Below, one piece after another: positions 1 to 64,000 of a DNA stretch of 64,000 nucleotides. The notes under the pieces were generated by a model. That model was given only the letters and a program-made list of their open reading frames with translations. It was not told the DNA's origin and made no database searches. A program made the position numbers and the translations under genes. The stretch covers positions 32,001 through 96,000 of the IMG/VR virus record IMGVR_UViG_3300028558_000001; one strand, given 5' to 3'. Source of the DNA: a virus. Positions within the stretch are counted from its first letter, which is position 1. Every line of letters begins with the position of its first letter.

Positions 1-1046
1 ACGATTATCCTGAGCATGATGTTCTGGAAAATATTGTTCAGGCTGCTATCCGTGTACTGAAATCTTCGAATAGTCAGACTTCTATCGTCGATTATGACGA
101 TATGGTTTACTTGCCGTTGATCCATCGTTGCCGGTTTTGGCAGTATGACAATGTATTCGTTGATGAGGCGCAAGATACTAATCCTGCGCGTCGTGCATTG
201 GTTGCTGCATTGGTCAAGAAAGGCGGTCGAGTTATTGCTGTTGGTGATCCTTCGCAAGCAATCTTCGGATTTACTGGCGCGGATGCTGACTCGCTTGACT
301 TGATTGCTAAAGACTTCAATGCTGAAAGACTTCCTCTGACGGTAACGTATCGTTGCCCGAAGGCGGTTGTTGCTTTCGCCCATCAATGGGTTGACCATAT
401 TCAGGCACATGAAAGTGCGCCCGAAGGTTCTGTTACTGAAACCACTAAAGAAGCTTTCCTAGAGCGGAAAGATTTGGATGGCGAAGCGGCTGTACTTTGT
501 AGAAATACAAAGCCTATTGTCGCCCTTGCCTTCGAATTGATCCGCCGCAAGGTCGCTTGCAAGGTGGAAGGGCGCGACATTGGTAACGGGCTAGTAAAGC
601 TTGCTACTAAATGGTCGCGTATCAAAACATTGTCTGCCCTTCATGATAAGCTTACTGATTATTATGAAAGGGAGAAAGCTAAGCTTCTGCCTAAGAAGCA
701 GGAGAACAAGCTTCAAGACATTGAAGACAGGGTTGAAACCTTGAAGGTTATTATTGAAGAGTGCCGCTCAAAGAATCAGGACAAGGTTTCCGATCTTGTC
801 GTGGCAATTGAAGGTATCTTTGATGATAAAGTGAAAGGTATCCTTGTTCTTTCTACCATTCACAAGTCGAAAGGACGTGAATGGAAGCGAGTGTTCTGGC
901 TTGACCGCAAGAATACTTGCCCTTCTAAATGGGCTAGGCAAGCGTGGCAAGTAGAACAGGAAAATAACCTGTGCTATGTTGCTGCTACTCGCTCAATGTC
1001 GGAACTGATTGAAATCATTGTTCCGGCCCTGCCCAAGGCCAAGTAA
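1..1046 (+). CDS. UvrD/Rep-type SF1 helicase, 5'-truncated by the window edge
   Basis: Frame is open from position 3 (DYPEHDV...DYDDMVY). Motifs VDEAQD, VGDPSQAIFGF, TYRCP, STIHKSKGREW, YVAATRS. Confidence 0.92.
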   Translation, partial: DYPEHDVLENIVQAAIRVLKSSNSQTSIVDYDDMVYLPLIHRCRFWQYDNVFVDEAQDTNPARRALVAALVKKGGRVIAVGDPSQAIFGFTGADADSLDLIAKDFNAERLPLTVTYRCPKAVVAFAHQWVDHIQAHESAPEGSVTETTKEAFLERKDLDGEAAVLCRNTKPIVALAFELIRRKVACKVEGRDIGNGLVKLATKWSRIKTLSALHDKLTDYYEREKAKLLPKKQENKLQDIEDRVETLKVIIEECRSKNQDKVSDLVVAIEGIFDDKVKGILVLSTIHKSKGREWKRVFWLDRKNTCPSKWARQAWQVEQENNLCYVAATRSMSELIEIIVPALPKAK

Positions 1047-1098
1047 TATTGGTTTAGTCATTACCATAGGTCAAACTGTGGTAATGCATGAACTAATA
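1047..1098 (+). repeat. Intergenic stem/internal-loop/stem element, copy 1
   Basis: tattggtt..cattaccatag-gtcaaa-ctgtggtaatg-catg-aactaata; G-U pairs form only on the + strand. Confidence 0.75.
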
Positions 1099-1112
1099 TA
1101 ATGGAGGGTACA

Positions 1113-1334
1113 ATGCAGAAAGCAAACTTTCTTGATAAGGTCGCTTCTCTCTATCGTTGTGGTAATCGTTCTGACCATGATGAGAAATTGAATAATGCGC
1201 CAGATGAGACTTGGACTAAGCCTGAAATGGCTGGAAAGGCTTGTTGTGCATTGCTTGATGAAATGCTTCAAGCAATGATTAAGTGCAATGCCCTGACTTC
1301 GGAAGATGTTCAGGAAATGTATGATAATCTATGA
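1113..1334 (+). CDS. Hypothetical protein
   Basis: ORF with GGAGG-like RBS just after hairpin copy 1. Confidence 0.65.
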   Translation: MQKANFLDKVASLYRCGNRSDHDEKLNNAPDETWTKPEMAGKACCALLDEMLQAMIKCNALTSEDVQEMYDNL

Positions 1335-1381
1335 TTAGTTAATAGTTGCTCATTAGAAATAGTGAGCAATCATGAACTAAT
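1334..1381 (+). repeat. Intergenic stem/internal-loop/stem element, copy 2
   Basis: attagtt-aata-gttgctcatta-GAAA-tagtgagcaat-catg-aactaat; identical to 2319-2366. Confidence 0.9.
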
Positions 1382-1404
1382 GTAGTTCACAGTGGAGAAA
1401 ACAA

Positions 1405-1563
1405 ATGAGCATGTCTTTTAATGAAGAGTCTGGCTATTACATTGCTAATCATAACAATGGTTATGCAATCTTTAGTTATGAAACCGAAGAAATGGTTTTC
1501 TTCCATGAAAACTTTCGGAAGGTTCTGACTCGCAAGAACAAACTCATGAAGAAGGTCAAGTAA
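1405..1563 (+). CDS. Hypothetical 52-aa protein (below the ORF track cutoff)
   Basis: ggagaaaacaaATG...TAA; MSMSFNEESGYYIANHNNG...KKVK. Confidence 0.65.
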   Translation: MSMSFNEESGYYIANHNNGYAIFSYETEEMVFFHENFRKVLTRKNKLMKKVK

Positions 1564-1564
1564 A

Positions 1565-1768
1565 ATGGTTCTTACTTCTGAAATCGTGAGAGACTATATA
1601 GTATCACTCTATGGTAATATCGAAATCTGTGATATTATTCATGGTGACGATCAAGAACCTAATCGAGACTTCTGGCAAGTCTTCTGTAATATCAATAATA
1701 CAGGTACTCGACTCGTTGTTTGGGTTGAAACCTCAGAAGACGGAGAGAAGTATATTGAGGTCGCTTGA
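1565..1768 (+). CDS. Hypothetical protein
   Basis: Abuts the upstream ORF and ends at hairpin copy 3. Confidence 0.6.
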   Translation: MVLTSEIVRDYIVSLYGNIEICDIIHGDDQEPNRDFWQVFCNINNTGTRLVVWVETSEDGEKYIEVA

Positions 1769-1826
1769 TTAGTTTAAGCCTAGCCATTAGTAGCGCAAGC
1801 TGTATAGTGGCTAGTAGTGAACTAAT
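1768..1826 (+). repeat. Intergenic stem/internal-loop/stem element, copy 3
   Basis: attagttt-aagc-ctagccatta..tagc-GCAA-gctg..tagtggctag-tagtg-aactaat. Confidence 0.8.
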
Positions 1827-1845
1827 AAAACTAAGGAGAAAGCAA

Positions 1846-2319
1846 ATGAATATTGTCAAGCAAACGGCAGAAGGTAAGACTGTCAAGCAGCTTCCTACTT
1901 ACTTTGAAGTTGTCGGCAATGACATTTATCTTGGTTCTCACAAGATCGGTACTCTCAATACTGAAATGTGGTCAACCATGACTGATCTTGTTGTTGAGAT
2001 GCTTGAGAATGATACTACTCAGCTTGAGAAAGATCATGAAGAAGCTTTGAAAGAAGCAGAAGATGATTATGCTCAGAAGCTTGAAGAGTGGGAAGATAAA
2101 GTAGAAGACCTGAAAGAAGAAGTTTCAGGTCTTGAGGCTCTCAATAGAGAGCAAGAGGAAATTCTGAATAGACTTGAACTTGCCGAAGGTGTACTTGGCA
2201 GGATCAAGGAACTTGAAGAAGAAAACGATGAATGGCGCGAGAAAGTCTCTGAGTTGTCACGTAAAGTCAGAGAGTTGACTCCTAAGCCCAAGAGAAACTA
2301 CAATAGGCGAGTTGCCTGA
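1846..2319 (+). CDS. Acidic coiled-coil hypothetical protein
   Basis: aaggagaaagcaaATG start; long E/L/K heptad region. Confidence 0.75.
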   Translation: MNIVKQTAEGKTVKQLPTYFEVVGNDIYLGSHKIGTLNTEMWSTMTDLVVEMLENDTTQLEKDHEEALKEAEDDYAQKLEEWEDKVEDLKEEVSGLEALNREQEEILNRLELAEGVLGRIKELEEENDEWREKVSELSRKVRELTPKPKRNYNRRVA

Positions 2320-2366
2320 TTAGTTAATAGTTGCTCATTAGAAATAGTGAGCAATCATGAACTAAT
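2319..2366 (+). repeat. Intergenic stem/internal-loop/stem element, copy 4
   Basis: Exact copy of 1334-1381. Confidence 0.9.
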
Positions 2367-2388
2367 AGCAATGAAAAGGAGAAAGCAA

Positions 2389-2643
2389 ATGCGTCCGTAT
2401 AAAATGACGGATAACAAAGGTCTACAGCCTGATATGACGGTTGATCTTTGGGCTAAACGTGACAATACTACATCAGGCCGGGGCAAATGGCGCTTGGCGT
2501 GGTGGAAACGTGGTAAGGATAGCTTTGTATATGCCGAAGGCGAATGCTCAGCTAACTATTTTAATACTGCCAAAGATGCATTGGCATATGGATTGCGAAG
2601 GTATGATGAAAAAGGAAAGATTTGGCCTCGCAATGAATACTGA
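2389..2643 (+). CDS. Hypothetical protein
   Basis: aaggagaaagcaaATG start (MRPYK...). Confidence 0.7.
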   Translation: MRPYKMTDNKGLQPDMTVDLWAKRDNTTSGRGKWRLAWWKRGKDSFVYAEGECSANYFNTAKDALAYGLRRYDEKGKIWPRNEY

Positions 2644-2710
2644 TTAGACAGTTTTATTGTGTCAACTAGTTTAGTAAAAAGACTAGTTGACATAAGTAAA
2701 CCTATCTGAT
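2643..2710 (+). repeat. Intergenic long hairpin element, copy 5
   Basis: Upper stem tgtgtcaactagttt/agactagttgacata; lower stem attagacagtttta/taaacctatctgat. Confidence 0.7.
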
Positions 2711-2739
2711 ATGAGGATTGGTTTAGTAAGGAGAAAACA

Positions 2740-2958
2740 ATGATCCAAGTTTATAGAGTGACAATAACCGTCCCTGATAATCATCCTGATAATAAGGATG
2801 GTTTCGCCCTCCGTCGTCAGTTTATTATCGGTCAGCCGGTTATAGACATTATCAGGGATAAGGTGGAAGCAAAGGGTTATGAATTCAGTTGGGCTATTGA
2901 CCATATCATGACGCCGACTGAAATCATGAACGAGATTGCCAAGGAGTTTGAACGATGA
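2740..2958 (+). CDS. Hypothetical protein
   Basis: aaggagaaaacaATG start. Confidence 0.7.
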   Translation: MIQVYRVTITVPDNHPDNKDGFALRRQFIIGQPVIDIIRDKVEAKGYEFSWAIDHIMTPTEIMNEIAKEFER

Positions 2959-3167
2959 ATTTCAGGGTCTATTACCCTGATCTTGGCTTCTATCTTTCTT
3001 CTGCATATCATACACTAGATGATGCTGTACAAGCAGGGAAGAAAATTAGAAACGATTACATCGTGAAGCACATGGGCGGCGAGTCAATTGCCTTTCATGG
3101 AAAATTCGTCGGTTTGGTTGTGGTTCCTGAAAAAAGTTCCAAAACCATGTTGACAAAGCCAAAATGA
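2955..3167 (+). CDS. Hypothetical protein
   Basis: ATGA overlap with the upstream ORF. Confidence 0.6.
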   Translation: MNFRVYYPDLGFYLSSAYHTLDDAVQAGKKIRNDYIVKHMGGESIAFHGKFVGLVVVPEKSSKTMLTKPK

Positions 3168-3178
3168 GTCTTTAGGTT
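3150..3178 (+). promoter_or_regulatory. sigma70-type early promoter
   Basis: TTGACA-N17-TAGGTT with A-tracts upstream. Confidence 0.6.
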
Positions 3179-3239
3179 GTGGTCATGCTCAAGAAAAGGA
3201 GCGACGGCGAAAACGGAATGAAAAAAAGTAGCGATTGAG

Positions 3240-3302
3240 TGGTTTTTTATTGTTGCATTATCTCTAGTACCGTGCTACTGATAATGCAACAGCATGAAAC
3301 CA
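3240..3302 (+). repeat. Intergenic stem/internal-loop/stem element, copy 6
   Basis: tggttt..tgttgcattatc..gataatgcaaca-gcatg-aaacca. Confidence 0.75.
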
Positions 3303-3367
3303 AACAAAAGACGGTTTCAAGTGTGGTAAGTGAAGTTAACAATTAACCCAAACTAGGAGAATGTAAC

Positions 3368-4069
3368 ATGACCAATACCAACGAAAACGCCGCTGTTGTC
3401 GCCGCTCCTGTTTCCAAGGGCCGTGGCAATCCGACCGCGATCAAGTATGGTGCGATCACTTTCAAGTCGATCCGTGCCGCTTCGAACTTCGTCGCCAAGA
3501 AGACTGGCGAGAACCCGAAACTGGTTTACTCCCGCGTTTATCAGCGCGTGAAGGCCGGTCATCCGGTTTCCGAAGCCCTTCGTGCTGCGCCCCTCAAGAA
3601 GGGCAAGGCTGGCATGACTGTTACCATTGGCGCGAAGACTTTCAATTCGCTCATGGATGCTCTCAAGCACAAGTTCAAGAAGGCGACTGCCGAAGAGTTG
3701 TCGGTTCTTTATACTCGCACTCTCGCGCGTATGAAGTCCGGTCTGTCCTTCGATGAGGCGATTGTTTCGCGTGACCTTCGTGGCAAGGCTAACTGCAACG
3801 AAATCACGGTCAATGAAGTGACCTATCCTTCGCTCATTGACGCTATCCGCGCTCTCTACACTGGCTTGACTACCAAGAATCAGGCGGCGGTCTACAATCG
3901 CTTCTCCACTGGCCTCAAGAGCGGCAAGAGCTTCATGGAAATCCTTGAGACTCCTGTTCGCGTCTATCAGAAGTCCAATACTCCGCTCTCCGCTCAGGAG
4001 TCGGTTGAGGCGCTTCTGGAAATGTATCCTGACGCTGATGAAGATGTTGACAACTCTGCTGCGGCCTGA
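3368..4069 (+). CDS. Putative DNA-binding protein with three NUMOD1/HTH-like repeats
   Basis: Three ~52-aa repeats T(F/Y)xS(I/L)xxA...(V/L)YxR...KxG; basic; strong aggaga RBS; C-ending codon bias. Confidence 0.7.
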   Translation: MTNTNENAAVVAAPVSKGRGNPTAIKYGAITFKSIRAASNFVAKKTGENPKLVYSRVYQRVKAGHPVSEALRAAPLKKGKAGMTVTIGAKTFNSLMDALKHKFKKATAEELSVLYTRTLARMKSGLSFDEAIVSRDLRGKANCNEITVNEVTYPSLIDAIRALYTGLTTKNQAAVYNRFSTGLKSGKSFMEILETPVRVYQKSNTPLSAQESVEALLEMYPDADEDVDNSAAA

Positions 4070-4078
4070 TACGGAATA

Positions 4079-4106
4079 AGAGGGAAGGAAATCACTCCTT
4101 CCCTCT
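4079..4106 (+). terminator. Hairpin after the repeat-protein gene (no U-tail; terminator or stability hairpin)
   Basis: agagggaagga-aatcac-tccttccctct. Confidence 0.45.
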
Positions 4107-4283
4107 GCCCCTTGCAATAATTTCTATGAAAGGAATTTCATGATGAGCAAGGAATTTATGGGAATTGAGATTTTAAATGCCTTGAAAGCCATTACTGAAT
4201 TAATTTTTGGTAGTGGCTTTCTTTTACCTTGTTTTCTATGATTGCATATGCTAGATCATATGTGATTATACAAACCAAGTTAT

Positions 4284-4375
4284 GGGGAAGGCTAGTAGCC
4301 GATTGACAGGTAGCAACTGTACATTACGCTCTCGCTAAGCAGATGAATTTGTTGGTGCAATTCCAACGTTCCCCT
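4284..4375 (+). ncRNA. tRNA-like element or degenerate tRNA
   Basis: GGGGAA/TTCCCC acceptor-like stem and T-arm GTTGG-TGCAATT-CCAAC; D and anticodon arms non-canonical; no CCA. Confidence 0.3.
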
Positions 4376-4397
4376 TCTCTTTCTAATGGGTGATCCA

Positions 4398-4815
4398 ATG
4401 TCTATGGATATGAGCAAGCTGAATAAGAATATCGTGAATGATGTAATTGCGTTTCACGATTGGGATAACGAGGAGTCCGGCGAAAGGGCTGCTCGTTATT
4501 TCCTCCTTGCCTCTCCAATTGACGTGCTGCTGGATTATCTGAATTATAATGGTATTCTTGGATATGATACCGATATTAAGAATATCCTGTCCTCTGGTAT
4601 CCATAAGGGAGAATGAAATGTTGGTATTTGACAATCTATACGGTCAGCCACTTAATTGTATCTGTTATATTTCTCCAACTAAACTTGGATATGAGATACA
4701 GCATAGAGGATTTAATGACTATTATAATCAGGAGGTAACAGAAGGAGATTGGCTATATTATCCTTCTGAAAGCCTCATGATGGTTCCCAAGGAAGTTGGT
4801 GATTGGGATTGTTAA
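4398..4815 (+). other. Two small hypothetical ORFs (~4398-4616, 4618-4815)
   Basis: Tandem ORFs; aagggaga RBS before the second. Confidence 0.55.
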
Positions 4816-4873
4816 TCAGTTGACAGGGTAGCTATAGGAGCATATCTTATAGCTACCTCAGTGAACTTGTTAT
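4813..4873 (+). repeat. Intergenic stem/internal-loop/stem element, copy 7 (embeds TTGACA-N17-TATCTT)
   Basis: agtt-gaca-gggtagctatagga-gcata-tcttatagctacct-cagtg-aact. Confidence 0.75.
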
Positions 4874-4899
4874 CATAGAATACTCAAAGGAGAATAAAC

Positions 4900-5445
4900 A
4901 TGGCTATTCCTACCATTACCGTCAAGGTTCCTCACTCGCAGTATGATGGTTCTGTTATTGAACCTGATTCTTTTGCTTATGACATTACCGCTAAGAAGTG
5001 GAAGCATAAGCTTACCATCGCAAGGGAAGTGATTGAAAGCTATACCAAGTCTGTCATCACTCAGGACAACTTGGTTTCTCTTGGTGTTCCCCTGCTCCAA
5101 GAGAAGAATTTCGTGACTCATGATGTTGAGCGGGCTAATCTCCTGCGGGCCTCTGAGATTGCCCCGGAACAGCTTGTGGATGGCAGCATTAGCGGTATCC
5201 GTACTGTCTGCTCCAATGAGCTTACCAAGCTTCCTGAGACTTCTTCTGATACCGATTCCGAATCCTCTGAGAAGAAGGGCAGGGGACGCCGCTCGCGCTA
5301 TCCCTACGCCACCTGTGCGATTGGTGAAAGCTTTGAGATTGACGCTGGCTCTCCTGCGATCACTCTCAATCACAGCCTCATTGGTAATCGTGCCTTTCAG
5401 GTGGAAATCAAGAACGGTCGCTTCCTCATCACTCGCACCAAATAG
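4900..5445 (+). CDS. Hypothetical protein with a C-terminal basic, putatively DNA-binding domain
   Basis: aaggagaataaacATG; C-terminal RRSRYPY..IGESF..FLITR resembles small phage DNA-binding domains. Confidence 0.7.
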   Translation: MAIPTITVKVPHSQYDGSVIEPDSFAYDITAKKWKHKLTIAREVIESYTKSVITQDNLVSLGVPLLQEKNFVTHDVERANLLRASEIAPEQLVDGSISGIRTVCSNELTKLPETSSDTDSESSEKKGRGRRSRYPYATCAIGESFEIDAGSPAITLNHSLIGNRAFQVEIKNGRFLITRTK

Positions 5446-5454
5446 GAGCCTATT

Positions 5455-5941
5455 ATGGCAACTAATTCTCTTGAATATGGTATCGTTACTTCTGCAACAC
5501 CAGAAATCAGGTTGTTTGATAGAAACGACGATAATGTTCATATGAACCCAATGCCCGGTAAAGGTTTCAGGTTCTATCGTAACTCTCCTGAGACTTGCGC
5601 CTTGCAAATCAGGGGAGAAAAGCGTTACGCTCATATCTCACTAAACGTTCCTGAACTGGAACTGTTGAGGGAAGCAATCAATAATGAGATTGATTATCTT
5701 CGTCCTCCTATGGGAACCAAACGATAAGGAGTTAATCATGAAGTACATGACTCGCAATATCTTCTCTAACAAACAATGGAATTGTCAAGCGGTAATCATG
5801 GAGGTTATGGATTCTGTTAGTCCATATGTTGTCATGATCCATCCTATGTATGGTCCCAACAGGATTCAACAGGAGCCTAGGGAATTCAAAACAGAGGAAG
5901 AGGCAATTGAATTTGCCAAGAAGGTGATTGGCGTTAACTAA
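5455..5941 (+). other. Two hypothetical ORFs (5455-5727, 5738-5941)
   Basis: Each has an aggag RBS. Confidence 0.65.
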
Positions 5942-6028
5942 ACTTTGGAGGTTTGACTAATATCTAATTAGGATATGGTTGTTGGGATATAATGATCGTC
6001 AGAATAAAGAGTGTTTGATATAAAGGTT

Positions 6029-6078
6029 GACTAACCAGAATCCATATGGTTTTATAGCTATATGGATTCGAGTGAGTT
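6029..6078 (+). repeat. Intergenic stem/internal-loop/stem element, copy 8
   Basis: gact-aacca-gaatccatatggtt-ttat-agctatatggattc-gagtg-agtt. Confidence 0.7.
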
Positions 6079-6102
6079 TACTTCTTATGAAAGGAAATCA
6101 AA

Positions 6103-7360
6103 ATGGACAAGGACATTAAGACGCTTGAGCAAGAGATTGCGACTCAAGAAGCCTTCTTGTTTAACCTCAAGAAGATTAAGAAAGAGAAAGAGGATGCAAT
6201 TCGAGAGAATGTCAAGCCTATCTTTAAATGGGTTGCTGTGAGGCGTCATCCTCGCCAGCATGATTCCTTTGACTTCATGTATGATACTTCAATTGTAAAG
6301 TATTACATATATCGTGAGTGCATGAACAAGGATGAAATGAGGGCTGCTAAGATTTCTGATTGGAATTGGTCTACTGGTGGCATGGATTACCTGTTTAATA
6401 CTGGTAATGGAATGCTAATCACTGGTATTTCTGGGGGGACTCTTATCTTTAATGCAGAAGAAAAGGATCGTCATCTTTGGCTAGAGGTATCGGAATTCCT
6501 TTGCAAGAATCCTGATGGCGGTGATCTTACTCATATCTTTGTGGGAGAATGAAACTATGGCCGACTTCATTCCAAAAAATATTCCTGCATCTGTAAAGAA
6601 AAGGCTCGTTGATTGGAGTGATGAGCGGAGAACAGAGGGCAGATACTTTCTAGCAACTGCCTATGGATGGGCATTTGAACCATCAGATAATGAAGATATT
6701 GCTCTTCATTGTAAATCATTTGGCACTAGAAAAGAAGCATTTGACTATGTTATGAAATATGTTAAGCCCTGCTCATGCGGAAGATGCATTCGTGGAAAGG
6801 AATGAAACTAATGATTAAGTATGTACAGATCAATGACTTTATCTATCAAGTTATTCTTGATGGGCAAGTCATTGGCAAGATCAATAGGAAAAATGAGGGA
6901 TGGCAATATACTCCGACAGGATCGAAGATAAGCGGGGGTTATTTTCCTACTCTTCGATCCTGTAAACAATCATTGGGGTGTTAACATGACATATACTGAT
7001 AGATTCCTTGGTCAAGATCATACAGTAGTTCAATATATAATTGAAGGACAATATAACCTAAACTGTTCAGATTCCTATGCTGGTAAATGGTCTTATCTAG
7101 GAGATAATATCTTCCCTGAACATTTTGGGGAACGCCATGCAAAGTATGGTGAAAAATGGGTTGATGTATGCCCATTTTTCCTTGCATATAAAGATGGGTG
7201 GCAAGTAACAGGCCATTCGGGATATGCTAAAGAAGAACTGGCGAAGGAAGCATTCTTGCGCTTTATCCAGAATTACCCGCGTGATGGATATTACATAAAT
7301 TTCCGCTTGACAAAGAGAATCGTGACGGTTAAAAACGAGACTGTAGATTCACTGTATTGA
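6103..7360 (+). other. Run of four hypothetical ORFs (6103-6552, 6557-6805, ~6802-6984, 6986-7360)
   Basis: Tightly packed, same strand, RBS-like motifs. Confidence 0.65.
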
Positions 7361-7383
7361 CGAAATAATTTTGATAAGGAGTT

Positions 7384-8862
7384 ATGGCTAGCATGTTCAA
7401 GTTAATTGATTATGATACTAAAGAAGATTATTTAGATTCATCGGACAATCTTTTCTTATTCGATACTGGAGCCGAAGCCTCTAAGAAGGCCAAGGAAGTA
7501 GAATTTTGGTTTGGTATTAAAGTAGTTGTCAAACCATATATTGTTCCCACGGATGAATGGAAAGATCGTGAACAAGGGCGATTAGATTCGGGTGAGTATA
7601 CTAAGGTCATCCCCGAACTACAAAAGCATTGCTTACCAGAACATTTTGTTCATGTCTCTAAAAAGAACCCAAGTCTCATTGCATATACTGCTAATCCTGA
7701 CAAGGGCGTGGCAGATAAACAGACTCAATCTTCTGTCATGGGCTATCTAGAGCGTTTTGCTCCTACGTTATCTTATAAAGAACGAGAAGAAATTCATCAT
7801 ACTCATATGGATATGTATTGTGCCGTTGAATTAAAGTGGGCGCGTACTCCTGATGAAATTGAGTATGTATATACTCATTATAGTGAAGATGCTTGTTCTG
7901 TATCAGAATCATGTATGAGATATGCTGCTGATGAATTCACGTCTCAATTCCATCCTGTTCGGGTCTATGGCGACTCTGATCTTTCAGTTGCTTATCTAAC
8001 AGATGAATTTGGTTATACTGTTGCTAGGGCGTTAGTATGGGAGGAGAAATTAATCTATTCTCGCGTCTACGGTGGGAATGATGATGGTAATAAACTTCAT
8101 CATCTTCTTAGGAAGAAGGGCTTTAAGAAGTCCTGTGGTTATTATGATGATGGTGAAGAAGATGAGTATACATCTGACAAATCTTTTGATGGCGCATTGC
8201 TTCCTGCCTTCCTTTATGAAGGCGAGTTAGATAATCAGGTTGATGCTCATGTCATGCCATATATTGATGAGGGATCATTCGTTGATCTAATTAAAGTTGA
8301 TGGGAAGAAGAAGTTCAAACTCAATGCTAATTCTTCTTCTGAAAAGTATTATTGCCAGCATACTAATGGTTTAACTCATGATTGTGAAGAATTAGGCGAA
8401 AGGTATCAATGTTATCATTGCACTGATAGATATACCACTACCGATAGTATGCACTATGTTAAGGTAGATCATTGGAGCACAGAATTATTCTGTACCTACT
8501 GTTATAATAACAGAACCTTTTTCTGTGAGGGAACACAAAGGGACTATTATTCTGATAGTTTTGACTGTGTTATCGTTGATGGTAATATGTATGAAGAGTC
8601 ATATGCCGAAAAGCACTTCCGTAAGTGTGAAGACTGCGATGAGTATTCTAAAGAACCATTAATCACAGTAGAGAATAAAGATGACAAAGTAGAAATTTGT
8701 CATGATTGTTTTTGTAACATTTCTTCTACTCTATTCTATGATAGGAAAGATCATCGTCTATACTCAAATGATCTGAGGGAAGAATTTTCAGCAACGGGTG
8801 AAGTTATTCCTGTTAGGGGTATTGACATTACGGTTGCAACGTGTTTCCATGCTCATACGTAA
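7384..8862 (+). CDS. Uncharacterised phage enzyme-like protein (SCM..HPV.VYG..ARA..YSRVYG..MPYID) with C-terminal CxxC Zn-ribbon repeats; paralogue A
   Basis: Clear paralogy with 10750-11832; CYHC, CTYC, CEDC, CHDC. Confidence 0.8.
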   Translation: MASMFKLIDYDTKEDYLDSSDNLFLFDTGAEASKKAKEVEFWFGIKVVVKPYIVPTDEWKDREQGRLDSGEYTKVIPELQKHCLPEHFVHVSKKNPSLIAYTANPDKGVADKQTQSSVMGYLERFAPTLSYKEREEIHHTHMDMYCAVELKWARTPDEIEYVYTHYSEDACSVSESCMRYAADEFTSQFHPVRVYGDSDLSVAYLTDEFGYTVARALVWEEKLIYSRVYGGNDDGNKLHHLLRKKGFKKSCGYYDDGEEDEYTSDKSFDGALLPAFLYEGELDNQVDAHVMPYIDEGSFVDLIKVDGKKKFKLNANSSSEKYYCQHTNGLTHDCEELGERYQCYHCTDRYTTTDSMHYVKVDHWSTELFCTYCYNNRTFFCEGTQRDYYSDSFDCVIVDGNMYEESYAEKHFRKCEDCDEYSKEPLITVENKDDKVEICHDCFCNISSTLFYDRKDHRLYSNDLREEFSATGEVIPVRGIDITVATCFHAHT

Positions 8863-8888
8863 TCGTTAATCAAAAGGAAATAGTTTTA

Positions 8889-9989
8889 ATGTCATTTTCA
8901 CCTGTTCCCACTGTTAGAAAGACATATGATTTGTCTACAATTGATGTACAATCATTGTTAGAAATGATTATCATTCGTCGCCCTGCTCGTTATGAGGGCG
9001 ACGAAGAACTGATTGAACGTTTTCTTGACCCTATTGACGGGATGCAAGAAGATGAGCATGGCAATCGTATTCTAAAGATTGGCGATGCTCCTGTCATGTG
9101 GTCATGCCATACTGATACGGTTCATTCATCTAAGAGCTTCGACAAGTATCAGCGAATTCGTTTTGATAAGGGAATCATTTCCCTTGCGAAGGATGAGAAG
9201 TCGAATTGTTTAGGAGCCGATTGTACTGCTGGTATCTGGATCATGCTCGAAATGATTAAGGGCGGCGTAGAGGGCTTGTATATCTTTCATAGGGATGAGG
9301 AAGTCGGCGGTTATGGCTCTAGCTATGTCGCCAAGCATCATCTTGATTTGATTAAAGATATTAAGTATGCGATTGCCTTTGATAGAAAAGGAAACAGTTC
9401 TATCATCACGCATCAGGCAATGGAACGCTGTGCATCAGATGCATTTGCGGAGTCACTGTCCAAGCTTCTACCTGTTGGTTATCTTAAGGATGATGGAGGA
9501 ACGTTTACTGATACAGCTAACTATACTTCAATCATTCCAGAATGTACCAATATTTCAGTTGGGTATGATGATGCTCATTCATCAAAAGAGTCATTGAATG
9601 TATATGATCTTTTGAGACTTAGGGAAGCAATGCTTAAGTTTGATCATACACAACTTGTTTGTGAGCGTGATCCATCTATCACTGAATATTCAGAAGACTT
9701 CATGCGATATTCTACAAGAACTTCTGCATATCGTTCTTCTTATGGTTTAGATGATTGGGAAGATCGTGATGCTATTTGGAGAAAGCCAGAAGGAAAAAAG
9801 GTTTTCGATCTGACTCCTCATATTGAGGGTATTGATTATGAAGATTATGATCCAGATGAATATCCAAATATGGCATGTAGGACTCTTAAGGAATTCATTA
9901 CCACCTATCCAGATGTTGCTGCTGATTATCTAGAACAACAAGGATATGCGGTAGAGGATTTCTATGAACAATTTCCTTGGCTCGCTTAG
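8889..9989 (+). CDS. M28/M20-family Zn peptidase/amidohydrolase
   Basis: CHTDTVH, LGADCTAG, RDEEVGG, AIAFDR, FTDTANY, NISVGYDDAH. Confidence 0.88.
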   Translation: MSFSPVPTVRKTYDLSTIDVQSLLEMIIIRRPARYEGDEELIERFLDPIDGMQEDEHGNRILKIGDAPVMWSCHTDTVHSSKSFDKYQRIRFDKGIISLAKDEKSNCLGADCTAGIWIMLEMIKGGVEGLYIFHRDEEVGGYGSSYVAKHHLDLIKDIKYAIAFDRKGNSSIITHQAMERCASDAFAESLSKLLPVGYLKDDGGTFTDTANYTSIIPECTNISVGYDDAHSSKESLNVYDLLRLREAMLKFDHTQLVCERDPSITEYSEDFMRYSTRTSAYRSSYGLDDWEDRDAIWRKPEGKKVFDLTPHIEGIDYEDYDPDEYPNMACRTLKEFITTYPDVAADYLEQQGYAVEDFYEQFPWLA

Positions 9990-10000
9990 GACATTACGGA

Positions 10001-10030
10001 TTGACAGGGAGGATGCAGTCTAGTTAGGAT
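10001..10030 (+). promoter_or_regulatory. Possible sigma70 promoter
   Basis: TTGACA-N18-TAGGAT in intergenic space. Confidence 0.45.
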
Positions 10031-10150
10031 ACGAAATGGGCGGCGATTCCAACTGACGGATAGCCTTAAAAGAATGTCAAGTCAGTTATGGTTTATCCCC
10101 CACGGCCATAGATGGACATGAAGCCCAAACAAAATAGAGGGGTTAGAGCA

Positions 10151-10737
10151 ATGATTTGTTTTGCTTCTGCTGACTTTATTACCAAGTTCAATAAAAGAAA
10201 AGGAGTTAGGACATATTGTAATCCTTATTGTTATGATTGCAGAAACAATTGTTTCTCAATTGAAGGACCAAGCCTGTTCATGATCATTCATGATATTATT
10301 CTTTTTCTTGATGAAGAAAATAGGAATTATTCTTGTAGATCAGCACAATATGCTTTTGAAGATTTGATTGGTTTTAGGCTACATGCAAGTGAAAACAAAG
10401 TTATCTTGTATTGGCCTATGATACCGTTTTGTGAAGAAAAAAGAGGAGTATATAACTAGATATGTCAAACATGTATACTAAATCCGGTCAGTTAAGCGCC
10501 GCTGCTCTCAGGAAGGGCTATCAGCATAAAGCCGATGTAAATTATAAAGATCATAAGTTTTCAACAGTTCTTGAATTTGTTGATCACTATAATATGTATC
10601 GCGTCAGACTTGTTCAGAATGATTATAATAACCTTAATTCATGGCATTTTTATTCTGTAAGTGAAACTCGAAAACAGTTTGAAACCGTTTTGGAAGCAGT
10701 TGTTGATGCTGCTGAAAAAGAATATTTACTTGTATAA
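10151..10737 (+). other. Two hypothetical ORFs (~10151-10459, 10462-10737)
   Basis: RBS motifs; tandem arrangement. Confidence 0.6.
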
Positions 10738-10749
10738 TTGGAGTGAAAT

Positions 10750-11832
10750 ATGTTTAAGTTAATTTCTTCATATGCCAAAGCTGACTTCTTAGTTAATGAT
10801 GAATTAAAGTTATTTAGTAAGGGAAAGGACGCGGCAAGGGCTGCTGCCAATCTCCAACTCATCTATGCTATGAGCTATAAGGTTGCTCCTTATGTTAAGC
10901 CATCTAATGAATGGAAGGAACGTGAGCAAGAGAGATTAGATTCTGGTTATCATAAGAAGGTACTGCCAGAACTACAAAAGTATTGCTTACCAGAACATTT
11001 CGTCCATGTCTGTAAGAAGTCTCCTTCTCTCATTGCATATACTGCTAATGATTATAAGGGTGCGAATGACCTACAGACTCAATCCTCAATCTCTGGTTAT
11101 CTAGAGCGGTTTGCTCCATCTGTAAAAGCACAAGAAGTAGAAGTCCTACAAGAAGCACATGATACTGCTTTTGCTTTCACTGATTTAATGTGGGCAAAGA
11201 CTCCAGATGAAATCGTTGAGTGCTATACCAATTTCGATCCTGATACCAAGGGTGTGTCTGACTCCTGTATGAGGTATGAAAACTTTTACGATGAAGGTTT
11301 TGATGGAGATGATGAAGAAAGAGGATGGATCACTCAGGTTCATCCAGTCTATGTATATGGTGACTCTGATATTTCTATTGCCCATCTAAAGAATCTAGAT
11401 GGAAAGGTAGTGGCAAGGGCTGCTGTCTTTGAAAAGAAGAAAGTATATTCTCGCGTCTATGGCTCCAAGGAAACAACCAATAGGCTTCATCAAATTCTAA
11501 AGAAGAAGGGATATAACAAGTCTTCTGGATACTTTAGTGATGCTGGACTAACAGAGTCTTTATATGGTGCTATGCTTCCAGCTATTAAATGGGATACTAA
11601 GTGTAGGTATTATAGGGATCATTATAATTATAGGCATTCTGATGTTTATTATGTAATGCCATATATTGATGAAGAAGATATTGTTACCCTAGTTAAAGGA
11701 GAGACTGAGAAGGATGATTACTTCTTACTTGGTGATCAGTCAATCAAGATTGCTAAAGAAGGAAAGAAGTATTATCTACTAGGCGCTCAAAGTGCTGATG
11801 GAATTACTTCCTATCATGACTTCTCTAAGTGA
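10750..11832 (+). CDS. Paralogue B of 7384-8862, lacking the Zn-ribbon tail
   Basis: Shared EWK.REQ.RLDSG, PELQK.CLPEHFVHV, SCMRY, YSRVYG, VMPYIDE. Confidence 0.8.
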   Translation: MFKLISSYAKADFLVNDELKLFSKGKDAARAAANLQLIYAMSYKVAPYVKPSNEWKEREQERLDSGYHKKVLPELQKYCLPEHFVHVCKKSPSLIAYTANDYKGANDLQTQSSISGYLERFAPSVKAQEVEVLQEAHDTAFAFTDLMWAKTPDEIVECYTNFDPDTKGVSDSCMRYENFYDEGFDGDDEERGWITQVHPVYVYGDSDISIAHLKNLDGKVVARAAVFEKKKVYSRVYGSKETTNRLHQILKKKGYNKSSGYFSDAGLTESLYGAMLPAIKWDTKCRYYRDHYNYRHSDVYYVMPYIDEEDIVTLVKGETEKDDYFLLGDQSIKIAKEGKKYYLLGAQSADGITSYHDFSK

Positions 11833-11846
11833 CTTTCCTCATTGCA

Positions 11847-11930
11847 TTCGGAAAGAACTTCGTTGACTCTGTTCTAGTTATTTGCTATAAAACTTAGTAG
11901 GTGACTAGAAACAGTTACTATCTTTCTGAA
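11847..11930 (+). repeat. Long intergenic hairpin, copy 9 (embeds TTGACT-N17-TATAAA at 11863-11891)
   Basis: ttcggaaaga/tctttctgaa and ttctagttatttgcta/tagtaggtgactagaa with several G-U pairs. Confidence 0.7.
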
Positions 11931-11939
11931 GACATATGG

Positions 11940-11968
11940 ATTATAACAAGTTTTTAAAAGTGTGTCAA
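11940..11968 (-). promoter_or_regulatory. Perfect sigma70 promoter, antisense to the early region
   Basis: Reverse complement reads TTGACA-cacttttaaaaacttgt-TATAAT (N17, extended TG). Confidence 0.75.
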
Positions 11969-11996
11969 GTGTAAAAATCAATTATAGGAGAGAAAA

Positions 11997-12656
11997 ATGC
12001 TAGTAAAGTGTATTGATGTTGGAGATTTTCCTTCGGTACTTACTAAAGGTATGGTATATGAAGCAGAGGATTATCTATACAACAAAAAGTGTTATATGAT
12101 TCGAAATGATAATGGAATGAACGCTCCATATTATAAGTCACGTTTTGAAGAAGTAGATGTTAAGGAAACTAAAGTGCAAGTAAAGTGTATTAAAGTTGAA
12201 GAGTGGGGAACCCATCTTACTCATGGGAAAGTATATACTGCAACCATTGATGGTAAATATTATAAAATTACTAATGACCTTGGTAGAGACAACGCCGGGT
12301 ATTCTAAAGACAGATTTGAAGTAGTGAAGGAGAATGAAATGAAGTTTGAAGTGGGAAAGATTTATGTTACTAATAATGCAACTAAGTATAAAGTTGTATG
12401 TATTGATAAACCCGGTAATGATCCAATTCTTGCCTACGATGTAAAAGAAGGCTATGTATATACCTTTGATAAGGATGGATACAACTATTATCGTGGGACA
12501 CTCAAGGCGTATATTGAACCCAAGAAGTGGTATACTTATGTTTATCTGAATGATAATGGAACTCCTTTTTCTGTTACTTCTGAAACTAGACCTACAGGAC
12601 CATATTATGATGATCGGAAGGTAATTCATACCTTTGAGTTTGAGCTAGGGGGATAA
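11997..12656 (+). CDS. Hypothetical protein: two SH3-like repeats plus a third domain
   Basis: VKCI..LTxGxVYxA..IxND.G..Y.K.RFE twice; internal aaggag RBS and in-frame ATG at 12339. Confidence 0.75.
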   Translation: MLVKCIDVGDFPSVLTKGMVYEAEDYLYNKKCYMIRNDNGMNAPYYKSRFEEVDVKETKVQVKCIKVEEWGTHLTHGKVYTATIDGKYYKITNDLGRDNAGYSKDRFEVVKENEMKFEVGKIYVTNNATKYKVVCIDKPGNDPILAYDVKEGYVYTFDKDGYNYYRGTLKAYIEPKKWYTYVYLNDNGTPFSVTSETRPTGPYYDDRKVIHTFEFELGG

Positions 12657-12704
12657 TCCTTCAAAAATAATTTGGGCCATAATCGCTTTTTTTGAAAATA
12701 AGTG

Positions 12705-12732
12705 TTGACGCGAAATTGGATTCATATATAGT
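12705..12732 (+). promoter_or_regulatory. sigma70-type promoter with UP-like A/T tracts
   Basis: TTGACG-N16-TATAGT. Confidence 0.55.
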
Positions 12733-12797
12733 GAGGACATGGGGAACGAGATACCCCTACGAAATTCTAGTCAAAACTAACTCAGGAGAAATTGATT

Positions 12798-13769
12798 ATG
12801 GCCCATGAAATTGAAAACCTTAACGGTAAAGACTGCTTCGTTTTCGCTGGTCAGCCCGCTTGGCATGGCCTTGGAACGGAAGTTCCTTCCGACCTTACGC
12901 CACTCGAAATGCTCAAGATTGCTGGTCTTGACTGGAATGTGCTTGAAGTGCCGGATACTTATGAATGGCATGGCAAGCAGATTCCGAATGGAAAGAAGTC
13001 TCTCATTCGTGACATTGACGGCAAGTTCCTTACGTCTGTTTCGGATGCATGGAAGCCCAATCAGAACATCGAAGCTTTCAAGTTCTTTAACGAATTTGTG
13101 GAAGCTGGCGATATGACGATGGAAACGGCTGGCTCTCTCAAGGAAGGCAAGCTTATTTGGGCGCTTGCGAAGGTGAAGGATACCTTTGAACTTTTCAATG
13201 GGGATACTGTTGAAAGCCATCTGCTTTTCTCCAATCCTCATGAATATGGCAAGAGCATCAATATTCGCTTCTGTGCTGAGCGTGTTGTTTGCGCTAACAC
13301 GATGGCGATTGCTCTTTCTGAAAAGGCCAAGAGCTTCATTCGCTTCTCTCATCGTCGTGAGTTTGATCCTGATCTTGCGAAAGAACTGCTTGGCATTTCT
13401 CACGAATATATGAACAAGTACAAGGAAGCGGCTGCTTTCATTGGTTCCAAGTTCTACACTCCCGATTCGGTCAAGGATTACATCACTGAATTGTTCCCTG
13501 TTGTTCAAGCTGCCAATGCCAACGGCAAGCCCCGCAAGGAAATCTCCAAGACTGCTCGCCAGATCATGGAAGAAGTGATTGACTCTCAGCCCGGACGTGA
13601 GTTTGCTCGCGGCACCTTCTGGAATGCTTTCAATGCGGTTACGTTCTACACCAACCATCTTGCTGGTCGGACTCAGGACAATCGCGTGAACTCCCTCTGG
13701 TTTGGTGAAGCTGCCAATATCAATATCAAGGCTCTTGATCTTGCTGTTGAGTATGCTAAAGCAGCGTAA
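12798..13769 (+). CDS. DUF932 family protein (phage/plasmid TIGR03299-like)
   Basis: MAHEIE..PAWHGLG..AGLDW.V..QN..AF.F..ETAGSL..G..R.VCANT..GT.W.AFNAVT.Y..H..WFG. Confidence 0.9.
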   Translation: MAHEIENLNGKDCFVFAGQPAWHGLGTEVPSDLTPLEMLKIAGLDWNVLEVPDTYEWHGKQIPNGKKSLIRDIDGKFLTSVSDAWKPNQNIEAFKFFNEFVEAGDMTMETAGSLKEGKLIWALAKVKDTFELFNGDTVESHLLFSNPHEYGKSINIRFCAERVVCANTMAIALSEKAKSFIRFSHRREFDPDLAKELLGISHEYMNKYKEAAAFIGSKFYTPDSVKDYITELFPVVQAANANGKPRKEISKTARQIMEEVIDSQPGREFARGTFWNAFNAVTFYTNHLAGRTQDNRVNSLWFGEAANINIKALDLAVEYAKAA

Positions 13770-13771
13770 AG

Positions 13772-13819
13772 ATTAGCTTTACAGGAGGCATCAGAAATGG
13801 TGCCTCTCATAAAGTTAAT
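13772..13819 (+). repeat. Intergenic stem/internal-loop/stem element, copy 10
   Basis: attagcttta-ca-ggaggcatca-GAAA-tggtgcctct-ca-taaagttaat. Confidence 0.8.
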
Positions 13820-13832
13820 ATAGGAGGATATT

Positions 13833-14413
13833 ATGAAGCTTACTGATTTTTGGTTTAACCTTGGTAAAGCAGAATCCGTTTATTATGTGTTCCCTGATGG
13901 AAAGGGAGGAGAAATTCAATTCTATTGTTCTGATAGATATAATCCTCTCCAAGGAACCATGAAGCTAAACGCTGATGATGAAATTGCGGCGGCTATGCGT
14001 GGAAATTGTCTTTATATTGGCGTGAAGGAATAAATCATGAATGTTCTCTATGATACTGTTCACAAGAGAGCACAAGATACTTTTGATAGAAACATTGCTC
14101 TAACAAAAGATAACTATAAAGTTTATGTCGATCATTGGTTTAAAACTGCCAATGATCTTCGAGAAGAAATGATTTCTGAGGGTCTACTCAATACAGTTAA
14201 AGAACTTGATGAGTGGATCGAATGGAATAAGAAGTGGAGTATCACAAAATGACCGAGAAAGAATTGAACGAAACGCTTGACTCCATGTGGGAATGGGTTA
14301 TAAAGGATGAAGAAGTTTCCTTGATCCTAGCGCGTGAGCACTTTGTTAGGGTTAACCGTTTGATCATGGAGGAAATACTTATGGAAGGAATTTATGGATG
14401 TTTGATCCATTGA
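13833..14413 (+). other. Three small hypothetical ORFs (13833-14033, 14037-14252, 14249-14413)
   Basis: RBS and overlap packing. Confidence 0.6.
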
Positions 14414-14517
14414 GTCTTGTCGTTGGTATTGTTTTGGGTGTTCTGGGCTGCATCATTATTGCTGCTATCGGAATTTTCTATATTCTAAATGGCTTTGATG
14501 GAGATAGACGTGATTGA
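14398..14517 (+). CDS. 39-aa single-TM microprotein
   Basis: MFDPLSLVVGIVLGVLGCIIIAAIGIFYILNGFDGDRRD; aagga RBS. Confidence 0.6.
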   Translation: MFDPLSLVVGIVLGVLGCIIIAAIGIFYILNGFDGDRRD

Positions 14518-14614
14518 TATTGCTTTTCTTGTCCTTGGCATTCTTGTAGGTATCGTCTTGGGTGCCTCTCTAATTATTAGAGGAATTGTGAATTTCTTTA
14601 ATAACAACGGTTAA
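14510..14614 (+). CDS. 34-aa single-TM microprotein
   Basis: GTG start after ggag; MIDIAFLVLGILVGIVLGASLIIRGIVNFFNNNG. Confidence 0.55.
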   Translation: MIDIAFLVLGILVGIVLGASLIIRGIVNFFNNNG

Positions 14615-14625
14615 TGGAGATTGAT

Positions 14626-17192
14626 ATGAAAGTTGGTGATCGTGTCAAGCTGATCCGTGATGGCGGATATGATGATGTAGATGAAGGCGCAGAAGGTACG
14701 CTTGTCGAGATTGATGAGAACCAATACGCGAAGCCTTTCAATTATATGGTTGAGTTTGATTGTCAGAAGAACCTTGACCCGTTCCCCTGTATGAAGAATG
14801 AAATCAAGCTGGTTAAGGAAGGGAAGGCTATCAAGCCAGATCATTCTGCTTCTGCTTATGTTAAAGCAATGAATGATGTTCTCAATATGCTCAATAAGCA
14901 AGACAGAACTAATACTTCTGTTAATGCTGTTCTGTTTGATCTTGAATCAGAAATCACTGGCCTGATTCGTGAAGCCAAGAAGTGGGGCTAATCATGGCAC
15001 AGTCAATCGGTAAACATAAGATTCTTTGTGTTACTCCAAACATAACAATTTGGTCCAATCCAACTACCATTTACCAACGTAAGAACGGTACTTATTATGT
15101 GAATTGGGACAAACGTGTTACTATCACAAAAGAAAAAGATCACTTTCTTTTTTCCCCTAAGTATGGAATTAAACAAGGATATTATAATGAATAAGTTTAA
15201 AGTTAAGGATCGTGTCAAGCTGATTGTTAATTATGGTAGTGATGACTACCTTAAGAAGGGTACAGAAGGGGAGGTTACAGACAACAGTGCTTCCACTATG
15301 TACCCTTATCGTGTCAGGTTTAAGGACATGACTACTTCTATTCTTTGTGCAGAAGAGGAACTTGAATTGGTGAAGGCTAACGTCAATATTCCTTATATTG
15401 ACAATGTTATTGCTCATCTAGAAAATGAAGCTAAGCAGCTTGAGATTGGCGCGGCTTATGGCGGTTCATGGGGAGACGGCGGCGCATCTGAAATCCGCAA
15501 GGCTATCTATTATTACAAATGTGGTATGAATGGAACTATCCCTGTGAAGTGGGTGCCACTCCATGATCATTTTGTTAAGGTTGGGATTGATCCTGATTAC
15601 CAGAAATATATGGAACTAAAAGATAAGTATGGAGATTGATATGGCACAAGAAAAGAAAATGGTCGATAGACGAGTAAGGGAATTTGATCCAGATTGTTGT
15701 ACTCTGAAACAAGTCAAGGATGAGATTGAACGTCTAATCAAAGATTATGGTTATGATGCTATGATTAAGGAATATGAGGATGATTACTCTGATCATCGGT
15801 ATCTTGGTATCTATATCAAAGAACTAGAAACTGATAAAGAGTTTAATACTCGTCTTCTTCAAGAAGAACAATATAAGGCAAGACAAGAACAACGTGATCG
15901 TGAGACTTTTGAACGTCTCAAGAAACAATTTGAACAGAAAGGAAAATGATTATGGATAATGATACAGAACAGAAGGTTCGGAGCAAGGTACTGAACATTG
16001 TTACGTTTGGTACTTGTATCGCAGGATTTGTCTTAGGGGCTTGGCTTGGTTGGTTTGGGATTTTTCTCTCATTACTTTTCGGACTAGCTATTGGAACGTT
16101 TATTTCTCTTGTTCCTATCTCTGACTCATGTAAGTTTATTGAAGATAAGGAACCTCTAATTCCAGAGATTACTTTTAGTGGTTTTGGTTACAAGACTTCT
16201 ATTGGAGCGATTTATCTTACTCAGCCAAACCAGCCACAAGAAGGCGGTCGGAGAGGCTTCTATATTGAAGCTGTTCGGGATGATAAGCGTCAGGAAAAGA
16301 GAATGTATATTTCTAGGGAAGCTATGTTCCGCCTAATGGAAATATATCTCTATTCTTTTAATGAAGAAGATCGTAAATTTGAAACAGTGGAGAATGATTA
16401 ATGTTTATTATTGTTGATGTTAGTTCAGAAGAATTTATTTGTTCTGCTGATACTCTTGAAGACTTACAGAAGACCTTCAATGATCTTGTTGTTTGTGGAG
16501 ACTATGACGATCCATACTCAACATTTAGTATCTTTGAACAGAAGTTTGATATTAGGATCGCCAGAACTGCTACTTATATTCCTACCGCCGAAAGCGTAGA
16601 AGCCCTAATTACCAAGAAGAGGAAGTGAAATGTCTGAGATTGCAAGCCGAATTGAAATTGAAATTCCCGTCATTACTAAGGAAACTAGAATCCAGTTAAC
16701 CTTGACTGAGCGACAGGCCGAAGTTCTAAAGGCCATTCTTGGTTCTGTTACTGGTCCATCTAGTGGCCCGCGCGGTCAGACCGACGCTATTTACTATTCC
16801 CTAGAGAAACTTAATATTGGGCCAGTGGGACTATACAAGGATATTGTTATTGATGGTAATATGTCATTAAAGGGAAGCAAATGAAATTTGTTATCACAAT
16901 TAATTATTCAATTGAATGGGTTGGTTCATGGACGGAATATGTTCCCGTTGAATATGAATCCATTGAAGCTTTATATATTGATTTAAATACATCAATTGTA
17001 GCAGCAAAGAGACTACAGAATCAGTATTGGTTAGAGGATTGGAGCACTCGCGGTAAGGCTCCACCAGATACAATTACTTTTGCTGGAAAGAAATTTGATT
17101 TAGATTGGTTTGAATGGGATGATCCAGAGCCAATTCGTGAATATGAGATTAATACTCTGGATCATTGGTTTGATAATACTTACTTGGGCTGA
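14626..17192 (+). other. Run of hypothetical ORFs (14626-14991, ~14994-15194, 15188-15639, 15641-15949, 15946-16401 membrane protein, 16401-16628, 16630-16884, 16881-17192)
   Basis: Packed ORFs with overlapping start/stop codons; two begin with an SH3/KOW-like KVxDRVKLI motif. Confidence 0.65.
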
Positions 17193-17671
17193 TTATACTT
17201 GTCGCAATCATCTTTCTTATCGGAATAGATATTGCAATAAGTTTTGATCCAGTCTTTAGAAATCTGTTCCTGCGCCTGTTCCTTGGTAATGATACCGTCA
17301 CAGATCATTCTATGTAACTTGTTTTCAAGTTTATCTTTGACGTGAGCATTCCAAGGCATGGTCGTATAAGACTGAGGCCATAGATTTGTAATATCATTCT
17401 TTCCACCAATCTCTAGTGAGATTAGATGATCAATTTCAAATTTATCTGCTTTGGGATCAATAGAATATTCTGCAAATACTTTCTTCTTGGTTGAAGCAGA
17501 GACATTTCTAACAGAACCAGTATAGCCAGCTAGGCATAGCTGTTCATTGGTGACGGCAGTATCAATAACTCCCGGCGTTAGATTATGATCTGGAAGGATA
17601 GGAAAATCCTTGGCTGCTACTGGTGATACAAATAGTAATGAAAGCAATAACGCGGATAAAAATTTTGTCAT
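17180..17671 (-). CDS. Exported HNH-fold protein with signal peptide
   Basis: MTKFLSALLLSLLFVSPVAA^K; EIDHLISLEIGG..NLWPQ..KDKLENKLH; agagga RBS. Confidence 0.8.
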   Translation of the reverse strand: MTKFLSALLLSLLFVSPVAAKDFPILPDHNLTPGVIDTAVTNEQLCLAGYTGSVRNVSASTKKKVFAEYSIDPKADKFEIDHLISLEIGGKNDITNLWPQSYTTMPWNAHVKDKLENKLHRMICDGIITKEQAQEQISKDWIKTYCNIYSDKKDDCDKYNQPK

Positions 17672-17702
17672 AATTCCTCTTGACTTTGAAATGGGCATGT
17701 AG

Positions 17703-17710
17703 TATTTATG
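17703..17710 (-). promoter_or_regulatory. T4-type late promoter (CATAAATA)
   Basis: 31 nt upstream of the HNH-fold gene start. Confidence 0.55.
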
Positions 17711-17736
17711 GGACAGTGAATAGGGGAGAAATTGGT

Positions 17737-17949
17737 ATGAAATGTGTTTTCGCAGTTTGGTGTAGAGACGATTATGATTATACGGATTATGTATGGAAAC
17801 TTTTCTCTACTAGAGACAAGGCAGAAACATTCATTACCGAATGGAGAAAAAAGAATCCATCAGGTTCTGAACCACTTCCAAATTCCACTATCTATAATAG
17901 ATATGGTCTTTTCATTCATGAATTTAACCTAGACGAAACAGAGGATTAA
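17737..17949 (+). CDS. Hypothetical protein
   Basis: ggggag RBS; MKCVFAVW..FSTRDKAE. Confidence 0.6.
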   Translation: MKCVFAVWCRDDYDYTDYVWKLFSTRDKAETFITEWRKKNPSGSEPLPNSTIYNRYGLFIHEFNLDETED

Positions 17950-17954
17950 TTATA

Positions 17955-18458
17955 ATGAGAACAACTGACACACATGTATTTTTTTGGGGATCATTCTTAT
18001 CTAACTTTTATTATGCCCCATTTGATGTAGCATTTGAAGGTGAAACACTTCATTTTAAATCTTCTGAGCAAGCCTATATGGCTTCAAAAGCTCTGTTCTT
18101 TGGTGATAGCGCGGCCTTTAGGAAGATTCTAGACGCCTTCGATGCTAGAGAAGCCAAGGCCATTGGGCGAACTGTAAACAATTTCGATGCTATCGCATGG
18201 GATGAAGTCTCATATGAAGCGATGTTTTCAGCCTGTGTCGCCAAGTTCGCCAACAATATCATCATCCGCGAAAAGCTTATTGAGACTGGCGATCTAATTC
18301 TTGTGGAAGCAAGTCCCCTAGATTGCATCTGGGGTGTTGGCCTTCATGAAGATGATGATCTAATTCTTAATGAAAAGAACTGGAAAGGCGAGAACCGCCT
18401 AGGGAAGGTTCTTATGGAAGTCCGTTCATTTATGAAAGAAAGTTTTCCCAATGAGTGA
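17955..18458 (+). CDS. NADAR family ADP-ribosylhydrolase (YbiA/T4 gp30.3-like)
   Basis: FLSNFY, SSEQAYMASKA, AKAIGR, LVEASPLDCIWGVG, GENRLGKVLMEVR. Confidence 0.92.
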   Translation: MRTTDTHVFFWGSFLSNFYYAPFDVAFEGETLHFKSSEQAYMASKALFFGDSAAFRKILDAFDAREAKAIGRTVNNFDAIAWDEVSYEAMFSACVAKFANNIIIREKLIETGDLILVEASPLDCIWGVGLHEDDDLILNEKNWKGENRLGKVLMEVRSFMKESFPNE

Positions 18459-18624
18459 TGAGAAATACAATACTATGACGCTAACAATTGTTATTATTAC
18501 TTTCATTATTGCATTGGTTGTTGGCGCAAGCTATTCCAATAACCAGAGCCGACAGGTTGGCATTGAATGTATCAAAGCTGGTTTTGAATGGAAGTTTGGT
18601 AATTGTATTAAAGGGGAGAAATAA
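18451..18624 (+). CDS. 57-aa membrane-anchored microprotein with two Cys
   Basis: MSDEKYNTMTLTIVIITFIIALVVGASY...ECIKAGFEWKFGNCIKGEK; missing from the ORF track. Confidence 0.6.
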   Translation: MSDEKYNTMTLTIVIITFIIALVVGASYSNNQSRQVGIECIKAGFEWKFGNCIKGEK

Positions 18625-18625
18625 A

Positions 18626-19707
18626 ATGGCAGTTCGAATTGGTAAGTATATTTCATTTGATGATGAAAGTCGTTCTGAGACTACTACGTTTAGTCCAACG
18701 ATTGGTAAGGAAATACTGGTTTCTTTTAAGGATAATGATGGAGAAACAGGTTCACGAATTATCTTGAGGAAAGACATTCCTAAGTTAATTACTTATTTAC
18801 AGGATTTTGTGGATGATTACTCATGAAGTTAAATGTTAATATTGATCATACCTGTACTTATTCAAAACGTTCTAAGGAAGCTTATGGAGATTGGCGAAGT
18901 GACTACTCTAATGATTTAGAGTCAGTTACTATTTCAGAAGATGGTTATGGAGAACCAATTGACTTTGAAGTTGAAAATGGTGAAGAAGTCTTTGTGGTTT
19001 GGGCTGAGTATTCTACTGGTGACTCTTTCGGGCGTTCTTCTGGCTCTTTTGATGTTGTTACCGTCTACAAGAGTGAAGACAAAGCTAATAAAGCTGCTAA
19101 GATTTTAACTAGTCCTGTATCTGATGGTAAAGATTATTATGAGTCATGGACAGTTGAATTAACTACAGAAGGCGGTAGCCTTCTAAAGTATAATCGTCCT
19201 TGGATGGGATACTTTGAACATTTAGAAGGGGTTAATGTAACCCCTGCTATCATTGGTTCTGGAAGAAAGGGACGGAGATATGTCTGATTTTAAAGTTGGT
19301 GATAAGGTAACGATGTATGGCTACCACCCTGTTGCAAATGACCTTGATGAAGCTTACAATGGTGAAGTAGGAACAATTGTTGATATTGGTTCATACATTG
19401 AAGTTCAATTTGAAGTAGAAATTGATGGATTAGATAATTATCTTCTATTTGCAAATGAAATTGAATTAATTGAACCTTTTGAATTTAAGGAGGCACTTTA
19501 ATGTCTAAGAAAATTGAATTTGATTTAACTGGTCTTGAAGTTTTAAAGATCATGAATTTTTTTAATAAGTGTAATATCGACACTGATACTGTTTGTGTTT
19601 CTGTTGATATTAATGCGTCAGATAATACTTATGTCTGGCCCATGATTTTTACTGAGATTGCGACTGGCAAAGCAGTAGATGTTACTGATTACCGGGAGGA
19701 AGTTTAA
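18626..19707 (+). other. Four hypothetical ORFs (18626-18826, 18823-19287, 19280-19501 SH3-like, 19501-19707)
   Basis: RBS and overlap packing. Confidence 0.65.
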
Positions 19708-20714
19708 TGAAGCACTTATCATTTCCATCTATTGAACAGTTTCGTAATGTAGTAAAGTCTGTTTCTGATCGTACATATCATAATGGACATGTTCGTAAGC
19801 CAGTCATTATGTTTCGTGGTACTGTAAAGAGTCATGGAACCAATGCATCTATTGTATATGATCGAGAAGAGAATGTATTCTATGCTCAATCTCGTTCCAA
19901 TGTTCTTTCCCTAACTTCTGATAATGCTGGTTTCTGTCAGTATTTTGAGACTAATAGGGAATTTTTTGAGACGTGGTTAAGAAACACTGTGTCGGATGGG
20001 GAACGCTATTACTCTATCTATGGTGAATGGTGTGGTGGAAACATTCAGAAGGGTGTTGCTATCTCAGGTCTTCCTAAGATGTTTCTTATTTTCGCTCTTA
20101 GACTATCTAATTTAGATGAGGATAACAATCCAGTTTCTAACTGGTATTTTGATAATCTTGAAGTCCCAAAGAATGAAATTGGTTGTTATTCAATCGCTTC
20201 ATTTGGAACCTATGAGATTGCCATTGACTTTAACAATCCTGAACTATCTCAGAATCAGTTAGTAGAGTGGACAGAAGGTGTAGAAGAAGTCTGTCCAATT
20301 GGTAAGTTCTTTGGTAATGAAGGTGTTGGTGAAGGAATCGTTTATCATCCAGTGAGTGCCGATATTCCTAATTTTCATCTTTCAGAACTATTTTTCAAGG
20401 TAAAGGGTGAAAAGCACTCTGTTTCAAAGGTGAAGACCCTTGCGGCAGTTGACGTAGAAGTTATTAATTCTATTAATGAATTAGTTGCCTCTCTTGCTAC
20501 TGACAATCGCTTTAACCAAGGAATTCAGGTTCTAACGGAACGTGGCATTGACGTAAATGACTCCAAGAACACCAGAGACTTTATTACATGGGTCAAGGAC
20601 GATGTTATCAAGGAAGATCGGGATACAATCCTTGTTTCTGGCCTTGACTTCGGCAAGGTAATTGGTAATATCACGTCAATGGCCGGTAAGTGGTTTAATA
20701 GTCGGCCAATTTGA
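19707..20714 (+). CDS. RNA ligase, Rnl2 family
   Basis: Motif I TVKSHGTN, AQSR, YGEWCG, EGIV, FKVK. Confidence 0.88.
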   Translation: MKHLSFPSIEQFRNVVKSVSDRTYHNGHVRKPVIMFRGTVKSHGTNASIVYDREENVFYAQSRSNVLSLTSDNAGFCQYFETNREFFETWLRNTVSDGERYYSIYGEWCGGNIQKGVAISGLPKMFLIFALRLSNLDEDNNPVSNWYFDNLEVPKNEIGCYSIASFGTYEIAIDFNNPELSQNQLVEWTEGVEEVCPIGKFFGNEGVGEGIVYHPVSADIPNFHLSELFFKVKGEKHSVSKVKTLAAVDVEVINSINELVASLATDNRFNQGIQVLTERGIDVNDSKNTRDFITWVKDDVIKEDRDTILVSGLDFGKVIGNITSMAGKWFNSRPI

Positions 20715-20738
20715 AATAATTATGAAAGGAAATAATGA

Positions 20739-21446
20739 ATGTCAAGTTACCATGAGTTAAAGAACGCTGCATTTATCACCGTTCTAAACAGTTATCTAAA
20801 TCTACATAACGTTCCTTCTGATATTGCCCTAATCATTAATGAATATATCATTGCTGATAAGATCAATTTCAAGCCACATGCTCACAATCCTTATTCTGTA
20901 GAAGATGGTCTTGGTATCATCGAGCAATTTTCTGGTCCAGTTGATGTTGCTGATCCAGTTTATGTTGAATATGTCAACACTCTACGGACTTCAATCAACT
21001 CTCTTGCTTCAATCATTAAGGTACTCAATCGGTATATTAATGATTGTGAGTTTAATAAGTGGATTGAACTTAATGCCAATATTGACTCTCCATACCGCCA
21101 TAACTTTCATAAGTTAATTGCAGCAGTTCGCCATGATCTTGTTTTTGATTATAATGAACTAATTGCTCTGCGTGTTTACTGGAAGGGTATGTATAAGGCT
21201 GTCCGTTCATACAATCAGAGTAATCTATCCCCATCAACAGTACATTAAGGGGAGCTTATAATAATGAATAAGAATAAGCTCACCAAGGAAGTATTTGAGG
21301 AAATTTTAGAAGTCGCTATTGATGCTTTTGGTTTCTCCTATGTTTGGGATACTATTAAGGATTTCAATAGAGAACTAAATTTTGATGATGATTGTTTAAC
21401 CGATCCTGATGAGGATTTCTATTGGACAGGAGAAGAGGATGAGTGA
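20739..21446 (+). other. Two hypothetical ORFs (20739-21248, 21264-21446 acidic)
   Basis: RBS motifs. Confidence 0.6.
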
Positions 21447-21804
21447 ATATACTACTAAAGATTTATCTGAACTAGTTTCCAAGATTAATTCAGATGTTGA
21501 ACTTGCCATTAAGATTTCTAATGAAGTTAGGACAGGTTTCGCTATTCGATACTCAGGAACTTGGTACGTTCCTGAGACAAGTCGTCTAACATATGAGGAA
21601 GTCCTAGAAGGCATTGAAAAGAATGCCTTTAGGGATGAATTACTTCCTTCTCTGTGTGAGGCACTAGATAACTATAAAAGGTTAGTAGAGACGTATGGTG
21701 AATCATATGTTTTCCATATTGATGATGATCATTGCTTTGTAGAAGAAGACTATGGTTATGACGGACAGTATACGGGTTGGCTAAATTCATCATCTAATTG
21801 TTAA
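21439..21804 (+). CDS. W-x-x-S-x-x-x-C motif protein 1
   Basis: Ends GWLNSSSNC*. Confidence 0.8.
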   Translation: MSEYTTKDLSELVSKINSDVELAIKISNEVRTGFAIRYSGTWYVPETSRLTYEEVLEGIEKNAFRDELLPSLCEALDNYKRLVETYGESYVFHIDDDHCFVEEDYGYDGQYTGWLNSSSNC

Positions 21805-21829
21805 TAATTATCAAGAAAGGATTTATATT

Positions 21830-22198
21830 ATGAGTTATACTAATGAAGATTTAGACTCGGCTGTTAAGGAAATCTATGCGGCAGTAGCAAAGGCAGAAAC
21901 GATTTCAGAGGAACTTCGTGAGGGGTTTACTCTTGAGATTGCCTATGGTATGGGTGGCTGGTACGTTCCCAAGTCATCACGCCTTGATTATGAAACCATT
22001 CTGGCTAAGATCGAGGAAAATAGCTTTTCTGATGATGATCTAGAACTTGTCAAGGAACTTCTAGAGGAATATGCGGAAATGAAGGAAAAGAATCCAACCC
22101 GTAACTATGTGTTTGACTTAGAAGAAGGCGTACTATATCGTAAGTCTTTATATGAGGATGATTCGACTGGTTGGCGTTCATCTTCTTCCTCTTGCTGA
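21830..22198 (+). CDS. W-x-x-S-x-x-x-C motif protein 2
   Basis: IAYGMGGWYVP; ends GWRSSSSSC*. Confidence 0.85.
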   Translation: MSYTNEDLDSAVKEIYAAVAKAETISEELREGFTLEIAYGMGGWYVPKSSRLDYETILAKIEENSFSDDDLELVKELLEEYAEMKEKNPTRNYVFDLEEGVLYRKSLYEDDSTGWRSSSSSC

Positions 22199-22211
22199 AA
22201 AAGGTTTAATA

Positions 22212-22466
22212 ATGAGTGATCTGTTAACTTTCAAAGAGATTATTGATATTATTGCATCTTCTGATGATGTTTCTTCGGAAGATCGCCTTAAGATCAAGAC
22301 CCTTCTTAATCTTTATTATGATAAGAAGCGTTTTTATGAAACCGATTACAAGTTTGATATTGTTAATTGGAAGCTAGTTCCTGTTGATAAGTATGAATCC
22401 ACTTGGGATTCATCTTCTTGTTCTGGTTATGACGAAGATTGGAGTTCTTCTGATGCTGAATGTTGA
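22212..22466 (+). CDS. W-x-x-S-x-x-x-C motif protein 3 (two motif copies)
   Basis: TWDSSSCSGYDEDWSSSDAEC*. Confidence 0.8.
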   Translation: MSDLLTFKEIIDIIASSDDVSSEDRLKIKTLLNLYYDKKRFYETDYKFDIVNWKLVPVDKYESTWDSSSCSGYDEDWSSSDAEC

Positions 22467-22812
22467 ACAGGCAAAGGATGCCCTAGATAAGGCAGTTAAA
22501 GATTTACAGGACGCCTCTGATCGCGAGGGCGTACCAGTTAGATATGTCTTTGGTGACTCAGATTATGGTGGCTTCACATATGTTCCTGATTCACTAAATC
22601 TTCTCACATTTGATCAGGTACTTGAAGCTATTGAATATGAGAAGTTCTCATCATATGAGCTTTCAACTGTTTCTCGTCTTATTAAAGAATATAACGAGAA
22701 GACTAAGAATAGCAAGTATGCTAAATTTAAGTTCAATCTAACTAAAGGAACACTTGACGAATCAGAATATGATGATACTGGTCGTTGGTATTCCTCATCA
22801 GAACGTTGTTAA
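22453..22812 (+). CDS. W-x-x-S-x-x-x-C motif protein 4
   Basis: ggag RBS; YGGFTYVP; ends RWYSSSERC*. Confidence 0.8.
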   Translation: MLNVEQAKDALDKAVKDLQDASDREGVPVRYVFGDSDYGGFTYVPDSLNLLTFDQVLEAIEYEKFSSYELSTVSRLIKEYNEKTKNSKYAKFKFNLTKGTLDESEYDDTGRWYSSSERC

Positions 22813-22824
22813 GGAGAAATTGTT

Positions 22825-23142
22825 ATGAAGCCTATTTCATTTTCTGAGTTATTAGATAAGATCACTGAGGGAGAGATTTCCAAGGAACAGATGGTGGCTA
22901 TCCGTCCACTCATTGATGATTATATGAGGATGAATACTTCTGTTACATCTGAGATTAAGTTTGTTCTAGAAACAAACCAACTATATTTAGATCAGTATTC
23001 AGAAAATCCTTATATGGATGACTGGATGGCTTCAACTGCAAGTTGTTCTGGTTATGAAACCGTTTATAATTATGACAAGTGGGCCAATCAGCGTATTGAT
23101 CCTGAATGGGGTGAGAAAGAGTTTTATCGCTTCGATGATTGA
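22825..23142 (+). CDS. W-x-x-S-x-x-x-C motif protein 5 (motif internal)
   Basis: DWMASTASCSGYE followed by an extension. Confidence 0.75.
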   Translation: MKPISFSELLDKITEGEISKEQMVAIRPLIDDYMRMNTSVTSEIKFVLETNQLYLDQYSENPYMDDWMASTASCSGYETVYNYDKWANQRIDPEWGEKEFYRFDD

Positions 23143-23223
23143 TCCTAATGTTGGTTGTATCCTATTAGGATTAGTAATTATAAGCATCTATCTGTACGTA
23201 ACTACTAGATAAAGGAATATAAG

Positions 23224-24132
23224 ATGATTCTGACTGGTTCTCATGCACTTGCCAAATATATTGATATTGGTCGTGAACCCAAGGACATTGATTATCTTTG
23301 CTCATATGATGAATATGAAGCCTTCGTTTATTTTAATGAAAGCAAGATTGTTCATAAAGGCGATACCAAGTTTGGGCATTTCGTTATCATGCTCGGCTCC
23401 AAGCCAATTGAGTTTGATATTGCTGAGAAGTCAGAATCATCTAAAATTCTTTATGATGCATATAAGGGAAGGGAAGCACTTCCTCTCCATGTTCTATATG
23501 CCATGAAAATGTCTCATCGTTATCTTAGGAATTCTCCTCATTTTCTCAAGACGATGAACGACATTATTCTTATGCGTGATGAAGGAGCAGGAATTACCTC
23601 AAAAATGGCTGAGTGGATTAAGCTCCGTGAGAAGGAAACTTATGTTTACAAGCATCCTGACCTTACCGTTGATAAGGTGAACTTCTTTGTGGATAATTTC
23701 TATAAATTTGATCATGACGACGTTCATGAAGCTATCAAGGTAGGCGATGCTCCTGCTTATCAGGCTATCAAGATTCCCGGAGAAGATGTGAAGTGTTCCA
23801 AGGAACTATTTGATGCCCTTCCATATGAGAAGAAGCTTCTTTGCACCTATGAAGAGTCTTGCGTCCTTGCACTAGAGCGCCACCAGATTCCAAATAACTA
23901 CAATCCTGATCCTCTCAAGTCTTTCCAGATTGCTCTACAGAAGGTTTGTTCTTCTATTACTTCTGGATGGTTTCGTGAATGGTCATGGGAAAATTACTAT
24001 CAGGTACTTGACTTCTATGCTCAGAAAGGGCATAATGACTATGTTGATCGTCTCAGGAAGGCAGATGATGAAGGTCGTCTACGTCTTTGGGATGACGTTA
24101 AGCAAAAACTAATGAATAATAAAGCAGCTTAA
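23224..24132 (+). CDS. Pol-beta-superfamily nucleotidyltransferase-like protein
   Basis: ILTGSHAL...KDIDY...IEFD (GS, DxD, third acid) plus a C-terminal domain with DHDDVHE. Confidence 0.75.
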   Translation: MILTGSHALAKYIDIGREPKDIDYLCSYDEYEAFVYFNESKIVHKGDTKFGHFVIMLGSKPIEFDIAEKSESSKILYDAYKGREALPLHVLYAMKMSHRYLRNSPHFLKTMNDIILMRDEGAGITSKMAEWIKLREKETYVYKHPDLTVDKVNFFVDNFYKFDHDDVHEAIKVGDAPAYQAIKIPGEDVKCSKELFDALPYEKKLLCTYEESCVLALERHQIPNNYNPDPLKSFQIALQKVCSSITSGWFREWSWENYYQVLDFYAQKGHNDYVDRLRKADDEGRLRLWDDVKQKLMNNKAA

Positions 24133-24133
24133 T

Positions 24134-25132
24134 ATGAAAGGAAATTCCCTCTTGGTTGATATTAACCTAAATTATAATGATTCTCTATATTCGTCTGTAG
24201 AAGGTAAGTTTGTTTTAAAGCATTTACATGAGAATGTAGATATTGTTTGTGAAGAATTTGATTCTTCCAATACTCTACAGGAAATCATGGCGATTACCAA
24301 ACAAGTTATCAAAAATATTGTCATCATCCAACATTCTGTTCATACTGTTTATATGTTATCTGATAACTATCATATCCGTATGTTTAAGAATAATAAGATT
24401 GTTTCCCTATCCGTTAAAGGTTCACAAAAGAACGTTGACTATTTTAAGGGAATCATTAATGTAGCAGAAGAAGAACCTGTTGTGCATTGGTTCCATAAGG
24501 AAGGTTCCTCTTTCGCTCAGGAGAGCTTTCCTCTCAAGAATAACAATATGCCTATTGATGAAATGTATCCATTCATCAAGGATGGATTGACAGATTATTA
24601 TGATAGATATATGAAGTCTTCTGCATCTATCCTCCTACTCATTGGTCCTCCCGGCTGTGGTAAGACAACATTCCTTCGTGGTCTTCTCCATTATACCTCA
24701 TCTGATTCTATGATGACTTATGATGAACTTCTACTACAGGATGACCACTTCTTCATTCGGTTCATTAAGTCAGATGATCTATTCCTAATTATCGAAGATG
24801 CTGATACAATGATTAGACCAAGAGACGAAGGTAATAAGCTAGTTGCTCGTTTCCTAAACCTATCAGATGGTATCATGGATATTCAGAACAAGAAAATCGT
24901 TTTCACAACCAATCTTGATTCTCTTGCTAATGTCGATCCAGCACTTACCCGCGAAGGCCGTTGTTTTGATGTTCTTCACTTCCGTCATCTTAATTTTGAT
25001 GAGGCAACAAAACTAGCAGATAAGTGTGAGATTGATTTCAATCCAGCAAGACGCTCTGATGAGTTTCCAGTATCAGAAGTCTTTAATAACAAGCGCAACA
25101 ATGATCGCAAAACAAAGTTAGGATTCTTTTAA
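24134..25132 (+). CDS. AAA+ ATPase
   Basis: GPPGCGKT, IIEDAD, FTTN, DPALTREGRCFD. Confidence 0.9.
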   Translation: MKGNSLLVDINLNYNDSLYSSVEGKFVLKHLHENVDIVCEEFDSSNTLQEIMAITKQVIKNIVIIQHSVHTVYMLSDNYHIRMFKNNKIVSLSVKGSQKNVDYFKGIINVAEEEPVVHWFHKEGSSFAQESFPLKNNNMPIDEMYPFIKDGLTDYYDRYMKSSASILLLIGPPGCGKTTFLRGLLHYTSSDSMMTYDELLLQDDHFFIRFIKSDDLFLIIEDADTMIRPRDEGNKLVARFLNLSDGIMDIQNKKIVFTTNLDSLANVDPALTREGRCFDVLHFRHLNFDEATKLADKCEIDFNPARRSDEFPVSEVFNNKRNNDRKTKLGFF

Positions 25133-26144
25133 TGAAAGCATATGAAATTCTAGTAGACTCACAGATTGAACCAGAAGCCAAGGTCGGAACACTTTGTTAT
25201 GAACTAAAGGGAATTGATTTTGGTGCTGCCGAACATGACTCTCATGTTCTAGGCGTCGAATGTGTTGCCGTCTCTCTTAAGGAGTCCGGCGACTATCCAT
25301 TCTTCTGTATTCCTGCGGCCCATCTAAAGGAACTTAAATGACTCCTAAAGAATTGGAACAGTTGGATGAAGCACTCCATAATGCCAGAGTGTTTCTCAAC
25401 GTGTATATGTCTGAATTTGATTCCATTACTCCTGTAATGATGAAGCAAATGGATGATGCAATTGCTTTAGTTAAATCAAAGTTAGGGGAGAGTGAGAATG
25501 TCAAAGATATTTACAAACAACTGCCACACCAGATTATGCCCTAATATCTTCGCTGGTTATCTAACAACCTCTAATAATTATCTAATCGAATTAAATTGGT
25601 GGGATAAGATTTTATTATGTCTGCGGCTAACTAATACAAAGAAGTTAGATATTAAGTATGTAGCCAATATTAATAAGATGAGGAAGTGATGAGTAGAACA
25701 GAAAAGGTATATGGCTATACAACAAAAGATTTGTTAGTAGGAACTACACCACGAAAAGTACAAGTATTTGATAATGGTGCTGCTCGTTGGGTAACTCAAA
25801 GGGATGGTAAACTCACAATGATTTCAGGAAAAGCTACCGATTCAACATTCATTGCCAATAAGGATTCTGATAATGAATGGATTCGTAATAATTTCAAGGC
25901 TAAGCGTGATCGTGTGAATGTCCCTCAGTCACGCGAAGAACTTGCTGAGAAGCAGAAAGCCCTTCGTGAAGATATTAGGGCTACCTGTATTGCCAAGTAT
26001 GGTGAAAATGTAGAATATGAAGGCGAAATCCGTAAAATGGATTATTATAGGGTTGACGGCTTTGGTGCAATCAGTTATAAAAGCAATAGGATCACTGGTT
26101 GGAACCGTGGTGGACTTTTTATCAAATCAACTGCCGCTGATTAA
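25132..26144 (+). other. Small hypothetical ORFs (25132-25341, 25338-25544, ~25498-25689, 25689-26144)
   Basis: Packed ORFs. Confidence 0.6.
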
Positions 26145-26172
26145 TTGTTAAATAGTGGCAAAGGAGAGAGAA

Positions 26173-26328
26173 ATGAAACATATTAAAAATCCTATTGCCA
26201 AAGACCTTCGTACTCCGAAGTACCGACTCAGGGTCGTGAAGGACAAGAAATCATATGACCGCAAGGCACAGAAAAGGGAGGATCAAAAATCCTCCCTTTC
26301 TGACGTTTATTATCCTGCAATAGTGTAA
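26173..26328 (+). CDS. ArfA-like (alternative ribosome-rescue factor-like) 51-aa basic protein
   Basis: aaggagagagaaATG; KNPIAKDLRTPKYRLRVVKDKKSYDRK versus E. coli ArfA [29 protein letters not shown]; missing from the ORF track. Confidence 0.6.
   Translation: MKHIKNPIAKDLRTPKYRLRVVKDKKSYDRKAQKREDQKSSLSDVYYPAIV
26273..26299. terminator. Hairpin between convergent units, lying inside the ArfA-like ORF
   Basis: aaagggaggat-caaaa-atcctcccttt. Confidence 0.65.
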
Positions 26329-26717
26329 CTGATTTCTTCTCTTGAGAATTTCTTGCGACCGTCATTTGGTGAGACTTTCGTAAGCTTCCCTGCTTTCACC
26401 ATTTTTGAAAGAACAGGTGAAAGACTGTTCTTAACCACCTTCGTTTCCTGCATGATCTGATCGAAATTACAGGCTTTCATCTTCTGAATAGCATGGAGAA
26501 TTTTCTTCTCCGCCGTATCGAGGATGATTGGTTTTTCTTTTTCTGGCTTCACCATAGAAACAACATTGTCGGTGTTGTCCTTCTCTATGGTCATAGTGAA
26601 CTCAATCTTCTTCAATATGCCAAGGTCTTCAAGGGCTGCTAGAGCGCCCGTTACCTTGGCTTGGTTCTTGAGGGAAAGATTGTTAATGTCCACAACTCCA
26701 TGATATTTCCAAGCCAT
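26310..26717 (-). CDS. Protein with C-terminal winged-HTH domain (putative regulator)
   Basis: ggagg RBS; EKKILHAI..QIMQET.V.KNSLSPVLSKMVKAGKL..Y. Confidence 0.65.
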   Translation of the reverse strand: MAWKYHGVVDINNLSLKNQAKVTGALAALEDLGILKKIEFTMTIEKDNTDNVVSMVKPEKEKPIILDTAEKKILHAIQKMKACNFDQIMQETKVVKNSLSPVLSKMVKAGKLTKVSPNDGRKKFSREEISYTIAG

Positions 26718-26748
26718 ATGAACCTCCATCATGTACTAACGATTCGGG

Positions 26749-26777
26749 ATCATACCTGACTCATACCTACCCGTCAA
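26749..26777 (-). promoter_or_regulatory. sigma70 promoter for the wHTH gene
   Basis: TTGACG-N17-TATGAT; the -35 lies within hairpin tacccgtc-aagc-gacgggta (26768-26787). Confidence 0.6.
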
Positions 26778-26790
26778 GCGACGGGTATCT

Positions 26791-28464
26791 TTAGAAATCG
26801 TAGAGGTCGCGTAGTCCTTCGTAAGTAGCCCATTCACCTTCGACAGGTTGTCTTGACGCCTTTTCATACATTCCTAGGCTTTCATACTCAGAAGTGAAGC
26901 CAAATGGAACTAGATCGGCCATGATTTCTTCCTCTGTTCTATCTCTTAGGTTTTGTAGTGTATAATTATCAGAGAATTCTTTAAAGTATCCCTGATCGGA
27001 TAGCCAAGCGAACAGTACCAGACCCATAACCAAATCGTCAGTGCTTCCAGTTTCCGCTTCATATGAATTGTTTTTTCTGGAGAATGTTGATAATTCATGG
27101 ATAGTATCAAAATCATTAACGATAAACTGGTTTTGTTCCACTAATAGTTTTAGAAGAGAACAACCAATGTTCTTGACCTGACGAGTCGTTCTGATGCCGC
27201 GATCCTGAGAAGATTGCTGGCCGAATCCAGAAGAAACCGTCTTGCCGCCGCGACCATTGTTAATGGTATAGATGATGTTTTCATATTCAAAATCGAATAG
27301 AACAGATGATGATACCTGTTCTCCAATATCATTGATTTCAACTAGGACATATGCGTTATGATAAATCTTAGCCATATTGTAGATGATCTGAGCGTAATCA
27401 AGGGGTGTAGTTAAATTAGAACGATAGACGCATACCTGTTGATATGGCATGTCCGTAACGTCAATTATAGAAAACGCTGAGTAATCTAAGCCCTTGCCTC
27501 TGGATACGTCAGCTACTAGGACGTATGAATGATCCTCTTGAGGAATAACATATTGTTTAATTCCAAGCTTTTCCTCAAGAACTCTTCCTTGAACAAGTTC
27601 CTTGAGCTTCCAACCGGCGATTAGTGTTCCTGATGAACCCATGAATTCACAATTGAATTCCTGATCAAACTTCTCAATATCATTATTCATTGATTGGAGA
27701 GTCATTGCTCTCCAAGCTTCGTCTCTACCGGGAACGTCTGACCAAATAGCTTCAATACGATTATATGGGTTGCGCCCTTCCTCTGCATCTTTCCAAATCT
27801 TATAGAAATGGTTAAGACCGCATGGAGTAGAAATCATGATGACTTTAGTTCTCTTACCTTCTGAAACGGTAGGATAAACAGATGCGAAGAATTCATCGAA
27901 GTTCTCAATGAAGGCTGTTTCGTCAAGTACTAGACACTGGAAAGTATAACCACGAACAGCATCAGATGAAGTCGCGGCGGCAATAACACGACAACCATTT
28001 TCAAGAACGAATGAGTTTTTATTAAACTCTTTTACGCCTTGCTGGAGCCATTTAGGTAGATGCTGGTAAGATGTTTGAAGCTTACCAAGAATTTCTTTGG
28101 CAGTATCGCCCTTGTTGGCTAGTAGACCTACAGTTTTTTGATCATTAAAGATAATATAATGAAGGAGGAATCCACGAACAGCTTCGGTCTTTCCACTCTG
28201 TCTAGCCATCTTGGCAATCGTATAACGATTATCAATCATTGACTCTACAAGATCAACCTGATAGTCTCTGAGTTTAAATGATGATAAACCATCTTCTGTA
28301 ATAATCTTTACATACTTCTCAATGAAATAGATAGGATCATTCTTACATTTAATTCTTTCCTGAATCATTTCAGGAGTGAAGTTAATCTGAACGCCTTCTT
28401 TCTTGAGAAGCGGATTACCGTTATATGGTTTATCTTCGATGATATAATTGTCGTCATCAATCAT
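26791..28464 (-). CDS. 17: Terminase large subunit
   Basis: ARQSGKT, LVLDETAF, ISTPCG, ADVSRG..DYS, DDLVM. Confidence 0.97.
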   Translation of the reverse strand: MIDDDNYIIEDKPYNGNPLLKKEGVQINFTPEMIQERIKCKNDPIYFIEKYVKIITEDGLSSFKLRDYQVDLVESMIDNRYTIAKMARQSGKTEAVRGFLLHYIIFNDQKTVGLLANKGDTAKEILGKLQTSYQHLPKWLQQGVKEFNKNSFVLENGCRVIAAATSSDAVRGYTFQCLVLDETAFIENFDEFFASVYPTVSEGKRTKVIMISTPCGLNHFYKIWKDAEEGRNPYNRIEAIWSDVPGRDEAWRAMTLQSMNNDIEKFDQEFNCEFMGSSGTLIAGWKLKELVQGRVLEEKLGIKQYVIPQEDHSYVLVADVSRGKGLDYSAFSIIDVTDMPYQQVCVYRSNLTTPLDYAQIIYNMAKIYHNAYVLVEINDIGEQVSSSVLFDFEYENIIYTINNGRGGKTVSSGFGQQSSQDRGIRTTRQVKNIGCSLLKLLVEQNQFIVNDFDTIHELSTFSRKNNSYEAETGSTDDLVMGLVLFAWLSDQGYFKEFSDNYTLQNLRDRTEEEIMADLVPFGFTSEYESLGMYEKASRQPVEGEWATYEGLRDLYDF

Positions 28465-28901
28465 TCTTTATTCTTTCTTAGTGTTTCTAGTGCTTCGTCT
28501 AGGTCTTTTGTAGTACCAACAAATAGATTGTTAGTTACTGTCTTTGGTCCTTGCTGACTTGTTGACTGACCCATTTGTTTCTTTAGATCAATAGTCTTCT
28601 TTTGAAGGTCCATTAAATCTTGGTTGGCTTTAAGCATAGTAGCAAAAATAGTTCCTAATACTTCATATGCTCTGGGATTCTGGCTTTGTTCTGCGATCTG
28701 TGATAGCTGATCAATTGCATCGTTGCCATCTTCGATTAGCTTCTTGATATTTCCTCTGGCATATTCGAAGTCTGCTTTAACTGAGTCATCATTAGCATCA
28801 TCAATTATTTTTGATACTGCCGTAGATGGTTCAGCAGTAAAGATAGAATTTAGAGGCGAGAGGCCAAGTTTCTTGCCGATTGGATCGTTATTAGCGGTCA
28901 T
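28461..28901 (-). CDS. 16: Terminase small subunit
   Basis: DFEYAR..PRAYEV..NNLFVGTT.DL; position before gene 17. Confidence 0.92.
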   Translation of the reverse strand: MTANNDPIGKKLGLSPLNSIFTAEPSTAVSKIIDDANDDSVKADFEYARGNIKKLIEDGNDAIDQLSQIAEQSQNPRAYEVLGTIFATMLKANQDLMDLQKKTIDLKKQMGQSTSQQGPKTVTNNLFVGTTKDLDEALETLRKNKE

Positions 28902-29692
28902 AGGTCACTCATAATTGTTATAATACCAAAATTATCCGTCGCTTTGATATTTGCTTGTGGAATAGAATTTGCAACTAAAGTAGTTGGATTGCCATTAGCA
29001 TCCAATCCGGGTTCAGTTGTCATAGTGAATACTTCTGAATTATCATCAGCTAGATATACATTAGATTCAATGAACTTGATAATCTTCTGTGTTCTTACTG
29101 GCCCATAGAGTGCCGCCTTAAGAGTAAAGTTTAGGGTCCAAATGATAACCTGTTTATCAGAAAACACTTCTGATGTTGTATTCTCTAATTCAATACCATC
29201 ATAGATGATTGGAACATCTACCGTAACACCCATTTCTGGAATAAGATTACATGTGACTGTATATTCTGGTTCAAAGAATGGCAGAATTTGTTCTACAATT
29301 TTAGTACCGTCACTCATATTCTTTACATAAACATAGAGTTTTAATCGTATGTTATATGGAACAGGAGAAAACTGATAGCTCATTGAATTAGGATCAGCGG
29401 TCATAATGGCGCGTCTATTGGTTGAAACGCCTTTGCGATCACCATCATAAGCTATTGAAACTATTTCGTAGGACATTCTTGGGAGAGTAATTGCCGCCTG
29501 TCTATCTAGGTTGGGGTCTTGCTCGTCTCTAACCAACATCTTTTCTTTGTTGGCAAAAGATAATGGAACAGTAATAGCTTGTGTTTCAGTATTAGAAATA
29601 CTTCTAGTAATTTGAATATCAGAAAACAATGCTCCGAAAAGAGACATGTATTTTCTTAAAAGATCGAAACCAAATGGTGCGTTGCTTAACAT
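28898..29692 (-). CDS. 15: Tail sheath stabiliser/completion protein
   Basis: FGALFSDI, VPLSFANKEK, LPRMS, PVPYN, IVEQILPFF.P. Confidence 0.93.
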   Translation of the reverse strand: MLSNAPFGFDLLRKYMSLFGALFSDIQITRSISNTETQAITVPLSFANKEKMLVRDEQDPNLDRQAAITLPRMSYEIVSIAYDGDRKGVSTNRRAIMTADPNSMSYQFSPVPYNIRLKLYVYVKNMSDGTKIVEQILPFFEPEYTVTCNLIPEMGVTVDVPIIYDGIELENTTSEVFSDKQVIIWTLNFTLKAALYGPVRTQKIIKFIESNVYLADDNSEVFTMTTEPGLDANGNPTTLVANSIPQANIKATDNFGIITIMSDL

Positions 29693-30420
29693 TAGTGTTC
29701 AATTTCTCCAAATGGATTATCTTCTGTGAATACAACAAACGTATCTGCTTCTTTAAGTAATTCTTCATTATCTGCAAGTGGATCAATATGGATAAGATCA
29801 TATAGTTCGGAGATAATATAGTTTCCATCTTCGTCAGTCATTAGACCTCCGACTTCGTTTTCAACGGCATAAGCTAGCTCATCAGTTGTAAACTTCTGTT
29901 CAAGAATATCAATAGCAGGAATACCAGTATTGAAAGTTTCATTTGAATATTCAAATAATTCACATGTAAGTCTATATGAATATAGAGTACCTAGTTCATA
30001 GAAGATTTCTCTGTTATCAGTAAATTTGATCTGAAATAACTTCTGGTGAATTGGAAGGAAGATTAAATCTCCTTCCATTGGTCTAGAGATAGAATAAGGT
30101 GTACCGATAACTGTTTTGAATCTATCAATGGATACTGCTAGTGTAATCTGTGATCTAACTTGCATACCAAACTTGGAATAGATCGTATCTTGTGGAGCGT
30201 TATTGAAACCTGAAATAGATTCGATAAGCATTTCAATTGTGATTGGCGTATCATAGACTGACTGATCATCTGTAAAATAGATTTGATCGAAATTCTGTAG
30301 GTTTCTAGGAATATAGATTACATCTTGTCCGTAAATTTGAATCATTTCATCTACAAGGCTTTGGACCAAGCCTTGTTCAGAAGCATATGTAGTTTGATTA
30401 AAGTACGGATTAACTGTCAT
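29692..30420 (-). CDS. 14: Neck protein
   Basis: NPYFN..EQ.L..LV.E.IQ..G, SKFG, RPMEGDLI, L.CELFEYS.E. Confidence 0.93.
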   Translation of the reverse strand: MTVNPYFNQTTYASEQGLVQSLVDEMIQIYGQDVIYIPRNLQNFDQIYFTDDQSVYDTPITIEMLIESISGFNNAPQDTIYSKFGMQVRSQITLAVSIDRFKTVIGTPYSISRPMEGDLIFLPIHQKLFQIKFTDNREIFYELGTLYSYRLTCELFEYSNETFNTGIPAIDILEQKFTTDELAYAVENEVGGLMTDEDGNYIISELYDLIHIDPLADNEELLKEADTFVVFTEDNPFGEIEH

Positions 30421-31142
30421 TAAATATATTTCCAGTTTTTAAATCGTTCTGTTTTACTATTTAACCTACACGTAATGGTTCTAGGAGTAACATTATATAC
30501 TTTGGCTGCATCAATAAGTAGTTGATATTCTACTTCATCAATAATAAATGGCTTTGATTTAATTACTTTATTTCTATACTCTGGATTTTCCCATAACTTT
30601 TTAGTATTATTACGGTGAACTTCTTTTAACTCACTTGAATCTTTATCAAGCCAAGTTTGTCTGTTTTCAACTGGAGATTTTTCTTCCCAATATTTGATCA
30701 TAGCTTCTCTATGGCTGCGAGCGCCATCATCCGACTTTTTATAAATCCTAGTTTTAAGACCTTCTTTATATTTTTCTTTTACTTCTGGCCTTTGCATGGC
30801 TTCCTTCGTTTTTTTAGAAATCTTTTCTTTAATAGTTAGAGCTTTATTTTCATCAGTAGTCCAACGTGCTACAGTTGTGTGTAAATTGTAGTATCTTACT
30901 TTTATCTCTTCTTTTTTAACCATATTAAGGTAATATTGTTCTTTTTCAAACAGGTCTTTTTTATTAGTATATATTCTAATAATAATACGTCTTTTAAAAT
31001 CATCTGGTCTTCTTTTATAGGAAGCTTTCATCCATCTAGAAGAACAAATATATCCATCATCTTCTGTTCCCCAATGACAACCTACATAATATCTCTTATG
31101 TTTTCGGTCGAACCAGATGTAAACGAAACCATATTTTTCCAT
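30420..31142 (-). mobile_element. Free-standing Seg-like GIY-YIG homing endonuclease between genes 13 and 14
   Basis: YGFVYIW..YYVGCH..YICSS..YYN; C-terminal NUMOD1-like domain. Confidence 0.85.
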
Positions 31143-31150
31143 AAAATTTT

Positions 31151-31182
31151 CTCCTGTAATTGTTTCTACAGAAGTATTTATG
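31151..31182 (-). promoter_or_regulatory. Late promoter CATAAATA plus RBS-sequestering hairpin
   Basis: Minus strand: CATAAATA-cttctgta-gaaacaat-tacAGGAG-N8-ATG. Confidence 0.65.
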
Positions 31183-31197
31183 GTAAAAGTGTACCCC

Positions 31198-31956
31198 TCA
31201 GCCTATATAAACACCCATAGGAGCAAAGTATGTTTCTCTCATTTCCTTTTCAAGCTTTTCCTGTTCAATAACAGCTTCATCATAAATCTGCTTACCATTG
31301 AAAGTAATACCAGAAGGAAGAGTCATTGGACCGTACTTAGATGTATTAGTTCCGTATTGCTTTTTGATTAGAGCCGTGGCATACTTCTGTAGCCAACGAT
31401 TACCCCAAATTCTAGGATATTCATCTGGATCAATAACGTTATATGCTTCAACCATAATGAAGATACCGGGATTGATACCTGTCCAATCCATATCAATATA
31501 TAGAGTATTCTTAAATCTATTGTATCTTACTGGCTTCTCACCAACTAGAATCTGTTCTAGGAATTCTAGTCTTGATAGAGCCATGTAATATGGAACCATT
31601 GAGACAGATGTTAGATTATGAAGATCGTTTAACATGATCTGATAATGTAGGGAGAACATGTTATTAGTACTCATTTCCAAATCAATTGGGAAAATGCGTA
31701 CTGCCCCGACAAAGTTATCAGGGAGAGTAATGTACTTGTTATCAATATCTTGTTGTGTTAGACAATATGCATAATACGTCTGTTCTGTACCATCATAATG
31801 AAAGTCAGTGAAGTAATTTAGGGCTTCGTCAATTCTATCATCCAACTGATTAGCCAAATCAACTGTATCACCTTGAATGTTGATTTGTAGAACTGGCGCA
31901 CCTAATGCTCTTAGGCAATATGCTGCAAATTCATCCCTTGAGGTAGGTACTGCCAT
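31198..31956 (-). CDS. 13: Neck protein
   Basis: YCLRALGAPV..IN, FTDFHYDG, WLQKYATALIK.Q.G.N..K. Confidence 0.94.
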   Translation of the reverse strand: MAVPTSRDEFAAYCLRALGAPVLQINIQGDTVDLANQLDDRIDEALNYFTDFHYDGTEQTYYAYCLTQQDIDNKYITLPDNFVGAVRIFPIDLEMSTNNMFSLHYQIMLNDLHNLTSVSMVPYYMALSRLEFLEQILVGEKPVRYNRFKNTLYIDMDWTGINPGIFIMVEAYNVIDPDEYPRIWGNRWLQKYATALIKKQYGTNTSKYGPMTLPSGITFNGKQIYDEAVIEQEKLEKEMRETYFAPMGVYIG

Positions 31957-31970
31957 GTCTTATTCCTTAC

Positions 31971-32468
31971 TTAATGATGAGCACATAATTGGAAATGCAT
32001 TGGATCAATATCATTGTTTGCACCGCGCCAACAAAATCCATGCTTCTGTAGAATTGTAGCAAACTTCTCATCAATCATCTGTCCACCAGTATACTTATGA
32101 GGGAATGGATTATGTTGTGGGTCCATATCAATAGCACATCCCCATGAATGTACTGATAGACGTGAACCGCCGCGTTCAAGGCGATAACAGAAGGTTCCAC
32201 CAGTAATATTGAGTCTCTTGGCAACAATGTAATCATGACCAAGTGTATTAAGTACGTCAGTAAAAGCAGCGTCGAATGTCTCTAGTGTCTTTTTATGAAC
32301 TTCTAGATGTAACATCGCTTCTTTTGGATTGCCAGAATAGAACATTGGATATGGAGTAACCCAATGTGTCATGTTTTCGGCATACCACTTTGGATCAACG
32401 TTGCCGTTTCTTCCTCTTGGATTGCCATAAAAAGCATCTAGTTCAACAATATTTTCTTTAGGCCACAT
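31971..32468 (-). CDS. M15-family peptidoglycan peptidase (probable endolysin)
   Basis: R..SVHSWGCAID...DPMHFQ Zn motif; AATAAATA at 32499-32506 upstream. Confidence 0.85.
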   Translation of the reverse strand: MWPKENIVELDAFYGNPRGRNGNVDPKWYAENMTHWVTPYPMFYSGNPKEAMLHLEVHKKTLETFDAAFTDVLNTLGHDYIVAKRLNITGGTFCYRLERGGSRLSVHSWGCAIDMDPQHNPFPHKYTGGQMIDEKFATILQKHGFCWRGANNDIDPMHFQLCAHH

Positions 32469-32504
32469 TATGAATTTTCCTCTGTTAGTTATATATTCTA
32501 TTTA

Positions 32505-33149
32505 TTAGGAAACAGGCCAAACAACTGCATCAATTTCAGCAGTTGTAGTAATTGAATTGTTACTAATTCCATTTAGAACTGTGCCATATGTAATATAAGT
32601 ATTAGAAATCCAATTTCCTACTTCTGTGGCTAGTGTGATACATTCTGACCCTAGAATTGAAGTAGCAACTCCATTGTTATCAATCCAAGTCTTAGACTGA
32701 GTTGGATAATTCTGACCAAAGAGGGCTAGAAGTGATAATGATGCTTGCGTTGATGAAGTACCATCACATAGAATTTCTTTTGGAGTAGAATTGGCTTCCG
32801 CTACATTAACAGTAATGCCTTTATATAGGACATTGTAATGAACTAGATCAGTATATACATTTAATGATACTGATGGAGAAGGGGCAACAGTCTGATACAT
32901 AGAAGTTGCAACAATGGTGTTGGCAAATCTTTCATATGTAATACCACAAACTACCTGATTGTTTGCTGGTTGTTGAACAGGATCAGCTACCCTATAAATG
33001 TTTAGGGGTAATAGATCAGCATCGGCCATTGCCCATAATGTTGACCATGCGTATGAAACTGTATTAGCACCAGCACCAGTTGTAACTGGATTGCCGGGCG
33101 CTAATGGAATTATTGCCCCTGATGCATCTAAACTTACTAAAGTAGTCAA
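32505..33149 (-). CDS. Tail-fibre-associated protein (DUF4376-like C-terminus)
   Basis: Position after the adhesin; C-terminal ITT.AEIDAVVWP. Confidence 0.6.
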   Translation of the reverse strand: MTTLVSLDASGAIIPLAPGNPVTTGAGANTVSYAWSTLWAMADADLLPLNIYRVADPVQQPANNQVVCGITYERFANTIVATSMYQTVAPSPSVSLNVYTDLVHYNVLYKGITVNVAEANSTPKEILCDGTSSTQASLSLLALFGQNYPTQSKTWIDNNGVATSILGSECITLATEVGNWISNTYITYGTVLNGISNNSITTTAEIDAVVWPVS

Positions 33150-33160
33150 TTATATTCTCC

Positions 33161-33934
33161 TTAACCCCAAGATATTAAAACTCGTCCATTACCACCAGTG
33201 CCGCCTTGTGAATAACCTGATATAAGACCACCGCCGCCACCGCCGCCTACTGTTACGGACAGTCCTGTTCCTACTGCTATATTTCCAATGTAATAAGTAG
33301 ACTGTGAATAACCAGCGCCACCGCCTCCCCCGCCGCCGATCCCGCCACCGGAATTATAACCGCCGCCACCGCCACCACCCGGCCATGATCCTCCACCACC
33401 GGCTGTTCCCCCCGCAGCACCGCCGCCACCACCACCCGGCGAGCCGCCACCAGCACCGGCATAACCTAATCCACCAGAACCACCAGAATTACCACCGTCG
33501 TTTACTTGATTACCACCACCAGCAGAACCACCACCGCCTCCAGCATAATATCCAGAACCACCACCGCCTCCAGAAGCCCACAAATATCCACTTATTTGTG
33601 ATGTTCCACCACCAGAACCACCAGCATAAACATAATTAGTATAGCCAGCAGTACCGCCGCCGCCGCCACCCCAAACTTGGAATGTTATCCAGTTGAAGTG
33701 AGGAACATACCAAGTATAAGTTCCGGGCGTTCCTTGGTCCCATGAACCGGGAACGGCAGAAGTAGTTCCATAGAATTGTTTAATATCAATCAGACCTGAT
33801 GTGGGTACACCAGCGTTAGCAGAAATATTAGGAACGTATGAACCACCGCGATAATATGATTTTAAATCATTACCACCACCGAATTCGTTAATAATATTTT
33901 TTAAGCTTATTAGTCCAGAAGATGGAAGAGTCAT
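33161..33934 (-). CDS. Glycine-rich adhesin (gp38-like receptor-binding tip)
   Basis: N-terminal LPSSG.ISL..I..EFG..YYRGG..P.SG.I...FYG, followed by polyglycine motifs. Confidence 0.75.
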   Translation of the reverse strand: MTLPSSGLISLKNIINEFGGGNDLKSYYRGGSYVPNISANAGVPTSGLIDIKQFYGTTSAVPGSWDQGTPGTYTWYVPHFNWITFQVWGGGGGGTAGYTNYVYAGGSGGGTSQISGYLWASGGGGGSGYYAGGGGGSAGGGNQVNDGGNSGGSGGLGYAGAGGGSPGGGGGGAAGGTAGGGGSWPGGGGGGGYNSGGGIGGGGGGGAGYSQSTYYIGNIAVGTGLSVTVGGGGGGGLISGYSQGGTGGNGRVLISWG

Positions 33935-35757
33935 TTACTTTCCAGTATTTTGATTCTATCTTGTAGTTCTTTAATTTGCTTTTGTTGAGCCTGAACCGCG
34001 CCAATTAAATCGAAGATAATCTTATTTTCAGAAACAGTTAAATATGGATTTCCATTTTCATCTTTAGATGTTTCATTAATATGAACTGCATCTGGATTAA
34101 TTGGTACAACTTCCTGTGCGATCAAACCTCTTTGACGTTCACCTTCTTCTTTACCATTGATAGAACGTCCAATAGTATTCCAAGAGAAATCAACTACTCT
34201 ATATGAGTTTACTCTATGTAGACCTTCAACTGCATTAACAGAGACAATGTTTTCCTTAAGTCTTTCATCTGACCATGAAGCGTAAAGATCGCCAGTAGTA
34301 TAGAAGTTTCCATCATAGTTCATTAACCATTTAATAGTATTAGTATGGTCATTGAAACCATGTTGGTAGGAAGAGCCATTAGCAGCGGAAACATAAGTAG
34401 AGGTTCCGTTAGGTGTTATTTGAATTCTGGCAACAGAATTAGCATCATAGATATAACCAGTTGTAAGAATATGATTTGTGGATGATATTAATCCACCAAA
34501 GTTAGTTCCTGCTCCAGTACCGTCAATATTTACAACGCCAGTTGAAAGGTTCCAAGAAAGAGGTCTAAAGCTATTATATGTTCCTGTAGTATTGCCAGAT
34601 GCAGTCTGCATGAAGTACATAGAAGCACCATCATTACGGAAGAAAGTAGCATATGTTCCTCCGACTAATCTATATTGACCACCAGTACCGGAAGCATCAG
34701 TAGCAATTGCTAAGATAGAATTTGCTGCGATAGTATTGGCATTAATAGTATTTGATGTATGGGCAACAATAGTAGTTGTATTTGCTACGATAGTATTTGC
34801 GGTAATTGCAACCAAGTTAGCATTATTAGCTGTTACTGAATTGGAAGTAACAGATACTAAGTTAGCGGTATTAGATGTTAAAGCAGTAATTGTTCCGGTA
34901 TTGCTTCCAAGATTTACGGTAGAAACAGTATTAGTAGAAACAGTATTAGAAACAGTTAATATGCCTGTTGTACTATTGTATGTAAATGCCGCAGAAGCAC
35001 CCATTGTTCCAGAGCTATTAAACTGAACCTGTGTGTTAGCACCACCAGCAGCTACTAATGACGCAATAGAAACATATGAACCATTAGCATTTAAATAAAA
35101 TGATCCATTTGAAATGGCCGCTGTAGAAGGAACGGTAATATTAATGTTAGAGGTAGAGTTAGCTACCGCTATACTTGATGGTGTTAGAGTAACCTTGACA
35201 GTTGAGTTACCAACTAATACTGTATTATTTGTAGTTAGATTGGCATTAAGTGTTACAGTATTTCCAAATGTAGTTGGAGCATTTACAGTTAGGTTGTTTG
35301 AGGTAACTACTAGATTATTAGAATTAAATGCAGTATTAGAAACATTGAATGTAAGTAGGTTGGTGTTTACAGTATATGTATTAGAAGTAACTGATGAGTT
35401 TACAACAGATACAGACCATATAGAAGTATTAACTGAAACAGAGTTTGACGGAGTTAATGCAATATTCAGAGGGGTCATTGAGAAGAAGGTATTTGTAGTA
35501 TTGGCAAATACCGTATTGGTAACAATATTTAAAGTATTTGGAGCATTGATGGTCCCGCCACCAATGGAGTTACCGACGTTTAATACATTGATACCAATAT
35601 AGCCGTTACATACACCATTACCAGTTGTTACTGATCCAGTAGTGCTAGAATCTACAGTAAAGGTATTTGATGAAATGATTGTAGCAATCTGGTTAGTTCT
35701 GGTTAACCAAACTCCAAATGACTGACTATTTGCAACTGTAGAGACTGTAATTGACAT
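33931..35757 (-). CDS. Tail fibre with C-terminal S74 intramolecular chaperone
   Basis: WSDERLKEN cleavage motif, GLIAQEV, coiled-coil end; N/S/T-rich beta shaft. Confidence 0.88.
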   Translation of the reverse strand: MSITVSTVANSQSFGVWLTRTNQIATIISSNTFTVDSSTTGSVTTGNGVCNGYIGINVLNVGNSIGGGTINAPNTLNIVTNTVFANTTNTFFSMTPLNIALTPSNSVSVNTSIWSVSVVNSSVTSNTYTVNTNLLTFNVSNTAFNSNNLVVTSNNLTVNAPTTFGNTVTLNANLTTNNTVLVGNSTVKVTLTPSSIAVANSTSNINITVPSTAAISNGSFYLNANGSYVSIASLVAAGGANTQVQFNSSGTMGASAAFTYNSTTGILTVSNTVSTNTVSTVNLGSNTGTITALTSNTANLVSVTSNSVTANNANLVAITANTIVANTTTIVAHTSNTINANTIAANSILAIATDASGTGGQYRLVGGTYATFFRNDGASMYFMQTASGNTTGTYNSFRPLSWNLSTGVVNIDGTGAGTNFGGLISSTNHILTTGYIYDANSVARIQITPNGTSTYVSAANGSSYQHGFNDHTNTIKWLMNYDGNFYTTGDLYASWSDERLKENIVSVNAVEGLHRVNSYRVVDFSWNTIGRSINGKEEGERQRGLIAQEVVPINPDAVHINETSKDENGNPYLTVSENKIIFDLIGAVQAQQKQIKELQDRIKILESK

Positions 35758-35772
35758 TTATATCCTATTTCT

Positions 35773-35991
35773 TTACGTTAATTTCTGTAAAATTAAGTTT
35801 AACTTTTCGTTAATATCTTCTACTTGCTTTTTAATATCATCATGCTCTACAATCATCTTCGTCAATTTAATTCTATTTTCACGTTCTTTCTTATAACCAT
35901 TTAGACCTTCAACATTGGTGTTCAAGATCGCTTTGGAATGAGAATCTCTTACTAAATATGGGTTATTTTCAACTTTAATATAGGATGACAT
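35773..35991 (-). CDS. Small conserved T4-like-phage protein
   Basis: IKVE..LVRD..S.AILN motif; TATAAATA at 36010-36017. Confidence 0.75.
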   Translation of the reverse strand: MSSYIKVENNPYLVRDSHSKAILNTNVEGLNGYKKERENRIKLTKMIVEHDDIKKQVEDINEKLNLILQKLT

Positions 35992-36009
35992 GCATAAATT
36001 CCTTTATGT

Positions 36010-36017
36010 TATTTATA
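36010..36017 (-). promoter_or_regulatory. T4 late promoter TATAAATA
   Basis: Exact consensus 18 nt upstream of the ATG. Confidence 0.7.
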
Positions 36018-36020
36018 AGA

Positions 36021-39000
36021 TTAAGCGGATGAAGGCGTAGCGATTGCTCTCAAATCACTTAATCTTGGATATAGGTATGATCCTGCATTTGATAGTAGGA
36101 CTACCTTAACAGCAAATGTGCTGTATGTGGTATATACCTGTCCAGTATTAGCTACATAAGTCAAGATACTTGTATTAGCTGGATCGAGATATGCAGTAGC
36201 ATTGCTTGGACTTGGAGCAGTAACAGGTAATGTAAAGATATATTCCTTGGTATCCTGCTTATTTACAGTAGATGATCTTACTGTATTTGTAGTGTTCATA
36301 GGAGTCCATAGTTTATTATTGAATGGATCAGAATCATATTGATTTAGGAATTTACCATATACATAAATCTGTGTGCCAGTAGGCCAATAAGCACCTAGAT
36401 ATACGATCAAATCTTCTGCATCCATACCTGTAGTTAGGGTAACTGTCTGAGAAATATATCTATTGACGGCCTGACCGTTATTGTTCAACTCAGATGTATA
36501 AACATCGTTGTTTGCATCTTCTGCATTGATTACAGTATGTAGGCATACTGCACCTAGCTTAGCAGTATCAATAATAGGTGAAATTAGGCTTGTCTGAGAT
36601 ACAAATGATGCATTGATTACAAGTGACTTATTTCCGTTCTTATAGATCAATTCATTTGAACGAGACATTACAACACGTTCCTGATCAATGAATGGAGTCG
36701 AAACACCAAATGATAGACCAGTTGAAGTTGTATCTGTTACATATGAAGTCGCTGAATTAGAAGTTCCAATTAAGTTATATGTTAGTGCAGTATCATTCAT
36801 TGCAGTAACAGCAAGTTTAGGCATTAATTCGCCATAATAAATATCGTTTAATGTAACTGTATTAGCATATGCTCCACTTGTTGAACCAATCAAGTACATG
36901 TTATTTGAGAACTGGATTGTTGAATTTGCCGTAGAGTTAGTGATATATAGGCTTGAGCTATTAGCAATAGAGACAATGCCAGTCAATCCAGTATTGCCAA
37001 TGATATTACCGATAGCAACTGTGCTGCTTGTAAATGTTGGTGCTGTATTGATAGAGAACGTTGTTCCAGTTAGAATGCTATTAACGTTAGCAACAAAAGC
37101 CTGTGACGTTGCAGAGTTTCTAAGAACAATCTTAGAGTTTGCTGTAAATAGACCTGAATTTGGAACAGTAATAATAGTATTACCTGATGTAGTTGCACCT
37201 GTTGTTACAACATCATTGGCAACAGGATATACTGCTTCTCCAAGCTGGAAGCTTCCACCATTAGTATTAGTAATAGTGAAGTATTCAGTATTATCATTTA
37301 CTAATTGTGCTGTGCCATTTAATGCAGTAAATGCATAAGTATATAGGTTAAACTTCAATCTCTTTGTCTGATCGGCAGTCCATGTTGTATTCTGAGAAGA
37401 CGTGAACAAATCACCTGTTCCGGTTAAGGAATAGATTGGTGAACCTGAAATAGTATCAGTTTTGCCAAGTTCTGCAACCCATAAGTTGTAGTTTGGATTT
37501 GAACCGTCTGGCATAATAACGATGCAATATTGTGTACCTGTCTGTAGAAGTACAGGAGCCTCAAATTGTACATTGGTTGCAACTGATGAATCAGATGAAA
37601 CATTGATCTGAGAAGGTGTTAAGTGAACTTGTGAGAAGTTCTGAATCGTCGCACCGGGATAACCATTCTGCATGTCACGGATCATAACTGTAACACCCAA
37701 GATTGGGTCTACTGATTCAAAGAACAAATCTACAGAAGAAACGAAAACCCCTTGAATATCATTTGATCCAAATACTTCATTGGTAATTGTAATACCCTGT
37801 GCTAATGGATCGACAATATAGTTAGATACGCCCTGAATAGTTGACGTAGTTGATGAAGTTGTCATAGTATTTGACACTTTTGTTGCAACTATCTGTGGGG
37901 TAATTGTATTAAGAGTTACGTTATTTTCTGCATAGGCAATATTAGTACCATAATAGGTAGCTGATGCAGTTGTAGTAATTGCATTTGATAGCGTTACCAT
38001 GTTATTAACATCACAAAGATTAAATGTTCTATTACCTGATCTAAAGGTAGCCGCTGGTAGGTAGAACATACCATAGATAGTTCCAGTAGAATCAGTAACT
38101 AGATTTTGACCGGCTTTAATATTGAAGTTAGAATCAGTTAATACGCAATCAGCAGATACGTTGGTATCATCCATCCAAGCATATAGTCTTGTATTTGGCT
38201 TCAAACCAGTTGCAATAAATTTAATTAGTTTAGCTTGACAATATGGCTGGATACTTACGTTTGTAACGTATGTTCCTAGATTATAGCTATTATTAGCTGC
38301 GGTTACGCCATATTTAGTACCATACTGAACATAATTATTATTTACAGTAGTAGTAGATACGGTAGCATTGGCATATGCAGTAAATGCCTGTGAAATATTT
38401 GGATTGCCTTCTGATACAATTAGAGGGCTTCCGTTATATGTTCCAGTAATTAAATTGCTTAGGCTTACTGCACCAGCCTTAATATATTGCTGAGAAGTAC
38501 TAGTAGAAGCAGATGAAGATGTTTCCTGCCAATTTCCCCATTGAGTAGGCCAAGCATTTGATATATTGGAGAAATTAGAGTATGAGTTATCTGTAACTAC
38601 AACATCTGGATTTACTGTTACGTCTGGTTGATAATCGCCAGTTGGGTTTAGAGTAATCGTACCTGACCATACATATAAGCTGTCTTGGGCAGCATTCATT
38701 GTCTCAGAAGCAAATGGCTGAGCAATGAATGGAGAAGAATTCTGGTTTGCAGTTAGTGAAACAATTCTACCATCAGATGAAACAGAGCAATTATCTCCAT
38801 TAATCTTATTATATTGTAGATGTACTAATTGTTGATTAAAAATAGGACGTGCTTCGCAGTTTGCAGAGTCAATAGCGATATTGAAATTAATATCACTAGT
38901 ATTACAAATTGTGAAATTCTGGAATGGGTCTGCTAGAATACCATTCTGCATTCTGTTCTGACCAGATGAATTTGTAATCATTAGGTTTTTTGCAGATAAT

Positions 39001-41969
39001 TCTAATGATGATAATGAAGTATAGTATTCTACTTGCTTTAGGCGAGCATCAAGACCACCAATATCCTTCATGGTATAACGTTTATTTGAGTTATATTGAA
39101 ATGTAACGATACCTGTTGTAGTATCATCTACAGTTAGAGTAGGATATGGAGGAACAGATACAGTTGCTAGAGTAATACCAGCAGTAATATCAGAAGGAGG
39201 AACGGGATTTTCCGCTGGAGTTCCTTCAATAATAACAACGGAACCTTTAGGAGTAAATCCTACTTTATCATAACGACCAAGATAATACTGTACCGCTGAC
39301 TGGAATGGAGAATCAATTACAGGAATATAACCATTATTAATGAATGTAAGTGTATTTGCTGGATTTAATACTGTACTTGGAGTAGCAATAACAGCAGCAA
39401 GGTTAGCAGCATATGGGATAGTATTCTGTGTAAATAATCTGAAATCTACACAGTTTCTAAGAGGATATGTGGCACCAGTTGATGGTGAGGTATATAGTGG
39501 AATATTTTTAGTATAAATGGTATTAGCAGTTACGCCAGTATCATCCACTGGATATGAATCAACTGAGAAGAACCCGATACCAGCCGATGTACTCATTGAG
39601 TATGATGTAACGCCTACTAGAAGTTTAGTTGAAGATGTGATAGTAGCACCATGATTATATAGTGATGCTAGACCATAATATGTATCACGCTGTCCATTGT
39701 CCAACTGCATTAGTGAACTTACATTTAGATTAGTATTTGAATATGAAGTACCAGCAAAAACAACAGCATTTTGTACGTCTGGAATACCTAAGCACCAAGG
39801 GCCAGTTGCTCCGTTGGGGTGAGTTGAACAATCAATTGTAACCCAAGTTAGGTTATTCAAAGTTTTTAAAGCTGGAGAAGCTGATGATCTTTGAACTGGA
39901 TAAATGATATTAGCATTGAAAGCAGAAGCAGTTGTGATGCCCAAATTGATAGTAAATGATGTTGAGCTATTAATAGTAATTGAAGGATTAGGAAAATGCT
40001 GACCAGCTACATATACCTGATTGTGAGCAGCAGTAGTCCAAGCATAAGTTGTTGGAGAAGAAACACTTAATGAAGTGCTATTAGCAATTGCGGTAATCTG
40101 ACGAATATCAGTTACAGTTGAGTTACCAATCTGAATATAGTCACCAACAATGTAAGCTGTATTGAATGCTGTGCTTAGACCACTTACAGTTGTTGTTGTG
40201 GTATTAGCTAGAGTCACAGTACCAGCGGCGGCTGAAAGGCTTGTTGTAGTAGAGTTAGTGATAATGAAATCAGATTGTACCTGTACCGCTGATAAAGTTC
40301 CAGTACCAAATGGGAGAGCATTAACGCCACCGACATAGGTTGGAATTGTTACGGTAGCTTGACCTGATGTATTAAAGCTAATTGAAGTATCTACGTTAAA
40401 GTCAAACTGACCAGATGTAGTATTTGTTGCATCTTTAAGAGTCTTAATAGCAGACTGATTAAATGGATATACTAAGCAACCTAGAGTGCTCTCATTTAGA
40501 GTACAATTTCCATTAACGTCTAGGATAACATCTGATACACCACCAGAAACGTATATAGAACGTACACTCTGGAAATTAGCACCAGATTGTAGGACAATAT
40601 TTGTTAAAAATACTAGATACTGTGCTGATGGTGTGCCGGGAACACCAGAGTAATATTCTACACCAATAACAGTTGCAGTTCCTAGTAAGGAACCAGCAGC
40701 AGAGATAGAACCAACGCCAATTCCCTTGGCTAGGTTCAATGAAATTCCATGAGAAGTAGCAGAACGTAGCTGTACAGACTGACCAATGGTTGGATTGAAT
40801 GCGCCAGCAAATTCATTTACAATTAGATAATTACCAAGAGTTGTGGTAATAGTTTGTGATGCTGCCTGTGCAACATCATTACCTTTACGGACTTTATTAA
40901 CTAACATTCCATTAGTTTGGACTTTATATCCATGAACATAAGCAGAACCCGGATCAATAGAAAGCTTAACATAGCTAGTATTTGGAGTTACGCCATCTGG
41001 TTGATATAAAGTAGTACAACGTAGATTGAATGGGCTAATAATAAAGTTGCCGCTCGTATCATCTGAAATCTGCGCCATTGCATCGCCAATAGTAGCATAA
41101 TCAGAAGCTTGACGGATAATGGCAGGATTACCACCTACGAAATCAACGATAGAGAAGAAGTTATTGGTTGAGCTTGAGCTTGTTGCTCTTTCTATCAATG
41201 TAGGAGTTAATTGAAGGCGATGAGCGCCGGGACCAGCATAGTTAGGAGAACCAGCAGAGTTATCGAGAAGTGAGCTATTTTCTTCTGGAGTTACAATAGT
41301 TTCAACTGTATTGAAACCAATTGAAATCTGATCTGGAGTATTATTATATTTAGAAACAATCATTGACTGCTTCTGAACGTCAAGGAAATATCCCTTATGG
41401 AAGATAGTACCATCTGAAACAGATAGAGAATATCCAACACCAGTTGCAGCAGAATTAGCACCGGAAATAGAGGAATTGGCAACAGTAATTGAACCAACTG
41501 CGACGTTAGCTGCATTGTAAATAGTTAGAACTTCATTCTCTTGGAATGTCTTAATGGTAGTGTCGTTTGATGAATTTAGATAATTCACATAGAGGGTATT
41601 TAGGTCAGGAGCTTGTGATACGTAACCAGCATATGTGTCAGTGATATATGCTCTCAGTCCGTTAGTAGATTGAACGTATGATCCTTTGAAATTTGAAATA
41701 GTAAAGGCAGAACTATTAGCATAAGAATCTAGAATTTTTACATATGGGAGAGAAGAATTAAAGGTAATTTTGCAGCCGTCAACGATTGAACCATCAACAA
41801 AGATATTCTTACCAAATTTTTCAATTTGGTACTGAGCCATTGTCTGTGTCTGGTTTACTTCTCTGATTTGGATCGGAGCAGTTGGTCTATGAAGGATTCT
41901 ATAAAATTGGTTATTAGAATTAAAGTCATCAAAATAAGGATATTGATTTAGATCAGTGTCAATTGACAT
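36021..41969 (-). CDS. Large virion structural protein, VrlC/DUF4815-like
   Basis: LN..PYFDDF..FYRIL..P..Q.RE, PGAHRL, NKRYTMKDIG.L..R...VEYYTSLS.LE, DPLAQ. Confidence 0.88.
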   Translation of the reverse strand: MSIDTDLNQYPYFDDFNSNNQFYRILHRPTAPIQIREVNQTQTMAQYQIEKFGKNIFVDGSIVDGCKITFNSSLPYVKILDSYANSSAFTISNFKGSYVQSTNGLRAYITDTYAGYVSQAPDLNTLYVNYLNSSNDTTIKTFQENEVLTIYNAANVAVGSITVANSSISGANSAATGVGYSLSVSDGTIFHKGYFLDVQKQSMIVSKYNNTPDQISIGFNTVETIVTPEENSSLLDNSAGSPNYAGPGAHRLQLTPTLIERATSSSSTNNFFSIVDFVGGNPAIIRQASDYATIGDAMAQISDDTSGNFIISPFNLRCTTLYQPDGVTPNTSYVKLSIDPGSAYVHGYKVQTNGMLVNKVRKGNDVAQAASQTITTTLGNYLIVNEFAGAFNPTIGQSVQLRSATSHGISLNLAKGIGVGSISAAGSLLGTATVIGVEYYSGVPGTPSAQYLVFLTNIVLQSGANFQSVRSIYVSGGVSDVILDVNGNCTLNESTLGCLVYPFNQSAIKTLKDATNTTSGQFDFNVDTSISFNTSGQATVTIPTYVGGVNALPFGTGTLSAVQVQSDFIITNSTTTSLSAAAGTVTLANTTTTTVSGLSTAFNTAYIVGDYIQIGNSTVTDIRQITAIANSTSLSVSSPTTYAWTTAAHNQVYVAGQHFPNPSITINSSTSFTINLGITTASAFNANIIYPVQRSSASPALKTLNNLTWVTIDCSTHPNGATGPWCLGIPDVQNAVVFAGTSYSNTNLNVSSLMQLDNGQRDTYYGLASLYNHGATITSSTKLLVGVTSYSMSTSAGIGFFSVDSYPVDDTGVTANTIYTKNIPLYTSPSTGATYPLRNCVDFRLFTQNTIPYAANLAAVIATPSTVLNPANTLTFINNGYIPVIDSPFQSAVQYYLGRYDKVGFTPKGSVVIIEGTPAENPVPPSDITAGITLATVSVPPYPTLTVDDTTTGIVTFQYNSNKRYTMKDIGGLDARLKQVEYYTSLSSLELSAKNLMITNSSGQNRMQNGILADPFQNFTICNTSDINFNIAIDSANCEARPIFNQQLVHLQYNKINGDNCSVSSDGRIVSLTANQNSSPFIAQPFASETMNAAQDSLYVWSGTITLNPTGDYQPDVTVNPDVVVTDNSYSNFSNISNAWPTQWGNWQETSSSASTSTSQQYIKAGAVSLSNLITGTYNGSPLIVSEGNPNISQAFTAYANATVSTTTVNNNYVQYGTKYGVTAANNSYNLGTYVTNVSIQPYCQAKLIKFIATGLKPNTRLYAWMDDTNVSADCVLTDSNFNIKAGQNLVTDSTGTIYGMFYLPAATFRSGNRTFNLCDVNNMVTLSNAITTTASATYYGTNIAYAENNVTLNTITPQIVATKVSNTMTTSSTTSTIQGVSNYIVDPLAQGITITNEVFGSNDIQGVFVSSVDLFFESVDPILGVTVMIRDMQNGYPGATIQNFSQVHLTPSQINVSSDSSVATNVQFEAPVLLQTGTQYCIVIMPDGSNPNYNLWVAELGKTDTISGSPIYSLTGTGDLFTSSQNTTWTADQTKRLKFNLYTYAFTALNGTAQLVNDNTEYFTITNTNGGSFQLGEAVYPVANDVVTTGATTSGNTIITVPNSGLFTANSKIVLRNSATSQAFVANVNSILTGTTFSINTAPTFTSSTVAIGNIIGNTGLTGIVSIANSSSLYITNSTANSTIQFSNNMYLIGSTSGAYANTVTLNDIYYGELMPKLAVTAMNDTALTYNLIGTSNSATSYVTDTTSTGLSFGVSTPFIDQERVVMSRSNELIYKNGNKSLVINASFVSQTSLISPIIDTAKLGAVCLHTVINAEDANNDVYTSELNNNGQAVNRYISQTVTLTTGMDAEDLIVYLGAYWPTGTQIYVYGKFLNQYDSDPFNNKLWTPMNTTNTVRSSTVNKQDTKEYIFTLPVTAPSPSNATAYLDPANTSILTYVANTGQVYTTYSTFAVKVVLLSNAGSYLYPRLSDLRAIATPSSA

Positions 41970-42014
41970 ATTTATTTCTTCTCTCTTTTATATGGCTTTA
42001 TATCTATTTATCTA

Positions 42015-45000
42015 TCAAAATTTAATGATAAGCTTAATTTCTTCTTTTGATACCAATGATTTCGTAATTGGCGCAATATCATTAATATAAATTACCTTAC
42101 CAGTATTTCTAATTAGATCAGGATATTCCATTGTATTCTGGAAGGTAGAATATCCAACAGCACCGGAAGTATTTCCAATAAAGCTATTGGTAGTCTGGAA
42201 TGTTCCATTAACATCGTTCAGACGTAATACTGGATATGTATTAGAAATTGTTCCATTTGCAGTCAAAGTAGTAATAGTATTATTTGTAGACCATGCAGAT
42301 GAATTTGAAATCAATTTAATATATGTAGTATTAGCGAATGTAATTACACCATTTGCACCAGTATTAGCATTGGTTAGGACCAATCCTTTGGTAAATACGC
42401 CAGTATTTGCAGTATATAGTAAATCAATTTCATCAGAGGTTGAAATAATTCTTCCAGATGCACCGCTTATGGCTTGGTTAATGTATTCATTATTTGCAAA
42501 TACTCCAGAATTTGAAGACAAGGTAATTCTAGCAGTCTGATTAAATCTTACACCAAAATTATTTGTTACATCTACTGTATTATTTGATATAGCAACGTTA
42601 GCAACAGTAGCATAAGTATTTGAATTATAATCAATAAGAGTATCATTTGCAGAAATGATACCAGAGACGTTACTTAGACGAATATGGTTTTGATCAATAA
42701 CCTGTGTTATTGTGGCAGTGGCCCAAGAAGTTCCATCAGATACAGACTCTACGTTTGAACTAATAGAGAATGATGTAACGTTTGCAGATACAACATTTGA
42801 TGTTGCACCAGAAGTCAACCCAACAACATTTGCTCCTGTTACATATGTTCCCTGTACGTTTGCCAATTCAATGAATGATGAATTAGAATATACCAAGATG
42901 CCACAAGCATTAGAAGAAGGCTGAGTAACGAATTCGTTAACAACATAGTTCGTTAACATATTTGAAACATTCAATTTAACGCGAGAGAAATTGTTTACGG
43001 TTAGATATACGTCATTAAATGATGGATTCTTAATGATACCTGCACGTCTGTAACTTCCATATGTAGGAAATTTATATAGTTCATTAGATGAAGTATCGAA
43101 TGTTAGTGATACACCAGCATATGTTGCTCCTAGTTCTGAGTATACATCAGAACCATGACCAGTAATTGGGCTTACAGAGGCATATACAGCGGCATTTGAA
43201 CCAAATAAGCCATTTGCTTCGATAGTAACATTTGCATATGTATAGTTGTTACCGGAATTAAGGAGTATGATGTTATCAATCTCATATGATGAATATTGGT
43301 TTGTATTACATACACAATAAGCAGCCGCGCCTACGCCATCACCCACAATATTAACAGTTGGTGAAATAATATATTCTGTTAGGCTATTTGGTGAAGTAGA
43401 AAATGTCAGAACTGTTGCATTTGCAACTAACTGACCAAGATTAGAAATAATATTTATGGGCTGTCCAGAAGTAAATGCTCCAGAAGTAGATGATACCGTA
43501 ATATTAGGGAAGCTATTCATGTTTGCAATACGTGAATTTAAGGTAGATGACTGACCTGTAATGTACGTATTGACAGAGAACACTCCCTGAATGTTATTCA
43601 GAACTAAGGTTGAGGAATTAGCAAAAATAACAGTTCCGTTTGCTGATAAATCTACACCAGTTGAAGTGAAACACTTAACTATTTCACCATTAATATATGA
43701 TAGATTTGGTGAAGATACCGTATCAAATGTTAGCTTAATAGAAGATAAGTTTGTCTGAGTGATTGTACCAACAGTGTCGGTAACAGTCAATGAGGTTGGT
43801 TCTAGAGCAGATGTAACAGCATAGTGAACATTAGCAGAGAATGAATTATAAAATGGTACTGATACAGTAATAATTGATGAGTTAACAGCAGTAATTCTTC
43901 TAATATTGTTGTTAGTGTCTGAACCAACTCTAATATATTGATTTACTGCATAATCGGTAGTAAACTGAGTACCAGAGATTGCGGTAATTTGGTTATTACC
44001 ATTAGTCACAGTAACCGTACCGTTTTTAATACTACCACCTTGATTAGTATTAAAAATTGGAGTATTATTAGAAACGTTAAAATATGTATTTGAAGTTTTG
44101 TAAATATTTACAACAGAAGAGTTGGCAGAAATTACCGCGCCTGTAGCGCCATTATCTGTCTGATATACTGTATCGTTGACATTAAAAAATCCAGACTGAT
44201 ATACATATGCAATAGAATCTGTTCTCTGTTCTACTGATTGACCAGTCTGAATTGTTCCGTTAATATTTCCTAGATTTAAATTAACGTAAACATTAAATGG
44301 AGTATATACAGTTACTAACTTACTGGAACCAGAGTATGATGCAATCTTTCTGATCTGACCAGAACCAAATCCACTCTTAAAGTAGATTGATGAATTTGCA
44401 TAAAAATTATCAAGACTAGAAGCAGTATTGGCAACCTGTACTGAATATTGGTTAACAAATGACTGTAGTATTCCATCATGATATGCTTGATAATTAGAAC
44501 CAGAATTAGTGATATTTAAATTATCAATGGTGCCGGGAATGGCAGATGCAGCAACATTAACATCTTGTAAAACAGGAACGAATTGTGCTGTGGCAAAGTT
44601 ACTATAGCTGATTGAATCAATAGTATACATATACTTCCATAGATAACCGTCACCAGTAGAAAATGTTCCAGATGGTGAAGTTAGAAATGGCTTGATGGTA
44701 GATGGAGCGCCATTATTATTATCAAGGCATTTATATACTTGATTTGAATCGTTAACAACATAAAACTGCTTAGTAAATAACAAACTGTCAGTTGGATCAT
44801 ATTGAGCATATACTACATTAGAAGTCCAAGGATAGTTTGGAATCATAAATGAAATATTAGAAGCATTTAACAATTTACCATAAGTCATGTCATGGTAAAT
44901 TGATTGCTCGTATTCATAATATGAATTTACAGCAGATGGAGGACTAGTATCGTTTGTCCAAGGATTAGTGCGCCCCATGAAAACGTAATAGTTATTCTCA

Positions 45001-45068
45001 GTATTCGTTAAATCATTTATTAGATTTTGAATAACGTTAACATAGTGCTGATTGGTAAGTATTGCCAT
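42015..45068 (-). CDS. 8: Baseplate wedge subunit, gp8-like, with large insertions
   Basis: YVFMGR..PW, VYKCLDN, DGYLWKYMYTI; C-terminal G.VIYI....I....KEEIKLIIKF. Confidence 0.85.
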   Translation of the reverse strand: MAILTNQHYVNVIQNLINDLTNTENNYYVFMGRTNPWTNDTSPPSAVNSYYEYEQSIYHDMTYGKLLNASNISFMIPNYPWTSNVVYAQYDPTDSLLFTKQFYVVNDSNQVYKCLDNNNGAPSTIKPFLTSPSGTFSTGDGYLWKYMYTIDSISYSNFATAQFVPVLQDVNVAASAIPGTIDNLNITNSGSNYQAYHDGILQSFVNQYSVQVANTASSLDNFYANSSIYFKSGFGSGQIRKIASYSGSSKLVTVYTPFNVYVNLNLGNINGTIQTGQSVEQRTDSIAYVYQSGFFNVNDTVYQTDNGATGAVISANSSVVNIYKTSNTYFNVSNNTPIFNTNQGGSIKNGTVTVTNGNNQITAISGTQFTTDYAVNQYIRVGSDTNNNIRRITAVNSSIITVSVPFYNSFSANVHYAVTSALEPTSLTVTDTVGTITQTNLSSIKLTFDTVSSPNLSYINGEIVKCFTSTGVDLSANGTVIFANSSTLVLNNIQGVFSVNTYITGQSSTLNSRIANMNSFPNITVSSTSGAFTSGQPINIISNLGQLVANATVLTFSTSPNSLTEYIISPTVNIVGDGVGAAAYCVCNTNQYSSYEIDNIILLNSGNNYTYANVTIEANGLFGSNAAVYASVSPITGHGSDVYSELGATYAGVSLTFDTSSNELYKFPTYGSYRRAGIIKNPSFNDVYLTVNNFSRVKLNVSNMLTNYVVNEFVTQPSSNACGILVYSNSSFIELANVQGTYVTGANVVGLTSGATSNVVSANVTSFSISSNVESVSDGTSWATATITQVIDQNHIRLSNVSGIISANDTLIDYNSNTYATVANVAISNNTVDVTNNFGVRFNQTARITLSSNSGVFANNEYINQAISGASGRIISTSDEIDLLYTANTGVFTKGLVLTNANTGANGVITFANTTYIKLISNSSAWSTNNTITTLTANGTISNTYPVLRLNDVNGTFQTTNSFIGNTSGAVGYSTFQNTMEYPDLIRNTGKVIYINDIAPITKSLVSKEEIKLIIKF

Positions 45069-45097
45069 TTCTATCCTGTTAATCCTTGATTAAGTTC

Positions 45098-47221
45098 TTA
45101 TAATCCGAAAGTAAATACTGGCACGTAACCACTATTATATGTTACAGTAAAGTTTACGCCATTGGCGGCATATGTTACTGAGGTATTTGCGACTCCAACA
45201 CTAGTATTTATTTCATTATCTACTAATGCTGACGTAGAATTTAGTTCCATGTCCCTCAAAGAGTATTTACCAAATAATTTCATACCGCATGGATGAACAA
45301 AATCTTCAACTAATTGTTGATATGTAGATAACATTCGTGGAGCAATTAGTTCATATGAGTAAGCCTGATAATAATCAGAGTCTTGTAGATAATTTGTAGA
45401 AGATAATATACCCTTATTATCTTTATAATAACCTGCTGATACACCATTCAAATCAACTACTGCTACGCCTGACACGGATGTTACATTATTTGATGTTAGA
45501 GAAACAATTTCATTTGGTTGATAACCAAATCCAGAATCAATTACCTGAACACCACCAATAATACCAGAAGCCGAATTAGCAGTAGCAGATACCACGGCAT
45601 CAGAACCCCAAAATCCACCAGAACCATCAGAAATCATTAATGGAGAGATAGCAGTATCAACAATACTTACAGTTGGACTAGATGAATAACCAATACCGGG
45701 ATTGATGTTATTTAGATATGATATTTTACCAATAATCATTGTGGTAAATGTTAGGGCATTTTGAATTTGAGTATCTAGATTCTCAATATCTGGAATATTA
45801 ACAGCAGGGAAACCCCAATTAGTTTGTCTGTTTGATGATGTAATAGTAGCAATAGCGCCAGAAGTTGCGCCACTAATGCTGATATTATTAACAAAGTGAC
45901 CGTTGGTAGTATTAAGAGAAACTGATGTAGAATTAGTTGCCGTGACAATACCATTTGCAACAAGAGTTGTTTTAGCTATGGTTGAATTGATCGTAATAAC
46001 ATTATTATTTGAACTGACTAGGGTAATTCCGGTATGTGGTAATGGATCAATCTTAGCTAAGGAAGTATTATTACCAGAAACTAGAATATAGCTTCCTTGT
46101 GATTCATCAACTGTTAATCCAGCAATTGATAATGTGGTATTTGATAAAGTTTCTCCGCTTACAATTGTATTACCTGATACATACTTTACGTCCAAACCAA
46201 CGACGTTGGCGGATGAGTTAACTGTTTCTCCGATAGAGAATGTTCCACTTAGGCCGGTATAATATAAAATATAACCATATGATGGAATTTCTAACTGAGT
46301 GCCATTATATGTATTGGCAATATCGGAGTTTAAGTAATATACTTGTTTATCTAATAGACCACCAATAGAGAAGGTTGCCCCTGAACCACCGCCACCAGTA
46401 ACAGAAATAACAGCATTTGCTGAATAACCAAATCCACCATTAAGAAGCTGGAAAGAGACCTTACCGTTTTGTGTTAAGGTACTAGTAACTATGGCTTTAG
46501 CTCCACTACCAGTACCATTAACGCTCAATACGTCGCCAACATTATAATTAGCACCACCCTGTACGATAGAAACAGTAGATAATGAACCGAAAATGATAGG
46601 GGCAAGTGATACATTCATTCCAGAAATATCATCTGAAAGAACTAACTCTCCATAAGCAAATTTACCATTAATATTAGATAGAATTAGCACATTAATTAAT
46701 CTATTATTAATGTTTTTAATTACATACTGTTCTACAATAGCATTCGCATTGGTTGTAGTTCCAGTAATTTTGGTTCCAACTAATTGTTCTAGATATGGTG
46801 AATCTGAAACTTCAATGTACTGAGGAACAACCCATGTTCCGTCAGATGCTTTTAGGATAGATTCAGATGGGATATTAATGTCTACATCTTCATTGAATAC
46901 CATACGAAATAGGAGTTGGGTGGCTCTAAAAGAACCCTTTGCCTTATAAAATTCATTAATATGTTTTACTAAAAGTCTTTTATCAGATAGAATATTCGCT
47001 GGAAGACCGTTTAGATATGTGTCAGTAAAATATGATAAAAAGCTATCTAACGTGTTATCAATGTCTGTATAATCAGCAATTGATCTTATTAAATAATTAA
47101 CGTTTCCTTCTTGTTCCATCCACTCATAATATGCTTGCATGAATGCAACCAGATTAGGGCCATCTGTTCTATAAATTTCTGGAAATTGCTTAGCAATTAG
47201 TGGAGAAATTATTTTATCCAT
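45098..47221 (-). CDS. 7: Baseplate wedge initiator, gp7-like
   Basis: QFPE..F..AYYEW.E, FYKAKGS..LLFR, LQDSDYYQ.YSYE..HP.G. Confidence 0.8.
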   Translation of the reverse strand: MDKIISPLIAKQFPEIYRTDGPNLVAFMQAYYEWMEQEGNVNYLIRSIADYTDIDNTLDSFLSYFTDTYLNGLPANILSDKRLLVKHINEFYKAKGSFRATQLLFRMVFNEDVDINIPSESILKASDGTWVVPQYIEVSDSPYLEQLVGTKITGTTTNANAIVEQYVIKNINNRLINVLILSNINGKFAYGELVLSDDISGMNVSLAPIIFGSLSTVSIVQGGANYNVGDVLSVNGTGSGAKAIVTSTLTQNGKVSFQLLNGGFGYSANAVISVTGGGGSGATFSIGGLLDKQVYYLNSDIANTYNGTQLEIPSYGYILYYTGLSGTFSIGETVNSSANVVGLDVKYVSGNTIVSGETLSNTTLSIAGLTVDESQGSYILVSGNNTSLAKIDPLPHTGITLVSSNNNVITINSTIAKTTLVANGIVTATNSTSVSLNTTNGHFVNNISISGATSGAIATITSSNRQTNWGFPAVNIPDIENLDTQIQNALTFTTMIIGKISYLNNINPGIGYSSSPTVSIVDTAISPLMISDGSGGFWGSDAVVSATANSASGIIGGVQVIDSGFGYQPNEIVSLTSNNVTSVSGVAVVDLNGVSAGYYKDNKGILSSTNYLQDSDYYQAYSYELIAPRMLSTYQQLVEDFVHPCGMKLFGKYSLRDMELNSTSALVDNEINTSVGVANTSVTYAANGVNFTVTYNSGYVPVFTFGL

Positions 47222-48981
47222 TATAGATTTACGACCTGTACAGAAATTGTTGTTGGATCAATTTGCAGTATTGTATTATTTTGTCCATAAATGTCTTTGG
47301 ATTTTGAAGTAGCATAGAAAACTACGCCGGGAGAATTCAAGTAGTCATTTACAGTTATGGCACTCGTAGAAACTACACCAGTATCGTAATTAACATTTCC
47401 AATTTTAGAATAAATTGAAGGGCTGGTATAATTGACAAGATACAACGTTCCATCTGTAGCTACACCGCTTACTGTATCAGTGATGTAATAGCTAATGCCA
47501 CTAGAAAGAAAATTTGGAGTAAAAACTGATCCCGAAGTAATTGCATTATAGAAATTCATAGTACAACTATATGGAGTGTTTAGAGTTGCTTCAATCTGTA
47601 TTTTCATAGTAACAGTTGTTTCATTGGATAGAATATATTGATCTAGGGAATCAATCATGTCTGTTAGTTTAGAGAATCTTAGAGTAGTATCAAATTTATT
47701 TAGATTAGTAGTATTAAAATTGATGATACCATTAGAAACGATGCTCTGATATTCTGGGATAGTTAATGATGTATTAGAAATATCTACATGAAGTAAAGTA
47801 GATACATCTAGAAGCATGTCGCTTGGATCAACCATGACTGGAGAAATACCTACTGTATTTCTTTGTGAAATGAAATTAACTACATCTGCTTTTTGAGATA
47901 GTGAAATTGGTTCACCGGCAGTATTGATAACTGATATAAAAACTCTACCATAATCAACAGAAGTAGAGGTAGCAGTTCCGCCGTATACGTTAACATCTGA
48001 AACGTTCTGGAAATTTTCTTTAATTAGTTGCTTATAATCAGATGCAACTACTGCTCTATTCTGCGCCTTTGATGAATTAATGGCATTGAATTTAATAGAG
48101 TTAATATCTTCTGATGCACCACCACCAGAAGATGGACTTACAACATTAATTGTCAATGAATTAATAGTTGTGTTATTAATAGCTCCTAAGTTATCTGATA
48201 GAGTAAATGTTGTTACGCCATCTGCATCTGGACCAGCACACATTCTATATGTAGCCTGAATGACAGAATTGTTTAATGGTCTATGGCCGGTAACTCCATC
48301 ACCAAATACGATAGTGTACTTATCATCTGTTGATGCTTGAATAAAATAAATGTAAGAATTTGAATCAATCCCGAATAGATCACTCTGTAGTGATAGAGTA
48401 TATGTATTACCATTCTCAGTTAAGTAAACTGTTAGACTATCAGTATCAATATTTGGGTTTGATAAATCAAAAGATTGATTTTCATTGGTGTAATCTACAA
48501 CGAATGTTTCCGTAGTATAAAATCCATCATATACTGTTAGTGATGGAATATTGAAATAACCATTAGAAGAGAAATATATAGAATTTTCATTGGTCATGAA
48601 CTGATATGATGAATTACTATTCAGCCCGGAAAATCTTAATCCTGCTGGTAATTCTAGGCTATTTGTATTTGAGGTCTGAATCTGTAAATTCAGAATAGCC
48701 TCTGATGACTTCATAGAGCGAGGAAGATATTGCATTTCCTTAACTCTAGAAATTACAGAATTCTTCAATTGAGCAGTATCTAGAAATGATTCTGAGAACA
48801 TCATATTCATATAGAATGCATTCTGATACGTATTCTGTGCTAGAATATCTAGTAATACATTCATAGTTGATCCAGTAAAATCATAATCCTTAAAAATCGT
48901 CTGTGATTTAAGGTAAGTGATTAGATTTTGTTTATATGTATCTGGGTCTAGTACAGCAAAAGAAGGTGAACTATTAGCCAT
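47221..48981 (-). CDS. 6: Baseplate wedge subunit
   Basis: FKDYDF.GS..LLDILA.NT..ESFLDTA, FGDG..G, QNRAV...DY. Confidence 0.93.
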   Translation of the reverse strand: MANSSPSFAVLDPDTYKQNLITYLKSQTIFKDYDFTGSTMNVLLDILAQNTYQNAFYMNMMFSESFLDTAQLKNSVISRVKEMQYLPRSMKSSEAILNLQIQTSNTNSLELPAGLRFSGLNSNSSYQFMTNENSIYFSSNGYFNIPSLTVYDGFYTTETFVVDYTNENQSFDLSNPNIDTDSLTVYLTENGNTYTLSLQSDLFGIDSNSYIYFIQASTDDKYTIVFGDGVTGHRPLNNSVIQATYRMCAGPDADGVTTFTLSDNLGAINNTTINSLTINVVSPSSGGGASEDINSIKFNAINSSKAQNRAVVASDYKQLIKENFQNVSDVNVYGGTATSTSVDYGRVFISVINTAGEPISLSQKADVVNFISQRNTVGISPVMVDPSDMLLDVSTLLHVDISNTSLTIPEYQSIVSNGIINFNTTNLNKFDTTLRFSKLTDMIDSLDQYILSNETTVTMKIQIEATLNTPYSCTMNFYNAITSGSVFTPNFLSSGISYYITDTVSGVATDGTLYLVNYTSPSIYSKIGNVNYDTGVVSTSAITVNDYLNSPGVVFYATSKSKDIYGQNNTILQIDPTTISVQVVNL

Positions 48982-48997
48982 TTATTATTTTTACCTT

Positions 48998-49417
48998 TTA
49001 ACGAAGACGTTTAAGAATTAATGATAGTGTTATCGGAGCAGGGTTGTTTACTAATGAAAATGTCAGAGATACATTTAAATAATTTTCATCTGAACTTGGC
49101 GAAACATCTAGAGAAACAATCTTTACGCGAGGTTCATTGAATTCAATTGTATTTGTTATAGCGAATTTTATAGTATTTATCCCAATATCAACGTTCTGTT
49201 CGAACAATTGGCGCTTAACATCTGATCCAATAGTAGAATCATACCATCTTTCCCCAAGATTTGTTAGGATAAGACATTTTAGTGACTGCTTAATCGCCTG
49301 TTCATTAGTAACAACAGCAAGTCCATTAGATAATGGATTCATATCAAGGTTCATTGGTATATCAGAGAAATATACCTCTTGCTTTTTATTTGGTGTAATG
49401 AAATCAGAACGACTCAA
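48998..49417 (-). CDS. 25: Baseplate wedge subunit
   Basis: AIKQS...LILTN.GER..IGS..LFE..EPRV. Confidence 0.92.
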   Translation of the reverse strand: MSRSDFITPNKKQEVYFSDIPMNLDMNPLSNGLAVVTNEQAIKQSLKCLILTNLGERWYDSTIGSDVKRQLFEQNVDIGINTIKFAITNTIEFNEPRVKIVSLDVSPSSDENYLNVSLTFSLVNNPAPITLSLILKRLR

Positions 49418-49431
49418 TGTAGTATCCTTAT

Positions 49432-50175
49432 TTAAGAAATATTGACTTTTCCAGAAGCAGTAAGATCAATGTCGCCTCCGTCAGCCTTAAGAGTAATTTT
49501 ACCAGATGATTCAACCATAATATCACCAGCAGCAGTTTTAATCGTTACAGTTTGTGCATTAATAGTAGTAGTACCAGATGCCTTGACGGTAAAATTTTGA
49601 CATGCTAGTTGATAATTTCCATTGACTTTAATATCATAGTTTCCTTCAACATATGATCCTTTTTCTGATGCACAGTGTTCATATCTAACACCAGAAATAA
49701 ATTCGATAGAATCACCATCTGTTGAATGGTGAATAGAACCATCATGAGCGGTAACAGTATCTCCAGACGAACTTTGTTCATTGCCGTGCTTGGCATGTTG
49801 GTAGCCAGAAGCACCAGAAACACTAATTACAGACTGTCCTACTGCACCTGATACCGTTCCGCCATGCTCGGAATGATGATCACCATCCGTTTGTTTAACT
49901 GATGATCCGGCAATCTTAGTGTGATGATTGCCTTCTGTTGTGCTTGTCGTGCCGCCTTGGTTGTAATTATGAACTGTATTAGTAGAAAAGTGTTTCCAGC
50001 TTCCATCAGATGCAAATTCATGATAAGAACCTGTCTTATGTCCCCAACCTAAACTCTCAGAACCGGGAGTAGAATCTTGACGATGCCAAGAACCGTCTCT
50101 AAATTGATAGAAATCAACGTAGGGATATGTACCATTATTTGCTAAATCAGGAAGTTTCTGATTTTTATCTGTCAT
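49432..50175 (-). CDS. 5: Baseplate spike, gp5 C-terminal beta-helix part (separate gene)
   Basis: YPY..DSTPG.E..HKTGSY.E followed by 8-residue xxG repeats. Confidence 0.8.
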   Translation of the reverse strand: MTDKNQKLPDLANNGTYPYVDFYQFRDGSWHRQDSTPGSESLGWGHKTGSYHEFASDGSWKHFSTNTVHNYNQGGTTSTTEGNHHTKIAGSSVKQTDGDHHSEHGGTVSGAVGQSVISVSGASGYQHAKHGNEQSSSGDTVTAHDGSIHHSTDGDSIEFISGVRYEHCASEKGSYVEGNYDIKVNGNYQLACQNFTVKASGTTTINAQTVTIKTAAGDIMVESSGKITLKADGGDIDLTASGKVNIS

Positions 50176-51512
50176 TTAAATAGTGTTCCTACAACCGATT
50201 TAATTTGGTTTATCTGTGCTGTTGGTAGATTTAAACCAAGACCATTTACAATATTTACCATATTTCCATTGAGCATACTCGCGGCTGGAGAACAGGCCAA
50301 TTCGGCAAGAGCTTTTTTACCAGACTCAGGCATTTTAAGAATTGCTTGGTTCTTGGCAAATTTCTGTAACGCTTGTTGTACTGTGCTAACATTTAATACA
50401 GAATTTGGTAAATGATCTGTGTTAGTTTTCTGAATTAAGTTACCAATTACTGGAATTAATTGTGCGACGTTATTCAGAATATTTCCCTGAGTGATACCAG
50501 AACCTAATGAATTAGACGTTGTTGCGTCATTCATCTGTGAAATATATTGTTGAATTAATGCTTCAAGAGTTAAATCTGTTAAAGTACCAGAGTTAATTAA
50601 ATTTAATAGATCACTAGCAAATTGACTTCCCTGTGATTGAACAATAGACTGAACATCTGGAGTGTAGCTAGTTTGTGTTTCTAACTGCATTAATGCTGAA
50701 TAGATAACTTGTCTTGAAGTATCTGAAATATTAGTTGAATTTAGAGCATTAACTAATGCTTGAATAATGTACTCCATTGACGTAGAAGATGCCGCCTGTG
50801 AAATACCAGATGATACAGATGATCCAGTTGTTTGAATATTCCCCATTGGAGAAGATATATTCATTAACTGTTTTAATTTTGTTAGAGCCTGTACAGCCTG
50901 TGGTAGTGATGCTGATAGATTGTTTGGATCGACTTGCTGTAATTGTCCTAGAACAGATTGTACAGAGCCGGGGAGAGAAGCAATAGTTGGTGCTGTTCCT
51001 AATTTAGTAACTTGTTTTGCTAATGCAACAATATCTCTAGCATCATTATCTGTTGTTGCTGGCGGCATATTGCTTCCGCTATCATCATTCTTAATATTCT
51101 TATTAGCTCTTGTTGAGAATGCATTATTAGCAACTCTTGCACCGGGAGGGGTGGAATTGGTTTTAGGATCAACTTGAACCTGTCCATTTACCGTAGTTCC
51201 AGCAACAGGATCGCCTGATTTTGCAATTGTTCCGAGCATGATTGGATATTGATGATCTGCATCTAAGAACATACCAAATACAGTAGAACCTTTTATAACT
51301 CCTACGGGAGCGGAACCAATTTGATTGTGTGCGGCTGATTTAATATTTTGAAGTGGAATACCCCAAGGATAATCGGATTCAGGAATACCAGCAGGATCAT
51401 CATATTTTCCATGAATCTTTAACTGTACTCTACCAGCTTTATCTTTATCATCTAAATTATGAACTTCTGCAATGAAGAATGAGCCGCCTTGTCCAAAGTT
51501 ACGATCAGTCAT
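50172..51512 (-). CDS. 5: gp5 N-terminal OB-fold part plus a non-lysozyme helical extension
   Basis: GRVQLKI.G..PW..P..SAA..G.APVG...GS.VFG.FLD...QYP.MLGTI. Confidence 0.82.
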   Translation of the reverse strand: MTDRNFGQGGSFFIAEVHNLDDKDKAGRVQLKIHGKYDDPAGIPESDYPWGIPLQNIKSAAHNQIGSAPVGVIKGSTVFGMFLDADHQYPIMLGTIAKSGDPVAGTTVNGQVQVDPKTNSTPPGARVANNAFSTRANKNIKNDDSGSNMPPATTDNDARDIVALAKQVTKLGTAPTIASLPGSVQSVLGQLQQVDPNNLSASLPQAVQALTKLKQLMNISSPMGNIQTTGSSVSSGISQAASSTSMEYIIQALVNALNSTNISDTSRQVIYSALMQLETQTSYTPDVQSIVQSQGSQFASDLLNLINSGTLTDLTLEALIQQYISQMNDATTSNSLGSGITQGNILNNVAQLIPVIGNLIQKTNTDHLPNSVLNVSTVQQALQKFAKNQAILKMPESGKKALAELACSPAASMLNGNMVNIVNGLGLNLPTAQINQIKSVVGTLFK

Positions 51513-51515
51513 CTA

Positions 51516-52733
51516 TTAAACTCCATTTTCCAATGAACCCTTAATACATTCAATATAGTCTACATAACGTGGTCTATCCGTAGCAGAACCAATCTCACGA
51601 TGAATTCTAGAGACTAAGAAATTACCGGAAATAAGAGGATCATTTGGAACATTAGTTGTTATTGCTACTTTCTGTGGTAGATTTAAATATATAACATCAC
51701 CGGCTTTGACTTTAGTATCTCCATTAACTTTTAACTTAACTGCGATCTGAGACATGTCAGCGACATATGCCATTTGATTTGGAGTAGTTTGATCAATATG
51801 TGTGTTCTGTCTATTATTTGAATCAACTGGAATGAAGCTGAATAGGCCAGCAGTTGCGCCAAATAAGCTTTTAAAAGTATTTGAGTTGAAACCACCAGTA
51901 CCGCCGACCCCATTACTTTGGTCTGGAGTTACAGTTTTAGTGACATACTGCCTTGTTCTAAAATCATATGTAGATACTTTTTGAGAAAGAGCGCCCATAT
52001 TAACACGATCAATAGCATCTGCCTGTTTAATAACTTCAAATGAAATTATGTTAGCATCCGTCAAGCTGGTTAGCGTTGATCCAACAGAATCGCTTTGATA
52101 GAAAGTTTTAACTGGACCTTGTGAAAATAGGTATTCCATTGTCTTGAAATGAAATCCAACAGCATTTTCAAAATATAGATAGGATGAAGATTTAGAAGTA
52201 GATGATGTTGCTCTGCGTCTAATCATATCAATTGCTTCATATGGCTTTTTATTAGGAACAACAATTTTTTGCGTTCCATCCGTTGCCTCTGTAGAAATTG
52301 ATTTAGAACTCTTCAAAAATGTTTTATGAATATCTGAAATGATAGACGAAATAAGATCATTATATGACTTAGATACATAATTAGCTTTTGCATGGATAGC
52401 TTCAATAGATACGCATCTTAGCGTATAGACCTTGGCTTTCATTATTCCTAAATCTTTATTGTTCTCAACTGAATTTAAATGAAATGTGTAATCAAGCACG
52501 TCGCCACCGGGAGCGGCAAAGGAAAACTCAACAGTCTCATCGCCAACTATTTTTAGATTACCTAATGAATCATCCATATCAAGAACGTTAATATCACATA
52601 CAATGCCGGGAGTGAAAATAGATTCATAGACTGACGCCATAACGAAACAGTTACCTAGATTAAGTGTTCCTCTTTCACAAGTTAACATAAGTGTATATAT
52701 TAAAATGTCGCCGGGATTAAAACTATTTCCCAT
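51516..52733 (-). CDS. Baseplate hub protein, gp27-like
   Basis: SVYESI..P, YLYFEN..GFHFKT, V.GD...KAGDVI, SG.FLV..I; position between genes 53 and 5. Confidence 0.75.
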   Translation of the reverse strand: MGNSFNPGDILIYTLMLTCERGTLNLGNCFVMASVYESIFTPGIVCDINVLDMDDSLGNLKIVGDETVEFSFAAPGGDVLDYTFHLNSVENNKDLGIMKAKVYTLRCVSIEAIHAKANYVSKSYNDLISSIISDIHKTFLKSSKSISTEATDGTQKIVVPNKKPYEAIDMIRRRATSSTSKSSSYLYFENAVGFHFKTMEYLFSQGPVKTFYQSDSVGSTLTSLTDANIISFEVIKQADAIDRVNMGALSQKVSTYDFRTRQYVTKTVTPDQSNGVGGTGGFNSNTFKSLFGATAGLFSFIPVDSNNRQNTHIDQTTPNQMAYVADMSQIAVKLKVNGDTKVKAGDVIYLNLPQKVAITTNVPNDPLISGNFLVSRIHREIGSATDRPRYVDYIECIKGSLENGV

Positions 52734-53611
52734 TATTTAAGAAGCCTTGTTAATTCTATTGATACTTGTGTCGCATATGAATTATTCAATAATCTAATAG
52801 ACTTGTTATTGTTATTCTTCTCATCTTCATAATCATAATAGGTGACTGGTGAATAGTATACTAACTCATCATTAGGAACGTTACTATAAACTGTAAATGT
52901 TAAATTCTGTGATGAAAGATAAGTGAAAGTAGCTCCAGATGTTCTACCAACTAATCTAACTTTGCAATCACTTGTAGGAACAACCGTTCCATTGATATGC
53001 TGGATTGATAGTGAATTAGTTCCAGAAGCAATTACAGTTCCATATCCATTTGTTACATCTTCAAGATAAACGTCAACGATTTCTCCTTTAGTGAATATTA
53101 CATTATCTATAGGAGAAATATTTACCATCATATTTGTATTAATAATCCAGTCTTCTTGTATTCTAGTATAAGCAGATATAACATTATTATATCCTAATAC
53201 TGGAGCATAATACTTTTGGATATTTGGAGGGTATGCTGCATATACAGATGGATCAATTGGATTTGGATTATCATACCAATTATTTCTATAATATATTACT
53301 GTTTCTTGAGCTTGTTGGACAGAGCCATATTGAGAAATAATGTATGTAGTAAAGTCATCATAGGGAAGATACCAGTCATAATATGGGTCAACCACTTGAT
53401 TAGACATGAATACTAGCCAATTCATATATGGATCGGAATAATATGCTTCTGCAACCTGATCTGATCTAATATCATTAGAAATATCATATGAATAATATAG
53501 ATATGGGTCTTTTGCAACAGTGTTTAAAAATGAGACACGCTCAGAAATATTTACTGCTTGCTGACCATTATAATTAATGATTGGGAATTTAGAAAAATAT
53601 GTCTGTGTCAT
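52733..53611 (-). CDS. 53: Baseplate wedge subunit
   Basis: YFSKFP.I.Y, R.DQVA..YY.DP...WLV...N..DPYYDW, YDYE...N..K.SIRLL. Confidence 0.9.
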   Translation of the reverse strand: MTQTYFSKFPIINYNGQQAVNISERVSFLNTVAKDPYLYYSYDISNDIRSDQVAEAYYSDPYMNWLVFMSNQVVDPYYDWYLPYDDFTTYIISQYGSVQQAQETVIYYRNNWYDNPNPIDPSVYAAYPPNIQKYYAPVLGYNNVISAYTRIQEDWIINTNMMVNISPIDNVIFTKGEIVDVYLEDVTNGYGTVIASGTNSLSIQHINGTVVPTSDCKVRLVGRTSGATFTYLSSQNLTFTVYSNVPNDELVYYSPVTYYDYEDEKNNNNKSIRLLNNSYATQVSIELTRLLK

Positions 53612-53612
53612 A

Positions 53613-54488
53613 TTAATTCCTATCTATCTGTTTAACAGTGCCATCACCATTGACTTGCCAATCACTCTTAAGATGATATTCGATTTCTAATAGGCTAATG
53701 CTCATTACTACTGACGCTGGACCTTTACTATCACCAAAAAAAGCAGGAGAACCTTCACCAGCATAATCTACTTCTACTGCTTCAATTACGCATGGCTTGA
53801 ATTTATACATATAATCGTTAGCTGGAGAAATAGAAATATAAACCATATCTGGATATGAAAGAAGAGTACCAGCCACGGCGGCGGTTGTATCTGGTAATGC
53901 ATGATATTTAAATGCATTAGTAATATTTTTCACGGCATTTGTTTCATCTAAATTTTTAGGAGTGAACTTCCATGAAAAGGTATGTTGTTTGAATGTAGGT
54001 GAATTAAATAGGACCGTAAGGAATGGATTAACGGCAACACCTGAAAGGCTTAGGACATTGTTTAGACTTGTTCCAGCCCCAGAAGCGACGTTTTGCGCGG
54101 CCATGACGGCTAGACCAGCACCAGCACCTAATGCGCCAGTAGCTAGTGATGAAAGAACGGCGGTTGCACTGTTTGTTGCACTCTTTCCACCAGAAATGGC
54201 AGATTCAATTGCTGCGCCAACGGCGGGATTTTGTGGTCCTCTATCATATGCAATTGTTTGATGATCAATTAATTTTGTAGGAAGAGGAAGTGATATACCA
54301 TCAGTGGCGCGATTAAAGCCCCTCTTGAAAATATCTGGTCTTTCATATTGGACAAACTGAAACATCATATAATAGTTTGAAGTATCAAGATCAGAAGGGA
54401 ACTTTAGTTTAGCCCCGACGCCGAGTCCAGTGCCTCCAGACTGTCCATTAAGAAATTGAATTACATTTGTGTCGAAATTGATAGCCAA
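53613..54488 (-). CDS. 48: Baseplate tail-tube cap
   Basis: I.LPLP, NP....LF..P.F..H.F.WKF.PKN..E...V..I...FK, YP, KFKPCV. Confidence 0.88.
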   Translation of the reverse strand: MAINFDTNVIQFLNGQSGGTGLGVGAKLKFPSDLDTSNYYMMFQFVQYERPDIFKRGFNRATDGISLPLPTKLIDHQTIAYDRGPQNPAVGAAIESAISGGKSATNSATAVLSSLATGALGAGAGLAVMAAQNVASGAGTSLNNVLSLSGVAVNPFLTVLFNSPTFKQHTFSWKFTPKNLDETNAVKNITNAFKYHALPDTTAAVAGTLLSYPDMVYISISPANDYMYKFKPCVIEAVEVDYAGEGSPAFFGDSKGPASVVMSISLLEIEYHLKSDWQVNGDGTVKQIDRN

Positions 54489-54500
54489 CTTATATCCTAT

Positions 54501-54567
54501 AATAAATATTATATCTATTTAAACTATTTATAGGAAAACGCGCGACTTATCTCTAGGAGTATTTATG
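54501..54567. promoter_or_regulatory. Cluster of late promoters between divergent genes 48 and 4
   Basis: AATAAATA (+, 54501-08), TATAAATA (-, 54525-32), CATAAATA (-, 54560-67). Confidence 0.6.
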
Positions 54568-54577
54568 GAAAAGTATA

Positions 54578-55039
54578 GTGGCATATAAGTACTATAATGG
54601 TTATTATAAACCCAAGAATCCAAAGAAGTATAATGGTAAGGATTTAAATAATATTGTTTATCGTTCTGGTCTTGAATTAAAACTCTTTATGTACTTGGAT
54701 GCTCATCCTGACGTGATTTATTGGGGAAGTGAAGAACTAACCGTAGATTACATATCACCAAAAGACAACCGTAAACATAGATACTTTCCAGATGTAATTG
54801 TTAAACTTAAAGATCGCAACGGAAAGATTATTACTATGATGATCGAAATAAAGCCCTCGGATCAAGTTAATGAACCGAAGGCTATTGAGCGTGGTAAGCA
54901 ACCAACTAAACGACAGATTAATGAAATAATTACTTATGGTGTTAATCAAGCCAAATGGGCGGCAGCTAAAGTTTTCTGTGCCCAACAAGGTTGGGTATTT
55001 GAAATCATGACAGAGAAAGATATTAAAGGGTTGAAATAA
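54578..55039 (+). CDS. 4: Head completion nuclease
   Basis: PKNPKKY.G...IVYRS..E, W.SEE, HRYFPD, IEIKP, VNQAKW.AA. Confidence 0.93.
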   Translation: MAYKYYNGYYKPKNPKKYNGKDLNNIVYRSGLELKLFMYLDAHPDVIYWGSEELTVDYISPKDNRKHRYFPDVIVKLKDRNGKIITMMIEIKPSDQVNEPKAIERGKQPTKRQINEIITYGVNQAKWAAAKVFCAQQGWVFEIMTEKDIKGLK

Positions 55040-55412
55040 TATACTCAATAGCTTGAGGTACATGTTCAACAGTATTAAATTCACCGTTTAAAATATCTTC
55101 AATATGATAGATAGATACAATCTCATCTGTCTTGGAAGTAAAATACATCGGAGAAATAGTAGTATAATAGATGAACATTATTGCATCATCATATTTAATT
55201 GTTTCTGATAAAATGAAATTTTCTTCATCAACATTACAACCAGCTTCTTCTAATAGTTCTCTTTTAGCAGCAGTACGTGGAAGTTCACCTTCCTCTACTT
55301 TACCACCAATACCATTTAGTTGATCCTTCTGCCAATCTGGTCTTTTCTTTCGGATAAGAAGAACCTTATCCATAGTTTGGTTAAAAACAAACGTTAGTAC
55401 ATATTCTTGCAT
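55023..55412 (-). CDS. NUDIX hydrolase
   Basis: GGKVEEGELPRTAAKRELLEEAG Nudix box. Confidence 0.92.
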   Translation of the reverse strand: MQEYVLTFVFNQTMDKVLLIRKKRPDWQKDQLNGIGGKVEEGELPRTAAKRELLEEAGCNVDEENFILSETIKYDDAIMFIYYTTISPMYFTSKTDEIVSIYHIEDILNGEFNTVEHVPQAIEYIISTL

Positions 55413-55663
55413 TAATATTGCTCCTGTAAATTATTCCTTGTAAAAGTTAATGAAATCTTATTATCTACTACTTTAGATTCATAACTAACCAAAACTCCAT
55501 ACGTTACACCATTATGATAACGGTCAATAGCATGTGCCATAATGGTGGATACATTATATCCATACATAGCCGCAAAATCATGAGCAAATTCTGGAGAATA
55601 CTCATACTCAATACCTTTATAACAACCTTTAATTGTTCCAGTTATTCCATCATACATAGCCAT
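55412..55663 (-). CDS. 83-aa protein resembling a segment of major capsid protein gp23
   Basis: EYSPEFAHDFAAMYGYN versus T4 gp23 AYSIELAQDLRAVHGMD (recalled from memory). Confidence 0.5.
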   Translation of the reverse strand: MAMYDGITGTIKGCYKGIEYEYSPEFAHDFAAMYGYNVSTIMAHAIDRYHNGVTYGVLVSYESKVVDNKISLTFTRNNLQEQY

Positions 55664-55941
55664 TAAATTTCCTTAATATCAATTACAATTTGATTATTAT
55701 CAATCATTATAGGAGTATTGTTAGTAGAATCACATACTATATTAAAAACTTCTAATTCTGGAAATGAAAAGTTAATAATACTACGAACATTAAGTCTAGT
55801 TAAAGCATCATTCATTTCAAATAAAATATAATCATAGATAACTTTTTTAATAGTTTCTCTTAAAGGTAAAGAGATTAAATTTGATATATTATCATCTACA
55901 TTAATGATAATAGTATCTTTTGGTGACATTACATTTAACAT
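55663..55941 (-). CDS. 92-aa protein resembling the C-terminal domain of tail sheath gp18
   Basis: LFEMNDALTR..IVCDSTNNTPIMIDNNQIV versus gp18 LFELNNAFTR..VVCDTTNNTPSVIDRNEFV. Confidence 0.7.
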   Translation of the reverse strand: MLNVMSPKDTIIINVDDNISNLISLPLRETIKKVIYDYILFEMNDALTRLNVRSIINFSFPELEVFNIVCDSTNNTPIMIDNNQIVIDIKEI

Positions 55942-55953
55942 TAATTATTCCTT

Positions 55954-58167
55954 TTAAATTAAGCATCCATCTGCACCGTTGCCGACACATGCAGCAGCAC
56001 CGGTAGTTGAAACATCAATGTATTTCTTTTCAAAGAGAGAATTTTCCCAATCAATGTCAACTAGGTTTTGCTGAATCTTTTCCCACTTGTGAAGTAGATA
56101 TACGTCCTTGAGACAATATTCAGCGTCTTTTCTTACTCCACTAAAGTAATTGACACGATACTTCTCAAAGCGACGAATCCAATCCTTCTTAAGAAGATTA
56201 TCATGATCATCAGAGGAAATATCTGCACCAATTCCATATACAGCAGAACAAGCTGTCCATAGATTTCCAAAGGCTCTAAGAGCTTCGACAACTAATCCAG
56301 ATGCAAAGATTGCTCCTGTACCATAATATTCAATGATTTCTTCACCGCTCATGACTTTAGTGAATGGAGCCTGATCGTAATCTTTATCTCCTGATCCTGC
56401 TAGGAATGAAATACCAGCAAAAGTTTCCTTATGGTTAAAGACATATTCTTCTACTGTATCCCAATCATCAACTGTTACTGTATTAGAAATATTATGTCTA
56501 ACTGTTGGATCAACACATAGATCAAGATTAGTACCAGCTTCAACCCAATTTTTCTGAGCCTTAGCAATTAGTTCAAGATGCTTAACTCCTAACAAATCCT
56601 TATTGAAGATAGAAGTCTCAGGAGCAATAACAGGGAATGATACAACATAATCCGTTTTATTAGCTGACCATACTGATTCTTCTACCATATATGGATTGGT
56701 CTTCTTGATTAACTGAGCTACTTCGGTATCCTTGTTTAACTGCATGTTTCTTAGATACATTGGTGCATGTTCGCCACCAATACCAGAAGCAGTCATTAGA
56801 AGAACAGATGCATTACCAGATGGCTTGGAGCATGTGGTACGAGCAGCAGGATTAATGCCAATCATTTCGGCAACAATCTTATTAGTTTTCTTAACGATTT
56901 CAGCACCAGTTCTTAGAACTTCTTCATCAAATAGAATAGCAGGATTATTCATCCAACCAGTAATTGATACTCCTAATAGTGCTTCTCTCTCAAAAATCTT
57001 CTTTGAGGTCTCTGGTAAGAAGTTAAAGGTAGTATAACCAGCCTGTAGTGTACCGATAATTGCTCCTACCTTACATGCTCGATAGAATGTTTCAATATCA
57101 GAACACATACCGCCATTGGTTTCTACAAGATTACAGCCCTGCCAACCAGTCTGACCTTCATATTGAGGGAACATACCAATTTCTACACAAGGATTGTAGA
57201 CATGTTCTTCTGAATCAACAAAGACGAATCCGGGTTCACCAAATTCCTTAACACTCTTCATAAGTGAAGCGAACTTTTCTCTAGTAATCTTGGAGCGAAC
57301 AATGACTGCGGAGTTATTGGAACGTCCTCTTTGTGGGTTATCTGTGAACCAATTACCAGTCTTTGCCGTTGCCATTTCCTCATCTTCTGGTGAGAATAGG
57401 CAAATTGTAGCAGAACGACGAACACCACCAGAAATGACAGCATCAGCAGCATACATTACAATATCATAGACATGAATTGGTTTTAATTCAATTCCGCCCT
57501 TCTTGGAAAGTGTTAGTCCCTGTAATAGATACTCGATCTTATCTAGAGCTAGACGGAGAGGTTCTGGACCCGGAGCCTTGAAGCCACCTGAAATCATTGA
57601 ATTCTTAAGTCTAATTAGGGATAGATCAAAGTAAACTCTGCGGCCTTCGTATTCAGGATACTTACCGCCGCCCTCAAAGAAGGAAGCCATTAGAACGTCT
57701 AATGCTGTTGCCCATCCTTCAATAGAATCTTCAACGACATGAAGCTTGGGCTGCTTGGTGCGGAGTTTAATTTTGGGGAGTTTAGAGATATGGTGCTTTT
57801 GTACAGAGAAACCAGCACCAGCACCACATAACATAACCCAAAAGATTTCACCAAAAAATTCTGGTCTATCTGCATATGTAGAAGTACAATTATACATCTT
57901 CATATGGTTCTTAAGGATTTGATCGCCACCGAACTGTAAAGCTCTCTGAGCGCCTAGAACTAACTTGTCTTGATATGCGGAAGTTGCTTCTTCGATTAGT
58001 TCTAGTAATTGTGGTGTTAATTTATCTTCATAATACTTTTTATGCATATTCATAACTCTTAAGACTGATTCATTCCAAGTCTCGTATCTTCCAAGTTCCT
58101 CATCCCATCTAGAATAACCTTCATAAAACTTGGTGTCAGACATTAATTGACGTGTATTCAAATACAT
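55954..58167 (-). CDS. nrdJ: Class II (B12-dependent) monomeric-type ribonucleotide reductase
   Basis: YNC, LCG.G.GFSV, SGGVRRSA, NPCVEI, GCNL, KPSG, C-terminal Cys pair; no nrdB nearby. Confidence 0.85.
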   Translation of the reverse strand: MYLNTRQLMSDTKFYEGYSRWDEELGRYETWNESVLRVMNMHKKYYEDKLTPQLLELIEEATSAYQDKLVLGAQRALQFGGDQILKNHMKMYNCTSTYADRPEFFGEIFWVMLCGAGAGFSVQKHHISKLPKIKLRTKQPKLHVVEDSIEGWATALDVLMASFFEGGGKYPEYEGRRVYFDLSLIRLKNSMISGGFKAPGPEPLRLALDKIEYLLQGLTLSKKGGIELKPIHVYDIVMYAADAVISGGVRRSATICLFSPEDEEMATAKTGNWFTDNPQRGRSNNSAVIVRSKITREKFASLMKSVKEFGEPGFVFVDSEEHVYNPCVEIGMFPQYEGQTGWQGCNLVETNGGMCSDIETFYRACKVGAIIGTLQAGYTTFNFLPETSKKIFEREALLGVSITGWMNNPAILFDEEVLRTGAEIVKKTNKIVAEMIGINPAARTTCSKPSGNASVLLMTASGIGGEHAPMYLRNMQLNKDTEVAQLIKKTNPYMVEESVWSANKTDYVVSFPVIAPETSIFNKDLLGVKHLELIAKAQKNWVEAGTNLDLCVDPTVRHNISNTVTVDDWDTVEEYVFNHKETFAGISFLAGSGDKDYDQAPFTKVMSGEEIIEYYGTGAIFASGLVVEALRAFGNLWTACSAVYGIGADISSDDHDNLLKKDWIRRFEKYRVNYFSGVRKDAEYCLKDVYLLHKWEKIQQNLVDIDWENSLFEKKYIDVSTTGAAACVGNGADGCLI

Positions 58168-58213
58168 TAACTTACTTACCTCTTTATAATTTTTGATTAA
58201 ATTTCATAGCGAC

Positions 58214-58221
58214 TATAAATA
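58214..58221 (+). promoter_or_regulatory. T4 late promoter TATAAATA
   Basis: Exact consensus upstream of the gp2-like gene. Confidence 0.7.
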
Positions 58222-58249
58222 CTTACATACTATATTTAACTCTCTAATA

Positions 58250-58954
58250 ATGGATTTTTACTTGGCAGACTACCTTTTTCAACAAATTCGCAAAGAAGCT
58301 AAAACATTCCGAGACGAAGACGGTCAACCGATCAGTCTCAGACGAAATGAAGAAAAGGCCAGAGAATGGTATCAGAACGCGGCTGAGCAAGTAGCATCAG
58401 TCAATAATAACAGACTATTCCAGTCTATGGACCCATTTACTCGTTTCCAACGTATTGACTCAAGGTCAATTGGAAAAATGTACATGTTCCAATACGCAGC
58501 CAAGCATAGGGATAGACTTCCCTATTATGACATGTTTCCAATCGTTTTTCCAATAGAAATTTATTCTAATGGATTTCTTGGTATTAACCTCCATTACCTT
58601 CGCCCATATCATAGAGCATGGTTAATGGATGAACTTTTCAAGTTGAAAAATAATGATAGCTGGAATAAGAACACTAAACTCCAAGAAGATAAAGAAGCCG
58701 CTCTTTCATATCAATTCTTGAAGTCAGTTATTCCTTCCCCACTATTCAAGCCTACACTTCACAGGTATCTCATTTCAGATTCATCTAAAGGATATTACGC
58801 TGGTGTAGTATCTCCAAATTTCTATTATATCAATCCCGGTTTATGGGATTACGCTGCCCTTCTACCAACTCAACGTTTCGTAAAGGGTATCCACAATACG
58901 GCAATCTCATCAGAGCAAGTCTGGTTGGATTCAAACTCTGCTCGTTATCGGTGA
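58250..58954 (+). CDS. 2: DNA end protector protein (start 58250 or TTG at 58262)
   Basis: GKMYMF.Y.AKH...LPYYD.FP..F, GINLHYL, LPTQRF, VW.DS. Confidence 0.9.
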   Translation: MDFYLADYLFQQIRKEAKTFRDEDGQPISLRRNEEKAREWYQNAAEQVASVNNNRLFQSMDPFTRFQRIDSRSIGKMYMFQYAAKHRDRLPYYDMFPIVFPIEIYSNGFLGINLHYLRPYHRAWLMDELFKLKNNDSWNKNTKLQEDKEAALSYQFLKSVIPSPLFKPTLHRYLISDSSKGYYAGVVSPNFYYINPGLWDYAALLPTQRFVKGIHNTAISSEQVWLDSNSARYR

Positions 58955-58983
58955 TAAGAATAGTATTATAGCAAAGAATACTC

Positions 58984-59024
58984 GTCCTGCCAAGTAGAAA
59001 TATTTGGCAGGATTTGTCTTTTTT
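58984..59024 (+). terminator. Rho-independent terminator
   Basis: gtcctgccaagta-GAAA-tatttggcaggat followed by ttgtctttttt. Confidence 0.75.
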
Positions 59025-59026
59025 AC

Positions 59027-59055
59027 TTGACACGTTTTTTGGAACTTGGTATAAT
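59027..59055 (+). promoter_or_regulatory. Perfect sigma70 promoter upstream of primase
   Basis: TTGACA-N17-TATAAT with extended TG. Confidence 0.85.
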
Positions 59056-59135
59056 CCATATGTGTTCAGCAAGATAGTAATTGTTTTTGGTGACACTACA
59101 GGATCAACAGTTAGTAATAGGCGAAGTTAGGTATC

Positions 59136-60155
59136 ATGAATTATCTTGAATTGAAATATATGAATTTAGTTGCCTACAAGTTAAGGAACTATAAGCAACG
59201 ATCCAATAGACTCATTAACTTTTCATGTCCATATTGTGGAGATTCTTCTCATAAGAAGAATAGAGCTAGAGGATATATTCTAGAGAAGAATGGTTCTTCT
59301 GTATTCTATTGTCATAATTGTTCTGTTACAAAATCAGTAGAACAATTTATTAAATTTCTTGATGAAACAACATATCAAGAAATGATGATGGAAAAGTTTG
59401 AAGACACTAGAAAAGAAAAGAAAGATGAATATCAGGTTGACTTTTCGACGGTCAAGAGGACTTTTTCTAATAAGATATTAGGCGGAATGAAAAAGATTTC
59501 ACAACTGAAACATGATCATCCTGTCAAGAAATATATTGAATCAAGAATGATCCCAACTAATCTTCATTATAAGTTATATTACTGTCCAAAGTTCATGGCT
59601 TGGGTAAATTCGATCATTCCAGATAAGTTTTCAAAAGAAGCACTTGCCTATGATGAACCTAGACTCCTTATTCCTTTTTGGGACAAGGAGGGCAATATCC
59701 ATGCGTTTCAGGGAAGAAGTTTCAAGAGAAAGACCGATACCAAGTATATCACAATCGTCTTGGATGAATCAACGCCAAAATTATATGGGCTTGACACTCT
59801 GGACGAAAGGGCTAGAATCTACGTTCTTGAGGGTCCAATTGATTCTATGTTCATACCAAATGCCATAGCAACGGCTGGTGGAGATATGGTATCGGCAGTC
59901 TCAGGATTTGATAAAGAGAACCTTGTTATCGTATATGATAATGAACCACGTAGTATTGAAACTCATCATAAACTTGACAAAGCTATAGATAACGGGTATA
60001 ATGTTTGTATATTTCCAGATGCGGTCACTGAAAAAGATATTAATAAAATGCGCGAAGCTGGAAGAAGTTCGCCCGGTATTAAGTCAATAATTGATTACAA
60101 TATCTATTCTGGTTTAGAGGCCAAGCTAAGATTAGCCGAATGGTCCAAGAGATAA
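59136..60155 (+). CDS. 61: DNA primase
   Basis: CPYCGDS..CHNC Zn finger; FQGR; TOPRIM EGPIDS, YDNE, KDIN. Confidence 0.95.
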   Translation: MNYLELKYMNLVAYKLRNYKQRSNRLINFSCPYCGDSSHKKNRARGYILEKNGSSVFYCHNCSVTKSVEQFIKFLDETTYQEMMMEKFEDTRKEKKDEYQVDFSTVKRTFSNKILGGMKKISQLKHDHPVKKYIESRMIPTNLHYKLYYCPKFMAWVNSIIPDKFSKEALAYDEPRLLIPFWDKEGNIHAFQGRSFKRKTDTKYITIVLDESTPKLYGLDTLDERARIYVLEGPIDSMFIPNAIATAGGDMVSAVSGFDKENLVIVYDNEPRSIETHHKLDKAIDNGYNVCIFPDAVTEKDINKMREAGRSSPGIKSIIDYNIYSGLEAKLRLAEWSKR

Positions 60156-60167
60156 TAAGGAAAAAGA

Positions 60168-60582
60168 ATGAATGAGAAATCCGAAGCCCAATTGCTAATT
60201 GACAAAGTTACAAAAACTTTTTATGATTATGATAATGAGACAATGTATGTTGGTATATTAGATTTTATGATGCTATTAATTGATGCAGCAAAATTGATAG
60301 ATAAACAGGAAAAAGAAATTTTATCTCTTAAGGACGACATTTATAATGACAAATGGAGATATTCTTGAGAGAAGTATGGTTTGGAGATAATTAGTGAATA
60401 CAGTTTCACCTTTTAAACGAGTCACAGTTAAAGATATAAGTGGAAACATAATATATAGTATTGTTGGATACACAAATAATTTTGTTATTAATTCCGATAT
60501 AACACAAGAATTGGGATTTGATATTATTGATGTGATCATAACAGATGATAGCCATGAAGTAATAGTGAGGAAGCAACATTGA
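60168..60582 (+). other. Two small AT-rich hypothetical ORFs (60168-60368, 60394-60582)
   Basis: RBS motifs; they fill the gap before thyA. Confidence 0.5.
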
Positions 60583-61463
60583 AACAGTACCTTGATCTTA
60601 TACAAGATGTTCTAGATAATGGTGAAGAACATGATGATCGTACCGGAACTGGTACGCGCTCTGTTTTTGCTCGCCATGTACGCTTTGACCTATCCAAGGG
60701 GTTCCCTCTAGTCACAACCAAGAGGGTTCCATTTAAGGCTGTGTATGGTGAACTTCTATGGTTCCTTGAAGGTTCTACGGATGAGCGTAGGCTTGCTGAA
60801 ATTACTTTTGGCACTCGCGATCTAGATAAGAAAACAATCTGGACTGATAATGCTTTTGCTAATTATTGGAAAGATTATGCAAGTTTTTTTGGAGATTGTG
60901 GTAGAATCTATGGAATACAGTGGCGGAAGTGGCGTGGAACAGAGATTGTAAAAAACAACTGGAACAAGAAAGTTGAAGAACCAATCATCATTGACCAAAT
61001 CAAGAATGTGATCAAGTCAATTAAGGATGATCCTTCTGGCCGTAGGCATGTTGTAATGGCATACAATCCCGGTGAATTGAATCAGATGGTTTTGCCTCCG
61101 TGCCATATGTTTTTTCAGTTTTGGGTTTCTAACAAGAAAAAGCTATGTTGCCAGTTCTATATGAGAAGCAATGATGTTTTTCTTGGTCTTCCATTTAATA
61201 TTGCATCATATGCTCTACTTACTCATATGATGGCGCAAGTTTGTGGTCTTGAGGCTGGTGAGCTAATCTATACTGCTGGTGATGTACATCTATATCAAAA
61301 TCATATTGATCAGGCAATTGAACAGTTAAGCAGGGAACCATATCCACTTCCTCGGATTGAAATTGATCCGACTATTATGGACATTGACGATTTTAAACTT
61401 GACTCCATCAAGTTGGTAGATTATAAGTGTCATCCTGCAATTAAGGCACCAATGGCCGTCTAA
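60579..61463 (+). CDS. thyA: Thymidylate synthase (ThyA/td), intronless
   Basis: DRTGTGT, ELLWFL.G, RRH, LPPCH, RSND..LGLPFNIASY, DVHLY. Confidence 0.96.
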   Translation: MKQYLDLIQDVLDNGEEHDDRTGTGTRSVFARHVRFDLSKGFPLVTTKRVPFKAVYGELLWFLEGSTDERRLAEITFGTRDLDKKTIWTDNAFANYWKDYASFFGDCGRIYGIQWRKWRGTEIVKNNWNKKVEEPIIIDQIKNVIKSIKDDPSGRRHVVMAYNPGELNQMVLPPCHMFFQFWVSNKKKLCCQFYMRSNDVFLGLPFNIASYALLTHMMAQVCGLEAGELIYTAGDVHLYQNHIDQAIEQLSREPYPLPRIEIDPTIMDIDDFKLDSIKLVDYKCHPAIKAPMAV

Positions 61464-61472
61464 GGAATTAAT

Positions 61473-61973
61473 ATGAAAGTTAAAATCATTGCATGTATGG
61501 CGAACAATGGAATTATCGGTAAGGATGGTTCCATTCCTTGGAAGTGTTCTGATGATATGCATTTTTTCAAGTTTATGACTTGGGATAGAATTGTCATTAT
61601 GGGAAGAAAGACTTTTGAGTCGATCCCTAATGGACCGCTTGAGGGCCGTACTAGCTACATCATCACTTCTGCAAATGTGGATGAGATTCCTTTTACAATC
61701 GGTAAGAGGTATTTTAATTCTCTAGAAGAAGCTATTGAACGCGCCAAGTTTACAGAGAAGCTTTATCCTGATATGGATGATTGTTGGATCATTGGTGGCG
61801 CGTCCATCTACAAGCAAGCTATTCCCCTTGCTGATGAAATCTTTCTAAATGTTCTATATGATGATTATGAAGGTGATACCCACATGCCTCCCTTTGAGGA
61901 TAAGTATCGTCTTGTTTCGTCAAAGAACAAGAAGAATTTTATTGCCGAACATTATGAGAGGATCAAAGAATGA
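61473..61973 (+). CDS. frd: Dihydrofolate reductase
   Basis: IG..GSIPW...D...FK..T, IMGRKTFES, L.GR, IIGGA.IY, EGDT. Confidence 0.95.
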   Translation: MKVKIIACMANNGIIGKDGSIPWKCSDDMHFFKFMTWDRIVIMGRKTFESIPNGPLEGRTSYIITSANVDEIPFTIGKRYFNSLEEAIERAKFTEKLYPDMDDCWIIGGASIYKQAIPLADEIFLNVLYDDYEGDTHMPPFEDKYRLVSSKNKKNFIAEHYERIKE

Positions 61974-62191
61974 GCAGTAGGTTTGATAGGATAATTGAAG
62001 AGGTATTTGATTTGCCTTGGTATAAAGGAATATTTTTTATTATTGGACTAGCAATCCTTACAATTATATTCATGCCAATAGCAGTAATGTTTACTGTTGG
62101 CTTTGTTATGGTCATGCCAAAGTTTATTTTTCTACTCTTTGGTCTTTTCTGTGTCGGATATTTCATATACACATTCAATCGTGTAAAATGA
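61970..62191 (+). CDS. Small membrane protein
   Basis: Two hydrophobic helices; ATGA overlap. Confidence 0.6.
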   Translation: MSSRFDRIIEEVFDLPWYKGIFFIIGLAILTIIFMPIAVMFTVGFVMVMPKFIFLLFGLFCVGYFIYTFNRVK

Positions 62192-62194
62192 AAG

Positions 62195-62227
62195 GCTAAA
62201 TAGCAATAAAGGATTATTGCTATTTTG
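62195..62227 (+). promoter_or_regulatory. Late-promoter-like TAAATA plus a 12-bp hairpin over the RBS and start codon
   Basis: gcTAAATA overlapping aaatagcaataa-AGGA-ttattgctattt then TTG. Confidence 0.6.
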
Positions 62228-62635
62228 TGGTTGTATAACGAAAATGAATTTGGTATCAAAGATATTGGTGATGACGTTGCTTTTGTTTATCTCATTACCA
62301 ATCTTCTAACTAATAAGAAATATATTGGTAAAAAGAACTTCTATTTCCAGAAGACCAGACAGGTTAAAGGAAAGAAGAAACGGTATAAAGAAATCTCCGA
62401 TTGGTTGTCATACTATGGTTCTAATGAAGAACTAAAGAATGATGTTCTCCAATATGGAGAAGGTGCTTTTAAAAGAGAAATACTTAGGTTATGTAAGACA
62501 AAAGGTGAAGCATCTTACTTTGAAGCAAAATTCCAATTTGAAACAGATTGTATCCTAAGCGAACAATATTACAATTCATGGATTAGCTGTAGAGTTAGAA
62601 AATCTCACCTTAAAAATCTTCAACAGGCCACTTGA
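62225..62635 (+). CDS. Small GIY-YIG endonuclease
   Basis: AFVYLITN...KKYIGKK, YYGS, F.REIL, YYN. Confidence 0.82.
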   Translation: MWLYNENEFGIKDIGDDVAFVYLITNLLTNKKYIGKKNFYFQKTRQVKGKKKRYKEISDWLSYYGSNEELKNDVLQYGEGAFKREILRLCKTKGEASYFEAKFQFETDCILSEQYYNSWISCRVRKSHLKNLQQAT

Positions 62636-62725
62636 CAGACAAATAGCCTATCTCTAAAAGAGACTCACTGAATAGTCAGTAATTCAAATATCTTTCAAAC
62701 CAACTAAGGAACTAGGACTATATAA

Positions 62726-63320
62726 ATGCGTGAATACGTGAAGAATATTGCTCATGATCGTTCAAAAAAGAATGAAACTTATGATGAGCCTTATGAAATT
62801 GATTTATCTGAGGAACATGAAGCTTCGAAGAAAAATCGCTCTGAAAAGAGAAATCACAAGGACAAGGATTATCGGCGCAAATATGAGGATGATGATGATG
62901 GATGGAATTGATTTAAAAGATATTTCGGATGACTATCTAGTTGATCGTTATGATTACCTAGATGCTCTGATCAATATTGATGGATGGGATTGGAATCCTT
63001 CTATCCTCTCTGCTTTTGAGGTAGAGAAATCATTGGTATGGAAAGAGTTCATGACAAGAACTGACCCTAAAAAACATGAAGTGGAGAAGTAAATTTTGTT
63101 AACAGCTATTATGCTTGTTCTACTACTTTATTGCTTCTATCGCATCGTGAAGTTTATTTGGTTCCGAGCACCACCTTACGCTGATTATTCGTCATCTTAT
63201 CTTGACTCGGCGGAAGAAGTATACTATAATACTGAAATTGAAGGTCGAACAGATCGCTATTACGATCCAAAGACCCATAATATGCACGTTCCCTATAAGA
63301 AGGAAGAAAATGGAAATTAA
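62726..63320 (+). other. Three small hypothetical ORFs (62726-62911, ~62898-63092, 63096-63320 membrane-anchored)
   Basis: RBS and packing. Confidence 0.55.
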
Positions 63321-64000
63321 TGAATTAAATAGGAACGCCAAGGGAGGAACAGAACTTCTGATGGAAAGGCTTTACTCCACCATTCCATCAGAAGTTCTAG
63401 ATAAGTTTCAAATCATTCCCTCTCGCGTTAGAGAGTTAGATAAATATAAGATTAGAATCTTATATGCCCATGACCTAGCAGAAGACCCTGAATCAGAAGC
63501 GGCTCTAGAACATGGTAAGTGGCAGAATTTCCATAAAATTGTTTTCGTATCTAATTGGCAGATGCAATCATTTATCAATAGGTATAGAATTCCTTGGTCA
63601 TCATGTCTAGTGATTCCAAATTCAATCGAACCTATTAAGTGGGTCGATAGGCCAAACGGAAACATTAAGATAATTTATCATTCAACCCCTCATCGTGGTT
63701 TGAATATCCTAGTTCCAGTATTTGAGAAACTAGCAGAAGTAGATAAAGAGATTGAACTAGACGTTTATTCATCATTTGAATTATATGGATGGAAAGAACG
63801 TGATGCTCCTTTCGAAGAACTTTTCGAGAAGTGCCGTACTCATCCACAAATTCGGTATCATGGCTCTCAGCCTAATGACGTGATCCGTCAGGCCGTATCG
63901 GAAGCTGATATTTTCGCTTATCCCAATACGTGGCAAGAAACCTCCTGTCTTTGTTTAATTGAAGCTATGGCCGCTGGCTGTCTATGTGTCCATCCTAACT
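63310..64000 (+). CDS. GT-B (GT4-like) glycosyltransferase, 3'-truncated by the window edge
   Basis: Own translation: MEINELNRNAKGGTEL..AHD..VFVSNWQ..IPNSI..HSTPHRGL..FAYPNTWQETSCLCLIEAMAAG (E-x7-E); absent from the ORF track. Confidence 0.9.
   Translation, partial: MEINELNRNAKGGTELLMERLYSTIPSEVLDKFQIIPSRVRELDKYKIRILYAHDLAEDPESEAALEHGKWQNFHKIVFVSNWQMQSFINRYRIPWSSCLVIPNSIEPIKWVDRPNGNIKIIYHSTPHRGLNILVPVFEKLAEVDKEIELDVYSSFELYGWKERDAPFEELFEKCRTHPQIRYHGSQPNDVIRQAVSEADIFAYPNTWQETSCLCLIEAMAAGCLCVHPN

Follow-up and report, generated by a model that had tools for sequence, protein, structure and literature searches.

Why should a phage that encodes a full-length tail sheath protein also carry, directly behind a ribonucleotide reductase gene, a separate 92-codon gene for one conserved piece of that protein? 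The gene in question, here named mini92, lies in a window of 64,000 nucleotides (positions 32,001 to 96,000 of the IMG/VR record IMGVR_UViG_3300028558_000001). The source record is a complete virus of 176,660 bp with terminal repeats, and its closest deposited relatives, as judged by the sheath protein, are T4-like phages of Stenotrophomonas, Caulobacter, Rhizobium/Sinorhizobium, and Pelagibacter (42-48% identity). The initial annotation of the window interpreted the gene as a truncated, non-polymerizing mimic of the sheath protein gp18, encoded outside the virion module. The sheath is among the most conserved myophage proteins, and thus lends itself as a target to host pattern-recognition immunity as well as to interference between phages. 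Coordinates refer to the window, except those with the prefix G000, which refer to the whole genome.

A stand-alone homolog of the sheath C-terminal core

The mini92 gene is an intact, ATG-started frame of 92 codons with its own start and stop, located directly behind nrdJ as first described, and its product contains the strings LFEMNDALTR and IVCDSTNNTPIMIDNNQIV. An AAGGA site precedes the start codon by 8 nt, and the TAA stop shares one base with the ATG of the downstream gene orf83 (TAATG). The surrounding DNA had been called very AT-rich; indeed, of 270 non-overlapping ORFs predicted genome-wide, whose GC content averages 36.7% (sd 4.4), mini92 ranks lowest with 20.8%, followed by an ORF with 27.1%. 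Its GC content falls from 30 to 21.5 and 10.8% over codon positions 1, 2, and 3, as expected of coding sequence, and when its bases were shuffled 20,000 times, only 4 shuffles kept a frame of 92 codons open.

The mini92 protein shares homology, well beyond chance, with the core of domain IV, the C-terminal part of T4-type sheath proteins. It matches phrog_10581, labeled 'tail sheath', with an E-value of 8.9e-8 (profile positions 817-892 of 915) and phrog_23 with an E-value of 1.4e-4 (profile positions 388-446 of 496); in Pfam, no family was matched at E <= 1, and thus neither PF17482 nor PF04984. In BLASTP, mini92 is 38% identical to the phage's own gp18 across 60 aa (E 5e-10), and a phmmer search of PDB sequences aligns mini92 residues 37-87 to residues 569-625 of the 659-residue T4 gp18 (3J2M, 9MKB; E 2.5e-4), which is consistent with the initial assignment to the most conserved stretch of the sheath. 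Domain IV of T4 gp18, made up of residues 1-24 and 510-659, is the conserved inner layer through which the subunits stay connected (PMC3004832). When 50,697 deposited phage records were searched by tblastn with mini92, 1448 of them matched, at one place each; all 40 matches listed fall in a tail-sheath gene (one annotated as hypothetical, three unannotated), and the best listed match has 40% identity over residues 4-89.

With 92 aa, as compared to 350-700 aa or more in multi-domain sheath proteins, mini92 keeps both sheath motifs, LFE.ND..TR and VCD.TNNTP..ID. An alignment comprising sheath C-termini and mini-genes (72 in total) has 17 near-invariant positions, conserved in 90% or more of the sequences other than mini92; mini92 retains 15 of these, as against 11 of the 60 remaining ones (Fisher p 2e-7). 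The protein ends at ...VIDIKEI, the equivalent of about residue 630 of T4 gp18, and is devoid of the PARSIN... last strand, the TG..F.E C-terminal arm, and the sheath N-terminus. The missing tail (last strand and arm) left no trace downstream of mini92 in any frame, including as a frameshifted continuation; the reported absence of the terminal β-arm is thus borne out. Neither a hydrophobic N-terminus nor a twin-arginine signal is found in mini92. Full-length T4 gp18 self-polymerizes into polysheaths, and gp18 deletion mutants without polymerization properties (residues 83-365; 1-510) have been crystallized (PMC3004832). Given these deletion data and the absence of both arms and the last strand, mini92 should be unable to propagate a sheath polymer. 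The proposal of a truncated, non-polymerizing mimic is upheld in that the copy is free-standing, diverged, and arm-less, while its failure to polymerize is what we infer from T4 gp18.

The AF2 model of mini92 is of low confidence (pLDDT 62.7) and comprises a strand at residues 11-15, helices at 25-38 and 46-59, and strands at 66-70 and 85-91. The top Foldseek match of this model is a T4-like sheath with a weak E-value of 0.18, and VIA-align yields Z-scores no higher than 5.2, the majority to POTRA domains whose β-α-α-β-β elements follow in a similar order; since this arrangement is common and the scores are weak, we set the fold matches aside as evidence. On a speculative reading of the model, the N-terminal strand may substitute for the missing last strand. 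The predicted complex of mini92 with residues 530-708 of the phage's own gp18 has a median score of 0.29, against a mark of 0.32, and we give this value no weight in either direction.

The complete sheath gene, which the initial annotation had suggested be located and compared, was found elsewhere in the genome: gp18 (P0139) encodes 708 aa at G000 168145-170271, behind an AGGAGG site, and a sheath profile search of the genome finds two places only, gp18 and mini92. The genome also encodes a canonical gp25 (Table 1), a gp3 homolog (G000 155302-155772), gp48, gp53, gp5, and gp6. Because gp18, gp25, and gp3 are all present, mini92 is an extra sheath-like gene of this phage. An orthologous relationship with gp25 was considered and rejected, since the canonical gp25 lies beside gp6, mini92 has no PF04965 hit, and hhalign gives a probability of 0.6% between the alignment of mini92 with its relatives and the phage's own gp25; mini92 sits behind nrdJ, and not in the baseplate wedge operon beside gp6/TssF. 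Likewise, the idea that mini92 stands in for gp3 was dropped because gp3 itself is present. The gp5-like baseplate hub (49432-51512, minus strand) is represented by two overlapping ORFs of 445 and 246 aa, which match the N-terminal and C-terminal parts of phrog_430, respectively; no match to a lysozyme region is among the hits listed for either ORF.

Genomic block and predicted time of transcription

The mini92 gene belongs to a minus-strand block of 3.1 kb, nrdJ-mini92-orf83-NUDIX, which sits between gp4 and gp2 (Table 1). Genes 4 and 2 abut in T4, and the block is, as judged by gene order, inserted between them. The description of mini92 as lying outside the virion module holds in so far as it is separate from the tail genes gp18 and gp25, but not in the sense of a remote position, since its block lies between two virion genes. 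For orf83, no family match was obtained in Pfam or PHROGs, and no similarity to gp23 in BLASTP, PHROGs, or Pfam. In 80 related nrdJ loci from IMG/VR, we found no relatives of gp2, gp4, gp48, orf83, NUDIX, or mini92. The nrdJ gene seems to travel between phage genomes on its own, irrespective of the genes around it. It has hundreds of relatives in IMG/VR at 64-72% identity, and none of the 80 fetched shares its neighboring genes.

The T4-type late promoter TATAAATA occurs at three sites in the window (Table 1), and a scan of the window finds none before mini92. One of these sites falls inside the annotated gp2 start, thus the real start of gp2 is probably the ATG at 58250. The best minus-strand promoter upstream of the block is a sigma-70-like site, which would read antisense through gp2 into nrdJ. 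As no late promoter precedes mini92 and a sigma-70-like site is located upstream, we infer, by an argument from consensus matches, that mini92 is transcribed early or middle, together with the nucleotide-metabolism genes. Between gp2 and the primase gene (58955-59135), two sigma-70-like promoters close to the consensus point away from each other, with 12/12 matches on the plus strand (59027-59055) and 11/12 on the minus strand (58993-58965), and a hairpin of 13 base pairs is located at 58984-59013. Elsewhere in the window, just after td and frd, a 136-aa ORF (62225-62635, plus strand) matches phrog_447, labeled NAD synthetase, as well as homing-endonuclease PHROGs.

Table 1. Positions of mini92, its neighbors, and the associated signals in the window.
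Feature	Position	Strand	Remarks
mini92 (P0001)	55663..55941	-	92-aa stand-alone sheath domain IV core; predicted strand-helix-helix-strand-strand; without N-arm, last strand, and C-arm
Spacer from nrdJ stop to mini92 start	55942..55953	-	12 nt; carries the AAGGA ribosome-binding site
nrdJ	55954..58167	-	nrdJ-type class II ribonucleotide reductase, 737 aa; first gene of the block; closest relatives elsewhere not syntenic
orf83	55412..55663	-	orphan, 83 aa; start overlaps the mini92 stop
NUDIX hydrolase	55023..55412	-	closes the block; its start and the orf83 stop overlap
gp4	54578..55039	+	head-completion gene; left border of the block
gp2	58193..58954	+	DNA-end protector; right border of the block
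Late promoter TATAAATA	54525-54532		just upstream of gp48
Late promoter TATAAATA	58214-58221		inside the TTG-started gp2 ORF
Late promoter TATAAATA	36010-36017	-	upstream of a 608-aa minus-strand ORF at 33931-35757
Sigma-70-like promoter	58965..58993	-	TTGGCA-17-TATAAT with TG, 11/12 matches; consensus match only
gp25	48998..49417	-	canonical sheath initiator; adjoins gp6; only PF04965 match in the genome

Free-standing relatives and maintenance of the gene

When 1.84 billion representative proteins were searched by phmmer with mini92, only weak hits were obtained (E 1e-5 to 1e-3), eleven of which are short complete proteins and not sheaths; a profile search added four more. Thus, there are at least 15 free-standing relatives (P0003, P0004, P0006, P0008, P0010, P0012, P0014, P0017, P0019, P0021, and P0023-P0027), which are 81-161 aa long, cover the sheath segment from the equivalent of SAFDRINVRR onward, and share 29-43% identity with mini92. 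A mini-gene of this set is taken to be a complete stand-alone ORF, not longer than about 160 aa, whose core carries FE.ND..TR and VCD.TNNTP..ID; mini92 has all of these features. The last strand is retained in 15 of the 15 relatives and the C-arm in about half of them; mini92 is the only member without the last strand (after the ..D.YIK.. strand). It scores 62.4 bits on a profile HMM of the mini-genes and 48.0 bits on one of sheath C-termini, whereas true sheaths show the opposite preference, and its higher score on the former may partly reflect shared divergence. Nine of the relatives (P0003, P0010, P0012, P0017, P0019, and P0024-P0027; see also L084-L089) open with a twin-arginine motif, as in DRRTFFKA, TRRGFIKL, and SRRNFLIG, which is followed by some 20 uncharged residues. 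These N-termini resemble a Tat export signal, which would imply a periplasmic sheath domain.

Within their contigs, the relatives occupy internal positions among genes for ribonucleotide reductase (RNR), ThyX, Acb5, methyltransferase, and topoisomerase II. Those contigs that are long enough to judge are T4-like, with the mini-genes located among nucleotide-metabolism and accessory genes. For instance, P0026 is found on four contigs of a T4-like phage (L086-L089) among small ORFs, where it adjoins a DNA methyltransferase gene, with a class I RNR gene and a gene of the Acb5 family about 3 kb away; P0023 (L090) comes after topoisomerase II genes and a methyltransferase. Among deposited phage records, a second sheath-like place was detected in none of 1448 records with mini92 as query, in one of 2243 with P0012, and in about 20 of 2661 with P0026; these roughly 20 records would be the first cultivable carriers. 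A scan of IMG/VR with the mini-gene profile returned 80 loci, almost all of which are sheath genes, either full-length or cut by the locus end. In one of these loci (L100:488-748), the sheath motif matches a 115-aa open frame that does not touch the locus end, and this frame could represent a further free-standing mini-gene or, alternatively, a sheath gene that is split. Closer relatives of mini92 were sought by a word-based search, by IMG/VR peptide patterns, by using gp4 as an anchor, and by way of orf83 relatives; each route returned the query itself only. To judge from their sequences, the mini-genes are a scattered, fast-evolving set in uncultivated phages, to which mini92 belongs. The literature searched holds nothing specific on stand-alone sheath C-domain genes, sheath decoys, or sheath-triggered defenses.

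In the initial annotation, near-identity to the phage's own gp18 accompanied by neutral decay was named as the sign of duplication debris. The picture observed is a different one: mini92 resembles its own gp18, at the low identity given above, no more than it resembles enterobacterial sheaths, and its sheath motif is maintained. In a maximum-likelihood tree of mini-genes and sheaths, which lacks resolution, also as to the monophyly of the mini-genes, and in which long branches may attract each other, the mini92 branch measures 3.65 changes per site and falls outside the supported clade that holds the own gp18. A recent duplication of the own gp18 followed by neutral decay does not match these observations. 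Because the frame is open at 20.8% GC, carries a ribosome-binding site, overlaps its stop with the next start, and keeps 15 of 17 conserved positions, mini92 looks like an accessory gene maintained by selection and not like neutral debris. The very low GC content suggests either a foreign, AT-rich origin or a long drift at unconstrained positions.

The sheath is not the only virion protein represented by fragments in this genome. Outside the window, a 147-aa ORF (G000 97802-98245, plus strand) contains a segment of the capsid protein gp23, with a Pfam Gp23 score of 26.9 bits against a cut-off of 24.4 and with 53% identity over 38 aa to residues 382-419 of the own gp23. An overlapping 87-aa ORF (G000 97573-97836, plus strand) has 46% identity over 37 aa to gp23 residues 219-255; the two ORFs are also found at L174:1802-2245 and L174:1573-1836, respectively. 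Both have a GC content of about 30%, as compared to 45% for gp23. Another ORF (G000 121038-121367) was considered as a gp23 fragment and discarded as unsupported (BLASTP E 0.043). No gp23 fragments were identified within the fetched flanks of the contigs that carry the other sheath mini-genes, and mini92 has no N-terminal tag in common with the other mini-genes of its own genome.

Candidate roles and comparison with known systems

We propose, with a probability of roughly 0.4, that mini92 is a real, selection-maintained accessory gene that acts as a mimic of the conserved sheath surface. According to this proposal, mini92 would be co-transcribed with nrdJ, orf83, and NUDIX; since this transcription would proceed from the strand opposite to the late genes, its product would probably be made before the sheath protein. 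Without both connecting arms and the last strand, mini92 would be unable to extend a sheath. As it is devoid of arms and yet keeps the most conserved sheath motif, it would most likely occupy whatever normally binds the conserved sheath surface. The favored, still tentative, candidate for this partner is a host factor that senses the sheath, in which case mini92 would be an immune decoy comparable to DSAD1 of phage SPbeta, which mimics the tail tube protein and traps the defense protein DSR2 (PMC10973363). The sheath subunits of co-infecting phages rank second as partners and seem unlikely; the phage's own sheath ranks third and is quite improbable. The patchy distribution, orphan status, long branches, and early-type context of mini92 are more readily reconciled with a conflict gene than with a helper of assembly, and the Acb5 and methyltransferase neighbors of its relatives and the parallel capsid fragments also favor a conflict gene. 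No sheath-sensing defense system is on record in the literature; in one preprint from 2026, the sheath is named only speculatively among the possible STAND targets (10.64898/2026.01.04.697583).

An alternative in which mini92 binds sheath proteins themselves deserves to be weighed against this mimicry. As an assembly poison or cap, it would bind the N- or C-arms of the sheath in the way of gp25 and TssE, and would thereby block the sheaths of co-infecting T4-like phages or delay the phage's own polysheath formation. Such a mode of action has natural precedents in gp25 and TssE, sheath-like domains without arms that accept the sheath C-terminal strand (PMC5924787), and it would accord with the formation of polysheaths by gp18 alone, with the crystallized non-polymerizing mutants (PMC3004832), with the family motif retained in mini92, and with an early expression that would suit the exclusion of competitors. 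However, mini92 is without the last strand of the acceptor sheet, and a poison would bring a risk of self-poisoning. A helper for the own sheath should be late, widespread, and co-evolving with gp18, whereas mini92 is an orphan in a rare family; the early-type operon, patchy distribution, and fast evolution disfavor a cap for the own sheath in particular. The poison reading also leaves the Tat-exported relatives over, and we regard it as doubtful. The putative Tat signals on nine of 15 relatives are, for their part, explained neither by a cytoplasmic decoy nor by a cytoplasmic sheath poison.

Two further explanations were weighed. The mini92 gene could be a non-functional, decaying remnant; it would then derive from a sheath gene or a longer sheath-domain mini-gene, would have arrived together with nrdJ, and would so far have escaped disruption. 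It is the shortest-tailed member of its family, being without the last strand that all relatives keep, so it could be a damaged family member; its extreme AT content, its orphan status, and the low confidence of its predicted fold point in the same direction. These features are outweighed by the rarity of such an open frame among shuffles and its graded GC content over codon positions, by the ribosome-binding site and tight coupling to both neighbors, and by the concentration of retained residues at conserved positions; moreover, no leftover of the missing tail is seen downstream, and the nrdJ relatives carry nothing similar, which makes a remnant distinctly unlikely. Finally, mini92 might be a virion component, such as a second gp25-like initiator or adaptor, an accessory of the neck or terminator, or a packaged internal protein. 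The position of its block between the structural genes gp4 and gp2 would agree with this, as would the use of several sheath paralogs in eCIS particles (Afp2-4, Pvc2-4), which were seen among the structure hits. Yet the canonical gp25, gp3, gp48, gp53, gp5, and gp6 are all present, and mini92 is encoded opposite to the late genes, in one operon with nrdJ and NUDIX and without a TATAAATA promoter; the absence of a PF04965 match, the negligible hhalign probability against gp25, and the absence of an N-terminal tag common to the other mini-genes of the genome render a virion role very improbable.

The mimic reading can tentatively be extended to an undescribed class of genes in T4-like and larger phages, namely early mini-genes that would each display one conserved piece of an abundant, self-assembling virion protein and serve as mimics in conflicts. 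In this genome, the class would comprise the sheath domain IV at 55663-55941 and the gp23 pieces at G000 97573-98245. Its members might act by trapping host sensors of virion proteins or by sabotaging the assembly of competitors, with the Tat-signal versions operating in the periplasm. The gp23-fragment genes here and the exported versions elsewhere would suggest that the mimicry of virion proteins is a broader strategy, as yet undescribed. As a reagent, mini92 makes two questions concrete: do bacteria sense the sheath, and can sheath assembly be blocked in trans?

Among known proteins, mini92 is closest to domain IV of T4 gp18 (PDB 3J2M, 9MKB; Pfam PF17482, Phage_sheath_1C), of which it is a sequence homolog with the same two motifs. 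T4-type gp18 proteins, in contrast, have 659-708 aa and possess domains I-III, both arms, and the last strand, all of which are absent from the 92 aa of mini92; mini92 further differs by its early-type operon and by its lack of a Pfam hit. The free-standing relatives (for example P0026 in L086-L089, P0023 in L090, and P0006 in L091) resemble mini92 in their conserved core, stand-alone organization, and long branches, but all of them keep the last strand and nine of the family bear twin-arginine signals, neither of which is found in mini92. The only described natural stand-alone sheath-like domains are gp25 and TssE (PF04965, GPW_gp25), which are small and arm-less and have strands that resemble the sheath 'handshake' domain (PMC5924787); there is no detectable family relationship between these proteins and mini92, which is much closer to gp18 and is encoded outside the baseplate operon. 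With regard to the proposed action, the nearest parallel is DSAD1, a small phage protein that mimics a tail structural protein and occupies the pocket of a sensor without activating it, and we propose that the same logic may apply to mini92. The two proteins share no homology. The target of DSAD1 is known, whereas a sensor for mini92 is postulated, and mini92 is a true homolog of the protein that it would mimic.
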